Source of the DNA: Thermoplasmata archaeon
GTDB taxonomy: Archaea > Thermoplasmatota > Thermoplasmata > Lutacidiplasmatales > UBA184
Direction: 5' to 3'
Assembly (NCBI GenBank): GCA_030037735.1
Contig: JASHQC010000056.1
Location: 1,707 to 65,706 of the forward strand
Length of the DNA: 64,000 nucleotides
Below, piece by piece: positions 1 to 64,000 of the stretch; positions within the stretch are counted from its first letter, which is position 1, and each line of letters opens with the position of its first letter. A program made the position numbers and the translations under genes. The notes below the pieces were generated by a model. The model saw nothing but the letters and a program-made list of their open reading frames with translations, had not been told where the DNA came from and did not search any database.

Positions 1-2570
1 AGCGCCGGCCCCGTGATCATTCGCCGGTAGCGCACGAGGACGACGGCCCCCACCACTAGGAGGCCGAGTCCGATCCAGAAGAATGGACCGAGGCTCGGCA
101 CCCCGAACACCGGCGGCCATACGGCGCGCCAGGGAGAAACCGGCTGGACCGTAGCTCGAGTCTTCTGAGTTACGGTCAGGCTGAGGACCGACGGACCCCC
201 GGCGGACCAGGCCAAGACCGCGACACAATAGACGATTCCAGGTCTCAGTCCAGCAATAGTGTAGGAAGTTCCGCTATAGCCCAGGGAAGCGGCATCGGAA
301 TAGGTCCCGCACGATCCGCTCGTCCAGAACACCGTATCATTGACGAGCGTGCCGTTCGGGTTAGACCAGCTGAGGGAAATGGATGTGAAGTTGTAGGCGG
401 AGACCGCCAGGTCGCTCGGAGGAGCAGGGAGCGTTGTGGCCATCACCGTAGAGCTCAATGGTGATTGCCCAGTGGAGTTCCAGGCCGAGACTGCGAAGCA
501 ATAGGACGTGGCAGGGGCCAGCCCCGTCTCCGTGTAAGACGTCCCGGCGATGCCCACCGAACGAATGATGGGATAGTTACCGCACGATGCCCCTTGATAC
601 ACCGAGTCGTTGAGTAGTCCCCCTCCGCCCGGGTTAGTCCAGGCCAACGTCGCCGCGCTGGTCGTCGTCCGGACTATCGTTAAGTCCACAGGAGCAGACG
701 GAACCTGGGCCGTCCTGGGACTAACATCATTGCTAAGTGTGGAGTTCCCCCCCTCCGACCACGCTTCGACCGCCAGGCAATACCTCGTGCCCTGAGCCAG
801 TCCGGTTAAGGTGGCGGAAGTCGACGCGCCGTTGGTTGAAGCGGCGCGAGAGTAATTTCCGCAAGAGCCGCTGCTCCAAAACACCGTGTCGTTGACGACC
901 GTTCCGGATGGGTTCGTCCAAGACAGCGACACCGTGGAGTCGGTGACCGCGGTAACGACCAGTGAGGTCGGAGCGTCCGGCAACGTCGTGCCAATCGCCG
1001 GGAGGCTCAAGTGCGATTGACCCATGGAATTCCACGAGGAGACGGCAAAGCAATAGGAGGTGGCCGAGGACAGCCCGACCGCCGTGTAGGAGGTTCCCGC
1101 GCTTCCCAGAGAGTAATTGGTGGAATATTGTCCACACACGGTACCCTGGTGGACGGTGTCGTTCAATACTGTCCCAAAGGGATTGACCCAGCTGAGCGGA
1201 ATCGTCGTGGTGGTCACTGCTCCGACCTTCAGTTGGGTGGGCCAGCCGGGAGGGGTGAAGTACGGGTCGCTCGAATTGTGGTAGTCGTACACGACGTTGT
1301 AGGGGGGGTTCGTCGGCCCCCCCGCCAGGATTGCGGTCGCGTTGAAGTTCAGCAGCCAGGATATGTTGGGGGCGTAGAGACCCTCAAAGCACTGGTTGTA
1401 GCAGGTGAGCGAGTTTGGAGTGATGTTGGTGGAGAGGTAGCTGTTGTTCCACGGATCCCAGACGTTCTCGACGGGGAAGGCCGCTCGGGCTTCGCAGAAC
1501 AGGTAGCTCGACGTGATGACGTAACTCTGCGCCAGTATCCCCGCCGACGTGGTTCCGTCGTTGCAGTTCCCGTTGTCCGTCGACGACGCGAAGATGTTGG
1601 TCGGGCTCAGCGAGCTGTTTTCGTAGGTGAAGAGGACGTCGTACTGCAAGTGCCCATCGGAGCTCCCTTCCCCTACACTGAGGAGCAAGGCGGGCGTTCC
1701 GGAGGAGTACGAGGCGTTGAAGGCGACTCCGTTCACTCCGTTGACCGGGATGCCACTTCCCCACGGGTAGATTTGGTACGAATCGAATGTTGGCTCTGGA
1801 CCCGGGATTTCCCCGAGCACCTCGACCGTGTCCGCCGTGGCGCCGTCGGCGCGCACGTCGATCAGTTGAGACATCTGGGGCAGCCAGTAGACGTTGTTCG
1901 CCTCGAACCAGGGGAGTAAGGCAGGGTACATGTCCCACTGCTGGCGCGAGGAGAGATTGAACCCCTCGATAGTGCCGTTCGCGGAGATGACCGCGACGAT
2001 GTCGTTTCCGAGGTACTGGACCTGCTGGTTCGCCGCGCTCGTCTTCCAGGTCGTGTTCCACATGTACAGATAGCCAGAGCTGAGGTTCACCAACTCAAGG
2101 GAGTACTGGTCGGTACTCAGCGTCGTGGTGCCAAAGAACAGGGCAACGTCGTATCCGTACTCCAGGAAGAACTCGTTGTCGATCATCGCGGCGTACCCCG
2201 CGAACTTCTGGTAGAGAGGAATGATGTCAGCGATTGTGGTCACGTTATTCGTGGAGAGCGACTGCTCGACGAACGGATAGGTACCATCCGTTTCGTTCTG
2301 AACATAGTAGATTCCTGCTGGTTGTTCGCTATCGCTGGAGAGGGTCGGGTACTGATACCCCGGCTTGGAGTTGACATAGGCCTCCATCGGGTCGTAGTTC
2401 ACGAGGTGGTACGTTTGATTGAAGTAGTCAAAGGAGGCAGAGGAGGCCGACGGGATGAGCCCGATCTGATGGGGGGCAGGGACGCCGCTCGTCGCGGACC
2501 CAGTATGGAAGACTCCCCCCCACGCCGGGGGGATGAAGAGGAGGACCAGAATCCCGATCCAAACCCCCAT
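1..2570 (-). CDS. large secreted surface (S-layer-like) glycoprotein, partial (runs off window start); N-terminal signal/TM, many N-x-S/T sequons, repeated Fn3-like modules (..LSWTNPSGT..NDTV..GSCGNY..TSYT..GL..YCFAV.AW..), C-terminal TM anchor followed by RYRR
   Basis: Hand translation of the minus strand gives an uninterrupted frame from ATG (revcomp of cat at 2568-2570) through codons ending at position 3; 856 codons in frame with no stop. Absent from the ORF track because no stop falls inside the window. Plus-strand ORFs 1011..1919 and 1384..2061 are shadows of it. Confidence 0.6.
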   Translation of the reverse strand, partial: MGVWIGILVLLFIPPAWGGVFHTGSATSGVPAPHQIGLIPSASSASFDYFNQTYHLVNYDPMEAYVNSKPGYQYPTLSSDSEQPAGIYYVQNETDGTYPFVEQSLSTNNVTTIADIIPLYQKFAGYAAMIDNEFFLEYGYDVALFFGTTTLSTDQYSLELVNLSSGYLYMWNTTWKTSAANQQVQYLGNDIVAVISANGTIEGFNLSSRQQWDMYPALLPWFEANNVYWLPQMSQLIDVRADGATADTVEVLGEIPGPEPTFDSYQIYPWGSGIPVNGVNGVAFNASYSSGTPALLLSVGEGSSDGHLQYDVLFTYENSSLSPTNIFASSTDNGNCNDGTTSAGILAQSYVITSSYLFCEARAAFPVENVWDPWNNSYLSTNITPNSLTCYNQCFEGLYAPNISWLLNFNATAILAGGPTNPPYNVVYDYHNSSDPYFTPPGWPTQLKVGAVTTTTIPLSWVNPFGTVLNDTVHQGTVCGQYSTNYSLGSAGTSYTAVGLSSATSYCFAVSSWNSMGQSHLSLPAIGTTLPDAPTSLVVTAVTDSTVSLSWTNPSGTVVNDTVFWSSGSCGNYSRAASTNGASTSATLTGLAQGTRYCLAVEAWSEGGNSTLSNDVSPRTAQVPSAPVDLTIVRTTTSAATLAWTNPGGGGLLNDSVYQGASCGNYPIIRSVGIAGTSYTETGLAPATSYCFAVSAWNSTGQSPLSSTVMATTLPAPPSDLAVSAYNFTSISLSWSNPNGTLVNDTVFWTSGSCGTYSDAASLGYSGTSYTIAGLRPGIVYCVAVLAWSAGGPSVLSLTVTQKTRATVQPVSPWRAVWPPVFGVPSLGPFFWIGLGLLVVGAVVLVRYRRMITGPA

Positions 2571-2847
2571 CCAACCTCTGGTTTGACTCCTCGCCGTCAC
2601 ACTATGCTCCTCGAAACTCACGCGGAATAGGGAAACCGAAGTAAACGGTCTCTTCCCTGAGCTAGCCGAGCCTCCTCTCCTCTGCCAAACAGATCTAGGG
2701 ACATTCGCAGAATTCCCAGGTCTCGCCGACCTTTACTAGATTCCCATGAGGGGAAGGCCGTTCGATGACTATGGGGGCCCCGGCGGGCCGCTGGGACGGG
2801 CTTCCCTCGGAGTACTGAACGTTTCGGTTCAAGCGAACCCTTTTAAC

Positions 2848-2863
2848 TGAACTACCCCTGAAA
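2848..2863 (+). promoter_or_regulatory. TATA-like element (cccttttaactgaa) about 30 nt upstream of cdc48
   Basis: AT-rich patch at canonical spacing before ATG 2891. Confidence 0.35.
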
Positions 2864-2890
2864 TCGTTCCCTAGGCACACTGGAGAGCGG

Positions 2891-5113
2891 ATGGCCGAAG
2901 CGATCACCCTACGAGTCGCCGAAGCCTTCCAGCAAGACATCGGCCTTGGCACCGCGCGGCTCGACGTGAGTACCCGCCAGCGTCTGAAGGTCGGAGTAGG
3001 GGATGTCATCGAGATCCGCGGACGGAAGGTTACCGCGGCCGTCGTCAATCGGGCCCAGCAGGACGACGAGGGCAAGGGCATCGTCCGAATCGAGGCTGTC
3101 GTCCGGCGCAATGCGGGGGTGAGCATCGGCGACCGCGTCATGGTGCAGCGGGTCGACTGCCCCGTCGCCGAGGCCATCACAATCGCTCCCATCTACTCGG
3201 GTGCGGCCAAGATGGAGCTCGGACCGGGACTCGAGGCGTTTGTTTCGAAGGCGCTCGCCCATCGCCCATTCGTCCGCGGCGACGTCTTCGTGATTCCCGG
3301 CGTGTTCCTGATGGGCGGATCGCTGCCGTTCATGGTGGTGTCGACTCAGCCGAAGGGGATTGTCCAAGTCGGCTCCCAGAGCCTGATTACGATCAAGAGC
3401 GAGAGCGTCACCGAGACCGAGGTCGCCGCGCCTCGCGTGGCCTATGAGGATATTGGCGGCCTCAAAGAGAAGCTCGGCCGCGTCCGGGAGATGATCGAGC
3501 TCCCACTCAAGCACCCCGAGCTGTTCGACCGCCTGGCGATCTCGCCCCCGAAGGGAGTGCTGCTCTACGGCCCTCCGGGCACCGGCAAGACGCTCATCGC
3601 GAAGGCCGTCGCCAACGAGGCCGGCGCGCACTTCATCGGGATTCAGGGTCCCGAGATCATCTCGAAGTACTACGGGGAGAGCGAGAAGGAGCTGAGAGAG
3701 AAGTTCGAGGAAGCCGAGAAGAACGCTCCGTCAGTGATCTTCATCGACGAGCTCGATTCTATCGCACCCCGCCGAGATGAGGTCGTGGGCGAGGTCGAGC
3801 GCCGGGTGGTCGCGCAGCTGCTCACTTTGATGGACGGACTTTCCGGCCGAGGCAATGTCATCGTCATCGCCGCCACCAACCGGGAAGAGGCCATCGACCC
3901 GGCCCTTCGACGTCCCGGCCGATTCGACCGGGAGATCGAGATCGGCGTACCGACCCAGGCCGGTCGTCTCGAAATTCTGCAGATTCACACTCGCGGGATG
4001 CCGATGGAAGGCTCCGAGAAGGAACGGGAGCGGATCCTCAATGAGCTCGCGATGCTCACCCACGGTTTCGTTGGGGCGGACCTCGCCGCACTCGGTCGCG
4101 AAGCGGCGATGCGCGCGCTGCGCCGGTACCTTCCCGAGATCGATTTCGACAAGCCGATCCCGCTTCCGCTCCTCGAGCGGATGAAGGTCACCGAGAAGGA
4201 CTTCAAAGAGGCGCTCAAGCAGATCGAGCCGTCGAGCCTCCGCGATGTGACGATCGAGATTCCGAGCACGCACTGGGATGAGATCGGCGGCTTGGACCGG
4301 GTGAAACAGGAACTGCGCGAGTCGGTGGAGCTTCCGTTCCGGAACCCGCAGGTCTACACCCACATGGGCATCGAGCCGGTGCGGGGCATCCTGCTGTACG
4401 GGCCACCCGGCGTCGGAAAGACGCTCTTGGCCAAGGCCGCGGCCACCGAGAGCCAAGCGAATTTCATTTCCGTCAAGGGGCCGGAGATCATGTCAAAGTG
4501 GGTCGGGGAAAGTGAGAAGGCGATCCGGGTCATTTTCAAGAAGGCCCGTCAGGCGTCCCCGTCCATTGTCTTCATCGACGAGATTGACGCGATCGCCCCG
4601 CGTCGGGGTCTCCAGACGTCGAGTGGCGTGACGGAGCGCATCGTGAACCAGCTCCTCACCTCCGTGGATGGACTCGAATCCCTCGAGCGCGTGCTGGTGC
4701 TGGCGGCGACGAACCGGCCCGACATCCTCGACGAGGCGCTTCTGCGGACGGGAAGATTCGACCGGCTGCTCTACGTCGAACCGCCCAACGTCACCGGCCG
4801 GCTCGAGGTGCTCAAGGTGCATAGCCACAACATGCCGCTCCAGGACGTGGACTTGGCCGAGATCGCCCAACGAACCGATGGCTACGTGGGCAGCGATCTC
4901 GCCGCCCTCTGCCGCGAAGCCGGTCTTGTCGCGATCCGAGAGAGCCTGTCGGCCCGGAAAGTCACGATGCACCACTTCGACGAGGCCCTTAAGCTCGTCC
5001 GGCCGTCGGTCGATGCGGAGGCGTTGCGCTTCTACGAAGAGTTCACGAAGCAGCTCCTGCGCGAGCGCGTGGCCCGGAAGCGCGAAGAGGCCGTGCAGGC
5101 CATCTACCGCTGA
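2891..5113 (+). CDS. cdc48: Cdc48/VAT-type AAA+ ATPase (two AAA domains, N-domain)
   Basis: 740 aa with two Walker A motifs ([16 protein letters not shown]), two SRH regions and the DELD/DEID motifs of Cdc48/p97/VAT. Confidence 0.9.
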
Positions 5114-5249
5114 TCCGGAGCCTTCCGGACCCACCCGGAACTTGCGAAACCGCGACACGCCGGAAACATCGCTCCTTCGGCGAGCAAGCTATAAGTAGAG
5201 GGGCCGGGTTCGCGCCCGAGTCTCGGCGGAAAACCGCCGGGCCGGCAGA

Positions 5250-8200
5250 GTGAAAAACCGTATGGGTGGCAGGCTACCGCCTCGTCTGCGGCACGCCCTG
5301 TTGACCCTCGTCGCGGCGTTGGTGATCCTCACTGCCTTCACCGCGCTTCCGGGGGCCCTGGCGTCGTCGCCGAACTACGTGATCTCGGGAGTGGTGTTGC
5401 AATCGAACGGCTTTGGTGTCCCCACTGGCGCCACCGTTCAGTTGACCTCCTCCGCGACCCACGCGGTCTACACCACCACCACCGGCGCCGGGGGCTCTTT
5501 CGAGTTCACCTCCTCGAACACCAACGGTACCCTGGCCATCGGCTGGTGGGGCCTCTCCGTAGCGCCGCAGGCCGACATCCACTCTAGCGGCTGCGGCGGA
5601 CCGTTCCAGGAGTGCGCCATCCTGCCGGCGAATTCCGCCCCGAAGTACTACTGGGAGAGCGCCACGAATCTGACGACCTCGGTCACCCGCACGATATCGG
5701 ACGTGTCGTTCGTCAGCTACAACGCCACCGTCAACGCTACGGTCACGTACGGCGGCGTCGGCGTGAATGGCGGCACTGTGGAGCTCATCTCACCGGACTA
5801 CCCCGGATTCGCGCTCTCCGAGAACAAGACCAACGCCACAGGTGTGACCACGTTCCCTGCCCCGTCCGGCAGCTGGCTGCTGTACGCGGAGGCGCCCGGC
5901 AGCCCCAGCCACTTCTCGTACACCCCCGAGACGATTCCGGCGTCGGGCGTCGACCACCTCTCTCTTACGATCAACAACTACCTGACCTACGGGTCGATCT
6001 CCAGCACGACCGGAGGACTGGAGCCCAACGGGTTCAATGCCACGTTGATCGACACGAGCTCGGGCGCCGAGCTCGACGACACGTACTCCCAGTACAGCGC
6101 CACCGGCTACTCGTACGCCGTCGGTTCCTATCCGTCGGGCTTTACGGGGAGTGGCAAGGAGACCTTCGACCTGGTCATCTCACCCATCGGATATGCTCCG
6201 GCTTTCGTCCCTCTGTCCGTGAATTCAACCACCCCTTCCGGGGTGGCGGGCGGAAACCCCCACAACGTGGTCGTGGCCCCGATGGCCCCGCCCGCCGTAT
6301 ACAACACGACGCTCAATTTCGCCTCCGGCCCTACCGGGTCCAGCTTCTATCTGCTCAACGTGACGACGGTGGCCACGTTGGGGAACTACTCCGTGTTCCC
6401 CGACCTTTCCAACGCCAGCATCGACCAGCTTTGGGGCCAGCTCGCCCTCGATTTCGACCACTCGCTCACACTCTCTAACACGACCTTCATGAACGACGTG
6501 GTCCCGTGGGTCCAGGCCCAAGGACCGTTCTTCCCCGCCGGACAGGACGACGCGACCATCAACGGAACCGGCTTCGGCCAGCCCACGAATTACACCACTC
6601 CCTCCCCTAACCCCGCGATCACGGGCGGGTACGAAACGAGCTACACTCTGACCAACGCCCAAGGTCTCTCGATGCGGTGGAGCCAGGTCTACAACGCGAC
6701 CGCTGTGCTACCGAAGGCAGGAAACGCTAGTGAGTACGTCCTGTCGTTCAATTTCCGGCATCCGACCAGCGGACAATCGATCAATTACACCATCGAGCTG
6801 CCCAAGGGATACGTACTGAAGGCGGGCACGGTCGCGCCGTCGGACTCCAAGCTCGCCCCGGCCGGATCGGGCGGAACCTGGACCAAGTTCTACCTGGACT
6901 CGGAGCCCTCGTTCAGCGCGTCCACCACCGCGAGCTTCACCGTCGTGAAGTACGGGAACGTGTCGGCCCGCCTCAACGTCTCGGTCCCGACCTTCACGTT
7001 CTCGAAGAAAAACGTCCTCAACGATTCCCGGACCAACTACACGGTCGTCGTAGGAGTGGGAGAGAACGTCACCTTCTCTGCAATCAACTCGACCTACCCC
7101 GCGGGCACCAACGGCTCGGCGTTCGAATGGCACTTCGGCGATGGCGGAACGAACTCCTCCACTCAGCCGACGACCCACCACATCTACACCGCCACGGGAA
7201 AGTACGTGGGCACGCTGAACGTCACGGCGTCTGGCGGACTCACGAACCAGATCACTTACACCGTCTACGCCGGGAACCAGACGCCGACCGCCGTGATCGA
7301 TGGGAACTGGACCGCCGCGGAGAATCAATCGGTCAGCGGCCACCAGTACATTATCCTCAACTGGTCGCAGTCCCTGACGTTCAACCTCACCGGCAGCATG
7401 TCCACGCTGTACTCGGGAGCGCCGGTCCATGGCGTGATCTCGGACGCGGTCTGGAACCTCACCAGCCACAACTTCACCGACATTCTGGCCAACTACTCCG
7501 CGGGTGCCGGAGCGAACACGAGCACTCCCGTCAGCTACAGCTTCCAGGGAGCCGGATCCTTCCTCACCACCGGACTCGTGGACGGCAATCCCGTCACCTT
7601 CAAGGGATGGCAGTACAACCTGACGCTCACGGTCTGGGACGGGCAAGGCCAATCTGCCAAGACGACCCTCGTCATCCTGGTGCGAGATACGGAGAAACCG
7701 ATTCCCGTCGTGCTGGCCTACAATGGCGCCGGCAACCTGATTCCCAGCTCGGGGACGGTCGAGGGGCCCAACGAAGTGGCCTACGTCCGGTTGACAGGCA
7801 AGAACTCCACCGCCCCCCACAACGGGACGATCGCCTCCTATGCTTGGGTCGTCAACAACACCGGGAACAGCTCGGTCCACATCACCAACGCCAACGAGTC
7901 CTGGGCCTACCTGTTCCCGCCGCAGAAGGACCCGTACACCGTGAACCTCACCGTCAAGGACACGGCAGGAAACACAGCGTACGCGCTCTACAAGCTCGCG
8001 GTCGCCTTCAACACGACCACGCGTCCGATCCTGACCCTAAAGAACGAGACCGAAGCGACGGGTCTCACGTCGATGACCGCCGGCACCTCGTACACGTGGT
8101 GGTTCAACATCACGAACAAGGGCGGCGTGCTCTCGACGGCGGAGAACGTGCAGCTCCTCGTATCGATCACCAGCGCCACCGCCACGGCTCCCGGCGGCAA

Positions 8201-8609
8201 CACCGCCGGCACGCCGGCCTCGGTAAGGTTCTACAACGTGTCGGCGAACGGCACGGTCTCCTCGACGCAGTACCCGGCGCCGGTCAGCCTGGCGTACAAC
8301 CAGACGGTCCGGGCGGTGGTCACATTGACGCCGTCGATCACGGGCACCAAGTTCCTGTGGGGGAACGCGACCTGCAATAACTGCTACACCTACGCCGACA
8401 GCGTGACCTACGTCAAGGTGTCGATCGGCCAGAACACGACGCAACTCCTCCTCGAGTACGTGGCGATTGGGGCAGGCGCCGTCATCGTGATCGTGGCGCT
8501 GATCCTGTTGTTCCGACGACGCGGAAAGGCCGCGTCGACCCCCTCGAAGGGCGGCGGCGGGGGCCGGCTGGAGCGAGGCTCCTCGAAGGACGAGGACGAC
8601 GAGACCTGA
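5250..8609 (+). CDS. large surface glycoprotein with PKD domain; N-terminal signal/TM, C-terminal TM anchor, sequon-rich
   Basis: 1119 aa with an N-terminal hydrophobic segment, dozens of N-x-T/S motifs, a PKD-like segment (FEWHFGDGGTNSS..HIYTATGKYVGTLNVTASGG) and a C-terminal TM (AIGAGAVIVIVALILLF) followed by RRRGK; start is GTG at 5250 or ATG at 5262. Confidence 0.7.
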   Translation: MKNRMGGRLPPRLRHALLTLVAALVILTAFTALPGALASSPNYVISGVVLQSNGFGVPTGATVQLTSSATHAVYTTTTGAGGSFEFTSSNTNGTLAIGWWGLSVAPQADIHSSGCGGPFQECAILPANSAPKYYWESATNLTTSVTRTISDVSFVSYNATVNATVTYGGVGVNGGTVELISPDYPGFALSENKTNATGVTTFPAPSGSWLLYAEAPGSPSHFSYTPETIPASGVDHLSLTINNYLTYGSISSTTGGLEPNGFNATLIDTSSGAELDDTYSQYSATGYSYAVGSYPSGFTGSGKETFDLVISPIGYAPAFVPLSVNSTTPSGVAGGNPHNVVVAPMAPPAVYNTTLNFASGPTGSSFYLLNVTTVATLGNYSVFPDLSNASIDQLWGQLALDFDHSLTLSNTTFMNDVVPWVQAQGPFFPAGQDDATINGTGFGQPTNYTTPSPNPAITGGYETSYTLTNAQGLSMRWSQVYNATAVLPKAGNASEYVLSFNFRHPTSGQSINYTIELPKGYVLKAGTVAPSDSKLAPAGSGGTWTKFYLDSEPSFSASTTASFTVVKYGNVSARLNVSVPTFTFSKKNVLNDSRTNYTVVVGVGENVTFSAINSTYPAGTNGSAFEWHFGDGGTNSSTQPTTHHIYTATGKYVGTLNVTASGGLTNQITYTVYAGNQTPTAVIDGNWTAAENQSVSGHQYIILNWSQSLTFNLTGSMSTLYSGAPVHGVISDAVWNLTSHNFTDILANYSAGAGANTSTPVSYSFQGAGSFLTTGLVDGNPVTFKGWQYNLTLTVWDGQGQSAKTTLVILVRDTEKPIPVVLAYNGAGNLIPSSGTVEGPNEVAYVRLTGKNSTAPHNGTIASYAWVVNNTGNSSVHITNANESWAYLFPPQKDPYTVNLTVKDTAGNTAYALYKLAVAFNTTTRPILTLKNETEATGLTSMTAGTSYTWWFNITNKGGVLSTAENVQLLVSITSATATAPGGNTAGTPASVRFYNVSANGTVSSTQYPAPVSLAYNQTVRAVVTLTPSITGTKFLWGNATCNNCYTYADSVTYVKVSIGQNTTQLLLEYVAIGAGAVIVIVALILLFRRRGKAASTPSKGGGGGRLERGSSKDEDDET

Positions 8610-8665
8610 GTTCTCGCGGGGCGCCGACCCGGCGGTCCCGGCCGTCCTAGGGGCTCACCCCTCGG

Positions 8666-8863
8666 CTAGCCGTACGGACCCACGTCGTCCAGCAGGTCGA
8701 CGTGGGTCAGGATCATCCGACGGCAGCAGTAGCGCCGCAGGCCCAGCGCATCCAGAACGGCCCCCGGCGCCTCGCCCCGTGCCGTTCGCTCTTGGAACTG
8801 GTCCCAGTTCTGGCCGATCACATTGCCGCACGTGAAGCAGCGGACCGGCACCATCAGCGTCAT
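8666..8863 (-). CDS. rpoN: DNA-directed RNA polymerase subunit N (Rpb10)
   Basis: MVPVRCFTCGNVIG..W..F..LGLRRYCCRRM signature; the ORF-track entry carries a spurious N-terminal extension. Confidence 0.8.
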   Translation of the reverse strand: MTLMVPVRCFTCGNVIGQNWDQFQERTARGEAPGAVLDALGLRRYCCRRMILTHVDLLDDVGPYG

Positions 8864-8882
8864 GGATCCCTCCTCCCCTCGC

Positions 8883-9290
8883 TCACCGGTACGACTTCTG
8901 CCGCCGGGCGCGTGCTCCCCGGCCACCGGGACGCTTGGGCAGCTTCCGTCGGGGGTCGTTCACGACGAGGCTCCGGTCGTAGTGCTTGAAGGTCTCCCGG
9001 AGCTGCTCGTCCTTGAGCCAGGTGATCAGTCCCCGGGCGATCGCCGTCCGAGCCGCCGCCGCCTGCCCGGCCACCCCCCCGCCGGAGAGGTACACGTCGA
9101 TGTCGACGCCCTTCCAGCGGTCCCCGATCATCAGGAGTGGCTCGGCGATCTTCTCCCGTGCGAAGACGGGCTCGTAGATCTCGAGGGGGCGGCGGTTGAC
9201 GTGGACGCGACCGATACCCTTGGTGAACGTCGCCCGGGCGGTGGCCGCCTTGCGCTTGCCGGTGGTAATCAGCGCCGGGGGCGTCTTCAT
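8883..9290 (-). CDS. rps9: 30S ribosomal protein S9 (uS9)
   Basis: 135 aa ending in the Arg-rich tail RRQKSYR; typical S9. Confidence 0.85.
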   Translation of the reverse strand: MKTPPALITTGKRKAATARATFTKGIGRVHVNRRPLEIYEPVFAREKIAEPLLMIGDRWKGVDIDVYLSGGGVAGQAAAARTAIARGLITWLKDEQLRETFKHYDRSLVVNDPRRKLPKRPGGRGARARRQKSYR

Positions 9291-9697
9291 ACTCGGGCTC
9301 CCAACAGTCGCGACACCTCTTCAAGGGTCAGTGGCGACCGTAGGGTCGGTTTCGCCTGGGCATCCGGCAGGCTGCTCGCTGACACCTTGGCGTACGGCTC
9401 CGGACAGCCGATGTAGACCGTGAGACGGTGGAAGGCGGCCTTGCCGCGGCTCTTGAGATGCGGGACCATCCCCCGCACGGCTCGACGGAAAATGCGGTCC
9501 GGGTTCCGAGGAAAGTGTGGCCCACTACGGACCGACCCGCGGGCGCGGTTCGCCCGATAAATCTCGAGGACCGAGGCGCGGGAACCGGTGACCACGGCTC
9601 TCTCGGCGTAGATGACCACGATGCTCTCCCCCGCCAGGAGGCGCTGGGCGATCAGGCTCGCCGCGCGACCCACGACCAAACCGGACGCGTCAATCAC
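9287..9697 (-). CDS. rpl13: 50S ribosomal protein L13 (uL13)
   Basis: IDASGLVVGRAASLIAQRLL.. matches the L13 N-terminus; probable GTG start at 9695-9697, and the listed ORF has an upstream spurious extension. Confidence 0.75.
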   Translation of the reverse strand: MIDASGLVVGRAASLIAQRLLAGESIVVIYAERAVVTGSRASVLEIYRANRARGSVRSGPHFPRNPDRIFRRAVRGMVPHLKSRGKAAFHRLTVYIGCPEPYAKVSASSLPDAQAKPTLRSPLTLEEVSRLLGARV

Positions 9698-9731
9698 GGT
9701 CGGCCCGGATTCCGATGAGGAGGCACCGGCG

Positions 9732-10097
9732 TCAGGCAAGGAGACGCACCCCCTTCCCGCTGGGGTAGTTCTTGATGAGCTCGAGGATGGAAAGAGTCGT
9801 TCCCCCCGCTGCCTGGACCTTGGAACGGGCTTCGGAGGAGTACGAGACGGCTCCGATCGTGAGCGGCTTTGTAAGATTCCCTTCGGAGAGCAGCTTGCCC
9901 GGAACCACGATGGTCTCTTGGGCTTCGGCCAGGCGTTCCAAGTGCCCGACGTTGAGCGGGAAGACCTGGTGGCGGGGCCGGGAAAGGCACTCCGCCGTGG
10001 CACGCCAGACCGGGGCCCGATGGGCCCTCGCGGCCTTCCTCAGCTCGACGATAACCCGGGCGAGATCCGGGTTTCCCTTGCGAATAACGTCAGACAT
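9732..10097 (-). CDS. rpl18e: 50S ribosomal protein L18e
   Basis: 121 aa with typical L18e sequence, in the conserved rpl18e-rpl13-rps9-rpoN order. Confidence 0.8.
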   Translation of the reverse strand: MSDVIRKGNPDLARVIVELRKAARAHRAPVWRATAECLSRPRHQVFPLNVGHLERLAEAQETIVVPGKLLSEGNLTKPLTIGAVSYSSEARSKVQAAGGTTLSILELIKNYPSGKGVRLLA

Positions 10098-10293
10098 GGC
10101 GGGAGGGCGCTCGACCCGAGTCCTCGATATAAGCGTTGCCGAAAGGGCTGCACGTTCCGGATTGGGGCGCGGTAAATTTCAGCTGCAGCGACCCCTTACT
10201 GCCGCCCCAATTTCCCGGCGAGATTTCGCGCTACCGATGCCGAATAACGGTTAAATAGCGACCCCCGCCATTTCGCCGCAGAGGGCCCCTTCA

Positions 10294-10536
10294 ATGAGGA
10301 AGTTCCTTACCGAGCTCCGCGGCAAGACCGTGATGACGAACGACGGCCAGATTTTGGGCGCGATCGAGAATTTCGTCATCGACACGCAGACCGGTGGGAT
10401 TGCTCACGTGCTGGTCACCGCGAGCGAGGATGTGGAATCGCGCCTCTTCCAGACCGACGCCTCGGGCCGCCTCGTGCTCCCCTTCAAGAGCATGCGCGCG
10501 GTCAAGGACGTCGTCGTGATGGACCTTGGGAAGTAG
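10294..10536 (+). CDS. PRC-barrel domain protein
   Basis: 80 aa; ..LRGKTVMTNDGQILGAIENFVIDTQTGGIAHVLV.. is PRC-barrel-like. Confidence 0.6.
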   Translation: MRKFLTELRGKTVMTNDGQILGAIENFVIDTQTGGIAHVLVTASEDVESRLFQTDASGRLVLPFKSMRAVKDVVVMDLGK

Positions 10537-11416
10537 CGCGTCGAACTCTCCCCCCTTCGTCTCTATCGTGATCACCGTTCGCAACGAAGCGCCGCACCTC
10601 CCCGACCTTTTCGATAGCCTGCTTCGGCAGGAACCCCCGTTCGAGATCGTTCTCGTCGACGCCCTCTCCCGCGATGGAACGCGGGCCGTCGCCGGCCGAT
10701 ATGCGCGGAACCATCCCGGAGTCGTTCGTTTCTTTGAACACTCGGGTTCCCGGGGCATTGGGCGGAACGAGGGCGTCCGCCAGTCGAAGGCCGGCCTGAT
10801 CGCCTTCATCGACGGTGACTGCATCGCCGATTCCGACTGGCTCGCCCAGCTGCGCAACGGGCTGACAGAGTCGCCCGTGGCCGCCGGGCGAACGATCGTC
10901 GTCGGCCGCCCCGCGTATGCCAACCTCGAACGGGTAGAGTTGTATCAGGGAGGCAGCGACGTCACGTTCCCCTCGTGCAACCTGGCCTACCGCCGGGCCC
11001 TGTTCCTGCAACTCGGAGGGTTCGACCCTCGCTTCATCACCGCCGAGGACATCGACCTCAATCTGCGCGCCGTGCACGCGGGAGCCCAGATCCGGTACGT
11101 CCCCGATGCCATGGTCTACCACCGGGTTCGTTCCACGTTGGTCCGGTTCCTCTACCAGGCGTTCTGGAACGGTTACGGCCGCAAACAGCTCACCGAGAAA
11201 CACGGGCTCCTCTGGGGGAAGTACCGGTATCGCCGGCTGCTTCAGGGACAGCGCAGCGTGCTCGCCTGGGCCCGGCTCGTCGCTGCCCTGACCGGATATT
11301 TCACGCGCGTCGTGACCGGCGGCGGCCGACGGTTGACGGGACCTGCACCTGCAACGATGAGTTTCTCCGCCGGGGGGACGGCCCCCGGGGACTCGGCGTC
11401 CCGTGAGTCGTCCTAG
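10526..11416 (+). CDS. family 2 glycosyltransferase
   Basis: FVSIVITVRNEAPHL.. N-terminus plus DGD/DxD motifs typical of GT2. Confidence 0.75.
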   Translation: MGSSASNSPPFVSIVITVRNEAPHLPDLFDSLLRQEPPFEIVLVDALSRDGTRAVAGRYARNHPGVVRFFEHSGSRGIGRNEGVRQSKAGLIAFIDGDCIADSDWLAQLRNGLTESPVAAGRTIVVGRPAYANLERVELYQGGSDVTFPSCNLAYRRALFLQLGGFDPRFITAEDIDLNLRAVHAGAQIRYVPDAMVYHRVRSTLVRFLYQAFWNGYGRKQLTEKHGLLWGKYRYRRLLQGQRSVLAWARLVAALTGYFTRVVTGGGRRLTGPAPATMSFSAGGTAPGDSASRESS

Positions 11417-11724
11417 CGCTCGGACTTCCAGGCTTGGTGAACGTCCTTCTCGATCTCCTCCCGCAGGGTCGAGAGCTGCTCCCAGCGGTCGAGCGTGTCA
11501 ATCGACTCCTTGAGGGCGCGCAAGCAATCGATGCAGACCCAACGAGCGCCGACGCGCTTGAGTGGCTTCTGCCGGTAGTAGATCTTGTCGCACAGGAAGC
11601 AGACCCGCATTTCCTGGGTCTGTTGTTCGACGTAGCTCTCGAACCGTTTCCCTTCGGCGAGGTTCCGGAGGAGCCGCTTGCCCGACGGGCTACGCTGCGT
11701 CAACGGGGCGGTGGAGTCGCCCAC
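11413..11724 (-). CDS. small zinc-ribbon protein (CxxC..CxxC)
   Basis: CFLCDK..(17)..CIDC motif; start uncertain. Confidence 0.35.
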   Translation of the reverse strand: MGDSTAPLTQRSPSGKRLLRNLAEGKRFESYVEQQTQEMRVCFLCDKIYYRQKPLKRVGARWVCIDCLRALKESIDTLDRWEQLSTLREEIEKDVHQAWKSER

Positions 11725-11756
11725 GGAACCCCTAACAACGACTGGGTCGGCGCGCG

Positions 11757-12116
11757 CTAGCCCGTCTTCACGAGCTCAGCGACCTTCGTGACCTCAGCGA
11801 GCACCTTCGTAGTGTCCACGCTCTGGTCGACGACGGCCACTAGGAGCGCCTTCTTGCCGCTGCCGACGATGATCGTCTTCGAGTCGTTCCCCTCGATTAC
11901 GATTTTCTCGGGGGGAGACCGGTTGAGTTCCGTGTTGGCGGTCGCCGCGGCACCGAGGATCGTGGCGCACATGATCGCGAAGGTCTCCGTGTAAACGCCC
12001 GCGGGCACGTCAGCGTAGAGCACCAGGCCATCCCGAGAGACGAGCGCGGTGGCGAGGGCGCCGATACGTGTCTTCAGGTCTCGGATGACCGCGCCCACAT
12101 TTCCTGTTGCCATCAT
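11757..12116 (-). CDS. roadblock/LC7 (MglB-like) domain protein
   Basis: 119 aa resembling roadblock/LC7 family proteins. Confidence 0.6.
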   Translation of the reverse strand: MMATGNVGAVIRDLKTRIGALATALVSRDGLVLYADVPAGVYTETFAIMCATILGAAATANTELNRSPPEKIVIEGNDSKTIIVGSGKKALLVAVVDQSVDTTKVLAEVTKVAELVKTG

Positions 12117-12131
12117 GCTCCCCGGATTCCC

Positions 12132-12557
12132 CTACATTTCTTCGATACGAAAACGGCACTCGGGTTGATTCTGACTCGCGCAGACCTCTTCGGTACATTT
12201 AACGCGGGTGCCCTTAAAACGTTCGTACAACTCGCGGAGGATTCCCCGGAGCCGGTGGCAGGTCGGGATATCGCTATCAGGAACGACCTCGATGGACCCC
12301 TTGACCACGACGTCCTGGTCGCGGAAGGTTATCCCTTCAATCCACCCCCTCTCTTTCAATATTTCGGCCGCCCGGTCGTGAAAGTGCGCCCGGTCCTTGA
12401 GCGCCTCCTCGGCCATGTCGGAGCCGATGACCGAGCCCTCCTTGAAGAACAGGCCGTGGCACGCGTGGGACATGACCCCCTCGTAGAGGTCATTGACCTT
12501 GTGCAACTCGCCCTGGTTCAGTTTCACGAAGCGCATGGCGACGGCGCCGCACCCCAT
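12132..12557 (-). CDS. V4R domain protein
   Basis: Conserved Cys/His pattern and size typical of V4R; co-located with a roadblock gene as is usual in archaea. Confidence 0.5.
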   Translation of the reverse strand: MGCGAVAMRFVKLNQGELHKVNDLYEGVMSHACHGLFFKEGSVIGSDMAEEALKDRAHFHDRAAEILKERGWIEGITFRDQDVVVKGSIEVVPDSDIPTCHRLRGILRELYERFKGTRVKCTEEVCASQNQPECRFRIEEM

Positions 12558-12617
12558 CGGACCCTATAAAGTCCTTTTGCCGGCCGACAAGGGACGCGGA
12601 AACTCGACCCGCGTGGC

Positions 12618-13382
12618 CTACGACGAGTCGGGTCCCGGCGACTCGGGCGCCGGTTCGGGAGCAGTGCCAGAGGACGGCTCCGCCGGTGGGAACAGGCGGT
12701 GTGGTAGCTCCAACAGGGAGGGAATTCGAGTGGCCTCGACCCGAGACCACCAATCGAGGCGGTCCACCAGAACGCCTTGAAGCCCCGCGCGCCCCGCGGC
12801 GCGCACGTCGCTCCAGAATAGATCGCCCACGAAGGCGGCCTCTTCGGGGGCGACGGCGAGCCCGTGGCAGGCCCCTTTAAACGCCTCCGCCGCCGGAGTT
12901 CGCGGTTCTTCCGGGGCCTCGCCGAAGACCTGCGGAAGCATCGCGAGCATGTGGAGTTGAGTGATTAACTCCCGGGCACGCGAACCGGTGTGGCCCACTA
13001 GGACGGCCATCTTCAGCCCCCGAGAATGGAGCGATTCCAGGCAAGGCCGAACGTCGGCGAACGGCTCGATCGGCCCCGGGTACTTGGGGAACCGGGCGAG
13101 GACCGCCTCAGTTTCCATTTCGGGCAGGGACCGTCCCGCGATGGCGAAGAGCATGTCCCTTAGCGTATCGTGATATGCGGCGGCATCCGCGGGCGGGGCG
13201 TCGCCCACCAGCCCTTGCCACCGGCGTCGATCCCACCGGCGCAGGCCCTCGCGGATCGAGGCCCGTACGTGCCGCTCGTTGAGCCGGGGCCCCTGCGGCT
13301 TCCAGGCCCATTGCCATCGCTCGTAGGTGTGCATGGGGATCAACGTGTCGTCGAAATCCCACAGCACAGCGCGGAGGGCCAT
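12618..13382 (-). CDS. HAD superfamily hydrolase
   Basis: WDFDDTL (DxDxT) motif I and a downstream GD motif. Confidence 0.65.
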   Translation of the reverse strand: MALRAVLWDFDDTLIPMHTYERWQWAWKPQGPRLNERHVRASIREGLRRWDRRRWQGLVGDAPPADAAAYHDTLRDMLFAIAGRSLPEMETEAVLARFPKYPGPIEPFADVRPCLESLHSRGLKMAVLVGHTGSRARELITQLHMLAMLPQVFGEAPEEPRTPAAEAFKGACHGLAVAPEEAAFVGDLFWSDVRAAGRAGLQGVLVDRLDWWSRVEATRIPSLLELPHRLFPPAEPSSGTAPEPAPESPGPDSS

Positions 13383-13407
13383 GCCTCAGGATACGGCGAA
13401 CCGGGTC

Positions 13408-14277
13408 TTATCGGTGCCCGGACTTTTGGAGATGGAGCAAATCCTCGGTCGAGACCTTCTCGCCTTTCTTGAGCCGGGCCAAAAAGTCCTCTTCCTTCGC
13501 CGGCTCCTGCGCTTCGGTGGGAGCGCCGCCCGGGCCGCGTCCCCCTCGCGCCGCGTGGAGCATCTTCTCGATGTCCCGGACCTCCTCGATGGCGCCGATG
13601 TGGGCCCGGTGCTCTTCGTCGGCCTGGGCCTTCACCTCGAGCAGCTTCGCCTGTACCTCGTCAGCCTGCCGCCGGAGCTCGTCGACCTGCTCGTAGAGCG
13701 AGACCATCGCTTCGTGCTCTCGCTGCGCCGATTCGGCGAGCTGACCCACCAGCGCGTGGTTCTCCTCGGCAAGCCTCTTCGCCTCGCCGACCTCCGCCAG
13801 CACGTTGCTGATCTCCGGGTCCTGGCGGAACTGATCGTCCTGTTCCCGGATCTGCTGCTCGATCCGTTTCATCTCCCCGATGAGCCGCTTCTCCTGCTCA
13901 TCCGTCAGGGCGCTGGTCATGTGACGGAATTCGAGCTCCTTGAGGTCCTTGCGGAGCTTCCAGGTGGGCACCGCTCCCGGCCGGGGTCCCCGAGTACGCT
14001 TGAGCTCCTGGGCCCGGTCGGAGACCTCCTGGAGCTTTCGGTTCCACTCGTCGCGGAGGCGCTTCGTCTCCTTGACCTGTTCGTTGAACTCATCTCGCTG
14101 CCGACGGTGCGCCTGGGCCTCACCGCTCTTGGCCCTCAGCTCGTCGATGACCTGCGCCCGCTTCTCGGCCCAGCTCCGGGCCTCCGCGTTGAGCTTGTCG
14201 CGAATCGCCCGATGCTCGTCCGCTCGCGCGTTCGACTCGGCCCGTTTTCGTTCCAGCTCTTCGATGGCGTCGGCCAA
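13408..14277 (-). CDS. coiled-coil protein of unknown function
   Basis: 289 aa, highly charged, with heptad-like E/R/K/Q-rich repeats throughout; divergent from the HerA-like gene. Confidence 0.5.
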   Translation of the reverse strand: MADAIEELERKRAESNARADEHRAIRDKLNAEARSWAEKRAQVIDELRAKSGEAQAHRRQRDEFNEQVKETKRLRDEWNRKLQEVSDRAQELKRTRGPRPGAVPTWKLRKDLKELEFRHMTSALTDEQEKRLIGEMKRIEQQIREQDDQFRQDPEISNVLAEVGEAKRLAEENHALVGQLAESAQREHEAMVSLYEQVDELRRQADEVQAKLLEVKAQADEEHRAHIGAIEEVRDIEKMLHAARGGRGPGGAPTEAQEPAKEEDFLARLKKGEKVSTEDLLHLQKSGHR

Positions 14278-14430
14278 GGGTCACCGCCCGGGATCGAGAA
14301 GTACCACCGGGATGGTGTTCGACAGGGGAGGCCGATTTAAGGTCTTCCCCGGGAGCGACGGCGAGCGCCGGACCCGGGGCCGTCCGACCGCTTCGCGGGT
14401 GACCGGCCCTTCCTGTCCCGCGGCAAGCTA

Positions 14431-15906
14431 ATGAGCGGTCCTAACGCTCGAATCCTCGTGGACGAGGTCGGCCGCATCTTCGGAGACGTTGGGCTGGGCC
14501 AGTTCCAGCTCAGCCTGAACCGCCCCATCGAGCGGGGGGATTACCTCGCGGTGGAGGACGAGCTGCACGGCCTTGTGCTCTGCCAGCTCGACAACCTACG
14601 TCGCAAGAGCGACCTCGACCTGGACCGCGCCGACGCGCTGGTGCATGGAGCGGACACCCCCATCCACGAGAACCTGATTGGGATCGTTCAAATCATCGGA
14701 TACCGGGACGCCGGTGGGCCAGTGAAGGTGCCCACGATCCCGTTCCGGCCCGGGGCGAAGGTCTACCGGGCCGAGGAGGGGCTCATCGCTGACGTCTTGG
14801 GACTGAAGAAGCACCCGAACTCGGGCGCCTACGTAGGGCTCCTCCGAGGGCACTCGCTCCGTGTCGAACTCGACATCAATGCACTCTTCCAGCGCCACGT
14901 GTCGGTCCTGGCTAAGACCGGTGGAGGGAAGAGCTACCTTCTCGGGGTGATCGTCGAGGAGCTTCTCCGGCACAAGGTCACCTGTGTCATCATCGACCCG
15001 CACGGCGAGTACGGCTCTCTCCGCTACCCGAGCGACAAGAACGGGCACAGCGACCGGTTCCGCGTCGACGCCCAGGGCTTCGCGAGCCGAATTCTGGAAT
15101 TCTCGCCGGACGTGTCACTGAACAAAGAAGCGAGACCGCTCACCTTCTCGCTGCGCCACCTCGACCCGCGCGACCTGCTCGTGTTCATGGGTCTCACGAA
15201 CGTCAAGAATTTCCTGGGACCGCTCCGCAAGGTACTCGAAGAGGTGCAGTCAGGGAACCCGGACTACACCGTCAAGGATCTGATCCGGGCCGCCGAGCAC
15301 GGGGAGGGGGCGGTCCTCGAGACGCTCCACGAGCGGCTCGAGTACGTGGACCAGACGAGGCTCCTCGCGCCCCAAGGCACCAGTCTCTCCGAGCTCGTGC
15401 AGGAAGGCAAGGCCAGTCTCGTGAACCTCCGGGGCGTGGCGCCCGACGTACAGGAGCTCGTCGTGGCGCGCATCGCCACGACGCTGTTCGAGAGCCGGAA
15501 GAAGGGGAAGATTCCACCCCTCTTCCTCGTCATCGAAGAGGCCCACAACTTCGCACCCCAGCAGGGGACGGCGAGCTGCTCGCGCGTGCTCAAGAACATC
15601 GCGAGCGAGGGCCGGAAGTTCGGCCTCGGGCTCTGCGTCGTCACACAACGGGCCGCGCGAATCGACAAGAGCGTCCTCTCCCAGTGCAATACACAGCTGA
15701 TCCTCCAAGTCACCAACCCGCTCGACCTCAAGGCCATCGCTCAGTCGATCGAAGGACTCACGCCGGGGATGACGGAGATGATTCAGGGACTCCCCGTCGG
15801 CACGGCGCTCGTGACGGGGGGTGGGTACCAAACCCCCCTCTTTTGCGAGGTCCGGCCGCGGGCAACGCGCCACGGCGGCGAGAGCCAGCGGATCGTTCCG
15901 AACTAG
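14431..15906 (+). CDS. HerA/FtsK-superfamily ATPase (DUF87, HerA-like)
   Basis: N-terminal barrel domain, Walker A AKTGGGKS and Walker B CVIIDPHGEY. Confidence 0.7.
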   Translation: MSGPNARILVDEVGRIFGDVGLGQFQLSLNRPIERGDYLAVEDELHGLVLCQLDNLRRKSDLDLDRADALVHGADTPIHENLIGIVQIIGYRDAGGPVKVPTIPFRPGAKVYRAEEGLIADVLGLKKHPNSGAYVGLLRGHSLRVELDINALFQRHVSVLAKTGGGKSYLLGVIVEELLRHKVTCVIIDPHGEYGSLRYPSDKNGHSDRFRVDAQGFASRILEFSPDVSLNKEARPLTFSLRHLDPRDLLVFMGLTNVKNFLGPLRKVLEEVQSGNPDYTVKDLIRAAEHGEGAVLETLHERLEYVDQTRLLAPQGTSLSELVQEGKASLVNLRGVAPDVQELVVARIATTLFESRKKGKIPPLFLVIEEAHNFAPQQGTASCSRVLKNIASEGRKFGLGLCVVTQRAARIDKSVLSQCNTQLILQVTNPLDLKAIAQSIEGLTPGMTEMIQGLPVGTALVTGGGYQTPLFCEVRPRATRHGGESQRIVPN

Positions 15907-15925
15907 ACCCAAACGGTCGGGAACC

Positions 15926-17449
15926 CTATCGCGGCGTGGTCATCAGGTACCGCGTCACGAGCCGCACCCCGAACGCGGTAGCGCCCTTGTTGAAGTAGGA
16001 CGGCGCATACCGGCTGATTGGCCCCTCGTTGTAGCCGGGCCCCGCGATGTCGAGGTGGGCCCAGGCCGTTCCCCCGACGAAGTTCTCCAGGAAGGCGGCC
16101 GCGGTCAACGCGCCCGCCTCGCGCATCTCCGTGGAGTTGCGGACGTCCCCGATCTCGCTTTTCACCATCTCGCGGTGAGTGTCCGTGACGGGCAACCGCC
16201 AGAGCTGCTCCCCTGTCTGATGGGAGGCATCGAGCAGCGCCTGCGCCAGACCGTCGTCGTTCGACATCAGGCCCGCGATGTCCGGGCCGAGCGCCACCAC
16301 GCACGCTCCGGTGAGCGTGGCCATGTCGATCACCTGGTCGGGATGGTAATGCTCCACGACGTAGCCGAGCGCGTCGGAGAGGACGACCCGCCCCTCCGCG
16401 TCCGTGTTGAGGACCTCGATCGTCTTGCCGCTGTGCGTCCGGAGGACGTCCCCCGGCCGGTAGGCGGTCGGTCCCGGCAAGTTCTCGGCGCAGGCCATGA
16501 CCCCAATCACGCGGGGAGGGACCTTGAGGGACGCCGCCGCCCGTACCACCCCGAGCACGGCGCACGCGCCCGACTTGTCATATTTCATCGCCGACATGCC
16601 CTGCGCCTGCTTGATGGAGATCCCGCCGGAGTCGAAGGTGATGCCCTTCCCGACCACGGCCACGGTCTTTCCGCTCCGAGCGCCGCCACCGTACTCCAGC
16701 ACGATCAAGCGTGGCGGGTGAGAGCTCCCGCTCCCCACCCCCAGGATGCCCCCGCAGTTCATCTCGGCGAGTTTCTTCTCGTCGAAGACCGTCACCTTGA
16801 CGTTGTACTCTTTCCCGAACGCGCGCGCTTGTTCCGCGAGCCACTCGGGCGTGGCCGTGTCGGCCGGAACGTTGGCCACGTCACGGGTCCAAAGCACCGT
16901 CTCGACCAGCATCTCCTCCTGCTCCATGGCCTTCCGCAGCGGCGCCTCCTCTCGGGCCGCTTCCTCGCCCAGGAAGATCGTGGCGTCCTCGACCTTCCCT
17001 TCGGACGTGGTCTTGTACCGTAGGAACTCGTATCCCCCGAGCGCCGCCCCGTCGACGAGGGCGCGGATGGCGGCCTCGGCGGGAATCCGGTCGCTCGAGA
17101 ACGAGGCGAGCTTGAATCCGAGCGTGCGGGCGCCACGGCCCTTCAGCGCGCGGACGGCCTCGGCGGAGGCGTTGCGAATGGTCTCCAGATCGACTTGGGT
17201 CCGGGCGCCGAGCCCCACGACGAGCAGCCGGCCCTTCCCATCGGGCCGGTGGAAGATGGTGACCTCCTTCCGCTTGCCCCGGATCTCGCGCCGCTCCCAG
17301 GCGGCCGAGAGCGCCTTGCCGAACGCCAGGTCCTCCTTCGAAAGGGCGCGCGGGAAGGCGTCCTCTTTCTCGGCGCGTTCCGGTATCCCGACGGCGATTG
17401 CGTCGACAGTTCCCTGAGTAGCTTCTCGGCGGTCCAGCGTGAATCGCAT
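15926..17449 (-). CDS. pepA: leucyl aminopeptidase (M17 family)
   Basis: NTDAEGRVVLSDALGY signature and M17 metal ligands. Confidence 0.85.
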   Translation of the reverse strand: MRFTLDRREATQGTVDAIAVGIPERAEKEDAFPRALSKEDLAFGKALSAAWERREIRGKRKEVTIFHRPDGKGRLLVVGLGARTQVDLETIRNASAEAVRALKGRGARTLGFKLASFSSDRIPAEAAIRALVDGAALGGYEFLRYKTTSEGKVEDATIFLGEEAAREEAPLRKAMEQEEMLVETVLWTRDVANVPADTATPEWLAEQARAFGKEYNVKVTVFDEKKLAEMNCGGILGVGSGSSHPPRLIVLEYGGGARSGKTVAVVGKGITFDSGGISIKQAQGMSAMKYDKSGACAVLGVVRAAASLKVPPRVIGVMACAENLPGPTAYRPGDVLRTHSGKTIEVLNTDAEGRVVLSDALGYVVEHYHPDQVIDMATLTGACVVALGPDIAGLMSNDDGLAQALLDASHQTGEQLWRLPVTDTHREMVKSEIGDVRNSTEMREAGALTAAAFLENFVGGTAWAHLDIAGPGYNEGPISRYAPSYFNKGATAFGVRLVTRYLMTTPR

Positions 17450-17482
17450 CCTTATCCCCGTTCCGGGGATTCAAGGGTCGGA

Positions 17483-17911
17483 TTAGAACCCGGCCCGAAC
17501 CTTCTGGCGATCGATCCGAATCCCCGCGGGTGTGAGACAGATGAGGTTCTTAGCAATGCCGGCCACGTCGCCGCCGATGTCCTTGGCGACGCTCTTGAGG
17601 TCGGTGCTCATCCGTTTGAGGGTCATCTGGTCGTTTGATACCGACGTGTAGTCGATCAGGACGATGTCGCCCTGGTAGGCCAGCTTGGTGGCGTTGTGGA
17701 GGTCGTCGAAGCGGATGATCTCGGCCATGCGCACGGTTCCGCGCGCACCAGCGAGCCCCTCGGCCTCGTCCTCGAACTCCATCGAGCCCAGGTCCAGGAA
17801 GCTTCCCTCTTCGAGCGTCTCGTCTCCGTGATGCCGCCGCAGTAGCCCACTTCGCTTCATCATGACCGGATTCCACCCCGTGTCGACAGGGCGCAAAAGG
17901 CGGGGTACCAT
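17483..17911 (-). CDS. sepF: SepF-like cell division protein (DUF552)
   Basis: C-terminal region matches the SepF fold pattern (..IIRFDDL..DIVLIDYTSV..IAKNLICLTP..IRID); the real start is probably the internal MMKRSG. Confidence 0.55.
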   Translation of the reverse strand: MVPRLLRPVDTGWNPVMMKRSGLLRRHHGDETLEEGSFLDLGSMEFEDEAEGLAGARGTVRMAEIIRFDDLHNATKLAYQGDIVLIDYTSVSNDQMTLKRMSTDLKSVAKDIGGDVAGIAKNLICLTPAGIRIDRQKVRAGF

Positions 17912-17913
17912 TC

Positions 17914-19044
17914 TTAAGCGTGCCGCTCCACTTCTCGGCGGCGGGCCCGCGGTGCGACGTACCAGAGGTGCTCGCCGTCGATCACGAGGTCCGGAGTCCC
18001 CTCAATCTCTTGGGTCGGCTCCCCTCGGACGATGACCCAGTCGGCGGAGACCGGGTGTTCTCCCTCGAGGACGCCGTCGGGAGCGCGACGGACCGGTACC
18101 GGCTGTTTCTTCTCAGGACCACCGACCCAGCGGGCCTTCTCGAGCAGGGAGGCCGGCCAGATCTCAACGGCGCCGGTGGCCGCGGAGGCAAGCTCGAACC
18201 CGCCCCGGGACGACGGGCGCTCCAGCCGGTACAGCCGCCCCTTGTCCACGTAGTAATCGCCGCGGAGATGCTCGGGGAACCGCACGGCGAAGGTGACCCG
18301 GTACAGATCCTGACCGTCCTTCCGTCCGTAGAGAGTGGCCGACTCCTTCACCTCAGCGCCGAACCGTTCCTTGAACAGCCGAGCCACCCCTCGGGCGGCC
18401 AGCGTCTCGGTGAAGTAATGGTCCCAGCCCTCCGGCTTCATCTCCGTCCAAGAGTGGTGGCCCCGCCAATCCGCGCGGGCGGTAGGTATCGTGGTGTCCC
18501 AGATCTCCGCCAGTCGCTGCCGCAATTCCGGGGCCTTCCGGCGCGAGCCATTTTCCGGGCCCCGCAGCTGGATCAACGCCGTGTAATAATGCCCGGAACG
18601 CCGGCTGCAGTCCGGACAGGTTCGGTGAACGATCTTGGTCGTGAACTCGACCGGCACGACGCGCTCGAGGCCTCGAAATCGGAGATGAACGTCTCCGTGG
18701 ATGTTCTTCAGCATCGGGTTGGAGCCCGTCTCCTGCCACTCCACCCGTCGGATGGCCACCTGGTCGTCCGGAACGAGGAAGGGGACCAGGTCCTCGGACC
18801 CGAGGAGGGCCGATGCCCCGGCGCGCTCCCAGTGCTTGCCGACCTCTCGGGCGCCGCAGGAGGGGCATACGGTGACGCTAGCATGTGGCCGTGTGGACAC
18901 TAGCGTCCGCCGGGACGCCTCACACTCGGCGCAAACCCCGTCCGTCAGCGGGAGACCCGTCCGGCCGCACAGGACGCAGAACTCGCCCTCGGCGGGCCGG
19001 TCGTCGGCCCGCCCCTCAGGGGGTGAAGCTGACGATTTCGGCAT
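17914..19044 (-). CDS. NMD3-family protein (archaeal ribosome biogenesis/export factor homolog)
   Basis: N-terminal tandem treble-clef CxxC pairs (FCVLCG..CAEC..CPSCG..CPDC) and size (376 aa) typical of archaeal NMD3. Confidence 0.55.
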   Translation of the reverse strand: MPKSSASPPEGRADDRPAEGEFCVLCGRTGLPLTDGVCAECEASRRTLVSTRPHASVTVCPSCGAREVGKHWERAGASALLGSEDLVPFLVPDDQVAIRRVEWQETGSNPMLKNIHGDVHLRFRGLERVVPVEFTTKIVHRTCPDCSRRSGHYYTALIQLRGPENGSRRKAPELRQRLAEIWDTTIPTARADWRGHHSWTEMKPEGWDHYFTETLAARGVARLFKERFGAEVKESATLYGRKDGQDLYRVTFAVRFPEHLRGDYYVDKGRLYRLERPSSRGGFELASAATGAVEIWPASLLEKARWVGGPEKKQPVPVRRAPDGVLEGEHPVSADWVIVRGEPTQEIEGTPDLVIDGEHLWYVAPRARRREVERHA

Positions 19045-19423
19045 GGGGAACGCCCCCGAGCGTGCCCGTGTGGTCCTCCGCGAGGAGTCCTTCCTCCTGG
19101 GCGATCTGGCAGACCAGGGCTCCGAGTAGATTCACGATCGTGCCGTGCTGGATCGCCCAGACGAGCTCCTCGCGGGCGACCTTCCGTTCCCCGTAGAACT
19201 GGGGAGAGACCTTGACCTTGGCCGAGCCCCGTCCCAGCGGAAGCTCGCGACCGAGAAGCTCGGCGTCGCAGGCCGCGACGACCACCTCCCGTCGGACACG
19301 GTGGACCCGCATGACCACCTCTACGCCTCCGTTGACCATGGCCCGAACAAGAAGGGAACCGGCGCCCGAGCTTATACCGACTTCCAAACCGAGAGGTAGG
19401 CTCAGAAGCGGATGAGCTGCCAC
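19016..19423 (-). CDS. small conserved hypothetical protein (possibly DUF424-like)
   Basis: ORF only; start uncertain. Confidence 0.3.
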   Translation of the reverse strand: MAAHPLLSLPLGLEVGISSGAGSLLVRAMVNGGVEVVMRVHRVRREVVVAACDAELLGRELPLGRGSAKVKVSPQFYGERKVAREELVWAIQHGTIVNLLGALVCQIAQEEGLLAEDHTGTLGGVPHAEIVSFTP

Positions 19424-22400
19424 TGATTGGGCCGGCGCTCGGCCACTTCGCCCTGGTTCCGGAGCGAATAGAACAAGGCCTCCGTACGGGCCGGCGACAC
19501 GCCCTGCTTCTCGGCCGCCGCGCGCAGCTCCTCCATCGTAAAGTATCCCTTTTCCGCCTGGAGCTGGCGCATCATCTCGTACAGCATGTCCATCCGCTCC
19601 CGTTGACTGTGGGTTACGCCCGTCGTCAACGTGTCGATGTCGAGCTGCCCCTCGGAACTCGCGACGCGCGCCAGGAAGCTCGTCACGATCTTGATGGCCC
19701 GATTGGCGTCCTCGAGCGAGACGACGTTCGACAGACGGGCACGGGCCGCGGCCTCGCTCAGTCGGACGAGGGCCTCGAGCTGACGCGCCGTGATAGGGAC
19801 GGGCGCGTCGGGCGCCTCCCCCTGCTTGCGGACCTGAACATAGTAGTCCTCGATGGCGGAGAGGGCTTCGGGGGAAAGTACCGGACGGAAGGTCCGGCGG
19901 GCGTAGGCTATGTACTTTCGCAGGAAATCCGGCGGGAACGGGGCCCCTCCGGAAGGAGATTCAGCGGTTTCGGCACCGAGCTCCCGGGCCTCTCCGGCCC
20001 GGTGGGACTCGAGAATCCGATTCGCCAGCAGCCGGTCTCGTTGACGATCCGGCTTGTCGAATATCGAGTAGATGACGTCGAACCGCGAGAGGAGGGTGGG
20101 GGGAAGATTGACTTGCTCCGCAAAGCTCCGGTCCGGGGCGAACCGCCCAAATCGGGGGTTTGCCGCTGCCAGAACTGTGCAGCGCGCGTTCAAAGTGGCG
20201 GTGATGCCGGCCTTGCTCACCGACACCGTTCCAGATTCTAGCGCCTCATGCATTGCTGACGAATCTTCCGGCGTCATCTTGTCGAGCTCGTCAATGACCG
20301 CGACCCCGCCATCGGCGAGCACCATCATTCCCGCCTCAAGCACCCAGCGACCGCCGGCAAAATCGTCTTTGACCGCGGCCGCCGTCAGACCCGCGGCCGT
20401 GGCTCCTTTGCCGCTAGTGTAGATCCCTCGCGGGGCAACGTCGGCCACATAGCGCAAAAGCTGGCTCTTCGCGGTATTGTGGCTGATGAAACCATTGGCA
20501 ATGAACCGGTGATCCCGGGGTACCTCGATGTCGTACACGGTGGCGCGGCCGGCCGCTCGAATGGAAACGATTCGCTCGAACCGGTGGTCGTGCCCGCGCG
20601 GCCGGTCCTGACGCACTCGACGGACAAGCCGTTCGAGTTGCCGGTTCTTCCCGGCGCTGACAAACCCGATGCGCTGGGCAAAGCGGAGCAGTGAGTTGGT
20701 TCGCCGAATCGACAACGTTCCCTTGTGTCCTCCCCCGATCAGCGACCCGTTCTTGAAGTGAGGAGAGGGACCTTTCTCGCTCCAGATGATGCGGCCATGT
20801 ATCCCCCACCTCAGCAGCAGGATCTGAACGTCACGAAGCAATTCCAGGCTCGTGGACCGCAGAGACACCGCGGTGTCTCCCCGTCCGTTCGCAAAGCACG
20901 TTCCGTCTGCTTCGAAGAGCCATTTGAGAAACGACGCAGCAACGTGGTTGGGAGACTCGAAGATGATATCCGGAACGCGCCTCCTTCGCAGAGGATAGAG
21001 CCACTCCGCGACGGGAGTTCGGTGGACCTGGAAGGGCTGGCACGCCGCCCGACGCTTTTGAGGACTAGGATCCGTGCCAAAGACGCGCCGGAAAAGGTCG
21101 GTTAACGAGGGGGAGAGATCTGGGTCCTTGTCCGCGACGCGGTAGGTTACCTTGCGGTCCGAGACATCCCCGTCACCCAGCACGTATCCCAAGATGGCCG
21201 CAAGGTCCTCGTCAACGAATCCTGGCACGCGAACATGCCAGCTCCCGTGAACGTACTCCGGTACCCTCCATCCAGTGGGGACCAGGGCCGCCTTGCGACA
21301 TGGAATCCTCGAAGCGACCCGGAGGCGGTCGCCGACTGTCAGTTGGTCCAGCCGGCGCCAAACGTCGGTCCGAGCGTCCCGTTTTCGCGTGAGCAGAGGA
21401 TGGTTGAACGTGCCCCGAATGGACTTGCCACTTTCGGTTACGACCTCCAGCGTCGGTAGATCTCGGTACCGATGGAACGTCGTCGCCGTCCCGGTTCGAC
21501 CCGTCGGGCCCCCGACTTGGACCTTTTCCTGGATGGGCTGCAGGTGAGCCGTTCCGAATTTCGCGAGCTTTCGCGTGGCACCCGTTCCAAGGGTGATTCG
21601 TTCATCTCCCACTAGGCAGCCGGGGTCCCCGACCAGCAGGACGTGGACGTCACCCCGGATTCGAATGCCATCGGGTTGGTGTTTTTCGACCCCGCCAAAG
21701 AGCTGGAGCGCGATCGCCTCCTTTTCCTCCTCCATCCCTTTGATGGTCGGAGCAAGGGACAATACAATTCGGTCGATTACCGTCCCGTCACCTTGCCACT
21801 GGAGAATCTCCCTCAGCTCCTCGTCCGTGACTTCAATTTCGGCGTACTCTTGATGTTTGGACTCGAGGGAGTTTCCGAGAAGAATCAAATCGAAAGTAGT
21901 GGACCGTACGACGCCCGTCCGCGAGGACGTGGCCCGCTGGAGCGATTTGAGGGTCCCTGCCACGATCACCCGGTTACCGGGTATCACCTGACCGGTGAGA
22001 TCCTCCGTGAGGAGGACCGAAAGGCCCTGGGGATGCGCACCGCCCTTTAGACTCTCGGGGTTCTCCTGGATTTCAATCCGCTGCGAGTCAACGTACAGGG
22101 ACTTATCCGGGAGCAGCCGGAATCGGGTCCGACTTGCGGGCTTCCCGCAGCCGCCCTGGGCAGTGTAACATTCGATGGGCTCCCGGAAAATCGGACTGGT
22201 CTCGTCCTGCAATTCATGAATCTCCACTCGACATGCTGCGCAGGAAAAGACCGCATCTCGAATCTGTGGACGAACTTCCGTCGCCTTTCGAACGATCCCG
22301 TCGATGGCAATGAAGCGATTGAGGTCGGATTCTCGTATTTCTCGAATGACACGGTGCGCGGTGACCGGGAGCCCCGTCACGCGCAACCGGAGACCTTGGG

Positions 22401-22662
22401 CCTCGGGACCCATCACTGGCAGCAGCTCCCGCATGGCGCGCGAGCCGAAGTCCAGGACCTCCTCGGGGCGGACCAGGAGCTCGTCCGCCAACGCCGTGTC
22501 GGCCGTCTCGATCGCGGGGAACGGAATCTCGAGCGACCGTTCCTCGGGGAAGCGGCTCGCCAGCTCCATCACCTTGTGCCGTACGCCGGCCTCTTCGAAG
22601 ACCGCCGCCCAGCGGCCCGCTAGTTCACCGGGTGAGGTGAGCACGCGAGGTGACGTGACCAT
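19402..22662 (-). CDS. mcm: MCM replicative helicase, interrupted in-frame by an intein in the Walker A motif
   Basis: N-terminal C4 zinc finger (CAAC..CYTAQGGC), Walker A split as GDPG|intein|TAKSQ, Walker B VIDELDKM, arginine finger and winged-helix C-terminus. 1086 aa precursor, about 705 aa mature. Confidence 0.9.
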   Translation of the reverse strand: MVTSPRVLTSPGELAGRWAAVFEEAGVRHKVMELASRFPEERSLEIPFPAIETADTALADELLVRPEEVLDFGSRAMRELLPVMGPEAQGLRLRVTGLPVTAHRVIREIRESDLNRFIAIDGIVRKATEVRPQIRDAVFSCAACRVEIHELQDETSPIFREPIECYTAQGGCGKPASRTRFRLLPDKSLYVDSQRIEIQENPESLKGGAHPQGLSVLLTEDLTGQVIPGNRVIVAGTLKSLQRATSSRTGVVRSTTFDLILLGNSLESKHQEYAEIEVTDEELREILQWQGDGTVIDRIVLSLAPTIKGMEEEKEAIALQLFGGVEKHQPDGIRIRGDVHVLLVGDPGCLVGDERITLGTGATRKLAKFGTAHLQPIQEKVQVGGPTGRTGTATTFHRYRDLPTLEVVTESGKSIRGTFNHPLLTRKRDARTDVWRRLDQLTVGDRLRVASRIPCRKAALVPTGWRVPEYVHGSWHVRVPGFVDEDLAAILGYVLGDGDVSDRKVTYRVADKDPDLSPSLTDLFRRVFGTDPSPQKRRAACQPFQVHRTPVAEWLYPLRRRRVPDIIFESPNHVAASFLKWLFEADGTCFANGRGDTAVSLRSTSLELLRDVQILLLRWGIHGRIIWSEKGPSPHFKNGSLIGGGHKGTLSIRRTNSLLRFAQRIGFVSAGKNRQLERLVRRVRQDRPRGHDHRFERIVSIRAAGRATVYDIEVPRDHRFIANGFISHNTAKSQLLRYVADVAPRGIYTSGKGATAAGLTAAAVKDDFAGGRWVLEAGMMVLADGGVAVIDELDKMTPEDSSAMHEALESGTVSVSKAGITATLNARCTVLAAANPRFGRFAPDRSFAEQVNLPPTLLSRFDVIYSIFDKPDRQRDRLLANRILESHRAGEARELGAETAESPSGGAPFPPDFLRKYIAYARRTFRPVLSPEALSAIEDYYVQVRKQGEAPDAPVPITARQLEALVRLSEAAARARLSNVVSLEDANRAIKIVTSFLARVASSEGQLDIDTLTTGVTHSQRERMDMLYEMMRQLQAEKGYFTMEELRAAAEKQGVSPARTEALFYSLRNQGEVAERRPNQWQLIRF
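20476..21618 (-). mobile_element. intein (about 381 aa) with LAGLIDADG homing-endonuclease domain inserted in the MCM P-loop
   Basis: Begins with Cys after GDPG, ends ..ISHN followed by T of TAKSQ; internal LAAILGYVLGDGD (LAGLIDADG block) and a second dodecapeptide-like block (FLKWLFEADG). Confidence 0.8.
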
Positions 22663-22682
22663 GGGGTACCGGCTCCTGAGAT

Positions 22683-23879
22683 TCAGGGGGTCAAGCGATA
22701 GCGGTCTCTAGGAAATAGCCGTGACTCTCGGATATTGGGAAGGTCTGCCAGCACGGTGGTGAAGCGGTCGAGGCCGAACCCCCAACCCCCATGGGGAGGC
22801 ATCCCGAACCGGAACGCCTCCAGATAGCCTTCGAGGGTGGCCGGATCCACCCCGGCGGCGCGGATATTGGCCATGAGCTGCTCGAACCGATGTTCCCGTC
22901 GGCCCCCGCTGGCCAACTCGAGACCCCGATAGTCGAGGTCGAAGTAGTCAACGAACTGGGGGCGGTCGTCGAACCGGTGGGCGTAGAAAGTGCCCACCTT
23001 CACGGAAGTGGGAAAATCGGTCAGGAAGTAGAATGGGTTACCGTACTTGGTCACCAGGACCTCTCCGAGCCGCTTCTCGTCTTCCGGGCTCAGGTCCTTC
23101 TCGGCTCCCGGAGTGCCTAGCAGCTCCTGGCACTCGGTGTAAGGAATCCGGGGAAAGGGAGGCTCCGCGACCGGCAACTTGTCCGCGAAAGCATTCCCCC
23201 AGCTCTGGAGCCGCGCCCGGGTCGTCGCGAGGGTGTCGGTAACGATCGCCTCGAGCACTTGGCGGACGTCGTCGGCGTCCCGGATGTAGGCGATCTCGCC
23301 GTCGACGCTCGAAAACTCTGTGAGGTGCCGGACCGTGTCAGAGGGCTCGGCCCGAAAGGCCGGGGCGATCTCGAAGACGCGCTCGAACCCGGCGCTCATG
23401 AGCATCTGCTTGTAGAGCTGCGGGCTCTGCGCCAGGTAGGCCGGAGAATCGAAGTAGTCCACGGCGAACATCGTCGCTCCTCCCTCGGCGCCCTGACGGA
23501 GGAGCTTTGGCGTCTCGACCTCGAGAAACCCGCGGGAGAGGAACGACTGACGCAGGCCCTCCAGGAGCGCCGTGCGCAGCTCGAAGATGGCCCGGACCGC
23601 CGGCTTTCGGAGGTCGATCACTCGGTGATTGAGGCGGGTGTCGAGCTCAGCGCCGACCTTGTCGGCCACGCCGAGGGGCAACGGGACCTCCGCCTGGGAG
23701 AGGATCTCTGCGCGGGTCGGGATGACCTCCACCCCACGTTGCGCCTTCGGGGAGGCTTGGACTGTACCATCGACCTGAATCACCGACTCCCTCGGGGTGG
23801 CGGCGAACAGGGCGAAGAGCTGGGGGTCGGTGGCTCCCTTCTTGAGAGTGATCTGAGCGATGCCCGAGCCATCCCGCAC
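22683..23879 (-). CDS. aspS: aspartyl-tRNA synthetase, archaeal type (class IIb)
   Basis: Class II motifs 1-3, C-terminal FPRDRYRLTP. The listed start is a GTG. Upstream in the same frame (to about 23950) the sequence [38 protein letters not shown].. encodes the expected N-terminal OB-fold beginning, so the true start lies upstream and overlaps the pyrG 3' end. Confidence 0.8.
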   Translation of the reverse strand: MRDGSGIAQITLKKGATDPQLFALFAATPRESVIQVDGTVQASPKAQRGVEVIPTRAEILSQAEVPLPLGVADKVGAELDTRLNHRVIDLRKPAVRAIFELRTALLEGLRQSFLSRGFLEVETPKLLRQGAEGGATMFAVDYFDSPAYLAQSPQLYKQMLMSAGFERVFEIAPAFRAEPSDTVRHLTEFSSVDGEIAYIRDADDVRQVLEAIVTDTLATTRARLQSWGNAFADKLPVAEPPFPRIPYTECQELLGTPGAEKDLSPEDEKRLGEVLVTKYGNPFYFLTDFPTSVKVGTFYAHRFDDRPQFVDYFDLDYRGLELASGGRREHRFEQLMANIRAAGVDPATLEGYLEAFRFGMPPHGGWGFGLDRFTTVLADLPNIRESRLFPRDRYRLTP

Positions 23880-23964
23880 GAGCGCGAACGCGACGCCGCC
23901 CAGCGCGCGGTAGTCTTGCAGGTGCCCGGCAACCCGGACGGCCGATCCGGCGAGGGCCGGCAGC

Positions 23965-25599
23965 TCACGCGTGAGCCGCCGCGGGGGCGACAGAAGCGGC
24001 CACCTCCTTGCGCGCGAGCGCCGCCCGCACGAGGCCCATGTACAGCGGGTGCGGCGTCTCGGGCCGGGAGAGGAGCTCCGGGTGATACTGGACTCCGAGG
24101 AAGAACGGATGCGAGGGGATCTCGAACGACTCCACCCGGCCGTCGACTGACCGACCGGTCACGACGAGGCCCTGTTGATTCATGCGGTCGAGGTACGCCG
24201 GATTGATCTCGTAGCGATGCCGGTGCCGCTCCCAGATCTCGGAGCGACCGTAGACTTCCGCGATCCGGCTGCCCGCCACGAGCTCGACGCGCTGGGCCCC
24301 GAGCCGCATGGTGCCACCCATGTCGGCGACCTCCTTCTGCTCCTCCAGGAGGCAGACGACGGGGTCGGGCGTGTGCGGATCCACCTCGGTCGTATTGGCC
24401 TGCGAGAGCCCGAGGGCGTTCCGCGCGAACTCGACCGCCGCGAGCTGGAAGCCATAACAGACTCCGAGGAACGGAATGGAGAGGGTTCGGGCCGTCTCGA
24501 TGGCCCGCAATTTACCATCAACGCCCCGTGCTCCGAATCCTGGCGCCACCAGCACGGCATCGGCCCGCCGCAGACGCGCCAAAGCGGCGGAGTCGCGAGG
24601 AAGGTCTTCGGAATCGTACCAATGGAGCTGGATCGAGTAGCCGAGGTTTCCCTGCACGTGGTGGAACGCTTCGATGTGGGAGAGGTATGCATCTTTGAGC
24701 TCGGTGTACTTGCCGACGAAGGCGATGTCCAAGCTCCCCTGGTTGGCGCGATAGGTGGTGAGAAATTCCTTCCACCGTCCGTAGTCCGGCGGCCGGTCCG
24801 GTAGCCTGAGTTGCCGGGATAGGAGTTGGCCCACGCCCTGGGCTTCCAGGACGAGGGGCACCTCGTAGATCACTTGCTGGTCGGGCACCGAAATGACCGC
24901 CTCGGGCGGCACGTCGCAGAACAGCGAGATTTTTGCCTTGATCTCCGGCGTCAGGGGCACCGACGCACGGGCCACGATGATCGACGGGCGAATTCCGATG
25001 GCCCGGAGTTCGCGTACGGAGTGCTGGGTGGGCTTCGTCTTGGGCTCGCCGACCGGTCCGGCGACGGGAACGAGTGTCGTGTGCACGAACGACATGTGGC
25101 CCTCGCCCAGTTCGTACGACAGCTCACGCAGGGCCTCGAGGAACGGCATCGATTCGATGTCGCCCACGGTCCCGCCAACCTCGACAAGCACAACCTCGGC
25201 GCCGGTGGTCTGGGCTACTTCCCGAATCTGGCGCTTGATCTCTCCCGTGATATGCGGAATGATCTGGACGGTGGTACCCAGATAGTCGCCACGGCGTTCC
25301 TTGTCGATGACGGCGCGATAGATCTTGCCGGTGGTGATGTTGTGGCTGCCGGTGAGGCTCTGTCCGAGGAACCGCTCGTAGTTCCCGAGGTCGAGGTCGA
25401 CTTCCGTTCCGTCGTCTAAGACGAACACCTCGCCATGCTGGTACGGGTTCATCGTACCGGCGTCGACGTTGAGGTACGGATCGATCTTGAGAACAGTCAC
25501 CGGGACCCCCCGGGCCTTCAGCAACCGTGCGAGCGACGCCGTCGTGATGCCTTTCCCGAGGCCGGAGATAACTCCGCCGCTCACGACCAAGACTTTCAT
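23965..25599 (-). CDS. pyrG: CTP synthase
   Basis: 544 aa with an N-terminal synthetase domain ([10 protein letters not shown]) and a C-terminal glutamine amidotransferase domain with the catalytic Cys (GVCYGFQ). Confidence 0.9.
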
Positions 25600-25705
25600 C
25601 CACGAACCTCGCGCGGGTAACTGGACTCCACCTTAAAGTCTGCCTCCGGGAGATGACGAAACGCGGTGGATGCATGTGAAAATCGCCGCGTTTCGAAGTC
25701 CCCGC

Positions 25706-26479
25706 TCACAGTGGAACCCTCCGTCCGGAGCTATCTCGCTTGGTCCGACCGAACTCAGCGATCGGGGTCAGCCGACTCGCCGGAAACACGGGGCCGTCCG
25801 TGCACACGTGGTAGGGACCCAGGGCACACGCATCGCACATGCCCAGGGCGCACTTCATTTGCCGCTCCATCGAGCAAAAGACGGGAACCCGGCGCTCGTC
25901 GGCCGCCGAGATGACCTTCTTCATCATCACTTCGGGGCCGCATGTCCATACCGCGTCGAACGGTTGCTCCGCCAACAGTCGTCGGCTCACGTCCGTCACA
26001 AACCCGTGGTGGCCTCGTGAACCGTCGTCCGTCGCCACCTCGACCTTCTCGGAGATCGCCTTCATCCGGTCCACGAAGAGGAGCTCCGGTGCGGTCGTCG
26101 CGCCCAGTGCTGCGACGATCCGGCTCCCTCGTTGAGCAGCGGCCTCGGCCGCCGGTGCGAGAACGGCCGTTCCGGACCCACCCCCGACCGCTAGGATTCG
26201 CCGGGGATCCAGGTCGAATTGGTTCCCGTACGGGCCGCGGATGCCCACCAGCGTGCCCACCGGGAGGGAGAGCGTTCGGCGCGAGGTGTCCCCCATCGCC
26301 TTGATCGTTACTCCCTTAGGGTCACCGGTGTACGACAGCGACATCGGCAGCTCGTCATCGCCAGGAATCCAGATCATGACGAACTGGCCCGGTCCCGCTG
26401 GAGGGGCGTAACGGAAACGCAGAGTCACCGTGTTGGGGGTCTCAACCACACGCTCCGAGACCTCCGTGATAGTGCGCAC
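25706..26479 (-). CDS. pyrK: dihydroorotate dehydrogenase electron-transfer subunit
   Basis: FAD/NAD-binding ferredoxin-reductase-like fold with a C-terminal Cys cluster (CALGMCDAC); immediately upstream of pyrD. Confidence 0.75.
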   Translation of the reverse strand: MRTITEVSERVVETPNTVTLRFRYAPPAGPGQFVMIWIPGDDELPMSLSYTGDPKGVTIKAMGDTSRRTLSLPVGTLVGIRGPYGNQFDLDPRRILAVGGGSGTAVLAPAAEAAAQRGSRIVAALGATTAPELLFVDRMKAISEKVEVATDDGSRGHHGFVTDVSRRLLAEQPFDAVWTCGPEVMMKKVISAADERRVPVFCSMERQMKCALGMCDACALGPYHVCTDGPVFPASRLTPIAEFGRTKRDSSGRRVPL

Positions 26480-26525
26480 AAATTTAGAGCCGGTGCCGGA
26501 ATAAAAGGCTAGCCCGCCACGCGGA

Positions 26526-27452
26526 TCACTGCGGGGTGGCGGTCGTGTGGGCGCCGCCGACTATCTCCTCGAGTCGGTGCACCTTGAGCGCGTCCAGCCG
26601 TTCGCTGAGCTCTTTGGCGAGTCCGGAGAATATGCCGATCCCTCGAAATGCGACGGCGGTTCCCAATTGCACCGCCCGGGCCCCCGCGAGCACGTATTCG
26701 ATGACGTCGTCCGCGTGCTCGATCCCGCCAATCCCGATGATAGGGATACGCACGCGCTCGTAGATCTGCCAGACGCACGCTAGTCCGATCGGCTTGATCG
26801 CGGGCCCGCTTAGCCCCCCAAGCCCGTGGGCGAGGACCGGCCGACGCAGTCGGACGTCGATCGCCAAGGCCCGAACCGTGTTGATGGCGCTGATCGCATC
26901 CGCGCCCGCCGACTCTGCCGCTTGGGCGAGGGAGGCCACGTCGTAGTGGTTGGGAGTGATCTTCGCGATCACCGGTATCTTGACCGCCCGCTTCACAGCC
27001 CGAACCACCTCTCGCACCTGGTCGGGATCCTGGCCGATCCCAGACCCCAATCCCTTCGCGTGAGGACAGCTCAAATTGAGCTCCAGTGCCAGGACCCCCG
27101 TCGCGGCCATCCGGGCGGCGAGTTGGGCGAACTCCTCGGCATCGGCCCCGAACACCGACCCGATGACCGCTGCGCCGGCGGACCGGGCGATACCGATCTC
27201 CTGAGGATATTCCTCGATCCCCGGATTCGGGAGACCCATCGCGTTGAGCATACCCCACTTTTCATACGTCACGACCGTGGGATTGGGGTAACCCATCCGG
27301 GGCTGGCTACCGATCGACTTGGTAACGACGCCGCCGGCCCCGGCTTCCCAAGCGCCTTTCAGCGAATTGCCGCTTTCTCCCCAGATCCCGGACGCTAGCC
27401 AGAGCGGATTTCGAAACGTGTGTCCCACTAGCGTCGTACGGAGATCGGCCAC
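26526..27452 (-). CDS. pyrD: dihydroorotate dehydrogenase catalytic subunit (class 1B)
   Basis: 308 aa TIM-barrel DHOD sequence (..NPLWLASG.., ..LELNLSCPH..). Confidence 0.85.
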
Positions 27453-27499
27453 TGGCGTCGGGGAGCCGTGGTCGGTTTATAGGACTTGGCCGTCGGAAA

Positions 27500-30115
<2,616 letters not shown>

Positions 30116-30216
30116 GGGAGCCGCCGCTGACCGCCGTCGTCGCGCTCCTGGGACCTCCGGAGCTGGGGAAAGAGCTCGGCAAAAAGGGTACCTCGAGCGA
30201 CATCGCACTCTACAAC

Positions 30217-31101
30217 ATGACCCGGGACGGCCAGGTGCTCACCACCGTCGAGCCGGCGCAGTTTCCCGAAAAGTTCCCGTCCCTGCTCTACGCCATCGCG
30301 CTCGCGGACCGGGTCCTCCTGGTGGTGACGGCGCTGGACCGACCGTTCGCCGAGAGCGTGGCAACGCTCGACCTGTTCGACACACCGGTCTCGGTCTATC
30401 TTACTGGCGGTGCGGGGGAGACGGAGGTGCGACGGGTCCTGAAAGGGAGCCGCTTCGAGTCCGCACCCCTTACTCCGCTGGACCTCCCTCACCTCCGGGA
30501 GGAACTGATGGGCTGGACGCCGCCGCCGGTTCCCGACGGTCCCGTCTCGGTGCGCCTCGACCACGCCTTTCCCGTCAAGGGGGTCGGCACCGTGGCCCTG
30601 GGGTTCGTCCAACGGGGAACGCTTCACGCCCACGATCGACTTCGCTTGTGGCCAACGGAGCGCGAGGTGGAGGTCCGGTCGATCCAGTCCCAGGACGTGG
30701 ATATTCGAGAGGCATCGCAGGGAACGCGCGTCGGCGTGGCCCTGAAAGGCGCGGATGCCGACGAGATTTCTCGAGGGCAGATACTGGCTCCGGCGACGGG
30801 GCACACGATAGGAAACCGTTTCGTGCTACGGGCGCGCCGAGATTCCCGATACTATCGGGGTCGGGTGGATGAAGGGGCCCAACTGCAGTTGCTCGTGGGA
30901 CTCCAGCTTCTCCCGGCCCGTATCGAATCGGCCGTCCCGGACCGACTCGAGCTGACGACCGACCGACCGGTCGTCGCGGATCGGGGGGATCCGGCGTGGC
31001 TTTCGGACCTTTCTGCGGCGCCGGGGCCTCGCTTGGTAGGTCGCGCGGTGCTCGACGAGGTGAAGCTTGATACGCACCCATCGACGTCTTCGTCAGTGTG
31101 A
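30217..31101 (+). CDS. EF-Tu/SelB-like domain-II protein with degenerate (P-loop-less) G domain
   Basis: Beta-barrel domain II signature (VRLDHAFPVKGVGTVALGFVQRGTLHAHDRLRLWP..) while the N-terminal region lacks GxxxxGKS/T; no in-frame start exists upstream of the ATG at 30217. Confidence 0.45.
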   Translation: MTRDGQVLTTVEPAQFPEKFPSLLYAIALADRVLLVVTALDRPFAESVATLDLFDTPVSVYLTGGAGETEVRRVLKGSRFESAPLTPLDLPHLREELMGWTPPPVPDGPVSVRLDHAFPVKGVGTVALGFVQRGTLHAHDRLRLWPTEREVEVRSIQSQDVDIREASQGTRVGVALKGADADEISRGQILAPATGHTIGNRFVLRARRDSRYYRGRVDEGAQLQLLVGLQLLPARIESAVPDRLELTTDRPVVADRGDPAWLSDLSAAPGPRLVGRAVLDEVKLDTHPSTSSSV

Positions 31102-31313
31102 CCCTTCCACCGTACCCTCGGTTGATGTCGGAAGCTATCCAACCCGCGGCCTCTCCCGAACGGACCTGCTCGAGCTGCCGGACCCCACTGGTGTTCCAAG
31201 GGCGTCACCCGTTCCGTACCGGGGGGCTGTCCGGTCACACCGAGAGCGTGATCCTCCTCGAGATGCAGTGGTGCCCCCACTGCGGCCGGGTCGAGTTCTT
31301 CAGCGGAACCTGA
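31098..31313 (+). CDS. small zinc-ribbon protein
   Basis: CSSC..(~35)..CPHC; ORF only. Confidence 0.3.
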   Translation: MTLPPYPRLMSEAIQPAASPERTCSSCRTPLVFQGRHPFRTGGLSGHTESVILLEMQWCPHCGRVEFFSGT

Positions 31314-31320
31314 GCTCCCG

Positions 31321-32523
31321 CTACGCGAACATCGTGACGGACTCCTTGCGGAGCTCTTCCTCGCCCACGACCTTCTCGACCGCGCGGTCGAAGTCGGCGG
31401 CGGTCACGTAGTCCCGTTCCTCGCGGATCGCGAACATCCCGGCCTCGGTGCAGATCGACTTGATGTCGGCACCGGTCGCGCCGTCGGTCCGACTCGCGAG
31501 CGCCTCGAAGTCGACGGGGTCCTTGATGGCCATGCCGGCGGAGTGGATCCGGAATATCTCGGCCCGGCCCTGGTAGGAGGGCACGGGGATCTCAATGATC
31601 CGGTCGAACCGACCGGGCCGCAGCAGCGCTTCGTCCAGAATGTCCGGGCGGTTCGTCGCGGCGATGATCTTGGTGTTGGCGAGTGGTTCGAACCCGTCCA
31701 TCTCGGCGAGGAGCTGCATCAGGGTCCGCTGGACCTCGCGGTCGCCACTGGTCGCCACTTCGAGCCGCTTCGCCCCAATCGAATCGATCTCGTCGATGAA
31801 GATGACCGTGGGCGCCTTCTCCCGCGCCAGCTGGAACAGTTCTCGGACAAGCCGGGCCCCTTCCCCGATGTACTTCTGGACCAGCTCGCTACCGACGAGC
31901 CGGATGAACGTCGCGTGGGTGTGATGGGCCACGGCCTTGGCGATCATGGTCTTGCCCGTGCCCGGCGGGCCGATCAGCAGGACGCCCTTGGGCGGCTCGA
32001 CGCCGACCTTCTTGTACAGCTCTGTCCGCAGCAGCGGGTACTCCACGGCTTCCCGGATGTCCCGGATCTGGTCGGAGAGACCCCCGATGTCGGTGTAGGC
32101 AACGTTCGGCTTCTCCACGATCTCACTCGCGGTCACGAGCGGGTCGACCGAGGCAGGCAGCACTCCCATCACGGCGAGCGTCTGCTTGTTGAGGGCCACC
32201 CGGCAGCCGACGGAGAGCTTGTCGTGCTCCACGTTCTCCGCGGAGTTGACGACGAAGTCCGGACCCGTCGACGACTTGACCACGACCCGACCATCGGTGA
32301 GGATGTCGCGGACGCTGCCGACAATGAGCGGCGGGTACCGGAGCCGGTCAAGCTCGGTCTTGAGCCGCTTGACCTCGCGCTGGAGACGGAGGATTTCGGC
32401 CTCCATGTAGTGCCGCTCGCTCTCGACCCGCTTGATGGCCTCGGCGAGCTGACTGTTCCTCAGTTCGAGGAAGTTCACCCGGTCGAAGTCGGTGTTCTGC
32501 GTCGCAGGTTCGGTGTCCGCCAT
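31321..32523 (-). CDS. pan: proteasome-activating nucleotidase (PAN)
   Basis: 400 aa from ATG at 32521-32523 (MADTEP..); N-terminal coiled coil, [11 protein letters not shown] and C-terminal HbYX-like ending (..TMFA). Confidence 0.9.
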   Translation of the reverse strand: MADTEPATQNTDFDRVNFLELRNSQLAEAIKRVESERHYMEAEILRLQREVKRLKTELDRLRYPPLIVGSVRDILTDGRVVVKSSTGPDFVVNSAENVEHDKLSVGCRVALNKQTLAVMGVLPASVDPLVTASEIVEKPNVAYTDIGGLSDQIRDIREAVEYPLLRTELYKKVGVEPPKGVLLIGPPGTGKTMIAKAVAHHTHATFIRLVGSELVQKYIGEGARLVRELFQLAREKAPTVIFIDEIDSIGAKRLEVATSGDREVQRTLMQLLAEMDGFEPLANTKIIAATNRPDILDEALLRPGRFDRIIEIPVPSYQGRAEIFRIHSAGMAIKDPVDFEALASRTDGATGADIKSICTEAGMFAIREERDYVTAADFDRAVEKVVGEEELRKESVTMFA

Positions 32524-32698
32524 CCGGTTACACGTCTCCGATAAGAGACCGAAATCTTCTAGCCCGTCTAGGATTATACCTCTTTGCGTTCGGCTGCAGC
32601 ACCGCAGGTGCAGTTCCGTACCGAGAGAACGCCGCCACGCTTTCCGCACCCGGCGCGGCGGCACCGGCTTTAAGGCTTCTGCGGAAACTTCGCCGAGA

Positions 32699-33646
32699 AT
32701 GTCCCCCATTCCGACCGTCCGTACCGCTGGGGCCTTTGCTCCCGGTCACGTGACCGGAATATTCTCGCCGCTTCTCGACGCTCGAGATCCCCGAGCTCGA
32801 GGATCGGTGGGGGCCGGACTCGTCCTAGAGGCCGGCGTGCTGGCCTCCGCCGAATGGCGACCGTCGACTCGCACCAGGATCCGGCTCCATTCCGACGTCG
32901 CTCGCCCACTGCCGATCTCGGAGGATGTCGCTCGTCGGCTTCTGGCCCATCGGCCCGGAGAGCTCCGCGTCGAGCTCCGTCACGAACTTCCTATCGGTCA
33001 GGGATTCGGGATGAGCGCTGCAGGCGCGCTCGCTACCGCCCTCGCCGTCGCGTCTGCGACCGGGGCTTCCCGCCAGCACGCCCTCGAGGTGGCTCACCTC
33101 GCCGATCTCTACGGAGGAGGAGGACTAGGAGGCGTCTCGGCGATCCTGGAGGGAGGGCTGGAGATCCGGGATCAACCCGGCGTTCCCCTATGGGGGCGCG
33201 TACGGCACTTCCCCGCCTCAGGAGCCGTGTTTTTGATTGTTGCCGGGGCCGCCATGCCCAGTCCCGCGCTTCTCCACGACCCGCGATTCCTTCGACGGGT
33301 CGAGCAGGCCGCCCGCCCCGGTCTCACACGATTGAGGCATCGTCTATCCCTCTCGAGCTTCCTTCAGGAGGCCGAGCGGTTCACGGACACTCTGCGGTTA
33401 GGACCTTCACGGGTATTGCGACGCGCGCATGCGCTCCGCTCCCCGGACACGCGTGTTGCCCAGGCCATGTTCGGCCGCAGCCTGTTCGCCATGGCCCGAA
33501 CGGGTCCGGCTCGGTCCGCTCTAGTCCGTCAGTTGACCCGGCTCGGACTCCGGGCGGCGGAAGTCCCCATCTCCCACCGGGGTGCCAGGCTCCTGACCGG
33601 CCCGCCGCCTCGTCGCTTGGGCCTCGAGTCCCGCTCTCGGGACTGA
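32699..33646 (+). CDS. pantoate kinase (GHMP family, archaeal CoA pathway)
   Basis: AFAPGHVTGIFSP N-terminal motif, GSVGAGLVL, and the GHMP motif PIGQGFGMSAAGALATALA; start at ATG 32699 (the listed ORF has a spurious extension). Confidence 0.6.
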   Translation: MSPIPTVRTAGAFAPGHVTGIFSPLLDARDPRARGSVGAGLVLEAGVLASAEWRPSTRTRIRLHSDVARPLPISEDVARRLLAHRPGELRVELRHELPIGQGFGMSAAGALATALAVASATGASRQHALEVAHLADLYGGGGLGGVSAILEGGLEIRDQPGVPLWGRVRHFPASGAVFLIVAGAAMPSPALLHDPRFLRRVEQAARPGLTRLRHRLSLSSFLQEAERFTDTLRLGPSRVLRRAHALRSPDTRVAQAMFGRSLFAMARTGPARSALVRQLTRLGLRAAEVPISHRGARLLTGPPPRRLGLESRSRD

Positions 33647-33697
33647 GGGCGTCCGGGGACAAACGCTTTAGAACTCTCCTGGCTCCGCGCGGCCTCC

Positions 33698-34207
33698 ATG
33701 ACGCGCAAACCGGCCCGGATGTACCGGAAGATCGAGGGGCAGGTGTACACCCGGCAGGAGTACATGGGCGGCATCCCGAACTGCCGCGTGACCCAGTTCG
33801 ACACCGGTAACCTGAGGGATGAGTTTCCGGTACTGGTCAGCCTCCACGTGGATGAGGCAGCGCAGGTGCGCGACATCGCGCTCGAGGCGGCCCGAATCAG
33901 TGCCGTTCGCGTGATGGAGAAGCAGGCACCGAACGGTTACCATCTCAAAGTGCGACGCTTCCCGCATCAAATTCTGCGAGAGCACAAGATGGCCACCGGC
34001 GCCGGAGCCGACCGTATCTCGGATGGCATGCGCCGCGCGTTCGGCAAACCCGTCGGTCACGCCGTGCGCGCCCAGATCGGGGCCCAGCTCTTGACGGTCT
34101 ACACGTCCGAGGAGCACATCGAAGACGCGAAGGAAGCGCTCCGGAAGGCTTCCCACAAGCTGCCGTCGCCCTCGCGCGTGTCGGTCATCCGGCCGACGGC
34201 GGCATAG
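33698..34207 (+). CDS. rpl10e: 50S ribosomal protein L10e (uL16)
   Basis: 169 aa with typical L10e sequence. Confidence 0.85.
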   Translation: MTRKPARMYRKIEGQVYTRQEYMGGIPNCRVTQFDTGNLRDEFPVLVSLHVDEAAQVRDIALEAARISAVRVMEKQAPNGYHLKVRRFPHQILREHKMATGAGADRISDGMRRAFGKPVGHAVRAQIGAQLLTVYTSEEHIEDAKEALRKASHKLPSPSRVSVIRPTAA

Positions 34208-34682
34208 GCCCCATCGGAGGCTTGACCCCGGGGGCGAGCCCCCGGACGACCAGCACCGGGCATCCCACATGGTGGGTGACCGCATCCGAGATGCTTCCCA
34301 GCAGGAGGCGTTTCGCGGTCGACAACCCCCGGGAGCCGAGTACCAGCAGGTCCGTCGGGTGCGATTCAAGGTACGTCACGATCTCGTCCACGACGTGGCC
34401 CTCGAGGCACACACCAGTCACCTCGGGCAAGCCCTCGCTCTTGGCGCGGGCCACTCCCGAGTCGACGAGCCCTTGATAGAACCTGATCTCCCCTTCAGGC
34501 ATCTCGGTCGGGGCCCACGGTTCCGTCGATGAGAGGTACAGGGGCACCATCGGCGCGACGGCGAGGACATCCAGCGATGCCGAGTACCGCTTGGCGATAT
34601 CGATCGCGAAGCTCAGCGCGTGGTCGGCATACGGCGAACCGTCCAATGCGACCGTAACGCGTCGGATGTTGATCGGATCCAT
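34185..34682 (-). CDS. universal stress protein (UspA family)
   Basis: MDPINIRRVTVALDGS.. and the C-terminal G-x2-G-x9-GS motif (VLGSRG..GSISD). Confidence 0.75.
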   Translation of the reverse strand: MDPINIRRVTVALDGSPYADHALSFAIDIAKRYSASLDVLAVAPMVPLYLSSTEPWAPTEMPEGEIRFYQGLVDSGVARAKSEGLPEVTGVCLEGHVVDEIVTYLESHPTDLLVLGSRGLSTAKRLLLGSISDAVTHHVGCPVLVVRGLAPGVKPPMGPMPPSAG

Positions 34683-34765
34683 GGCGGCGCGGCGGGAAGC
34701 AGCTGCCAGTAGAAGGTGATTGCGCCGTCGTCGGCGGCAAATGCTTAATCTCCCCAAGGACCCTA

Positions 34766-35422
34766 TTGTTCGATCGCCGGGAAGCTGAGAACGTGGCTCC
34801 GAGATGTACGAATTGCGGGTCCTCCGACCTAGTTTGGGCGCCAGAGGTCAAGTCCGGAACCATTGGGTCAGGCCAGATCTCGCTCCGAAGTCGGGGCGAG
34901 TTGCCCCTCGGTGCGCGCGTCTGCCGCCAGTGCGGCCACGCGGAGCTGTTCCTCCATGACCTCTCGGTGGTCCGGAATCCCTCCGCCTGGCATCCCGGAG
35001 AGTTCACGGTCATCCAGGCTGCGGCGCATCACCACCACGAACATGACCTCCGGGCGGGCCCAGTCCCTGCGCCTCCTCCGGCCCCCGCGAGTCCGGCCCC
35101 GGCGCCGGCCGTGACACCCACTCCCTCTCCACCGGCTCCTCCGGCCACTCCCCCCATGGTCGCTCCGGCTCCCGCGGCTAAGCCCGCACCGATGGCCGCT
35201 CCTCCTCCGCCTCCCCCGCCCCCGCCGCCCCCCCCGCCGGTCAGCGCGCCCTCCCCACCTCCACCGGCCCCCGCCCCTCCACCGGCCCCCGCGGCAGCGG
35301 CTCCGATGCCGGCCGCACCGGAACCGATCGCCGTAGGCTCTGAGCGCCTACCGGCGACGGCCGACGCGACGAAGACGGCGGCGGCCCGGAAGAAGGTGCG
35401 GAAGAAGAGCTCCGGTTCGTAG
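34766..35422 (+). CDS. zinc-ribbon protein with His-rich segment, long Pro/Ala low-complexity region (run of 12 prolines) and a Lys-rich tail
   Basis: CTNCG..(~30)..CRQCG; HHHHEH; PAPPPAPASPAPAP..PPPPPPPPPPPP..; C-terminal KKVRKK. Confidence 0.45.
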   Translation: MFDRREAENVAPRCTNCGSSDLVWAPEVKSGTIGSGQISLRSRGELPLGARVCRQCGHAELFLHDLSVVRNPSAWHPGEFTVIQAAAHHHHEHDLRAGPVPAPPPAPASPAPAPAVTPTPSPPAPPATPPMVAPAPAAKPAPMAAPPPPPPPPPPPPPVSAPSPPPPAPAPPPAPAAAAPMPAAPEPIAVGSERLPATADATKTAAARKKVRKKSSGS

Positions 35423-35498
35423 GCCGGGCGGCTTCGGGCCGCAGGCCCGAGTTCCCTGGTTATCCTCGGGCCGCAGGGTACTCCCGTTCGGGCACGCT

Positions 35499-36710
35499 CT
35501 ATAGCACCGCAATCACGCCGCAGAGCACGATGGCGGAAAGGCTCCCCCAGTACGCCGCTTTCCAGAATCCGTGAGAAGCTTGCCTCCCCATCACGCGCTC
35601 ATCCGACGCTAAGGCCCCCACGAGAACCCCCGGACCGATCAGAATGAACACGAGCGCCACCATGAGCAGCAGCACCAGCGCGAGCGGGTGCGGATACAGG
35701 AACGGAATGATGACGGCGGGAACACTCTCCCCTGCGTAAATCCAGAACGCGCGACCCCGCGGGAGCCCGAGCGCCTCGACGACCCCCCACGCGCTCCCGA
35801 GGGAGATCACTACGAGCGCCAGAAATGCGGCCGCCACGAGCCCGGCGGCGAAGGCGTAGGGGAGGAGCCATCCGCCGACCGACGCGAGAGCCGCCGCCAC
35901 ACCGCTCGTGGTGAACAGGTCGGCGCTCGCCCGCATCCCGGCGCCTAGCATCACGAAGGCGACCATCAGAATCTCGCTCACCACGGCGCCGATGAGGGTC
36001 TCCCGGCGGACCCCGAGGACGGTCGACCCCACCTTCTCGGCCGTCGCCGAGGACTGGTAGAACAGCATGAACGGCATGACCACCGCGCCGGCGTTGGCCG
36101 CGAGCAGGAAGACGAACGACGGACTGGCCGAAAGAAATACCGGATTGTCGGGGAGAATCCCTCGCACCATCAGTGCCGAGCCGACGAGAACGATGAAAAC
36201 CGCCGACACACCGAGCAGTACCCGCTCGACCCAGACGTACTTACCGCGGGAGACCAGGCCGATGTGTACGATGAACGCGGCGGGAAGCGAGAGGTAGAGT
36301 GGCACACCGAAGATCCCCAAGGCCAGTCCGATCGCGGCGTACTCGGCGATGTAGCTGGCGATGTCGGCCGCCGCGACCGGCAGGGCGATCGCCAGGCTCG
36401 TCCGACGGGAGTGTCTCTCCCGAACCAGCTCTCCCAACCCCTTCCCGGTGACGGCGCCGATGCGCCCGGCGGCTTCCTGCACGAAGAAGAGGGGAACGAT
36501 CAGCAACAGCAGGAACCAGATGAGATCGTACCGGTAGGCCACGCCCGATTCGACCCCCGTGAGAATGCTCGCGGCATCGACGTCCGCGATCATGACGAGC
36601 CAGGCGGGTCCCCACGCATGGAACCAGCGTCGAGAAACTCGCGTGGCGTCGGCGGCCGCAGGAAGGTTGACCGGAGCCGGCATGGCGAGCGAAGAGTCGG
36701 CGACCGGCAC
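35499..36710 (-). CDS. Nramp-family divalent cation transporter, divergent (MntH/NRMT-like)
   Basis: 403 aa, 11-12 TM, clear Nramp-like TM1 and TM6 regions, but the canonical DPGN is replaced by D-V-D-A/AAS and A-M-P-H by V-M-P-F. Confidence 0.6.
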   Translation of the reverse strand: MPVADSSLAMPAPVNLPAAADATRVSRRWFHAWGPAWLVMIADVDAASILTGVESGVAYRYDLIWFLLLLIVPLFFVQEAAGRIGAVTGKGLGELVRERHSRRTSLAIALPVAAADIASYIAEYAAIGLALGIFGVPLYLSLPAAFIVHIGLVSRGKYVWVERVLLGVSAVFIVLVGSALMVRGILPDNPVFLSASPSFVFLLAANAGAVVMPFMLFYQSSATAEKVGSTVLGVRRETLIGAVVSEILMVAFVMLGAGMRASADLFTTSGVAAALASVGGWLLPYAFAAGLVAAAFLALVVISLGSAWGVVEALGLPRGRAFWIYAGESVPAVIIPFLYPHPLALVLLLMVALVFILIGPGVLVGALASDERVMGRQASHGFWKAAYWGSLSAIVLCGVIAVL

Positions 36711-36762
36711 GTTGGCACCCTCGGACGGTCGACCGGAAGGTTCGAATTTATCCGTACTGTAT

Positions 36763-36798
36763 GTGAACGCGCTACATTTTCACTTCACATTGTGAACG
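36763..36798. promoter_or_regulatory. cluster of GTGAA/TTCAC inverted repeats (tgtgaa-N11-ttcac; ttcaca-t-tgtgaa) in the AT-rich Nramp/malic-enzyme divergent intergenic region
   Basis: Read directly: tgtgaacgcgctacattttcacttcacattgtgaacg, 50-90 nt upstream of the Nramp-family gene start and next to a TATA-like ggataaattcgaa (minus). Confidence 0.45.
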
Positions 36799-36940
36799 GG
36801 GACAGGGAACGGCCTCGCCACTTGCCACCCGGTTCACCGGGCCCGGTGATGTCGATCGCGTCCCCGCACCATTCGCCCCGCCGCAACGGGACCGGTTCCC
36901 TCCCCCATCATCGAGGGTTCCCGAGCCTCGTGAAGCCGTC

Positions 36941-38734
36941 TTGACCGCACGTACATCCCCCATCACCCCGTCGCCATTTTCCATGGAAGCGATGTCTCAT
37001 CGACCGGTCCGCGCGACTACTATTCCCGGTTCCGATTCCCCGGCGCCCTTCCCCCGCTTGCGCGGAACGAACCTCCTCGACGCTCCCCTGCTCAACAAGG
37101 GGACCGCTTTCACCCACAACGAGCGCACGGCTCTCGGTCTGCACGGCCTTCTGCCTCCGCAGGTGGAGTCGCTTGAGCAGCAGGTCGTCCGGGCCTACGA
37201 GGCGTTCCGCCGGAAGACCGACGACCTCGAGCGCCACATCTACCTGCGGGCGCTCCAGGACACGAACGAGGTGCTGTTCTACCGACTGCTGCTCGACCAC
37301 ATGGAGGAGATGATGCCGGTGGTCTACACCCCGGTCGTCGCCCTCGGATGCCAAGAATTCTCTCACATCTACCGACGGCCCCGCGGGCTCTTCGTGCCCT
37401 ACCCGCTACGCGACTCGATCCCGACGCTTCTTCGCCACCGGCCGAACCCCGACGTCGACATCATCGTGGTCACCGACGGGGAGCGGATTCTGGGAATCGG
37501 CGACCAAGGAGTCGGGGGACTCGGCATCCCGATCGGGAAGCTGTCGCTCTACACGCTCATCGGCGGGATTCGACCCGAACGGACGCTCCCGATCGTGTTG
37601 GACGTCGGCACGAACAACCCGGACCGGTTGCAGGACCCGGAGTATCTGGGCTGGCGCCACTCGCGCATTACCGGCGCCGAGTATGACGAGTTCATTGACC
37701 ACTTCGTTCGAGCGGTCCGGCACGCGTTGCCGGGCACCGTGTTGCAGTGGGAGGACTTCGGCGCTGAACACGCCCGCCCCATCCTCGAAAGGTACCGGGA
37801 ACGGGTCTTGACGTTCAATGACGACATCCAAGGAACGGGGGCGGTGACACTCGGAGCGATTCTATCGGCGTTGTACGTCACCGGCCAACCGCTCCGGGAA
37901 CAGCGGATCGTGATCTTCGGTGCCGGGTCGGCTGGCCTGGGCGTTGCCGATACGGTCCGGACAGCTATGGTCCAGGACGGGCTCAAGGAACCCGACGCGC
38001 GCCGCCGGTTCTGGCTCATCAACCGGGGTGGGCTGCTGCACTCCAACCGGTCAGACCTCAAGGAGGAGCAACGCCCCTACGCGAGAGCCTGGGAGGAGGT
38101 CGTCCCCTGGGAACGGGCCGACCCGCACCGGGTGAGCCTCAGCGAAACGATTCGCGCGGTCCAACCTACGATTCTCATCGGCCTTTCGACTCTCGCTGGG
38201 GCGTTCGACGAGCCGCTGGTTCGGGAGATGGCCTCCGCGGTCGAGCGACCAGTGATCTTCCCGCTCTCGAACCCCACTGTGAAGTGCGAAGCGGTCCCCG
38301 CTGACCTACTGAAGTGGACAAACGGAAAGGCGGTCATCGCGACCGGGTCGCCGTTCGCCCCGGTCGAGTTCGGAGGACGTTCGGTCCCCATCGCCCAGTG
38401 CAACAATGTGTACATCTTTCCCGCGCTCGGGCTCGGGGCGGTGGCGAGCGGTGCTCGCCGCATCACAGACGGAATGATCCTCACGGCCGCCCGCGCGTTG
38501 GCCGAGCATTCCCCCGCGCGCCATAACCCGGAAGCGCCCCTGCTTCCGCCGATCCCCGCGCTGCGCGCACTGGCGGTGGAGATCGCCCTCGCTGTCGGTC
38601 TCGAGGCACGGCGGACCGGCCACGCCGCTTTCGTGACAGAAGAGGAGATACGGGCGCGCATCGCGGCTACACAATGGACGCCAGCGTACCCCAACTACGA
38701 GGACCTCGTCGGTCCGCCGGAAGGCCAGTCGTAA
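36941..38734 (+). CDS. NAD(P)-dependent malic enzyme
   Basis: N-terminal LNKGTAFT..ER..LGL.GLLPP motif, a malic-enzyme metal/substrate site and a Rossmann GAGSAG. Confidence 0.85.
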   Translation: MTARTSPITPSPFSMEAMSHRPVRATTIPGSDSPAPFPRLRGTNLLDAPLLNKGTAFTHNERTALGLHGLLPPQVESLEQQVVRAYEAFRRKTDDLERHIYLRALQDTNEVLFYRLLLDHMEEMMPVVYTPVVALGCQEFSHIYRRPRGLFVPYPLRDSIPTLLRHRPNPDVDIIVVTDGERILGIGDQGVGGLGIPIGKLSLYTLIGGIRPERTLPIVLDVGTNNPDRLQDPEYLGWRHSRITGAEYDEFIDHFVRAVRHALPGTVLQWEDFGAEHARPILERYRERVLTFNDDIQGTGAVTLGAILSALYVTGQPLREQRIVIFGAGSAGLGVADTVRTAMVQDGLKEPDARRRFWLINRGGLLHSNRSDLKEEQRPYARAWEEVVPWERADPHRVSLSETIRAVQPTILIGLSTLAGAFDEPLVREMASAVERPVIFPLSNPTVKCEAVPADLLKWTNGKAVIATGSPFAPVEFGGRSVPIAQCNNVYIFPALGLGAVASGARRITDGMILTAARALAEHSPARHNPEAPLLPPIPALRALAVEIALAVGLEARRTGHAAFVTEEEIRARIAATQWTPAYPNYEDLVGPPEGQS

Positions 38735-38889
38735 ACGTGCACGTGCCATTTGGGAGCGAGCTGAACGGGCTCCGCACCCGTCGGAGCCGGACGGACCTTC
38801 CTTCCCCCACCGTTCCAGTCGGCTCACGCGGTTCGTTTCAAGAGCTCTCGACCGCCCAGCCCAGGGGAGCAACACCAAGGGCGGTCGGA

Positions 38890-38993
38890 TAGCGGGGCAT
38901 GGATTTGAACCATGGATCTACGGGTTATGAGCCCGTCGGGATTTCAGGACGGCCGGCGTTCGTCGGCCGTTTTCCTGACTACCCTACCCCGCT
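38890..38993 (-). tRNA. initiator tRNA-Met (anticodon CAT) containing an approximately 28-30-nt intron at a non-canonical position in the D-loop
   Basis: On the minus strand: acceptor AGCGGGG/CCCCGCT 7/7, A1:U72; anticodon stem ACGGG/CCCGT with three G:C pairs; loop CTCATAA; 5-nt variable region; T-arm CATGG-TTCAAAT-CCATG; discriminator A. The D-arm GGGT..TCCC is interrupted by extra sequence containing a 7-bp hairpin (ACGGCCG..CGGCCGT). Confidence 0.75.
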
Positions 38994-39013
38994 GCGGGGC
39001 GAGCGAGGAGGCC

Positions 39014-39028
39014 GACATATTTAGTTCC
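39014..39028 (-). promoter_or_regulatory. TATA box (aactaaatatgt on minus strand) about 25-30 nt upstream of the tRNA-iMet 5' end
   Basis: The only AT-rich patch in the flanking GC-rich DNA, at the canonical archaeal -26/-27 spacing. Confidence 0.5.
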
Positions 39029-39070
39029 TCCCCGGACCGGGGCACTCGGCAGGCGTAGACTCGTCGGCGG

Positions 39071-39808
39071 TCACGATAACGCGTGGAGTCCGGATAGCGC
39101 TTCGTTCGCGGACTCGACCGAACGACGTGAATACTCTTCGAGGGCGGAGCGTTGCGCGCTGTCGAGCTGAAGGGCGGGCCAGTCCCAATGCAGCGCGACC
39201 GTCGTCCCGACGCCGGCCTCGGGGACCACGCGGGAATCGTACGAGACTTCAACCCATTTCGGCGGTCCGGCTAGGAGCTGTCCGTTTCGCACCGCCCAGG
39301 TGGATCGCTCAACGGTCAGTTTCGCTCCGTCACGCGCGCGAACCGTTCCCCACGCCGGGCGACAAGCCTCCATGTTCCGAAGGGTCGTCTCCACGTGACC
39401 CGTGACGTTGCCGACGCCAACGAAGCTCACGTGGAATGCGTGGTGGAAGAGAGGCCGCGCCGGAAGATGCTCCTCGAGCCGTCGGGCAAGGGACCGGGGA
39501 AGCCCGCGCTGTGCCAGGGCTTCCAGCAGGAGGTGGAAATCGGCGGCGTTCATCGAATCCAGTAGAGAATTTCCTATCCAGTAAGCTTCCACGACCTGGC
39601 GGTCAAACGGGTCGAGCCCGTGCTTGCGACCGATTGCCTCAAGGTAGGGCATGAGCGCCTCGAACCGGCTGAGGTGCTGGCGAGCCTCCGCGCGCCCCTC
39701 TCCCGCCGTGATTGCACGATAGAGGGCCGGCTCAGCGTCCGAGGGTCCGCAGAACTGGAGCCGGTTCGTTGCGATGCTGAAGCGGGCGCAAAGCGCGACG
39801 CCGTCCAT
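39071..39808 (-). CDS. hypothetical protein
   Basis: 245-aa ORF with non-repetitive composition and no overlap; function unknown. Confidence 0.4.
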
Positions 39809-39809
39809 C

Positions 39810-40775
39810 TTATGCGGGCGTCCTCAGGCCCGTCCGCACCCGGCGGGCCACGACCGTCCACGTCTGTCGGAGCAGGGTGAAGCCCACCACGACGACGACC
39901 CCGCCGACAACGGCCGCCGCACCGGCGGCCTGCGTGAGCGTGAACGAACGGCCGGCCACGAGAACCGACAGCACCCAGGTGACCGGGAAGCCCAGCACGA
40001 GCACCGAGGTAGCGACGCCGAGGTCGACCCGTTTCAGTCCCGCGTACCATGTGCCGACAAAGGCGGCGAGCAGTACTGCGCTGATCAGCACCCAGGTCCA
40101 CTGCCCTCCGGTCAGTGCGCCGACAGCGCCGAACTGCATCGTGAGAGCAAGGTACCCGACCAGAAAGCCCGCGCCGATCCCCATCCTACCCAAGGCGACG
40201 ATCCCTGACGGAAGGTCCCGCAACGCGCGCTTGGAGACCGTGTACTCGACTGCCCACAACACCGTCGCGGCCAGGACGTAGTATGTCCCATCGGTCCATA
40301 TCGGGGTGGTCAGGGAGAGAAGGAGGTAGTTCCCTCCCAGGAGAAGACCGGCGGCCACGGCCACCCGGGGATGGAAATGCTCCTTCAGGTACACCACGCC
40401 GAACACGGTGGCCATCAGGAAGAGGGTTCGGTACAGGAAAGAGGCGGTGAGCCCCCCGCCCGCCGCCGTCGCCAGCGCGAGTCCGTGGAAGAACAGCAGG
40501 AAGGGAACGGCGCCTCCGATGAAGCCGATCACCACCAGACGGACCCAATCGACACGACGGAGCGGCTGGGTGAGCGTGCGACGGGCCAACAGCCCGAGCG
40601 GGAGAATCAATCCCGCTACCGCGAGGTTCCGCACGGTGACGAAGGCGTCGGAGCTCGTCCCGTGAACGGCGTAGGCGTTGACGAAGGTGGAGAGGCCACT
40701 GATGACGGCCGTCATCAATACCAGGAGCAACCCCACGGCCCGATACGGGGAGGCGGCGGTCCCGTCAGTCGCCAT
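39810..40775 (-). CDS. EamA/DMT-family transporter
   Basis: 321 aa with about 10 TM and two EamA-like halves. Confidence 0.65.
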
Positions 40776-40776
40776 G

Positions 40777-41061
40777 TCAGGTACCCTCGCCCGCCATCGG
40801 AGAGCCTAACATGGTCGCGGTCCGACGGGCTCCATCGATGGTCGTCTCGCGCGCCAGAGTCAGCGCCTCGAGGGCCTCCGCCTTGTCGACCCGCCGGATG
40901 GCAAATCCGGATTGGACAATCACGTAGTCGTCCACGGCCACTTCGGGCACGTAGAGCAGGCTCACCGTCTTGAGTTGGCCTTCGAAGTCCACCTGGGCGA
41001 TCGGTGCGACCGGATCGCTTGCATCGACCGACACGATGCGGCCGGGAATCGCTAGGCACAT
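40777..41061 (-). CDS. hypC: hydrogenase maturation factor HypC/HupF
   Basis: Begins MCLAIPGRIV.. (the invariant MC(L/I)(A/G)IP). Confidence 0.85.
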   Translation of the reverse strand: MCLAIPGRIVSVDASDPVAPIAQVDFEGQLKTVSLLYVPEVAVDDYVIVQSGFAIRRVDKAEALEALTLARETTIDGARRTATMLGSPMAGEGT

Positions 41062-41091
41062 CGTCGAGCCTCTCCTCGCGGGTCCCCCGCT

Positions 41092-41376
41092 TTAGCGTTC
41101 ATTCGTACTTCCGCTCTCCTCCACGTCGAGGCTCACCAGAACCAGCCCCTGGGCTCGAGGGTCCTCGAAGTCCCGCGATGTGGTCAGGTCGAGGGCGGCG
41201 GATTCGGCGGGCGTGCCGTCCACGATCCGGGGCCACTCCCGACGCAGCTGCTCCTCTGAAACATGGGACAACGCGCCGAGCCAGAGGCGAACACGGACCA
41301 CTCGAGGGGCTGCCTCTCGGGCCGTCACCTCGACGAGCTTGCGCCGGAGGTCCTGCAGCATCGCTTCTTCGTGCAT
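41092..41376 (-). CDS. hypA: HypA-like hydrogenase nickel-insertion protein lacking the C-terminal zinc-finger
   Basis: N-terminal MHEEAMLQDL..VRVRLWLGALSHV resembles the HypA Ni-binding N-domain (MHE..), but there are no cysteines and only 94 aa; hypC starts 30 nt downstream. Confidence 0.45.
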   Translation of the reverse strand: MHEEAMLQDLRRKLVEVTAREAAPRVVRVRLWLGALSHVSEEQLRREWPRIVDGTPAESAALDLTTSRDFEDPRAQGLVLVSLDVEESGSTNER

Positions 41377-41379
41377 CGC

Positions 41380-41895
41380 CTACCGCCGCTCGCGCGAGGT
41401 CGTAGCAGGGGTGGGCCGCCCGAGTTCCTCCGCCAGCGCCTGCGTAACTTCCCGGACGCCTCCGCGTACCTCCGGAGAGAGGTCCGCCCCCGGGTCGAAC
41501 TGGACCGCTTCGATCCCGAACACCACCAGCTGGCCCGGCATTCTTCCGAGGGTTTGACCCAGGGCGACCGCCGAGGCGATCGAGAGCCCATGGGTCGACG
41601 TGCCGGCCAGCGATGACGGAAGAGGTTGGTCGCGCACCAAGACTCGACACCAGGTTCCGGGCGCGCCACCGGATCGTACCGCATCGACGAGGTAGACGCG
41701 GGCCTGTCCTTCCCAGAGATCGAGGAGTTCGGTCGCGCTGCCGGAACAGTCAACGACCCGGGCACGATCGCCGACCAGCGGCCGGAGCTCGCGCGTCACC
41801 TGGAGCCCGGCGGCATCGTCGCCGCGGACCTCGTTCCCGACTCCGATCACCAGGGGGGTGCCGGACCCGCTGCGTTCCGATGGGACCTCGGTCAT
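41380..41895 (-). CDS. hydrogenase maturation endopeptidase (HycI/HoxW/HybD family)
   Basis: [19 protein letters not shown] signature; start ATG at 41893-41895 overlaps the hydA stop (ATGA). Confidence 0.8.
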
Positions 41896-43187
41896 GCGCG
41901 CTCCACCTCCAGCTTCAGGAAATGGGTGGCGCAGGAGATGCACGGGTCATGGTTCCGGATAGCTCGCTCACACAGGGCGGTGAGGTGGGCATCGTCCAGC
42001 GCCAGCGAACGCTCGACGACGTGCCGCACGTCCTCTTCGATGCGCTTCTGGTTCTGCGCCGTCGGCGCGATGATCTCTGCAGCCTCGATCCGGCCGTCGG
42101 AAGCGAGCTGGTACCGGTGGAACAAGAGGCCCCGGGGGGCCTCGGTGGCGGCGGCTCCTACGCCGCCGTGGAACTCGCCGGTCGGTTCGACCCACGCGGT
42201 TTCGGGAGGGCGGTACACGGAGAGGAGGCGCAGCGCCTCTTCGCAGGCGTAGACCATCTCGATGCTCCGCACGAGGATGCTCCGGAACGGGTTCCGGACC
42301 ACCGGTTCCAAGCCCACCTCGCGAGCGATCGACTTCGCCCGGGGAGAGAGCTGCGAGCCATTCAGCGCGTACCGGGCGAGCGCTCCTACGAGGTAGGGAG
42401 TGCCTCCCTTGCGGACCGATTGGAGGGCATGCGTGTAGGCCACCGGCGCCCGCTCAAAGGCCTCGTCGAACCGGCTGGCCGACACCCGAACTCCTCGGCT
42501 CGAGACGATCTCCCCCTCGTTCATCGCATATTCTTCCGGATGCTGAAGCGCGACGAACTCGTAGTCCTCCTCCGCGTCGGGGAAAGGCAGGCCGGCGGCG
42601 AAGTGGACCGTCTCCTCGGCGATTTCGAGCGCGGACTCGAGCGTCGGCCGCAGGCTTTCCAGTTCCTCCCGGCTCGGCACGCGATAGAAACCGCCTACGC
42701 GCACATTGATGGGGTGGATCTCCCGGCCGCCCAGCATCTGCATGACGGCATTGCCGGCTTTCTTGAGGGCAAGGCCTCGTTTCACGGTCTCCGGGTCGTC
42801 CTTGGCCATCCGGACCGCGTCCGGGTATCCCAGGAAATCCGGGGTGTGCAGCAGGTACACGTGCAGCGCATGGCTCTCGATCCACTCGCCACAGTAGAAC
42901 AGCCGACGCAGCTCTCGCAGCGCGCCTCCGACCGAGATGCCGTAGGCCTGCTCCATCGCGTGGACGGCGCTCATCTGGTACGCCACCGGGCAGATGCCGC
43001 AGATCCGTGCCGTAATGTCCGGCGCCTCGGTGTACATCCGACCCCGTAAGAACGCCTCGAAGAACCGGGGCGGCTCGAAGATTCGGAGCTCGACGTGCTC
43101 GACCCGTCCGTCCTCGAGCTTAACGTGGAGCGAGCCCTCGCCTTCTACGCGGGTCAAGTAGTCCACCGCAATCGTGCGCTCGGTCAT
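41892..43187 (-). CDS. hydA: [NiFe]-hydrogenase large subunit, group 3b (sulfhydrogenase alpha)
   Basis: N-terminal [10 protein letters not shown] (RxCGxC) and C-terminal DPCISCATH (DPCxxCxxH) nickel ligands followed by a short cleavable tail. The true start [11 protein letters not shown].. at 43185-43187 overlaps the hydD stop by 4 nt; the listed 669-aa ORF has a spurious extension. Confidence 0.9.
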
Positions 43188-43972
43188 CCGCCGGCTCCCT
43201 CTCCTCCCACCGAATCGCCGGCGGCCCGGAATGCCGGCGCGTCGGCGTTGTAGGTCCGGAACACTCGTCGCACCGCGTCGGGAGCCATGCCAAGGTACCC
43301 CAGGTTCCGGATCAGGGAGGCCGTGTTCGGGGAGTCCATCGGTCCAAAGCAGCCGTAGCATCCGCGGTGGTAGGCCGGGCAAATGGCGCCGCAGCCGGTC
43401 TGGGTTACCGGACCGAGGCAGGGAGTTCCCCGGGCCACCACTACGCAGACGTTCCCGCGGCGCTTGCACTCGACGCAGACGCTCTCCGTGGGCACGTTCG
43501 GTGCCCGACGGGTGAGGAAGGCCGACACGACCTCGAGGAGCTGCGCCTTGTTGATCGGGCAGCCGCGGAGTTCGAAATCGACGGCGACGTGGTCGCGGAT
43601 CGCCGTTGACGCGGCGAGCGTCGCGATGAAGTCCGGCCGCGCGTACACGACGCGCTGGAACTCCTCCACGTTGCCGAAGTTGCGGAGCGCCTGAATCCCC
43701 CCGGCCGTGGCGCAAGCGCCGATCGTGACGAGCGTGCGGGACTGGGCCCGGACCTCCCGGATGCGCGCGGCGTCCTCGGGCGTCGTGATCGAGCCCTCGA
43801 CCAGCGAGAGGTCGTACGGGCCTTCGACGACCGCCGAAGAGGCCTCGCGGAAGTTCGCAATCTCGACCGCGTTGGCGACCGCGAGCAACTCGTCCTCGCA
43901 ATCGAGCATCGTCAGCTGGCAGCCGTCGCAGGAGGCGAACTTCCAGACCGCCAACCGGGGGCGAGGCACCAT
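43184..43972 (-). CDS. hydD: [NiFe]-hydrogenase small subunit (sulfhydrogenase delta)
   Basis: [19 protein letters not shown].. N-terminus plus proximal and distal FeS cysteine clusters ([34 protein letters not shown]). Confidence 0.85.
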
Positions 43973-43977
43973 CGGCT

Positions 43978-44841
43978 TCAGATCTCCCTCGCGGCCAGCC
44001 AGTCGCGCACGACGTCGTACCGGAAGACCGGGCCGTCCCGGCAGACGAACTCGGGACCGAACTGGCAGTGTCCGCAAATGCCCACGGCGCACTTCATATT
44101 GCGCTCCATCGAGATCCAGATGGAGGACCGGGGGATCCCGCGCGCCTCGAGGTCCCGCGCGGCGTACTTCATCATGATCTCCGGGCCGCAGAGGAAGGCG
44201 ATCGTGTTGCCGGGCTCAAATCGCACGTCCGGAATCCGGGCCGTCACGAGCCCAACGTCCCCGTACCAGCTCCGGTCCGCCGCATCGACCGTGACCTGGA
44301 ACCGGAGGTCGGACCGCTGTCGCCACTCCTGAATCTGGTCGTAATAGACCAGGTCCTTCGGCGTCCGCGCCCCGTAGACCACCTCGATGCGTCCGTACTG
44401 CGCGCGATGAGACAGGAAATGGTACAGGACCGGGCGCAAGGGCGGTAGCCCGAGACCCCCTGCCATCAGGACGACGTCTCGGCCCGCGGCAGCGTCGACG
44501 GGCCACCCGCGACCGTAAGGGCCCCGGACTCCCACGGCCTTGCCCGGCGGCAATTGGGCGAGCGCCGCGGTGATCCGTCCCGCATTGCGGACCGTGTGCA
44601 CGACCTGGGTGGAGTCCGTCGGGTCACCGCTCAGCGAGATCGCCGCTTCGCCGACCCCGAACACGTAGAGCATGTTGAATTGCCCCGGGAGGGCCGGAGG
44701 GACCGGCCCGCCATCCATCGGAGCGAGGACAAGGGTGTTCGTGTCCCCGGTTTCCGCCGTCTGGCGCCGCACGAAGTACGGTGCCGGCGCGAGCGGATGG
44801 GACGAGGGCGCGGGCGACGGAGAAGGGACATCAGAGGCCAT
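43978..44841 (-). CDS. hydG: sulfhydrogenase gamma subunit (FAD/NAD(P)-binding oxidoreductase with 2Fe-2S)
   Basis: Ferredoxin-NADP-reductase-like fold and C-terminal [12 protein letters not shown]; start ATG at 44839-44841 (MASDVPSP..). Confidence 0.8.
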
Positions 44842-45313
44842 GGATGTCCAACAACTGGATCTGGGTGTTCTCCAAACGCTGCGCAAGGATTGGCAGGAGC
44901 CGCACGAGGAACCGGTAGCCCTGCTCCGGATGGTTCGCGAGGGTCTGACGGAACTCGGTTCCATCGATTGCGAGCACTTGCGTCGGTTTCAGCGCCCGGG
45001 CGTCGAACCGCCACAGGTACGGAGGGACCAGCCACGACCACCCCAGGACCTCCCCGGGCCCGACGGTCTGAATCGTGAGGTGGGGCTTCTCCGCAGTGGC
45101 AACCTCGAGCGCAACCTTGCCATGAAATACGAGATAGAACCAGTGGGCCGGGTCGCCGTCGCGGACGAGCATCTCGCCCGTGTCGAATCGCCGCTCCTTG
45201 GCGAGCCGGGACGCTTCCCGCGTGAGTTGGGGATCCAGACCGATGAAGAACGGATGATCCGCCACTCGGAGCGGGGCCTCCGGTTCCGGGCGGCCATGCG
45301 GATCGCCGCTCAT
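44831..45313 (-). CDS. standalone cyclic-nucleotide-binding (CAP-family effector) domain protein, no HTH
   Basis: 160 aa from ATG 45311-45313, with the beta-roll cNMP-binding pattern (..FDTGEMLVRDGDPAHWFYLVFHGKVALEV....GPGEVLGW..). It sits between hydB and hydG with stop/start overlap at both ends (TGATG at the 5' end). Confidence 0.65.
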   Translation of the reverse strand: MSGDPHGRPEPEAPLRVADHPFFIGLDPQLTREASRLAKERRFDTGEMLVRDGDPAHWFYLVFHGKVALEVATAEKPHLTIQTVGPGEVLGWSWLVPPYLWRFDARALKPTQVLAIDGTEFRQTLANHPEQGYRFLVRLLPILAQRLENTQIQLLDIHGL

Positions 45314-46479
45314 CAATGTCCGCCTCCCGGCGTGGGAGCCGGTGGAGGCACCCGCAGCGCGGCGACTTCCTCGGTGATGTCGATGGCGACCGGGCACCAC
45401 GTGATGCACCGGCCACAGCCGACGCACCCGGAGGTCCCGAACTGGTCGTGCCAGCTCCCCAGCTTGTGCGTGAGCCACTGGCGGTACCGGGAGGACGAAC
45501 TGGCGCGGACCGGCGTGGCATGGAGCTTCGTGAACTCGAGGTTGAAACAGGAATCCCAGCGTCGCCACCGTTCGGTCTTCTCCGCATCGAGGCTGGGAAC
45601 CTCCTCGGTGGTGTGACAGAAACAGGTGGGACAGGCCATCGTGCAGTTCGTGCAGGAAAGACAGCGCTTGGCCACTCGCTCCCACCGAGGATGGTCCGGA
45701 TTCGAGAGGAGGAGGTCGCGGAGCCCCGTGGGATCCATCGACCGGCCCATCGAGGAGGCGGTGTGGGCCACGATGGCAGTGACCGTCCGGTCCGCCTCGT
45801 CTGTCGGGGGACGCAGCGGAACCGACCTCAAAACCGATCCCCCGGCCTCCGTGCCTACGGCGACGAGGAACTCGTGCCGGCCTTCTGTGAGGATTTCAGT
45901 GAGCGACAGGTCGTAATCGCTTGTGACGCCTGGGCCGGTTCCCATGGAAACGCAGAAACAGGTGCCGCCGGCTTGGCCACATTGGACGGCGACGCGGAGG
46001 ACCCGAGTTCGCCGGGCACTGTAGCTCGGGTCGGGGATTCCTCCCATGAACACCTTGTCCGTGATCTTCAGGGCCGCGAGCTCGCAGGCCCGCACCCCGA
46101 GGAACGCCAGCGGCGTCGGATCCGATGGCTCGGATATCACCGCGAACGTGGGGCCGTCCCGGGTCGCTGTCCAGAGCCGCTCATGCGACGGAAAGAGGTA
46201 CTTCTTCCAGCTGTGCGGCCCGACCACGTAACCGAAGAGCGCCTGGTCGGACCGGCGCTCGAGACGGTACCTGCCGGCGTCCTGGCGTTCGGTCCACCCG
46301 ATCGGCAAGTCGGACTCGGCCTGGATGTCGCCGTAGACGATCGCCCCGTCACGCACCGTCGGCCCGACGATCCGGTAACCCGCCGTACGAATCGAGGTGA
46401 GGAACGCGGAGAAATCTCTCCGGTCGAGAAGGAATCGGTCTCCGGCCGCCGGACTCGCCGCCGTCATCGAGCCCTCCAC
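45313..46479 (-). CDS. hydB: sulfhydrogenase beta subunit (FeS protein)
   Basis: CLSCTNCTMACPTCFC and CVGCGRCITWCP clusters, plus the RWDSCFN and SRYRQW motifs shared with P. furiosus HydB. Confidence 0.8.
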   Translation of the reverse strand: MEGSMTAASPAAGDRFLLDRRDFSAFLTSIRTAGYRIVGPTVRDGAIVYGDIQAESDLPIGWTERQDAGRYRLERRSDQALFGYVVGPHSWKKYLFPSHERLWTATRDGPTFAVISEPSDPTPLAFLGVRACELAALKITDKVFMGGIPDPSYSARRTRVLRVAVQCGQAGGTCFCVSMGTGPGVTSDYDLSLTEILTEGRHEFLVAVGTEAGGSVLRSVPLRPPTDEADRTVTAIVAHTASSMGRSMDPTGLRDLLLSNPDHPRWERVAKRCLSCTNCTMACPTCFCHTTEEVPSLDAEKTERWRRWDSCFNLEFTKLHATPVRASSSSRYRQWLTHKLGSWHDQFGTSGCVGCGRCITWCPVAIDITEEVAALRVPPPAPTPGGGH

Positions 46480-46590
46480 GCCCTCCCCGGATCGGGGGGC
46501 CGGGCGAGACAGAGGCTTACCGGATAATAGCCCCTCGCTGCTCCCACTGGCTGGGTGGGTGCGGGACGGCCCGGCCCCATCGCCGGAACC

Positions 46591-47481
46591 TCACGTGCCG
46601 CTCTCAAGACGGAGCAGACGCTGCCAGTCCGCGTTGACCTGCGCCTGCACCCGAGCCAGGTCCTCCGGAACGAGATGCGAGAACCGTCCCTGCGCCTGGA
46701 AATACTCGGTCACCGGTCGAAGCGATCCTCCTTTCCGGGTCACGTGATAGCGGCCCTCCTCGACTTCATAGAGCGGAAAGATGCCGCAGTCCGTCGCTTT
46801 CCTTCCGATCTCGATCGTCTGGTCCGACGGGTACCGCCAGCCGGGTGGGCAGGGGGTGAAGATGTGGAAGAACCGGGGGCCGCGCAGGGCCGCCGCTTTC
46901 TCCACCTTTCGGACGAAATCTTCCGGAAAGCTCGGGTTCACCGTGGCCGCGTAGACCGGCCGGTGCGCGAGGACGATTCCCATGACGTCCTTCTTCGGCT
47001 CCGCCTTCCCGCGCGCCCCGTCCCCGACGGGGGTCGTGGTGGTCCAGGCCCCAAGCGGGGTCGCCCCGCTGCGCTGAACCCCCGTGTTCATGTACGCTTC
47101 GTTGTCGTACATCGCGTAGATCGCGTTGGTGCGACGCTCGAGCATACCGCTCAGGGCCTGGAGGCCGATATCGGCCGTTCCGCCGTCCCCGGCGAATCCG
47201 AGTATATGCACGTCAGTAAGCCCCAAGGCGTCGGCCGCGGCGCGGAGGCCCGAGATCGACGCGCCGGTTGACTCAATCGGGTTGTCCAGCATCGCGACAC
47301 CTAACGCGGTCGTGGGGTAGGGCGTGGCAACGACCGTCCAGCAGCAGGCCGGCACCGACACGATCGTCCGGGGGCCCAGGCCCTTCAGCATGAGCCGCAT
47401 CGCGAGGGCAGGGGCGCACCCCGGACAGGCGGAGTGGCCCGAGTACATCAGCTCCGGGGCCGGAATCGTGAGTTTAACCAT
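46591..47481 (-). CDS. porB: 2-oxoacid:ferredoxin oxidoreductase beta subunit (TPP-binding)
   Basis: Cys ligands near the N-terminus (CPGC, C..C) and the GDG TPP motif (GFAGDGGTADIG). Confidence 0.8.
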   Translation of the reverse strand: MVKLTIPAPELMYSGHSACPGCAPALAMRLMLKGLGPRTIVSVPACCWTVVATPYPTTALGVAMLDNPIESTGASISGLRAAADALGLTDVHILGFAGDGGTADIGLQALSGMLERRTNAIYAMYDNEAYMNTGVQRSGATPLGAWTTTTPVGDGARGKAEPKKDVMGIVLAHRPVYAATVNPSFPEDFVRKVEKAAALRGPRFFHIFTPCPPGWRYPSDQTIEIGRKATDCGIFPLYEVEEGRYHVTRKGGSLRPVTEYFQAQGRFSHLVPEDLARVQAQVNADWQRLLRLESGT

Positions 47482-48658
47482 GGGCCACCTCCTCGGCCGG
47501 GGGCGGAAGGTCCATCCAGCGGGTTTCCGGACCTTTTCCGGCGAGCAACCGACCGAACATCTCGCGAATGTGGTTCGGCGTCACTTCCCTCCCTCCGATT
47601 CCCACTAGGAAACTGGACAACACCGGGTGATGGGAACTGCGGTAGAGGGCGGCCGCCACCTCCGTCGCGGCCGGACCGGCCGCGCCGAACGTGAAGGACC
47701 GGTCCACCACTCCGATGCGATCGGTCCGTCGGGCCAATTCCCGGAACTCCTCTGCCGGGAACGGTCGGAACAACCGCAGCTTAGCGAGTCCGACCTTGTT
47801 TCCCTCGGCGCGCATCTCATCGACAACCGTTCGGGCGGTCGTGGTCATCGTGCCCATTGTGACCAGCACCGCGTCCGCGTCGCCGGTGCGGTAGTGGGAT
47901 ACTGCTCCCCCGTGGGAGCGCCCCGTGAGCGATTGGTAATGCTGCTCGATCCGGTGGAATGCCTCGGGCACCCGTTCCATCGCCTTCGCGACCTCGCGGC
48001 GGAACTCGACGTACTCCTTCGGCCCGGTGAACGATCCGAGTCGGGCGGGCACGCCCGGCACGAGGACCGCCCGGGCGTCGCGAGCCGGCAGGAAGGAGTC
48101 CACCAACGAAGGGTCGGGGACCTCGACCGGCTCGACGGTGTGTGAGAGAAAGAACGCGTCCTCGGTGACCATGACGGGCAGGCGGATCGCCGGATCCTCG
48201 GCGAGACGGTAGGCCTGGAGCACCGTGTCCAGGACCTCCTGGTTGCTCTCCGCATAGAACTGGATCCAACCCGTGTCCCGCTGGGACATGGTGTCCGCGT
48301 GGTCTGCTCCCAGGGACCAGGGCGGAGCGACGGACCGGTTCACGACGCCCATGACGATTGGGGTCCGCATCCCAGCCGCCCAATGCAGGAGCTCGTGCAT
48401 CAGCAGCAGTCCCTGGCTCGACGTGGCGGTGTACGTGCGCGCCCCGAGCGCCGAGGCGCTGATGCAGACCTGCAGGGCGCTGTGCTCAGACTCCACCTTA
48501 ACGAACTGAGCGGGGAGCGTGCCGGCGGCGACGAAGTCCGCCAACTCCTCGACGATCGATGTTTGGGGGGTGATCGGATAAGCAGCGATTACTTGGACGC
48601 GGGCCCGGCACGCCGCGTAGGCCTGAGCGGAATTCCCGGACATCACCATCAGCGTCAT
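47474..48658 (-). CDS. porA: 2-oxoacid:ferredoxin oxidoreductase alpha subunit
   Basis: 394 aa with typical PorA/KorA sequence; start overlaps the porB start region. Confidence 0.8.
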   Translation of the reverse strand: MTLMVMSGNSAQAYAACRARVQVIAAYPITPQTSIVEELADFVAAGTLPAQFVKVESEHSALQVCISASALGARTYTATSSQGLLLMHELLHWAAGMRTPIVMGVVNRSVAPPWSLGADHADTMSQRDTGWIQFYAESNQEVLDTVLQAYRLAEDPAIRLPVMVTEDAFFLSHTVEPVEVPDPSLVDSFLPARDARAVLVPGVPARLGSFTGPKEYVEFRREVAKAMERVPEAFHRIEQHYQSLTGRSHGGAVSHYRTGDADAVLVTMGTMTTTARTVVDEMRAEGNKVGLAKLRLFRPFPAEEFRELARRTDRIGVVDRSFTFGAAGPAATEVAAALYRSSHHPVLSSFLVGIGGREVTPNHIREMFGRLLAGKGPETRWMDLPPPAEEVAHG

Positions 48659-48667
48659 CCAACCCTC

Positions 48668-49531
48668 CTATACCTCCTCCACCATCTCGATCACGCGCGG
48701 CGGGCACTCGACCACGCAGATTCCGCACCCCTTGCAGTACTCGTACCGGACCACGGGGTAGCCCTTCTCGTCGAACTGGAACGCGTCGTCCGGGCAGAAC
48801 TTCCAGCAGAAGTTGCACCGCGTGCAGTGCTCAAGATGGACGACCGGCCGCAGGGTCCGCCAAGCCGCAGTGTGGATGAGCTCGCTCGACAGGGTGGCCA
48901 TCGGTCCCTCGGGCAACTGCGGGGTGGGGCCCACGGCCCGAGGGACCGGTGGGGTGAAGGGCATGTTTGCCTCCACCATTCGTACAGCGTGATATCCGTC
49001 TTCGGCAGCGGCTCGGTTTTCCGCCTGCCGAGCCGGCACGAACTCCTCGATGGCTTGGTCGAGGGCGGTCATCGACACGACCCCCGAGGCAGCCACCAGC
49101 GCCCCCAAGACCGCAGTGTTCACGATCGGCATCGTCAAACTGCCCAGTCCATGGGCGACGGCGATCTGGTTGGCGTCGACCACCGCACGACGGGCCGGCA
49201 CCGGGATCATCAGCTCCTGAGCCGGGTTCCGAGTATTGACCAGCAGGAGTCCGTCCTCCTTGAGTCCGTCGGTGACCGGCTGCGTCCGGAGAAGGCTCGG
49301 CTCCAGCACGACGACGATGTCGGGGGTCGTGATCGACGTGCGGATGCCGAGCGGGTGGTCGTCGATCCGGGTGTACGCGGTGACCGGGGCCCCGCGTCGC
49401 TCGACGCCGAAGAAGGGGAAGCTTTGGGGCCTCTTGCCATCCAAGAACGCCGCCTGAGCGAGTAGCTCGGAAGCGACGACGGCGCCCTGGCCGCCACGCC
49501 CATGGAAGCGAATCTCTATCGTGGCCCCCAC
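48668..49531 (-). CDS. porGD: 2-oxoacid:ferredoxin oxidoreductase fused gamma-delta subunit (delta = 2x[4Fe-4S] ferredoxin)
   Basis: N-terminal gamma (GRGGQGAV..) fused to C-terminal [24 protein letters not shown]. Confidence 0.75.
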
Positions 49532-49723
49532 CCCGGTCTGTAAGCCCCGGGACGGCCCATTAAGTGACAGTCAGTCCGGATTGACCGGGCCGGCGGTACG
49601 CTCAGGAAGCAAGCGAGGGAGTTGGGCTCTCGGGGGCCCGGGCGGGTGGGGGCGAACGGGTGGAGGCGGCCGCGGAGTGAACCACAAGGAGGGGCCGGTC
49701 GGCATTCCCCTGCGGCTGGCGGC

Positions 49724-51367
49724 TCACTCGTTCTCGTCGCGCGAAGGCGATGGCACGTTCTTAACCGCGACGCGGCGGAATAGAGTGCGCTCGAGGATCT
49801 GAACCATGCCGGCGAGCGCGAGCGCCATGACCGCCGTCGCGAGGCCGAACGCCTGCTCATTTCCGGCGCCTACGTACGAGCGCTGATCGAGGATGAATCC
49901 CAGCGGGACGAGCAGCCCGGCCAAAGTCATCACGACCAGCGCCGAGGAACCATCCCAGAAATCGCTCGAAGACAGGGCCGGCCGGGCCGACGCAACGGGT
50001 GGGAGCGTCTTGGGTGCTGCGGCGGGCGAAGTGGGCATTTGTCCCGCGACTGGGGCCACCGCTAAGCGCGCCCGATATGTGCGCCGGTAGCGGAGATATA
50101 GGAACCCGATGACCAGACCTTCCACCACGGCGAGCGTCCCGAGATAGGACACGTACATCGAGAGGGGGATCGTCACTCCCGGCATGACCCCGCCCCAGAT
50201 GGTCATCAGGCCGAAGAACGAGAGAAGGTAGGTCGCCGTGAAGAGAACCACCGGCCGGTCGCGAGGATGGGTTCGGGGGTTCTTCAACCGGCGACTGGCG
50301 CGGCCGACCACGGTCTCGATCCAGGGGATGAACAGGATGAACACCGCGAGCAGGCCGACCAGGAGCACCGCGACGGTCGGCGTGACGTACTGGAAGTCGG
50401 CGACCTTGTAGAGCCAGAGGAAGTACCAGTCCGGCTCAGGTGATGCCCCTCCCTGGCCGGGGGCGCCGAACGCTGGCGGAAGCTTGACTAGGAACGCCGA
50501 CGCGATGAGCAGGAGGCAGCCAACGTAGACGAACCCCCACTTGAGCATGTAGAGGAAGACCCTGGGAAACCAGCTGCCGAGCTTCCGGTCATCGGAGGCG
50601 GTCAGCACCCGTTTCGCTTGAGGGTCGCTGCTCGCCCGGGGCCCGATCCCATGGGATTCGAACAAGGTCACGTGAACGTACAAGAGGGTCAGGAGTGCGA
50701 CCGGGATGAGCACGACGTGCAGGGCGAACATCCGCGAGAGAAGTCCCTGGAACGTCCCGTTACCTTGGATGAGCGGGTACGAGATCGGGCCGATGACCGG
50801 GACGGAGTGGACCAGCGCAAGCCCCACGTCCGTAGCGCCGACCGACAGTGCGGTGTAGGGAAGGAGATAGCCCGTGAATCCCATCCCGAGCATCAGGAAC
50901 AGTAGAATCGTCCCCAGCATCCACGAAACCTCCCGGGGCCGTTTGTACACCCCGGTGTAGAATCCACGGAAGAAGTGGACAAACGCGAGCATGATCACCG
51001 CATACGCGCCGTACAGGTGGCTGGAGAGCAGCAACCAGCCGAACGGGGCCGTTTGGATGATGTACAGTGTCGACGTCCACGCCTGGGGCAAGCCGCCCGT
51101 CGTGATGGACGCGGTCGACGGGTCGTAGTAGAACAGGAGGAGCAGTCCGGTGAGAACCTGGAGCATGAACCCGACCGCGACGAAGGCGCCGGTCCAATAC
51201 GACGGGTTGAAACTGAATTCCGGCTGGGGACGATACGGCCACTTGGAAATGTGGGTTCGGCTCTCGAGGAAGTTCCAGAGGGAATTCAAGGAGCGATTGT
51301 AGAGCGACGAAACCGGGCCCAGCGTCGGCGGCACCGGGTGAATCGTCCCCCCTTCGGTTTGCGCCAT
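49724..51367 (-). CDS. cytochrome b (bc-complex cytochrome b/b6-like, N- and C-terminal domains fused)
   Basis: 547 aa, multi-TM, with conserved heme-ligand His pairs (..HLYGAYAVIMLAFVHFFRG.., ..ALHVVLIPV..). Confidence 0.8.
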   Translation of the reverse strand: MAQTEGGTIHPVPPTLGPVSSLYNRSLNSLWNFLESRTHISKWPYRPQPEFSFNPSYWTGAFVAVGFMLQVLTGLLLLFYYDPSTASITTGGLPQAWTSTLYIIQTAPFGWLLLSSHLYGAYAVIMLAFVHFFRGFYTGVYKRPREVSWMLGTILLFLMLGMGFTGYLLPYTALSVGATDVGLALVHSVPVIGPISYPLIQGNGTFQGLLSRMFALHVVLIPVALLTLLYVHVTLFESHGIGPRASSDPQAKRVLTASDDRKLGSWFPRVFLYMLKWGFVYVGCLLLIASAFLVKLPPAFGAPGQGGASPEPDWYFLWLYKVADFQYVTPTVAVLLVGLLAVFILFIPWIETVVGRASRRLKNPRTHPRDRPVVLFTATYLLSFFGLMTIWGGVMPGVTIPLSMYVSYLGTLAVVEGLVIGFLYLRYRRTYRARLAVAPVAGQMPTSPAAAPKTLPPVASARPALSSSDFWDGSSALVVMTLAGLLVPLGFILDQRSYVGAGNEQAFGLATAVMALALAGMVQILERTLFRRVAVKNVPSPSRDENE

Positions 51368-51379
51368 CGAGTCCCTCCG

Positions 51380-52204
51380 CTAGACCGGGCACTGCTGGGT
51401 CGGCACCTGCGGAGCTTCGCACGTGACCGGATTGAAGACGACGTTCCCCCCGATGAGGGTCGAGGTGTGCCCCTTCACCGGAGGACCGATCACGTCCGAG
51501 GCGAACACCTGGTCGGTGGTCTGGTCCCACAGGAGAACGACCTGGGGAAGCGGCGACATGGTCGGACCCGTGATGATCGCGGCCCCGCCTCCCGGCGCCG
51601 ACACCGCAGGGTTGTATGTGGAGCCGTGGCAGACGCAATGGATGAACGCGGCGCCGTTGTTGAAGGTGCCACAGGCGCCCGGGGGATAGTACGAAATGAA
51701 CGGCGGGATGCAGCCCAGGTGCTGGCAGACCGCCGAGAACGCGACCAACGACTGGGTGGGGCCAATCCCTCCTGGAGCCGACGTCGGTAGGTTCAGCAGG
51801 ATGTTGGGTTCGTTATCCAATGGATAGTTGAACACGATCAGGTCCGTGGAGGTCGGAGGATAGCGATAGGTGGAGGCGAGTACGGGGGTCCCGTCCGAGT
51901 AAAGGAGCTGGACCCTCGGGTACGTCGCGGACCCCGCAGGAGGAGGGACGGCGAATCGAAGGAAGCTGGCCACCCCCGCGGTTCCCAGGGCGAGCATCCC
52001 CCCGATCAGTGCCAGCTTGAGCGTGCTGCGCTTGGCCTCGTCCACCTCCTCAGAACTGGGGGCGGGAATGGCGTCCAGCCGGCGCACGATCCCCGGCGGG
52101 AACCGCGTCGCCTCCCGTTGCGGGAGTCGAAAGAAGGAAGGGTGAGCCGAGGGACACAGCGCGCAGTCCGAATTTCCGAACGGCCCGCCCCCGAGTTCCA
52201 TCAT
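51380..52204 (-). CDS. Rieske [2Fe-2S] iron-sulfur protein
   Basis: CQHLGC..(~20)..CVCHGS Rieske boxes; start MMELGG at 52199-52204, with N-terminal TM; the listed ORF has a spurious extension. Confidence 0.8.
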   Translation of the reverse strand: MMELGGGPFGNSDCALCPSAHPSFFRLPQREATRFPPGIVRRLDAIPAPSSEEVDEAKRSTLKLALIGGMLALGTAGVASFLRFAVPPPAGSATYPRVQLLYSDGTPVLASTYRYPPTSTDLIVFNYPLDNEPNILLNLPTSAPGGIGPTQSLVAFSAVCQHLGCIPPFISYYPPGACGTFNNGAAFIHCVCHGSTYNPAVSAPGGGAAIITGPTMSPLPQVVLLWDQTTDQVFASDVIGPPVKGHTSTLIGGNVVFNPVTCEAPQVPTQQCPV

Positions 52205-52671
52205 TCTCCCTCCTCCACCGTCGGGGCCTCGGGCGCGTGATACGCTCGTCCGAGCTTCCGGTCCTCCTGGTACTCCTCCTCCTCTTCGGCAGTGACCGGC
52301 ACTTCCCGGGCCTCGCCGGGCAGTTCCGCTCGGTCGGAGTCCTTGAACACGTAGGCGACGATTCCGATTCCTGCCAGGAGGAACCCGACCTCGGTCAGAT
52401 TGAGGATGGCGACACAATTCCACTGGACGCCGAGAATGGACGGCCCCGACGTGGGGCAGAGATTATCGGGATTGGACCCGGACGGGTCGCCGCCGGAGCC
52501 GTTGCCGGCCGGCGGGGAAGAGGTGCTCAGAGAGAGCGTCGGACCCCTTTCGGGGGAGGGTGAAACCCCGGCCATCACCCCGAAGAGCGCCGGCGAGCAG
52601 AGACTGACCAGGAGCCCCCAGAGTAGGAGTGCCGGGAGCAGCGGCCGGCATTGCGCGCACCGGCGTTTCAT
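52201..52671 (-). CDS. small membrane protein (signal/TM, C-terminal TM plus acidic tail), hypothetical
   Basis: ORF co-oriented and overlapping (4 nt) within the Rieske-cytochrome b cluster. Confidence 0.4.
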   Translation of the reverse strand: MKRRCAQCRPLLPALLLWGLLVSLCSPALFGVMAGVSPSPERGPTLSLSTSSPPAGNGSGGDPSGSNPDNLCPTSGPSILGVQWNCVAILNLTEVGFLLAGIGIVAYVFKDSDRAELPGEAREVPVTAEEEEEYQEDRKLGRAYHAPEAPTVEEGE

Positions 52672-53384
52672 GGACTAGGGGCGACGACGGTCATGTTTCC
52701 TTCCATGAATCCGAAGTGCGCCATCGACCACGGATCGCACGGCGCGAGGCAGTTCCAGGTGAACGTGCCAGTGTCGTTGAAGTATGCGAAGAAGGTCACG
52801 CTGGCGCCGATGCCCCCTTCCGGCGAGTCGTTGGCGGAGGGCATCGGCACGTTGAATCCCGCGTAGGGACCGCCCACGAACGAGAACGTGTGCGCCACGA
52901 AGCCGGCGGGGATGGAGTGCACGCAGGGCCCGAGCGCCGTGGGGGTGGAGTTGAGGTAAATGCAGTTCCCGAGCGTCCCGTTGACCATCGTCTGGACGGG
53001 AGTGACCGGGTTCATTCCCGTATCATAATTGATGATCGTGAACTCGAGCAAGGTGTGCGCCGGCACGGTGAAGTTGGCAGGGGCGTACTGGTCCGCCGTG
53101 TTGTTATTGGCCGTGTCGAAAGGATTGTCGATCGTCAGGATCACCCCCTTCGAGGCGGCTCCCGACGTCGAGTGCGAGGGGGCGGAGACGAGCCCCACCG
53201 GAATGCCGGTAACGGTGGCGAAGACGAACCACGAGATGAAGAACGTGACCACTGCGAGCACAATGTAGGGGAGGACTCCTCGACGCGGAGGACTTCCAGG
53301 AGTTCCCGGGGGACCGATGTCCCGGCGCATCTCCCGGTACTTGACTCGAGAGTCGTCCGGTGGTGCCACGGGCTGACCGGACAT
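52668..53384 (-). CDS. membrane-anchored cupredoxin-like copper protein (sulfocyanin/halocyanin-like)
   Basis: N-terminal TM, cupredoxin-like beta-rich body, candidate ligands H (..AHTFSF..) and C-terminal NCLAPCDPWSMAHFGFM (C-x3-C-x6-H-x3-M); immediately upstream of the Rieske/cytochrome b genes. Confidence 0.5.
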   Translation of the reverse strand: MSGQPVAPPDDSRVKYREMRRDIGPPGTPGSPPRRGVLPYIVLAVVTFFISWFVFATVTGIPVGLVSAPSHSTSGAASKGVILTIDNPFDTANNNTADQYAPANFTVPAHTLLEFTIINYDTGMNPVTPVQTMVNGTLGNCIYLNSTPTALGPCVHSIPAGFVAHTFSFVGGPYAGFNVPMPSANDSPEGGIGASVTFFAYFNDTGTFTWNCLAPCDPWSMAHFGFMEGNMTVVAPSP

Positions 53385-53529
53385 GGGAGCTGGACCTGCG
53401 GCGTCTTTCTTACGAGTACTGTTAGTACGAATCCCTCGGCGGTCGCGAGAAGAGCCCGGTGGCCCGGTCCTTTCTCGGAGTTCTAACTCCCCCTGTATAA
53501 GGGCGAGAAATGCTGCTCGCCTTGCGTTA

Positions 53530-54222
53530 ATGCCGTCCCTGTGGGGCTCGCGGGTCGGATCGCTATTGGCCCTTCAGTGGACCCGGTCTTCATTGATGGG
53601 TCGGAGGTACCGCCTGCTGGTCGGGGGGATTGGGCTTGGGTACGCGCTGGGCGCGATGCTCTACAGCGGGATGCTGTACATTCCGGCCCACCCGCTGAAC
53701 ATCCCGATCTTCTTCTACGTCCTACCTAAAGGGCCGGGCGTCCCCGGAACCTACCCTGCGATTCTGGCAGGCGGCCCGTACTTCCAGGTCGACCTTCCCA
53801 TGATCTCCTCGATCCTGATGACACTCACCGCCGCGGGGGTAGGACTCGGAATGGCGCTGGCGGTTCTGCTGGTAGCGCGCCTGCTCCGAGACCGCAAGGC
53901 CGGACTGCTCGCCTCCACCATGGCCCGGTCCGCGATCGGGCTCACGCCGGCCATGATCGCGCTCGTCACATTGGGCGCCTGTTGTTCCACCACCGCTGCG
54001 GCGACGGCGGGGCTGAGCCTAGCGGCTCACTGGGGCGGAGGCGCCGCGAACGCGCTCCTCGGGAATAGCTGGTACCTCGGTGGAATCCAGCTGGGAGTAG
54101 TCTATGCCGCTTTGCTAGCCCAGGAGCATCTGGTGCGGGTCTACGACCTTTTTTCCGGCAGGTCCGCGAGCGATGTTTCCGTTCGGGTCGGAACCGCGCC
54201 CCAGGCAGTTCACAACCCGTAG
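53530..54222 (+). CDS. polytopic membrane protein, hypothetical
   Basis: About 6 TM; ATG 53530 sits about 30 nt downstream of a TATA-like cctgtataaggg (leaderless spacing); the listed ORF is extended upstream. Confidence 0.45.
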   Translation: MPSLWGSRVGSLLALQWTRSSLMGRRYRLLVGGIGLGYALGAMLYSGMLYIPAHPLNIPIFFYVLPKGPGVPGTYPAILAGGPYFQVDLPMISSILMTLTAAGVGLGMALAVLLVARLLRDRKAGLLASTMARSAIGLTPAMIALVTLGACCSTTAAATAGLSLAAHWGGGAANALLGNSWYLGGIQLGVVYAALLAQEHLVRVYDLFSGRSASDVSVRVGTAPQAVHNP

Positions 54223-54423
54223 GGCCGTGGCCTCCCGAACCTGGGGGTGGTGGACCGAAAGAGAGATAGTCCCCGCATTCGAGGACCGAGGACGAGCGTC
54301 CTTGCGATGATCGGGGAGCTCAGCGACCACCGAAGGGAAACCTCTTCACCGAATCCAGACTGCGGCCCGTGGCTGCGGGCGCCGGTCTCTCTCCCGGCCG
54401 AGCTCCAGGCATAGCGGAAAACC

Positions 54424-55899
54424 ATGGCTTCGTCGTCTCCTCGATGGATTCTGTTCATCGTCATCTTGGGAACGCTGATGGCCTCAGTGGACACCACCAT
54501 CGTCCTGCTCGCCTTCCCGACGATTGCGGGAGACCTCCACGCCGGGCTGGCCGCGATCATCTGGGTAATCCTGATCTATCTTCTCCTGACCTCGGTCCTG
54601 ACGACCCAGTTCGGACGCATCGGGGACATGATTGGGCGGAACCGAGCCTACAACTTCGGGTTCGTCGTGTTCACGGTTGGCTCGGCCCTGTGCGGGTTCG
54701 CGGCGTCGGCGACCGACCTGGTAGCGTTCCGGGCCCTGCAGGCCATTGGGGGAGCGTTCCTGATCGCCACGGGAACGGCGCTCATCTCCGAACACTTTCC
54801 GGCGGCCGCGCGGGGCCGCGCGTTCGGATTCACTTCTATGGGGTGGAGCGTGGGCGCCGTCCTCGGGATCGCCCTCGGCGGAGTCCTGACGACGTTCGTC
54901 GGCTGGCGATACATCTTCTTCATCAACATCCCGATCGGCGTTGTGGCCGTAGCGCTCGGCCTGCGGTATTTGTCTCCGAGCCTCCGAAGTCGGGTCCGCC
55001 TTGACCTCGTCGGGATGACCCTCCTGGGAGCCGTGCTGTCGTTCATCGCCTACGGTGCGGTGGATCTCGCCTCGTACGGCGCCGATGCGTGGAATTTGAC
55101 CGAGATGATCGTCGGGGGACTGCTCGTCGTGCCATTTGTCCTATGGGAACGGCTTACGAAATTTCCCGCACTGAACCTGACACTGTTTCGGTCGCGACTG
55201 CTCTCCACCTCGCTCGCGGCCGCGTTCTTTCAGAGCCTCGGCTACCTCTCGGTGATCTTCCTGCTGATCATGTACCTGCAAGGAGTTCGGGGGCTCTCGC
55301 CGCTGGACGCCTCTCTGCTGCTCGTGCCTGGTTACGTCCTCTCCGCGTCGCTCTCTCCCCTCGCCGGACGGTGGGCGGACCGCTGGGGGGCGTGGCGCTT
55401 CGCGACCGGCGGAATCGGGCTCATGATCGCGGGGGTTCTCCTCTACGGTCAGCTCGCGGTGGGATCGCCGCTCGTCGCGATCGCGCTCATCACCCTCGTC
55501 ACCGGAATTGGGGGGGCGCTGTTTTGGCCGTCCAATAACAAGGCGGTAATGGCCGACGCTCCGCCCGACCAGTATGGTTCGGTCTCGGGGCTGCTCCGGA
55601 CCCTTACGAACCTAGGCACGATTGGGAGCTACACTCTCGTGATTACGATCGCCGCCGCCGTGGTGCCTCGGTACGTCGCGTTCCAGGTCTTTGTCGCCGG
55701 GCGAGGTTTGATCGGGAACGTGTCGATCTCATTCCTTGGGGCCCTGCACGACGCGTTCTATGTCATGGCGCTCGTGCTGCTGGCCGCGGCGTTCTTCTCC
55801 ATCCTCCGGCGACCGAGGCCGGTCGATGTCGGCCGGCGGTCGGACTCGCGGGTTGGTCCCCCGTCGGTTCCCGACCCCATCCCACCGGCTTCGAAGTAG
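54424..55899 (+). CDS. MFS transporter, DHA2 (EmrB/QacA-like, 14 TM) family
   Basis: 491 aa with the MFS motif A region (..GRIGDMIGRNRAY..) and 14 predicted TMs. Confidence 0.75.
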   Translation: MASSSPRWILFIVILGTLMASVDTTIVLLAFPTIAGDLHAGLAAIIWVILIYLLLTSVLTTQFGRIGDMIGRNRAYNFGFVVFTVGSALCGFAASATDLVAFRALQAIGGAFLIATGTALISEHFPAAARGRAFGFTSMGWSVGAVLGIALGGVLTTFVGWRYIFFINIPIGVVAVALGLRYLSPSLRSRVRLDLVGMTLLGAVLSFIAYGAVDLASYGADAWNLTEMIVGGLLVVPFVLWERLTKFPALNLTLFRSRLLSTSLAAAFFQSLGYLSVIFLLIMYLQGVRGLSPLDASLLLVPGYVLSASLSPLAGRWADRWGAWRFATGGIGLMIAGVLLYGQLAVGSPLVAIALITLVTGIGGALFWPSNNKAVMADAPPDQYGSVSGLLRTLTNLGTIGSYTLVITIAAAVVPRYVAFQVFVAGRGLIGNVSISFLGALHDAFYVMALVLLAAAFFSILRRPRPVDVGRRSDSRVGPPSVPDPIPPASK

Positions 55900-55942
55900 A
55901 CCGGGTGCCGGCTCGCCGACCGCTGACGATGGGGATCTTCAC

Positions 55943-56767
55943 TTATGTGGAGAAACTGTCAGCCAGAAACCGCGTCACGCGACTCCAGGCATCTTTAGCG
56001 CTCTCGGGATGGTGAGTGGGCCGCGTATCGTTGAAGAACGCGTGCCGAGCTCCCGGGTACACGTGATACTCGAACTGTTTCCCCGCTGCCTTCATCGCTT
56101 CGGCGAAGGCCGGGACCGTTTGCGTGATCCCCGGGTCCTCGCTCCCGTAGAGCCCGAGCATCCGGGCCTGGATCTTAGGAATGTCCTCGGCGGGAGGATT
56201 CTGGCCATAGAACACGACCGCCGTCCGCAGCGCGGGGTCGACGGCTGCCAGCCGCGCGGACATGGCGCCGCCGAAGCAGAAGCCCACCGATCCCACCCGG
56301 TGCGGATCCACCTCGGGAAGCGATCGCACGTACTGCGCCACTCCGTAGAGGTCCCGCGCGAATCCCGCTTGTACCTGGGGCTGACCGATTTTTCCGAACG
56401 CGGCGAGGATCGGCCGACGCTCGGGTGGCTGGCTGGCGGCGAACGCCGCCATTTTGGAGGGATCGCGGCGAAGGTCAGGGGGCGCCTGGGAGAAAGCCTG
56501 CATGGCCAACGCCACATTCGCCGGCGTCAGCAGCGAATGAAGCTCGCCCGTAAACAAGTCGGGCGCCGCGGCGACGTATCCCAGACCGGCGAACCGCCGG
56601 CTCACGTCTCGGATGTGGGCATCGGGACCGAAGATCTCGTGGATGACAATCACTGCCGGACGCCGGCCCTGGAATTTCGCCGTGTCGGGGAACGCAAGAT
56701 AGCAATCGAGCGAACGGCCCTCAACTGATACCGAGATTTCTCGCTCCGTCGTCATGGTTCGGCCCAA
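55943..56767 (-). CDS. dienelactone hydrolase family alpha/beta hydrolase
   Basis: ..AVIVIHEIFG.., nucleophile elbow GFCFGG, and a C-terminal His. Confidence 0.7.
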   Translation of the reverse strand: MGRTMTTEREISVSVEGRSLDCYLAFPDTAKFQGRRPAVIVIHEIFGPDAHIRDVSRRFAGLGYVAAAPDLFTGELHSLLTPANVALAMQAFSQAPPDLRRDPSKMAAFAASQPPERRPILAAFGKIGQPQVQAGFARDLYGVAQYVRSLPEVDPHRVGSVGFCFGGAMSARLAAVDPALRTAVVFYGQNPPAEDIPKIQARMLGLYGSEDPGITQTVPAFAEAMKAAGKQFEYHVYPGARHAFFNDTRPTHHPESAKDAWSRVTRFLADSFST

Positions 56768-56856
56768 TCCGAGACCTCACGGGCAGATGACCCGTTCGAT
56801 TTCGTGCACCCCACCAGGCAACGGTCACCCGCGAGGCGGGTCCGGCACCGCCATGC

Positions 56857-57348
56857 CTAGCCCGATTCGTGTGGGCGCACCACGAGAACAGCGACGTGAG
56901 CGTGGTGAACGACGGCGTCCGACACGCTACCCAGAAGGAGTCGGGGCGCGGCCGAGCGGCCCCGGGAACCCATCACGATCAGGTCGGCGTGCTCGAGCTC
57001 CGCGTACGTGAGGACGCCTTCCGCCGGATGGTCTTGCAGAAGCTCCCCTCGAACGTCGGAAACACCTCGTTCTTTGGCCGTCCGGACCGCTTGGAGCAGA
57101 AGTTCGTTGAGCGCCCTCTTTTCGATAGGCTCACCCGGTTCCCGGGGGGCCGCCGGCCCCAGCACCGGTCCACTGACCGTCGCGGCCATCAGGGGGCCGG
57201 CGGTCCAAACGACAGGGGGCTGGTAGACCGCAACGATGCTGAGACGGGATGACCACGTGCGCGCCATGTCGATGGCCCGGTCCAATGCTTCCTGGGCCTG
57301 CGTAGAGCCATCGTACGCGACCAAGATATGGCGGAACGGTTCGCTCAT
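56857..57348 (-). CDS. universal stress protein (UspA family)
   Basis: HILVAYDGS.. and the C-terminal VMGSRG..GSVSD ATP-binding motif. Confidence 0.75.
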   Translation of the reverse strand: MSEPFRHILVAYDGSTQAQEALDRAIDMARTWSSRLSIVAVYQPPVVWTAGPLMAATVSGPVLGPAAPREPGEPIEKRALNELLLQAVRTAKERGVSDVRGELLQDHPAEGVLTYAELEHADLIVMGSRGRSAAPRLLLGSVSDAVVHHAHVAVLVVRPHESG

Positions 57349-57518
57349 CTTCCCTCGCCGGATAACCTATCGTTCGATGCGGAAGCCATGCCGGAACTTG
57401 ACGTTCCCCCTACGGTCGTGCCGCCCCCCTTGACGCGTGCCGCGATTTTCCAACGCGAGGACGTGCCGCCCCTTGAATCGCCCCCGAAGGTAACCGCGGA
57501 ACCAACGAAGACCGGCAG

Positions 57519-58904
57519 ATGAGCGACGAGGCCTCTGCCCGTGGGGCCAATGACGCGGCAGTTACTCCAGGGACCGATCTCCTCGCGCGACTCGACCGAA
57601 TCCCGGAGTGGTCCCTGCCGTACTCGTTCCTGGCGATCGTCGGCCTCGGCTACTTCTTCGTCTTCTACGACATCACCGACATCGGCTTCGGTCTACCGGC
57701 AATCGCAGTACAGTTCCACTTGACGGGCAGCGAGAGCCTCTTCGTATCGCTCGCCGTCGGGCTCATCGGGTACGTCCTCGGGTCATTCATCATCGGCACG
57801 TTCGCCGACCGATATGGTCGCCTGCGAATGCTGCTGGTCGCGTTCGCTCTGATCGCCCTCGGGTCGTTCGGGGACGCCCTGGCGACGAACCTTCTCACGC
57901 TGTCCCTCTGGCGGTTCGTGACAGGGATGGGAGTCGGCGCGGGACTCAACCTCGTTTCGACCTACCTGAGTGAGCTCTCCCCGGCCGCGCGGCGGGGGCG
58001 GATCACCGTCTTCACGTTCCTGATCGGAATTCTCGGCCAAGCGGTCACGCCGTTCGTTGCGCTCGCGCTCGTGCCGACATTCGAGATCGGCTGGCGGTTG
58101 CTTTTCGTCGTCGGGGGGGCCGTCGCCGCCGTGGGGGTGGGCTTGCAGAGCCGCTTGCCGGAATCCCCGCGCTGGCTCGTGATGCATGAACGGTTCGATG
58201 AGGCCGAACGGACGGTCGAGAAAATGGAGTCGGTCGCCCGGTCGCGCGGGGAGGCTCTGCCTCCACCTCGCCCGTCCGAGGTCAGCCGCGAGCGAGGTCG
58301 ATTCCCCACCCGCTACCTCTTCCGCCGGCCGTACTCCTACCGCCTGGCGTTGTTTGTCGTGCTGTGGTTCCTGTGGTACATCGGGAACTACGCGTTTCTT
58401 GGAGACGCCGCTGCTCTGTACGCTGATCATGGCCTCGGGATCGGCAGCTCGATTCTCTATCTCGCCGTCGGGGCCGTGGGCTACCCGGTGGGCGCGATCC
58501 TGATGCTGATGACCGCGGACCGAGTCGAGAGACAACGCCTCATCGTCACGGCGACCGGGGTCTGGTTCCTCGGGATGCTGCTGATCGGGACGCTGGCCTC
58601 CGGAGCGGTAATTACCGCGGGGTCATTCCTGGCGTCTCTGGCGCTCGGGATGTACCTGCAGGTCGCCTACACCTACACCGCGGAAAGTTTCCCGACGCGG
58701 GCACGGACCTCGGGATTTGCCTTGAGCGACGGGCTCGGGCATCTCGGCGGCGTGGTCGGCGCGCTCGGTCTACCCGCGCTTATCGTCGCCACCTCGTTCT
58801 TTCTCGGTTTCGCGACGATTGGGTTCACGGGCCTCGCGGCCGGGATCATCGCGTTGCTCGGCCCTCACGCCACCGGCCAGCCGCTCGAACGCGTGTCAGC
58901 CTGA
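57519..58904 (+). CDS. MFS transporter (12 TM, metabolite/sugar porter-like)
   Basis: 461 aa with an MFS motif (..GTFADRYGRLRML..) and a two-fold repeat of 6 TMs. Confidence 0.7.
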   Translation: MSDEASARGANDAAVTPGTDLLARLDRIPEWSLPYSFLAIVGLGYFFVFYDITDIGFGLPAIAVQFHLTGSESLFVSLAVGLIGYVLGSFIIGTFADRYGRLRMLLVAFALIALGSFGDALATNLLTLSLWRFVTGMGVGAGLNLVSTYLSELSPAARRGRITVFTFLIGILGQAVTPFVALALVPTFEIGWRLLFVVGGAVAAVGVGLQSRLPESPRWLVMHERFDEAERTVEKMESVARSRGEALPPPRPSEVSRERGRFPTRYLFRRPYSYRLALFVVLWFLWYIGNYAFLGDAAALYADHGLGIGSSILYLAVGAVGYPVGAILMLMTADRVERQRLIVTATGVWFLGMLLIGTLASGAVITAGSFLASLALGMYLQVAYTYTAESFPTRARTSGFALSDGLGHLGGVVGALGLPALIVATSFFLGFATIGFTGLAAGIIALLGPHATGQPLERVSA

Positions 58905-59107
58905 GGCGGCCAGGTCAAATGCGCCCGGGATAAACGTGGCCACGGTCATCTGTTCAGCCCAGGGCGCGTATCGGCAGGCAACAGGGTTGGGGATTCGGGG
59001 AAGACCAGCTCCGGGAGGGAATTGCCGGGACATTCGATTCCCCTCCGGCCGCCGGGTGCCGCGGGTTGCCCTCACCCAATCGAGGATGTACAAATTAATG
59101 GAATGCG

Positions 59108-59115
59108 TATAAATA
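59108..59115 (+). promoter_or_regulatory. strong TATA box (tataaata) in an AT-rich 35-nt island
   Basis: caaattaatggaatgcgtataaatacacattc is the most AT-rich spot in the window; a GTG/ATG of a small ORF follows 30-45 nt downstream. Confidence 0.45.
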
Positions 59116-59143
59116 CACATTCTCCCGCTAACTGAGCCCACTG

Positions 59144-59386
59144 GTGGGTGGAGCGATGGGGATCACGGTCTGCCGAATCCGTGCCGCGTCGACTACGATT
59201 AGTTTCGGGGACGGCGTGGAGCTGACGATCCCACGGAGGTACGGCGAACCCCCGGAGAAGACCGCGAGCTCTGTGGCTCGCCTCTTGGTGGTGGATCGGT
59301 TCGATTATGCGCTGGCCCTCTGTCTCGAGGGCCCACGGCTTGGTCAGGCCAATTTCTTGCCCCCGCCGCCCGCCGCTCCCAACTAA
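59144..59386 (+). CDS. small hypothetical protein (possibly AbrB/SpoVT-like swapped-hairpin)
   Basis: 80-aa ORF directly downstream of the TATA box; weak G..v.IPrr resemblance (TISFGDGVELTIPRRY). Confidence 0.3.
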   Translation: MGGAMGITVCRIRAASTTISFGDGVELTIPRRYGEPPEKTASSVARLLVVDRFDYALALCLEGPRLGQANFLPPPPAAPN

Positions 59387-59499
59387 TGTTGTAGCTCGAC
59401 TTTTGTACCCGGCCGCGGCCACTCCTCCCCCCCCGCCGCGTGGAGGGGGCTGACCGGGACCAAGAACACTTGCCGCAACATCCGGATCGAAATTTGATC

Positions 59500-59518
59500 A
59501 CAGTTCCCACGGAACTGT
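59500..59518. other. perfect 8-bp stem / 3-nt loop hairpin (acagttcc-cac-ggaactgt)
   Basis: Read directly from the sequence, in ORF-poor DNA. Confidence 0.5.
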
Positions 59519-59585
59519 CTACAAGCAGGCTCACCTGAGTCGCAACGATCTCCACGTTACTGGAAGGCGCACACCGGCCAGAAAA

Positions 59586-59670
59586 GCCAGCCATGGGAGG
59601 GATGTGGGCTAAGGGTTCAAAGCCTTGCGAGAGAGAGCGCAAGAACCCGGCGAGGGAACCCCGACATAGG
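59586..59670 (+). repeat. copy 1 of ~80-nt repeated element with tRNA T-arm-like core (gggagggatgtgggctaagggttcaaagcc)
   Basis: Shares the gggagggatgtg-NNN-ctaagggttcaaa block with copy 3 (25/28 nt) and flanking ccagcc / gcgag / ga(a)ccc..gaggg motifs with copies 2 and 3. Confidence 0.55.
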
Positions 59671-59704
59671 CTGAGCGAGGAAGACAGCCAAACCGGAGGG
59701 CGAA

Positions 59705-60055
59705 TCAGGTTAGGTTTCGTCGTGTCCCGCTTCGAGCCGCAATTGCCTTCCGCAGTCGCCGAAGTTTGTCGTAGAACTCGGGGAGTCGGAAACCGAATGC
59801 GATGAAAACCAGGGTCTCGCCGCGTCGGAAGTAAACTCCTCTCCAGAGATCGCCGACGTGGAGCGAATATAGACCTTCTGCCGCCACCCGCTGTCGCTGC
59901 CTCAGCTCTTCGCAGAACCATTCGGGTCCGTGGGCAATCGGCGAATCTCCGGCGGCGATCTCTCGGAACGCCGAGATAAACACCTCGCGGACTTCGGGGG
60001 GCAGGGCGAGAAACTCTGTGTCCGCTTCCTCGATAGTTGCGAGCCGGAACGGCAC
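59705..60055 (-). CDS. RelE/ParE-superfamily (Gp49/HigB-like) toxin candidate
   Basis: C-terminal ..YSLHVGDLWRGVYFRRGETLVFIAFGFR..EFY resembles RelE-fold toxins. Probable GTG start at 60053-60055, 7 nt after the upstream RHH gene stop; an alternative ATG at 60139 would overlap. Confidence 0.4.
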   Translation of the reverse strand: MPFRLATIEEADTEFLALPPEVREVFISAFREIAAGDSPIAHGPEWFCEELRQRQRVAAEGLYSLHVGDLWRGVYFRRGETLVFIAFGFRLPEFYDKLRRLRKAIAARSGTRRNLT

Positions 60056-60062
60056 GGAACCC

Positions 60063-60287
60063 TCAATAGGGCTGCTTTCGGCTGCGGGCGATGAGCTCGT
60101 CGATGGGATGCGGCTTGCCTTCCCGGATCCGCCGGGCAAGTTCGGCCATCGTGAGCTGCGTAGGGTGGGCGATCAAGAGACCGCGAATCACATCGTCGTA
60201 GGTGGCGCCCCCGGTCTTGAGGCTCTCCAGGAGTTGCCGGGTCTCCTGAGAAACAGTAATCGTTGTAGCCGCCATGGCACAATCCAA
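60063..60287 (-). CDS. ribbon-helix-helix (CopG/ParD-like) antitoxin candidate
   Basis: ..TTITVSQETRQLLESLK..DDVIRGLLIAH gives a beta-strand then two helices; the C-terminal tail PTQLTMAELARRIREGKPHPIDELIARSRKQPY is typical of toxin-neutralising segments. Confidence 0.45.
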   Translation of the reverse strand: MDCAMAATTITVSQETRQLLESLKTGGATYDDVIRGLLIAHPTQLTMAELARRIREGKPHPIDELIARSRKQPY

Positions 60288-60460
60288 TTGGGTTCATGAA
60301 CCTAGGTCAATTAAGACTATTGGTAAAGCCGAGTCTCTTGCCCCGTCGGACGCAGCATTGGAAGCCGCGGTAGGGAATCGGTGAAAAGTTCGATTCCCGA
60401 CCCCGTCGCCGGTTATCACGGGGGAGGTAGGGATTGGGGTTTGACTGCATCCCGCTGAGT

Positions 60461-64000: not shown

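Follow-up and report, generated by a model that had tools for sequence, protein, structure and literature searches.

The 64,000-nt window analyzed here (the whole stretch of DNA that was examined) carries on its minus strand a 104-nt initiator tRNA-Met(CAU) gene whose D-loop is interrupted by a 29-nt insert. Very probably, this is the functional, and likely the sole, initiator tRNA-Met (tRNAi) gene of a member of the Lutacidiplasmatales, and the insert is a relaxed D-loop intron removed by the archaeal tRNA splicing endonuclease EndA together with a ligase. The case is not an ordinary one: the intron lies in an initiator tRNA, it occupies one site across an order, and the EndA class of the host would be expected to perform poorly on such introns. 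The first-pass annotation of this DNA had placed a 104-nt initiator gene at exactly the coordinates given in Table 1, with the strand unstated, and had proposed an intron of about 29 nt at a non-canonical position in the D-loop. Both proposals were borne out, as deletion of 29 nt gave a sequence recognized as tRNA-Met, and inserts were found at the one site in at least 95 assemblies.

The initiator tRNA gene and its predicted product

Read from 38993 to 38890 on the minus strand, the gene is AGCGGGG-UA-GGGU-AGUCAGGAAAACGGCCGACGAACGCCGGCCGUCCUGAAAU-CCC-G-ACGGG-CUCAUAA-CCCGU-AGAUC-CAUGG-UUCAAAU-CCAUG-CCCCGCU-A. The acceptor stem is AGCGGGG/CCCCGCU, in which A1 (38993) pairs with U72 (38891); this pair, whose role in initiator tRNAs is described in PMC5393177, was invariant in 84/84 aligned sequences. 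The anticodon arm is ACGGG-CUCAUAA-CCCGU, with three consecutive G:C pairs (G29-G31:C39-C41) that were also invariant in the alignment and a loop that occupies gene positions 63–69 (C32-U33-CAU-A37-A38), and the T arm is CAUGG-UUCAAAU-CCAUG. All the initiator hallmarks listed by the first-pass annotation (A1:U72, the three G:C pairs, the CUCAUAA loop, and the T arm) are therefore present in the sequence. The D arm, which it read as GGGT..TCCC, is indeed split by the insert but does not have four pairs, since its stem is made of three G:C pairs, with G11:C24 present, and a U13.U22 mismatch. The same mismatch was observed in intron-less relatives.

Table 1. Coordinates of the tRNAi gene features in the window, and contigs carrying EndA genes from assemblies that also contain a tRNAi locus
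Feature	Position in window or contig	Strand	Remarks
Initiator tRNA-Met(CAU) gene, 104 nt	38890..38993	(-)	A1 = 38993, discriminator A73 = 38890; CCA not encoded
5' exon, gene positions 1-22	38972..38993	(-)	Acceptor 5' strand, U8, A9, GGG(U), D-loop AGUCAGGAA to A20a
Intron, 29 nt, gene positions 23-51	38943..38971	(-)	A-ACGGCCG-acgaacgc-CGGCCGU-CCUG-AA; tRNA 20a/21
3' exon, gene positions 52-104	38890..38942	(-)	A21, U22, CCC, G26, anticodon arm, AGAUC variable loop, T arm, acceptor 3' strand, A73
Anticodon CAU	38927..38929	(-)	Rfam alignment and ARAGORN on the spliced sequence
Central helix H, exon half CAGG (C17 A17a G18 G19)	38974..38977	(-)	Pairs with intron CCUG, p about 1.0
Central helix H, intron half CCUG (last four helix nt of the intron)	38945..38948	(-)	Fold, alignment, and Methanomassiliicoccales-like loci
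5' splice-site bulge AAA (A20-A20a-A), gene positions 21-23	38971..38973	(-)	3-nt bulge in MFE fold; predicted cut after second A
3' splice-site AAA, gene positions 50-52	38942..38944	(-)	Internal loop, not a closed 3-nt bulge; predicted cut after second A
Intron hairpin h', ACGGCCG/CGGCCGU, 7 bp, 8-nt loop	38949..38970	(-)	Fold and covariation
TATA box TAAATAT	39017..39023	(-)	-30 to -24 from tRNA 5' end; position fits an archaeal promoter
EndA P0355	DASYYY010000021.1		Same assembly as tRNAi locus L105, DASYYY010000031.1
EndA P0406	DAHUYN010000001.1		Same assembly as tRNAi locus L038, DAHUYN010000010.1
EndA P0427	JAKIWV010000004.1		Same assembly as tRNAi locus L065, JAKIWV010000002.1
EndA P0481	DATJUJ010000021.1		Same assembly as tRNAi locus L093, DATJUJ010000008.1

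In its default mode, ARAGORN found no tRNA anywhere in the 64,000-nt window, and Rfam gave no match over the window at the gathering score. In E-value mode, Rfam matched its tRNA model only in part, over positions 10–63 and skipping the D region, with 23.6 bits against a threshold of 29 bits, while the intron mode of ARAGORN mis-called the gene and its counterparts as tRNA-Arg, tRNA-Phe, tRNA-Cys, and others. Once the 29 nt had been deleted, the resulting 75-nt sequence was called tRNA-Met(cat), so that the ARAGORN check suggested at the outset fails for the unspliced gene and succeeds for the spliced one. A weak Rfam match to Chloroflexi-1 (E = 3) was merely the GC hairpin. Self-splicing introns need a ribozyme core of hundreds of nucleotides, and a group I or group II intron was rejected because the insert is merely 29 nt long and the Rfam search was negative at the gathering score. 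Default ARAGORN and Rfam both fail to see this tRNAi gene, the only recognizable one in the window, as well as the corresponding genes of at least 95 related assemblies. Because the finders are blind to the gene, genome annotations and quality checks that count "all 20 tRNAs" are at risk for an abundant soil lineage.

The predicted exon–exon junction joins GUCAGGAA to AUCCCGAC (also written as GGGUAGUCAGGAA joined to AUCCCGACGGGCUCAUAACCCGUAGAUCCAUGGUUCAAAUCC), with the UUCAAAU T loop downstream, and the D-loop after excision has 10 nt, AGUCAGGAAA. The spliced 75-mer is predicted to form a full cloverleaf of standard dimensions, as indicated by ARAGORN and by the Rfam score of an intron-less allele identical to it at 74 of 75 positions. 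The unspliced RNA folds as a cloverleaf in which a bulged hairpin lengthens the D arm; the energy of this fold is -51.3 kcal/mol (z = -5.5), and none of 200 shuffled sequences folded as stably.

Intron-less relatives were retrieved by a metagenome scan with 55 nt from the start of the gene in its intron-less form, which found 40 contigs. Position 9 aside, all of the contigs that were long enough (38/38) differ from the predicted spliced product only at T-loop position 57, where they have G for A; 15 of these 38 have the A9 of the window and are therefore 74/75 identical to the product. One such allele scored 63.8 bits over positions 1–71 of the Rfam tRNA model, compared with the 23.6 bits of the unspliced gene. 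The intron-less contigs have 38–49% GC and are genomic DNA of other lineages, the cluster names for two of the contig types being ANME-2/Methanosarcinales or "Euryarchaeota archaeon." Their sources are not close relatives, and the contigs support the predicted spliced product but say nothing on intron gain versus loss. They do show that what splicing is predicted to yield is a genuine initiator tRNA of the Euryarchaeota.

The intron and its predicted splice motif

Going by the sequence only, the junction may lie anywhere from -3 to +1 nt: both ends of the insert carry G-AAA, so that five deletion registers give an identical product. [quoted passage not shown] In introns at the canonical site, this helix includes anticodon bases one and two (PMC4090602), and each cut therefore falls after the second bulge nucleotide. 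This 3-4-3 rule places the intron at tRNA position 20a/21: cuts after the second A on both sides would remove 38971–38943 and leave AA + A, which is the AAA of the intron-less tRNAs.

Two features of a strict BHB were found, namely the 4-bp central helix H and the 3-nt 5' bulge, which is flanked by H and by the intron hairpin h'. On the 3' side, AAA-U faces unpaired U13-A14-G15-(U16) in a 3x3 or 4x4 internal loop, and the first helix to close this loop is the D stem (G10-12:C23-25). The thermodynamic model adds a U16-A50 pair to H, which thereby reaches 5 bp (p = 0.99), and it puts the strict 3-4-3 conformer 3 kcal/mol higher than the MFE. An outer helix h adjoining H could not be drawn, and position 37/38 is not used. 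Since h is missing, the motif belongs to the relaxed HBh' class (defined in PMC5829648 and PMC4090602) and not to the strict hBHBh' class; as modeled, it is a relaxed HBh' non-canonical tRNA intron. The first-pass annotation had taken the lack of any BHB giving a D-loop of 9–11 nt as grounds for doubting the intron. A 3-nt bulge, a 4-bp helix, and a 3-nt unpaired triplet can in fact be drawn, although in relaxed form, and this arrangement restores a D-loop of 10 nt, so the objection falls away.

From these features, the following course of events can be proposed. Transcription from the gene's own TATA promoter would give a precursor of 104 nt plus leader and trailer, in which C17-A17a-G18-G19 would pair with CCUG at the 3' end of the intron to form the 4-bp central helix. 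This helix would be bordered on the intron side by the AAA bulge and then the 7-bp GC-rich hairpin, and on the body side by the other AAA, in a loop closed by the D stem. In each AAA, EndA would cut behind the second A, and an RtcB-type RNA ligase would join the exons between 20a and 21. Excision would free G18 and G19 for contacts between the D-loop and the T-loop, and the result would be an initiator tRNA of canonical form and 75 nt, which would then receive its CCA.

If the insert were instead retained, the mature initiator tRNA would keep a long D-arm hairpin as an expansion segment, much as class II tRNAs have a long variable arm. The hairpin is indeed stable and structurally conserved, and the EndA class of the clade has been reported to be inefficient on D-loop introns. 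However, G18 and G19, which are needed for the T-loop contact, would stay locked in H (p about 1.0), and what is conserved are the parts that a splicing endonuclease needs (the 4-bp helix together with both AAA), while the sequence of the hairpin drifts. An equal geometry built from different sequences is found in other orders, and excision reproduces the initiator tRNA of other Euryarchaeota to 74/75 nt. We consider retention of the insert to be very unlikely.

Conservation of the exons, the insert, and the promoter

Species-representative genomes were scanned for initiator genes with 28–58 nt between G15 and the anticodon stem, that is, for insert-bearing genes only, and at least 119 tRNAi loci with a D-region insert were obtained. 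The exons, with an insert at the identical site, are shared by the window and at least 95 assemblies, with two exon differences, both of them A/G, one at position 9 and the other at the base that opens the anticodon stem. These assemblies are nearly all MAGs from soil, peat, or acid soil labeled "Thermoplasmata archaeon," and because UBA184 and Candidatus Lutacidiplasma silvani AcS3-62 are among them, the group corresponds to the order Lutacidiplasmatales/TMEG. The 65% GC of the window is consistent with this high-GC order (about 69%; Sheridan et al., PMC9287336).

Among the matches listed there were 84 distinct inserts, with lengths of 27–32 nt. In the alignment of these 84 sequences, the exon helices were invariant except for A-U/G-U at the first anticodon-stem pair, and 99.1% of the cells of helix H were paired. 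In hairpin h', 8 of the 9 aligned pairs had changed on both sides with 92.6% of cells paired; the 7-bp hairpin noticed at first sight (ACGGCCG-acgaacgc-CGGCCGU) is thus present, and its pairing is kept through compensatory changes. At the splice sites, A21, A50, and A52 were invariant, and A22, A23, and A51 were conserved in at least 90% of the sequences (gene positions). All measures of covariation for the whole structure beat 500 of 500 shuffles; covariation also beat every slid register, except that two registers tied for the count of double-changed pairs. These comparative data rule out chance similarity.

The TATA box is likewise conserved. In the upstream regions of 92 loci, which are otherwise GC-rich and divergent, columns -29 to -26 were 100% A/T and column -25 was 90% A/T. 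The closest relative retrieved was JOPF058 (L086), whose flanking genes have 80–89% amino-acid identity to those of the window. Synteny was common to this locus alone among those retrieved, and the neighborhood is not kept across the order. As the box is conserved and the neighborhood is not, the gene travels with its own promoter. A search of IMG/VR for the tRNA's 3' half as a viral att site gave no match.

These observations bear on another explanation, in which the locus is either a pseudogene in decay or a surplus copy that an insertion has broken, with the working initiator gene located elsewhere. The failure of the gene finders to call the gene would fit such a locus. The 75-nt exons, however, are near-invariant in 96 sequences of different species while the insert and the flanks diverge, the TATA box is conserved, and the gene is kept although its genomic context is not. 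In addition, no high-GC intron-less allele with these exons was found in the metagenome scan, in which the presence of the lineage is without a positive control. A pseudogene or disrupted copy is, in our judgment, extremely improbable. Frozen exons, a drifting but structure-bound insert, a fixed splice geometry, and a conserved promoter together form the pattern of a functional intron-containing tRNA gene.

The first-pass annotation called the intron unusual for a Thermoplasmata-like euryarchaeon. This holds against textbook generalizations (PMC4090602) but not within the lineage, where at least 95 assemblies have it and Methanomassiliicoccales-like relatives have one at the same site; every gene with these exons that was retrieved by the scan, which targeted insert-bearing genes, carries the intron. 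The Methanomassiliicoccales-like loci L013, L078, and L084 read GGG-UAGC-[UAGG]-AAA-hairpin-[CCUA]-AAAU-CCC, with the insert at the same site and an H of exactly 4 bp, and the change from C17-G to U17-A is a cross-order covariation in H. Several Methanomassiliicoccales-like genes carry a second intron in the T-loop, which the gene in the window does not have. Inserts at the D-loop site, or a few nucleotides from it, were also present in another Thermoplasmata MAG and in Micrarchaeota and Asgard genomes. The recurrence of this insertion point in Thermoplasmata, Micrarchaeota, and Asgard, with G18/G19 in one half of H, points to an intron of old age or else to a landing site that the structure favors.

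The splicing endonuclease and comparison with known systems

Non-canonical introns have been tied to EndA enzymes of the (alpha-beta)2 or epsilon2 type, or to alpha4 enzymes that have gained specificity loops by insertion (PMC5829648; PMC6379350), and reviews state that the euryarchaeal alpha4 and alpha'2 enzymes process canonical BHB introns only. The EndA of Thermoplasma acidophilum is listed as alpha'2 with a "narrow" specificity (PMC6379350). Wild-type Archaeoglobus fulgidus EndA, an alpha'2 enzyme, "hardly cleaved" a BHB intron located in a D-loop (PMC3241643) and was inefficient on the D-loop HBh' intron of Methanopyrus kandleri (PMC5829648).

An HMM search of six-frame ORFs found no EndA in the window or in loci L001–L120, and the best 120 matches to a profile made from PDB-derived EndA sequences were all Methanococcales-, Archaeoglobi-, or Micrarchaeota-like. 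The EndA of the clade was found by running an alpha'2 profile against cluster representatives, taking the GC-rich matches through two homologue searches, and looking up the contigs. The family obtained comprises 892 proteins at E <= 1e-30. Almost all of the best 120 of these are 353–355 aa long and share no less than 59% identity with P0355; the named members among them are labeled "tRNA-intron lyase [Thermoplasmata archaeon]." Four of the proteins are each encoded in one assembly with a tRNAi locus (Table 1).

In P0355, P0406, P0427, and P0481, the Pfam domains follow the order PF02778-PF01974-PF02778-PF01974 (N-domain and catalytic domain, twice), and residues 37–335 of P0355 align to residues 29–292 of A. 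fulgidus EndA. The catalytic Tyr/His/Lys are found in the second (C-terminal) repeat only, as is the motif FRAY..H..VRK. By this predicted architecture, the EndA of the clade is of the two-repeat alpha'2 type. The CSL site was defined as residues 174–178 of A. fulgidus EndA, the graft position in AFU-CSL (3P1Y). At this site there is no CSL insertion in the clade EndA, which shows no gap or insertion relative to the wild-type A. fulgidus enzyme and a 10-residue deficit relative to AFU-CSL. The site reads GS-R.G.R-LELSL in the clade, versus GS-EKGDL-VTLSL in A. fulgidus, with the two arginines conserved in at least 90%. In a comparison of length only, the L2/L3 loops had no extra length relative to the Methanocaldococcus jannaschii and A. 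fulgidus enzymes.

These properties raise the question of whether the insert is removed by something other than EndA alone, such as another RNase, EndA helped by a guide or accessory factor, or a TSEN-like recognition of the mature domain. The motif is relaxed, the clade EndA is without a known specificity loop, and alpha'2 enzymes are poor on D-loop introns in vitro (PMC5829648; PMC3241643). Nevertheless, the conserved 3-4-3 register and AAA triplets are the recognition signature of EndA, and the EndA of Aeropyrum pernix requires no second factor for a D-loop intron (PMC3241643); more speculatively, the arginines of R.G.R at the CSL site could replace the CSL lysine. A route that goes beyond EndA is therefore unlikely in our view, and removal by EndA with a ligase is the reading that we prefer. 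These genomes may also have, elsewhere, a second EndA paralogue or a separate intron-less initiator gene.

The arguments seem to us evenly balanced as to whether this is an order-wide exception to the co-evolution of EndA and intron type, in which the Lutacidiplasmatales, and probably the Methanomassiliicoccales, need an alpha'2 EndA lacking CSL/L1 and L2-/L3-like length for their only tRNAi. If so, it would imply a new broad-specificity variant of alpha'2 (perhaps through the R.G.R loop), a eukaryote-like way of recognizing the mature tRNA domain, or a helper factor. The conserved relaxed D-loop intron and the CSL-less alpha'2 EndA would in any case provide a clean natural pair of substrate and enzyme for the question of substrate range.

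The present intron is not wholly unprecedented, given the counts in Table S7 of the tRNAscan-SE 2.0 paper (PMC8450103), which lists 25 non-canonical versus 520 canonical introns in 144 euryarchaeal genomes. The non-canonical ones include 6 in 3 genomes of Methanomassiliicoccales, 11 in 35 of Methanosarcinales, 4 in 3 of Methanocellales, and 1 in 5 of Thermoplasmatales; the table gives counts only, with neither tRNA identity nor position. We found no paper that identifies or discusses those euryarchaeal introns, and the supplements of PMC5829648 and PMC9287336 held nothing on these tRNAs or on EndA. The Methanomassiliicoccales introns belong to the same class, Thermoplasmata, and loci so labeled show a tRNAi D-loop insert with the same geometry.

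Among individually described introns, the one at 20b/21 of the pre-tRNA-Glu(UUC) from M. kandleri (Kaneta et al. 2018, PMC5829648) is also euryarchaeal and lies at a nearly identical D-loop site (20a/21 here). Its motif is of the same relaxed HBh' class: the 5' bulge is a proper one, there are a central helix and an intron hairpin, and a closed 3' bulge is lacking. The M. kandleri case, however, concerns one species, whose EndA is of the (alpha-beta)2 type, and an elongator tRNA that has a canonical intron as well, whereas here the intron is the only one of an initiator tRNA, is present in at least 95 species-level assemblies, and coexists with an alpha'2 EndA in four of them. A D-loop intron is also found in the pre-tRNA-Thr2(UGU) of A. 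pernix (Hirata et al. 2011, PMC3241643), from which EndA alone removes it, more slowly than anticodon-loop introns (PMC3241643). That motif was described as a canonical BHB and the enzyme has the Crenarchaea-specific loop, while the motif here is relaxed and the CSL insertion is absent.

With the canonical 37/38 hBHBh' introns, the present one shares the 3-nt/4-bp/3-nt logic, the use of exon nucleotides as one half of H, a sequence that is free apart from its structure, and presumably the EndA and ligase pathway; it differs from them in lying in the D-loop instead of the anticodon loop and in missing the outer helix h. Finally, the permuted initiator tRNA-Met of Thermofilum pendens (Chan et al. 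2011, as reported in PMC4090602) is, according to that account, another essential initiator gene that is disrupted and relies on BHB-type processing. By the same account, this gene has undergone circular permutation at the T arm, its crenarchaeal host has an EndA of broad specificity, and the case is not a simple D-loop intron such as the one described here.

Genes around the initiator tRNA gene

The gene for a DUF6390 protein lies on the same strand as the initiator tRNA gene, its 3' end being 78 nt upstream of the latter, and among the retrieved loci this pairing is preserved only in L086, the closest relative among them. Immediately past the EamA transporter gene is a minus-strand group (window 40777-43901) made up of a hydrogenase-like ORF, HypA and HypC; hydrogenase is absent from the main text of the paper describing the Lutacidiplasmatales (PMC9287336). 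Of the 95 related loci among the matches listed, 20 have an intron-less tRNA-Thr(GGU) gene a few kb or less from the initiator gene, and ARAGORN detected none in the window.

Features near the initiator tRNA gene in the window, with examples from scanned loci
Feature	Sequence	Position	Strand	Remark
DUF6390 protein gene	window	39071-39808	minus	
HypC	window	40777-41061	minus	
HypA	window	41092-41376	minus	
[NiFe]-hydrogenase large-subunit-like ORF	window	41892-43901	minus	
tRNA-Thr(GGU) gene	L005	6611-6683		
tRNA-Thr(GGU) gene	L007	2765-2837		
Mis-called initiator gene	L002	3915-4017		ARAGORN intron option
Mis-called initiator gene	L004	3948-4050		ARAGORN intron option
Mis-called initiator gene	L015	2410-2512		ARAGORN intron option

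Variation and multiplicity of the inserts

Within the Lutacidiplasmatales-type introns, a sub-group formed by L029, L042 and L114 (the Ca. Lutacidiplasma silvani group) together with L025 and L085 carries longer inserts of 32 nt. In all five of these genes the anticodon stem begins with G rather than A, and in three the fourth pair of the central helix of the splice motif is replaced by a G.A mismatch (..GGUACUG). Midway along the intron hairpin, at columns 28/44 of the alignment of distinct related sequences, 27 of the 84 sequences have a mismatch, mostly C.A or C.U, while the adjacent positions remain paired; this might be a defect that the helix tolerates or even favours.

Initiator genes with more than one insert were observed in other archaea. 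Methanomassiliicoccales-like genes (L013, L040, L053, L104, L078 and L084), about 153-156 nt long, contain two introns, the first in the D-loop (~38-40 nt) and the second in the T loop (~40 nt; GGUUCAAA|...|UCCAGG). Bathyarchaeota-type genes (L012, L027, L037, L091 and L097; 144-168 nt) appear to hold three inserts each, one near positions 15/16, another within the variable region and a third within the T loop. The D-arm region likewise contains an insert in Asgard initiator genes (L092, L050, L077, L099 and L103), including that of the cultured Candidatus Lokiarchaeum ossiferum (L092, CP104013.1), and two of them, L099 and L103, have an additional T-loop insert.

Mis-called genes and probably mislabelled contigs

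Across the loci of the species-representative genome scan (L002-L120), ARAGORN with its intron option called the initiator gene with a D-loop intron wrongly, as tRNA-Arg(cct), tRNA-Phe(gaa), tRNA-Cys(gca), tRNA-Asp and others, with a spurious anticodon-loop intron, since it takes the extended D arm to be the anticodon arm. Pipelines based on ARAGORN may annotate this gene incorrectly in the lineage.

Archaeal intron-bearing initiator genes were also present on two contigs with bacterial bin labels, L034 (JASIAO010000353.1, 'Acidobacteriaceae bacterium') and L037 (JAJPJY010000091.1, 'bacterium'). The gene on L034 has exactly the sequence found in L106, a Thermoplasmata MAG that comes from the same study as L034, and the two contigs with bacterial labels are probably mis-binned.

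The splicing endonuclease of the lineage

The gene for the tRNA splicing endonuclease EndA belongs to a cluster conserved in the lineage (loci L161-L170), made up of genes for a CarS-like CDP-archaeol synthase, a phosphoribosyltransferase and EndA, with 4-nt overlaps between genes. The non-catalytic N-terminal repeat of the enzyme retains a full-length alpha-like loop (FAVLPRGG.LHKTP), whereas in the EndA of A. fulgidus this loop has been lost.

Follow-up and report, generated by a model that had tools for sequence, protein, structure and literature searches.

In soil and sediment microbes, group-3b [NiFe]-hydrogenases rank as some of the most widespread hydrogenases, and their role is thought to be the venting or recovery of reducing power under hypoxia. 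PMC13332983 describes them as four-subunit enzymes. Sulfhydrogenase I (SHI) of Pyrococcus furiosus (hydBGDA; PDB 9nez/9nf0) is made of four subunits encoded by four genes, without a gene for a cyclic nucleotide-binding domain (CNBD) protein. The PDB structures of group 3b are of the Pyrococcus/Thermococcus type only, and a literature search for a solved group-3b structure with a CNBD chain found nothing. Because the P. furiosus SHI lineage lacks the CNBD gene, 9nez/9nf0 says nothing for or against a CNBD subunit. M. smegmatis Hyd3 is likewise described as having four subunits (PMC2799521, PMC13332983); it is annotated as beta, gamma, delta, alpha and protease with no extra gene number between, the old annotation numbering beta and gamma consecutively (PMC2799521).

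CNBD genes are present in some bacterial group-3b clusters. The gene is annotated as a CRP/FNR-type ‘small transcriptional regulator’ in Frankia casuarinae (Francci3_4499; PMC11879354, 2024), listed in the cluster of Rhodococcus equi 103S (WP_013415449; PMC13332983, 2026), and called “HoxI” in a methanotroph (PMC12319191, 2025). The papers do no more than list the bacterial gene, as a ‘small transcriptional regulator’ or CNBD protein. They answer the remark, made in a preliminary description of the locus studied here, that its author knew of no account of such an arrangement.

The known analogue is HoxI of the group-3d soluble NAD+-reducing hydrogenase of Cupriavidus necator (Ralstonia eutropha) H16 (pHG1; WP_011154015). 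That a soluble [NiFe]-hydrogenase has such a CNBD subunit is credited by PMC12319191 to Burgdorf et al. 2005. According to PMC3702609, with PMC3189943 as a second source for its properties, HoxI attaches as a homodimer to the diaphorase module of the soluble hydrogenase and is credited with an NADPH activation site.

The hydrogenase cluster and its CNBD gene

The window, i.e. the whole stretch of 64,000 nucleotides of Thermoplasmata DNA analyzed here, contains an intact cluster with the order hydB-CNBD-hydG-hydD-hydA-hycI-hypA-hypC, all on the minus strand:

45313..46479, minus strand: hydB/hyhB, 388 aa from a GTG start; 4Fe-4S beta subunit of a group-3b [NiFe]-hydrogenase
44831..45313, minus strand: CNBD gene, 160 aa; ATG at 45313, stop at 44831, alternative TTG start at 45316
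44993..45061, minus strand: Trp-rich cassette region within the CNBD gene, residues 85-107, GPGEVLGWSWLVPPYLWRFDARA; family-specific
43978..44841, minus strand: hydG/hyhG, 287 aa; FAD/NAD(P)-binding [2Fe-2S] gamma subunit
43184..43972, minus strand: hydD/hyhS, 262 aa; small (delta) subunit, Oxidored_q6 E=1.8e-21
41892..43187, minus strand: hydA/hyhL, 431 aa; [NiFe] large (alpha) subunit, NiFeSe_Hases (Pfam)
41380..41943, minus strand: hycI-type maturation protease gene, PF01750; likely ATG at 41895, overlapping the hydA stop
41092..41376, minus strand: hypA, maturation gene, PF01155
40777..41061, minus strand: hypC, maturation gene, PF01455; end of the cluster

All four group-3b structural subunits (4Fe-4S beta, FAD/NAD(P) gamma, small delta, [NiFe] alpha) were matched by both Pfam and NCBIfam. 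The hydB product matches Fer4_22 (Pfam, E=2e-31) and, as its best NCBIfam family, sulfhydrogenase HydB/ShyB (sulfhyd_HydB, E=1.6e-37); the hydG product matches NAD_binding_1 and DHODB_Fe-S_bind in Pfam and a hydrogenase gamma/AsrB-like family in NCBIfam. HydA matches ShyA (NCBIfam, E=1.5e-92), and both its N- and C-terminal CxxC nickel-ligand motifs, one of them DPCISCATH, are present in the translation. With its best NCBIfam matches to ShyA/HydA and HydB, the operon is of the group-3b hydB/G/D/A type rather than hoxFUYHW(I). The alpha, beta, gamma and delta subunits are homologous to those of P. furiosus SHI, and the nearest solved relatives of HydA and HydB are SHI alpha (9nez_D, E=8e-71) and beta (9nez_B, E=4e-34). 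At this level of HydA similarity, the window enzyme falls in a distinct branch of group 3b. Related loci have HydD proteins 64-92% identical to that of the window and the same position of hycI, and two of them (L001 and L003) share the order hypA-hypC.

The CNBD gene is tightly packed between its neighbors. Its start shares the A of the hydB TGA (TGATG), and a GGAGG precedes the ATG at a distance of 9 nt. A start at the in-frame TTG, one codon further 5′, would give a 4-nt TTGA overlap, the counterpart of the ATGA of most relatives. At the other end, the last 11 nt of the CNBD gene are shared with hydG, whose ATG is at 44841. Both overlaps had been proposed in the preliminary description, were read directly at the junctions, and are consistent with translational coupling. 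The hydA start and hydD stop also overlap, by 4 nt. A search of the window for a second CNBD gene copy found none.

The encoded protein is a CNBD protein without a helix-turn-helix (HTH), as first described. It matches PF00027 end to end (profile positions 1-89 of 89, 53.2 bits against a gathering cutoff of 27.5 bits, E=3e-14) and terminates at the C-helix, while a Pfam scan of its 160 residues for other domains, including an HTH, returned none. The AF2 model (pLDDT 82.6) agrees with the CNBD fold, an eight-stranded beta-barrel followed by a C-terminal helix: its strands span residues 38-117 and its helix residues 129-156. Its best Foldseek matches are the GlxR/CRP sensor domains and 3mdp, with a probability of 1.00 to GlxR, CRP, MloK1 and PKG domains. 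As modeled, the protein corresponds to a CRP/FNR regulator reduced to its sensor half: it has the beta-barrel and the long helix but lacks the DNA-binding domain. In the CRP/FNR family this long C-helix is the dimerization element, and the family accepts many ligands besides cAMP. The sensor fold and C-helix are shared with E. coli CRP, M. tuberculosis CRP, GlxR, FNR, CooA, DNR and CprK, but the window protein lacks their HTH, and their cAMP-contacting Glu and Arg are not conserved in it. The top solved sequence match is 3mdp, the structural-genomics CNBD protein Gmet_1532 of Geobacter metallireducens (E=3.5e-18 with the family profile). It is also standalone and shares the ...P-Y-x-[YW]...ARA cassette spacing, but not the Trp residues of the window protein (GVSSLIKPYHY).

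The gene is real. It has 916 homologues at E<=1e-3, the best 120 of which are all standalone proteins of 135-160 aa, and its dN/dS of 0.10-0.19 against close relatives indicates purifying selection; the reading frame is hence not a chance one.

Gene order, co-divergence and natural fusions

Conservation in relatives, a check proposed at the outset, is extensive. With the CNBD protein as query, 80 genome loci were obtained, of which 69 have the order hydB-CNBD-hydG-hydD-hydA(-hycI). The 69 loci span Thermoplasmata, Burkholderiaceae plasmids, Roseiarcus, Chthonomonadales, Omnitrophota, Gaiellaceae, Acidimicrobiia, other Actinomycetota, Meiothermus and Fibrobacteria, so that the five-gene order reaches from Thermoplasmata to about ten bacterial phyla. 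It was also present in all three loci selected by HydB only (KSB1, Fraserbacteria, Bipolaricaulia). The junctions are similarly conserved: CNBD and hydB overlap by 4 nt in 56/74 loci, and CNBD and hydG by 11 nt in 46/76, with most of the others at 4-20 nt. The surroundings of the operon in the bacterial phyla and on the Burkholderia plasmids are unrelated to each other. To judge from the loci compared, the operon travels as one self-contained unit, both from phylum to phylum and onto plasmids. The order hydBGDA, initially taken as canonical, holds for the Thermococcales but not for the clade of the window operon; this five-gene clade of group 3b has a much wider distribution than the Thermococcales type with its four genes.

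The CNBD genes of Frankia casuarinae, Rhodococcus equi and Burkholderia savannae are like that of the window in position, size and overlapping frames, and their clusters share the order 4Fe-4S subunit, CNBD, FAD/NAD(P) subunit, small subunit, large subunit, protease. Of these three, direct sequence comparison covered the Burkholderia plasmid protein only (pMSMB0266, WP_059583937), the Frankia and R. equi cases being taken from the text of the papers; it is 43% identical over 143 aa and shares the SWLxPPYxWxFDARA motif. The window differs from all three in its archaeal host. Its CNBD gene is an ordinary member of a widespread arrangement, one already annotated across numerous genomes and noted in three papers.

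The CNBD protein has also diverged in parallel with the enzyme. Across 54 loci, its identity to the window copy correlates with that of HydA (Pearson 0.93) and HydB (0.92). In addition, HydB and the cNMP-binding domain are naturally fused in twelve 90%-identity clusters of 539-546 aa, with mutual identities of 49-100%, and in an additional 720-aa protein on a degraded contig. The HydB fusions were found only by the all-representatives search; neither CNBD-HydG nor HydB-CNBD fusions were found among 76 syntenic loci. In complete fusion operons, the gene next to the fusion encodes a second, free CNBD, after which come hydG-hydD-hydA-hycI-hypF-hypC-hypD. This combination of fusion and second free copy points to contact with HydB and to an enzyme that contains the CNBD twice. 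Its maintenance in one lineage, a new point of this analysis, suggests a dimeric accessory subunit docked on HydB. An AF2 model of a natural fusion, built from a mixed alignment, gave a pTM of 0.67 with a disordered linker. The synteny shared by Archaea and Bacteria, the co-divergence with HydA and the natural HydB fusion make it very probable that the CNBD protein is physically tied to the hydrogenase.

The tryptophan-rich cassette

The canonical phosphate-binding cassette reads G-E-x-x-x...R-[ST]-A, in which the Glu contacts the ribose 2′-OH and the Arg clamps the cyclic phosphate. This is the consensus of functional cyclic-nucleotide receptors such as CRP, PKA-R, PKG and MloK1. The window protein instead matches the signature GPGE[VI]xGWSWLxPP[YH]xWxFDARA (GPGEVLGWSWLVPPYLWRFDARA). 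Its columns are well conserved among 68 hydrogenase-linked orthologues: W92 in 63/68, W94 and P98 in 65/68 each, and W101 and R106 in 66/68 each. With the register set by HMMER alignments to PKG and 2pqq and by MAFFT alignment with E. coli CRP, the ribose-binding Glu corresponds to Trp92. The canonical Arg corresponds to Trp101 in the PKA/PKG/MtbCRP register or to Arg102 in the E. coli CRP register, the latter being Arg in only 42/68 orthologues and otherwise His, Thr, Gln, Met or Pro. The cassette loop is the low-confidence part of the AF2 model (pLDDT ~55).

By alignment, then, no phosphate-binding Arg is conserved, the ribose Glu is lost, and the cassette is non-canonical; this absence of the canonical cAMP-binding residues is a new point of the analysis. 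In HoxI, the Gly-Glu of the cassette is retained and His occupies the position of the Arg, in contrast to the Trp-rich motif of the window protein. The Trp-rich cassette of the window protein occurs in paralogues that do not adjoin hydrogenases, and so is the mark of a wider class of ligands, not of an interface peculiar to hydrogenases. More generally, an annotation as ‘cyclic nucleotide-binding domain’ should not be taken to indicate cAMP signaling; here the cassette has been rebuilt around conserved tryptophans.

Possible roles of the CNBD protein

The explanation that we favor, at somewhat better than even chances, is that the CNBD protein is a conserved accessory (fifth) component of the large NAD(P)-linked group-3b clade, one that binds a ligand and docks on the HydB/HydG module. 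It would be made in step with HydB and HydG through the overlapping reading frames. We infer that it would then be present in the mature enzyme as a dimer, docked on the electron-input (diaphorase-like) HydB/HydG module and most probably on HydB. The dimer would bind a small ligand other than a canonically bound cyclic nucleotide; the HoxI analogy suggests, as the best guess, NAD(P)H or a different nucleotide that reflects redox state. The protein would thereby exert a regulatory effect, tuning or reactivating electron flow between NADPH and H2.

Like the window protein, HoxI is a small standalone CNBD protein encoded in the operon of a cytosolic NAD(P)-linked [NiFe]-hydrogenase. However, the two are only 26% identical over 104 residues and the window protein is not an orthologue of C. 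necator HoxI. The HoxI gene follows that of the hoxW protease on pHG1, whereas the CNBD gene of the window lies between two subunit genes. Likewise, the partner of HoxI is the HoxFU flavoprotein, while that of the window protein would be the AsrAB-like HydB/HydG. Given the low identity and the cassette Glu retained by HoxI, the NADPH analogy is a functional one and not based on homology.

The preliminary description had proposed a cAMP- or other cNMP-sensing subunit attached to the hydrogenase. Synteny, co-divergence and fusion make the attachment very probable, but the sensing of cyclic nucleotides is not supported. A true cAMP/cGMP receptor, gating the hydrogenase allosterically and supplied by the class III cyclase of the same genome, would account for the full-length PF00027 match and the closeness of the fold to cAMP-bound GlxR/CRP, and Arg102 could fill the phosphate-binding position in the E. 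coli CRP register. The cyclase was correctly identified (61945..60461; PF00211, E=5e-21). It carries no weight, however, because it lies 15 kb away and unlinked, while the same self-contained operon recurs amid unrelated neighbors in about ten bacterial phyla and on plasmids of Burkholderia. For HoxI itself, PMC3702609 speaks of an NADPH activation site rather than of cNMP binding. Loss of the cassette residues, named beforehand as an outcome that would speak against a sensor, is largely what the orthologues display: Glu replaced by Trp92, and the Arg by Trp101 or by a poorly conserved Arg102. This makes cAMP sensing unlikely, and we give such a receptor only a small chance of being correct.

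Also unlikely, if a little less so, is a role confined to biogenesis, in which a dedicated factor would assemble HydB/HydG or insert their cofactors without becoming part of the mature enzyme. It might, for example, load FAD or Fe-S clusters, or hold the diaphorase module until its union with HydDA. The tightly coupled position between the two diaphorase-module genes would suit such a factor, as would the four-subunit description of group 3b (PMC13332983). Against this, the known maturation genes (hycI, hypA, hypC, hypF, hypD) form a group of their own after the structural genes instead of lying between them, and Thermococcales assemble HydB and HydG without the CNBD protein. A covalent HydB fusion kept in clusters down to 49% identity is, moreover, hard to square with a transient chaperone. 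That fusion also disfavors a small transcription-linked regulator acting on hydrogenase expression via a partner protein, which we consider very improbable. This function is implied by the annotation in PMC11879354 and by JGI names (‘CRP/FNR family transcriptional regulator’), and Thermoplasmata paralogues adjoin a response-regulator gene. But the protein ends with its dimerization helix and has no HTH or other DNA-binding domain, and its gene holds the same position in Archaea and Bacteria despite their differing transcription machineries. The high G+C content of the window, which yields many long chance ORFs, is the one point in favor of a spurious ORF or recent neutral insertion. The latter had been raised as a possible refutation. 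Either is practically excluded by conservation across two domains, the conserved motif and overlaps, and a dN/dS well below 1.

Returning to the accessory component, a stronger form of this reading is a possibility that we put forward tentatively. Trp-cassette CNBD proteins may constitute a distinct class of non-cyclic-nucleotide sensors and be a dimeric, integral fifth subunit of most non-Thermococcales group-3b hydrogenases, one that is lost in preparations as HoxI is and that gates NADPH/H2 flow or post-O2 reductive reactivation by a redox ligand such as NADPH. The easy dissociation of HoxI, which comes off at 150 mM KCl and pH 8, would explain how such a subunit escaped notice. If this is true, the textbook four-subunit group 3b is incomplete for the soil bacteria and archaea in which the class is most abundant. 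A model based on the four-subunit Pyrococcus enzyme would misdescribe regulation wherever a ligand-sensing fifth subunit is carried, and could mislead activity assays, purification protocols and use in NADPH regeneration.

The wider family extends beyond hydrogenases. Two high-scoring tandem CNBD-CNBD proteins (P0242, P0244) were dropped as evidence since they do not adjoin hydrogenases. Matches on Streptomyces plasmids (32-34% identity) are paralogues, located near nar, USP and G6PDH genes, not hydrogenases. In favor of the accessory-component reading, more distant family members adjoin other redox or pyridine-nucleotide modules, namely Rex with a distant hydBGDA, a NuoB/NuoH-type cluster, and a pyridine-nucleotide-disulfide oxidoreductase.

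The operon in the window

The group-3b [NiFe]-hydrogenase cluster is intact in the window (G+C 65%), as read from open reading frames, junction sequence, and Pfam and NCBIfam domain matches. The closest relatives of the window's proteins are all Thermoplasmata metagenome-assembled genomes (MAGs), both by protein search and by a family-alignment genome scan.

Genes of the hydrogenase cluster
46479..45313, minus strand: hydB (Fer4_22)
45313..44831, minus strand: gene for a 160-aa cyclic-nucleotide-binding domain (CNBD) protein (PF00027)
44841..43978, minus strand: hydG (NAD_binding_1 and DHODB_Fe-S_bind)
43972..43184, minus strand: hydD (Oxidored_q6)
43187..41892, minus strand: hydA (NiFeSe_Hases; best NCBIfam models sulfhydrogenase ShyA/HydA)
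..41380 (end), minus strand: hycI protease
41376..41092, minus strand: hypA
41061..40777, minus strand: hypC

The preliminary description of a CNBD gene lacking a helix-turn-helix (HTH) between hydB and hydG was correct in all its factual details. The match to PF00027, proposed there as a check, spans the full profile and scores twice the gathering threshold; a Pfam domain search found no second domain in the protein. Both reported overlaps were read at the window junctions: the hydB stop codon and the CNBD ATG have one base in common, with GGAGG 9 nt 5' of this ATG, and the 3' end of the gene is overlapped by the hydG ATG, 11 nt inside.

The class III cyclase domain protein is likewise present (61945..60461, minus strand). 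It had been cited, at 15 kb, in support of cyclic nucleotide (cNMP) sensing; however, the operon is self-contained on plasmids and across phyla and no link to the cyclase was found, so the gene adds nothing to that case. By eye, it carries catalytic-type motifs (FTD, KTIGD, VNIASR). Its N-terminal ~230 residues are without a domain match, and a Cys-rich stretch (CRCVCPSCSLGICLC) precedes a PDZ-like part whose match is weak and below the Pfam cutoff.

Directly 3' of hypC are EamA-family transporter and DUF6390 genes (39071-40775, minus strand). The pair also follows hypC in Thermoplasmata relatives of 84% and 57% CNBD identity (L001, L003-L005; L-numbers denote related genome or plasmid loci) and may be part of the same conserved gene neighbourhood. 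Three genes for a 2-oxoacid:ferredoxin oxidoreductase (fused gamma/delta, alpha, beta; 46591-49531, minus strand) lie 111 nt upstream of hydB; L001 shares this placement, as does, divergently, Fraserbacteria L097, but L003 does not. The region is flanked by genes for a 547-aa cytochrome b/b6-type protein (49724-51367) and malic enzyme (36941-38734). The 64-kb window carries no tRNA gene.

Distribution of the arrangement and fusion to HydB

A protein search with the window copy returned 916 CNBD homologues. The top 120 of these are all standalone proteins of 135-160 aa, and those with a named organism are from Thermoplasmata. The eight-gene order and its overlaps are identical in two homologue neighbourhoods (84% and 57% identical). 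A broader set of 80 loci was taken from the family-alignment scan, with one genome per species and neighbours typed by tblastn with the window's five proteins. The order hydB-CNBD-hydG-hydD-hydA(-hycI) is present on one strand in 69 of them, so the gene order is conserved in relatives across Thermoplasmata and bacterial phyla. Carriers outside Thermoplasmata include Chthonomonadales, Omnitrophota, Gaiellaceae, Acidimicrobiia, other Actinomycetota, Roseiarcus, Meiothermus, and Fibrobacteria. Plasmid-borne copies come from Burkholderia savannae, B. thailandensis, Paraburkholderia, and Pandoraea. When loci were picked through HydB homologues and the CNBD gene was disregarded (KSB1, Fraserbacteria, Bipolaricaulia), it lay between hydB and hydG in all three.

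The overlap with hydB is 4 nt in 56/74 loci and that with hydG 11 nt in 46/76. Against its closest relatives, the CNBD gene has a dN/dS of 0.10-0.19, indicating purifying selection, and over 54 loci it diverges from the window copy in step with HydA (r=0.93) and HydB (r=0.92). Given this synteny, the conserved overlaps, purifying selection and co-divergence, the gene is a stable, co-inherited part of the operon in a very large clade. A neutral insertion as its origin is refuted. A profile built from bacterial members alone matched at least 6,223 protein clusters at E<=1e-10, part of which are not hydrogenase-linked.

The four-gene hydBGDA order, previously taken as canonical, is the Thermococcales version, and no other version has a solved structure (9nez/9nf0). 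A fifth subunit, if loosely bound, could have escaped notice in enzyme preparations. Nor is the arrangement undescribed, as had been supposed. RefSeq annotation of the plasmids already shows these five genes side by side, and a CNBD gene in this position is described for Frankia casuarinae (Francci3_4499; PMC11879354). [quoted passage not shown] A methanotroph study says that an alphaproteobacterial group-3b cluster encodes a 'HoxI' with a CNBD, after Burgdorf et al. 2005 (PMC12319191). The Thermoplasmata copy joins an arrangement that bacterial genome annotation and literature already contain.

The known precedent for a CNBD protein in a hydrogenase is HoxI, from the soluble hydrogenase of Cupriavidus necator, described as a homodimer bound to the diaphorase module that serves as the NADPH activation site (PMC3702609). 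The pHG1 hoxI product and the window protein share just 26% identity over 104 residues, whereas a Burkholderia 3b-linked CNBD protein is 43% identical over 143, so HoxI is not of the same family. It is an analogue of the group-3b protein, at most a distant paralogue.

Among 1.84 billion representative proteins, a profile search recovered a 542-aa protein (P0274) in which full HydB (Fer4_22) is followed by the CNBD. Searching with P0274 gave fusions of 539-546 aa in twelve clusters (90% identity threshold) whose identities span 100% to 49%; they mark a maintained lineage and rule out assembly error. An additional 720-aa fusion is on a degraded contig. In three contigs, one of 148 kb, the fusion gene is followed by another CNBD gene, this one free (133-153 aa; 48% identity to the fused copy; L091:2924-5110; L092:1739-3925; L094:7001-9184), and then by hydG, hydD, hydA, hycI, hypF, hypC, and hypD. 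Fusion to HydB with a retained second copy is as expected if the CNBD contacts HydB and acts as a dimer, like HoxI. An AlphaFold2 model of the fusion has good domain confidence but a pTM of 0.67 and a disordered linker, and it speaks neither for nor against a docking pose.

On Pandoraea vervacti pPV15 (L010:5980-9338) the CNBD motif is degraded (GEIVFAGEPMSPCSW), no CDS is annotated at the large-subunit position, and tblastn spans HydA only in part; the operon may be decaying there.

Fold, binding cassette and proposed role

Structure prediction gives a CRP/FNR-type sensor domain. The AlphaFold2 model (51 sequences; pLDDT 82.6) is a beta-barrel followed by a 28-residue helix (129-156), with no HTH, and its Foldseek neighbours are the sensor domains of GlxR, CRP, DNR, FNR, and CprK and the structural-genomics protein 3mdp. 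The long helix after the beta-barrel is the dimer interface of CRP/FNR proteins. The sole poorly modelled stretch, residues 91-100, is the expected site of the phosphate-binding cassette. Three alignments set the register. In those made with HMMER to PKG, G91-W92 stands opposite the canonical G-E; in an ungapped one to 2pqq, W101-R102-F103 stands opposite the canonical R-T-A. MAFFT pairs R102 with R82 of E. coli CRP, whose loop is one residue longer.

Conservation of cassette columns in 68 hydrogenase-linked orthologues from both domains of life
W92: 63/68
S93: 65/68
W94: 65/68
P98: 65/68
H/Y99: 59/68
W101: 66/68
R102: 42/68 (remainder mainly H, T, Q, M, P)
D104: 59/68
R106: 66/68

With Trp at position 92, the ribose-binding Glu is gone, and neither register holds a conserved phosphate-clamping Arg among the 68 orthologues. 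A strongly conserved Trp/Pro-rich motif, GPGE[VI]xGWSWLxPP[YH]RWxFDARA, takes the place of the cassette. Loss of the cassette residues, which the preliminary description had named as grounds for refutation, is largely borne out and counts against the proposed cNMP sensing; a true cNMP receptor is improbable. The motif also occurs in Streptomyces and Thermoplasmata paralogues whose genes are not beside hydrogenases; it therefore marks a broader subfamily, which would have some other ligand. Together with the HydB fusion, the Trp-rich cassette reported here provides concrete, testable handles on function.

The reading we favour, with some confidence, is an accessory component in physical association with the diaphorase module rather than a canonical cNMP sensor. 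The interpretation in the preliminary description is supported in part: an accessory tie to the hydrogenase is retained and canonical cNMP sensing is not. A transient assembly factor is unlikely given the stable fusion and the position of the gene among structural, not maturation, genes. Regulation of transcription is very improbable: the protein has no DNA-binding domain, and the arrangement is identical in Archaea and Bacteria. As an accessory component, the CNBD protein would be a conserved subunit or regulator acting on the electron-input module HydB/HydG. It is probably a dimer that docks, again probably, on HydB, and it would sense a ligand other than a canonically bound cyclic nucleotide. 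On that reading NAD(P)H is a speculative candidate, with NADPH put first purely on the HoxI analogy.

Paralogues and other contexts

The in-operon arrangement is missing in 11/80 loci. In one Verrucomicrobiota and one Polyangiales MAG (L069:1160-6426; L084:1163-6468), the CNBD gene is divergent from a more distant type of cluster, Rex-hydB-hydG-hydD-hydA, which is headed by the gene for the redox-sensing repressor Rex and whose hydB and hydG are not separated by a CNBD gene. An Acidobacteriaceae MAG (L080:1725-7154) has a NuoH/NuoI/NuoK-like/antiporter-like/NuoB-like row followed by two consecutive CNBD genes. The row is a complex-I-like or group-4-hydrogenase-like module, and no large subunit was seen in the stretch analysed. 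At L081, the other Acidobacteriaceae locus, the five-protein tblastn found no hyd genes. A Verrucomicrobiota locus has the CNBD gene between those for glutathione peroxidase and a pyridine-nucleotide-disulfide oxidoreductase. These contexts, all redox or pyridine-nucleotide related, are weakly consistent with a redox-nucleotide ligand.

A Thermoplasmata paralogue, 45-54% identical, keeps the Trp-rich motif (L026:2831-6021; L059:4748-7948; L035, L065, L077). It follows a DUF981 membrane protein gene in three Pfam-annotated loci, and in two of these precedes a gene for a ~480-aa response-regulator-receiver protein; the neighbours in L035 and L065 are open reading frames of matching size. The L077 copy and the hydrogenase copy L034 are 26 kb apart on one contig of one MAG. 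Streptomyces plasmids carry standalone paralogues with a GWSW motif (L008:5968-7106; L009:4689-6375) near CBS-domain, PNPOx-family, narGHJI, universal-stress, and glucose-6-phosphate dehydrogenase genes, a set reminiscent of actinobacterial hypoxia/dormancy regulons.
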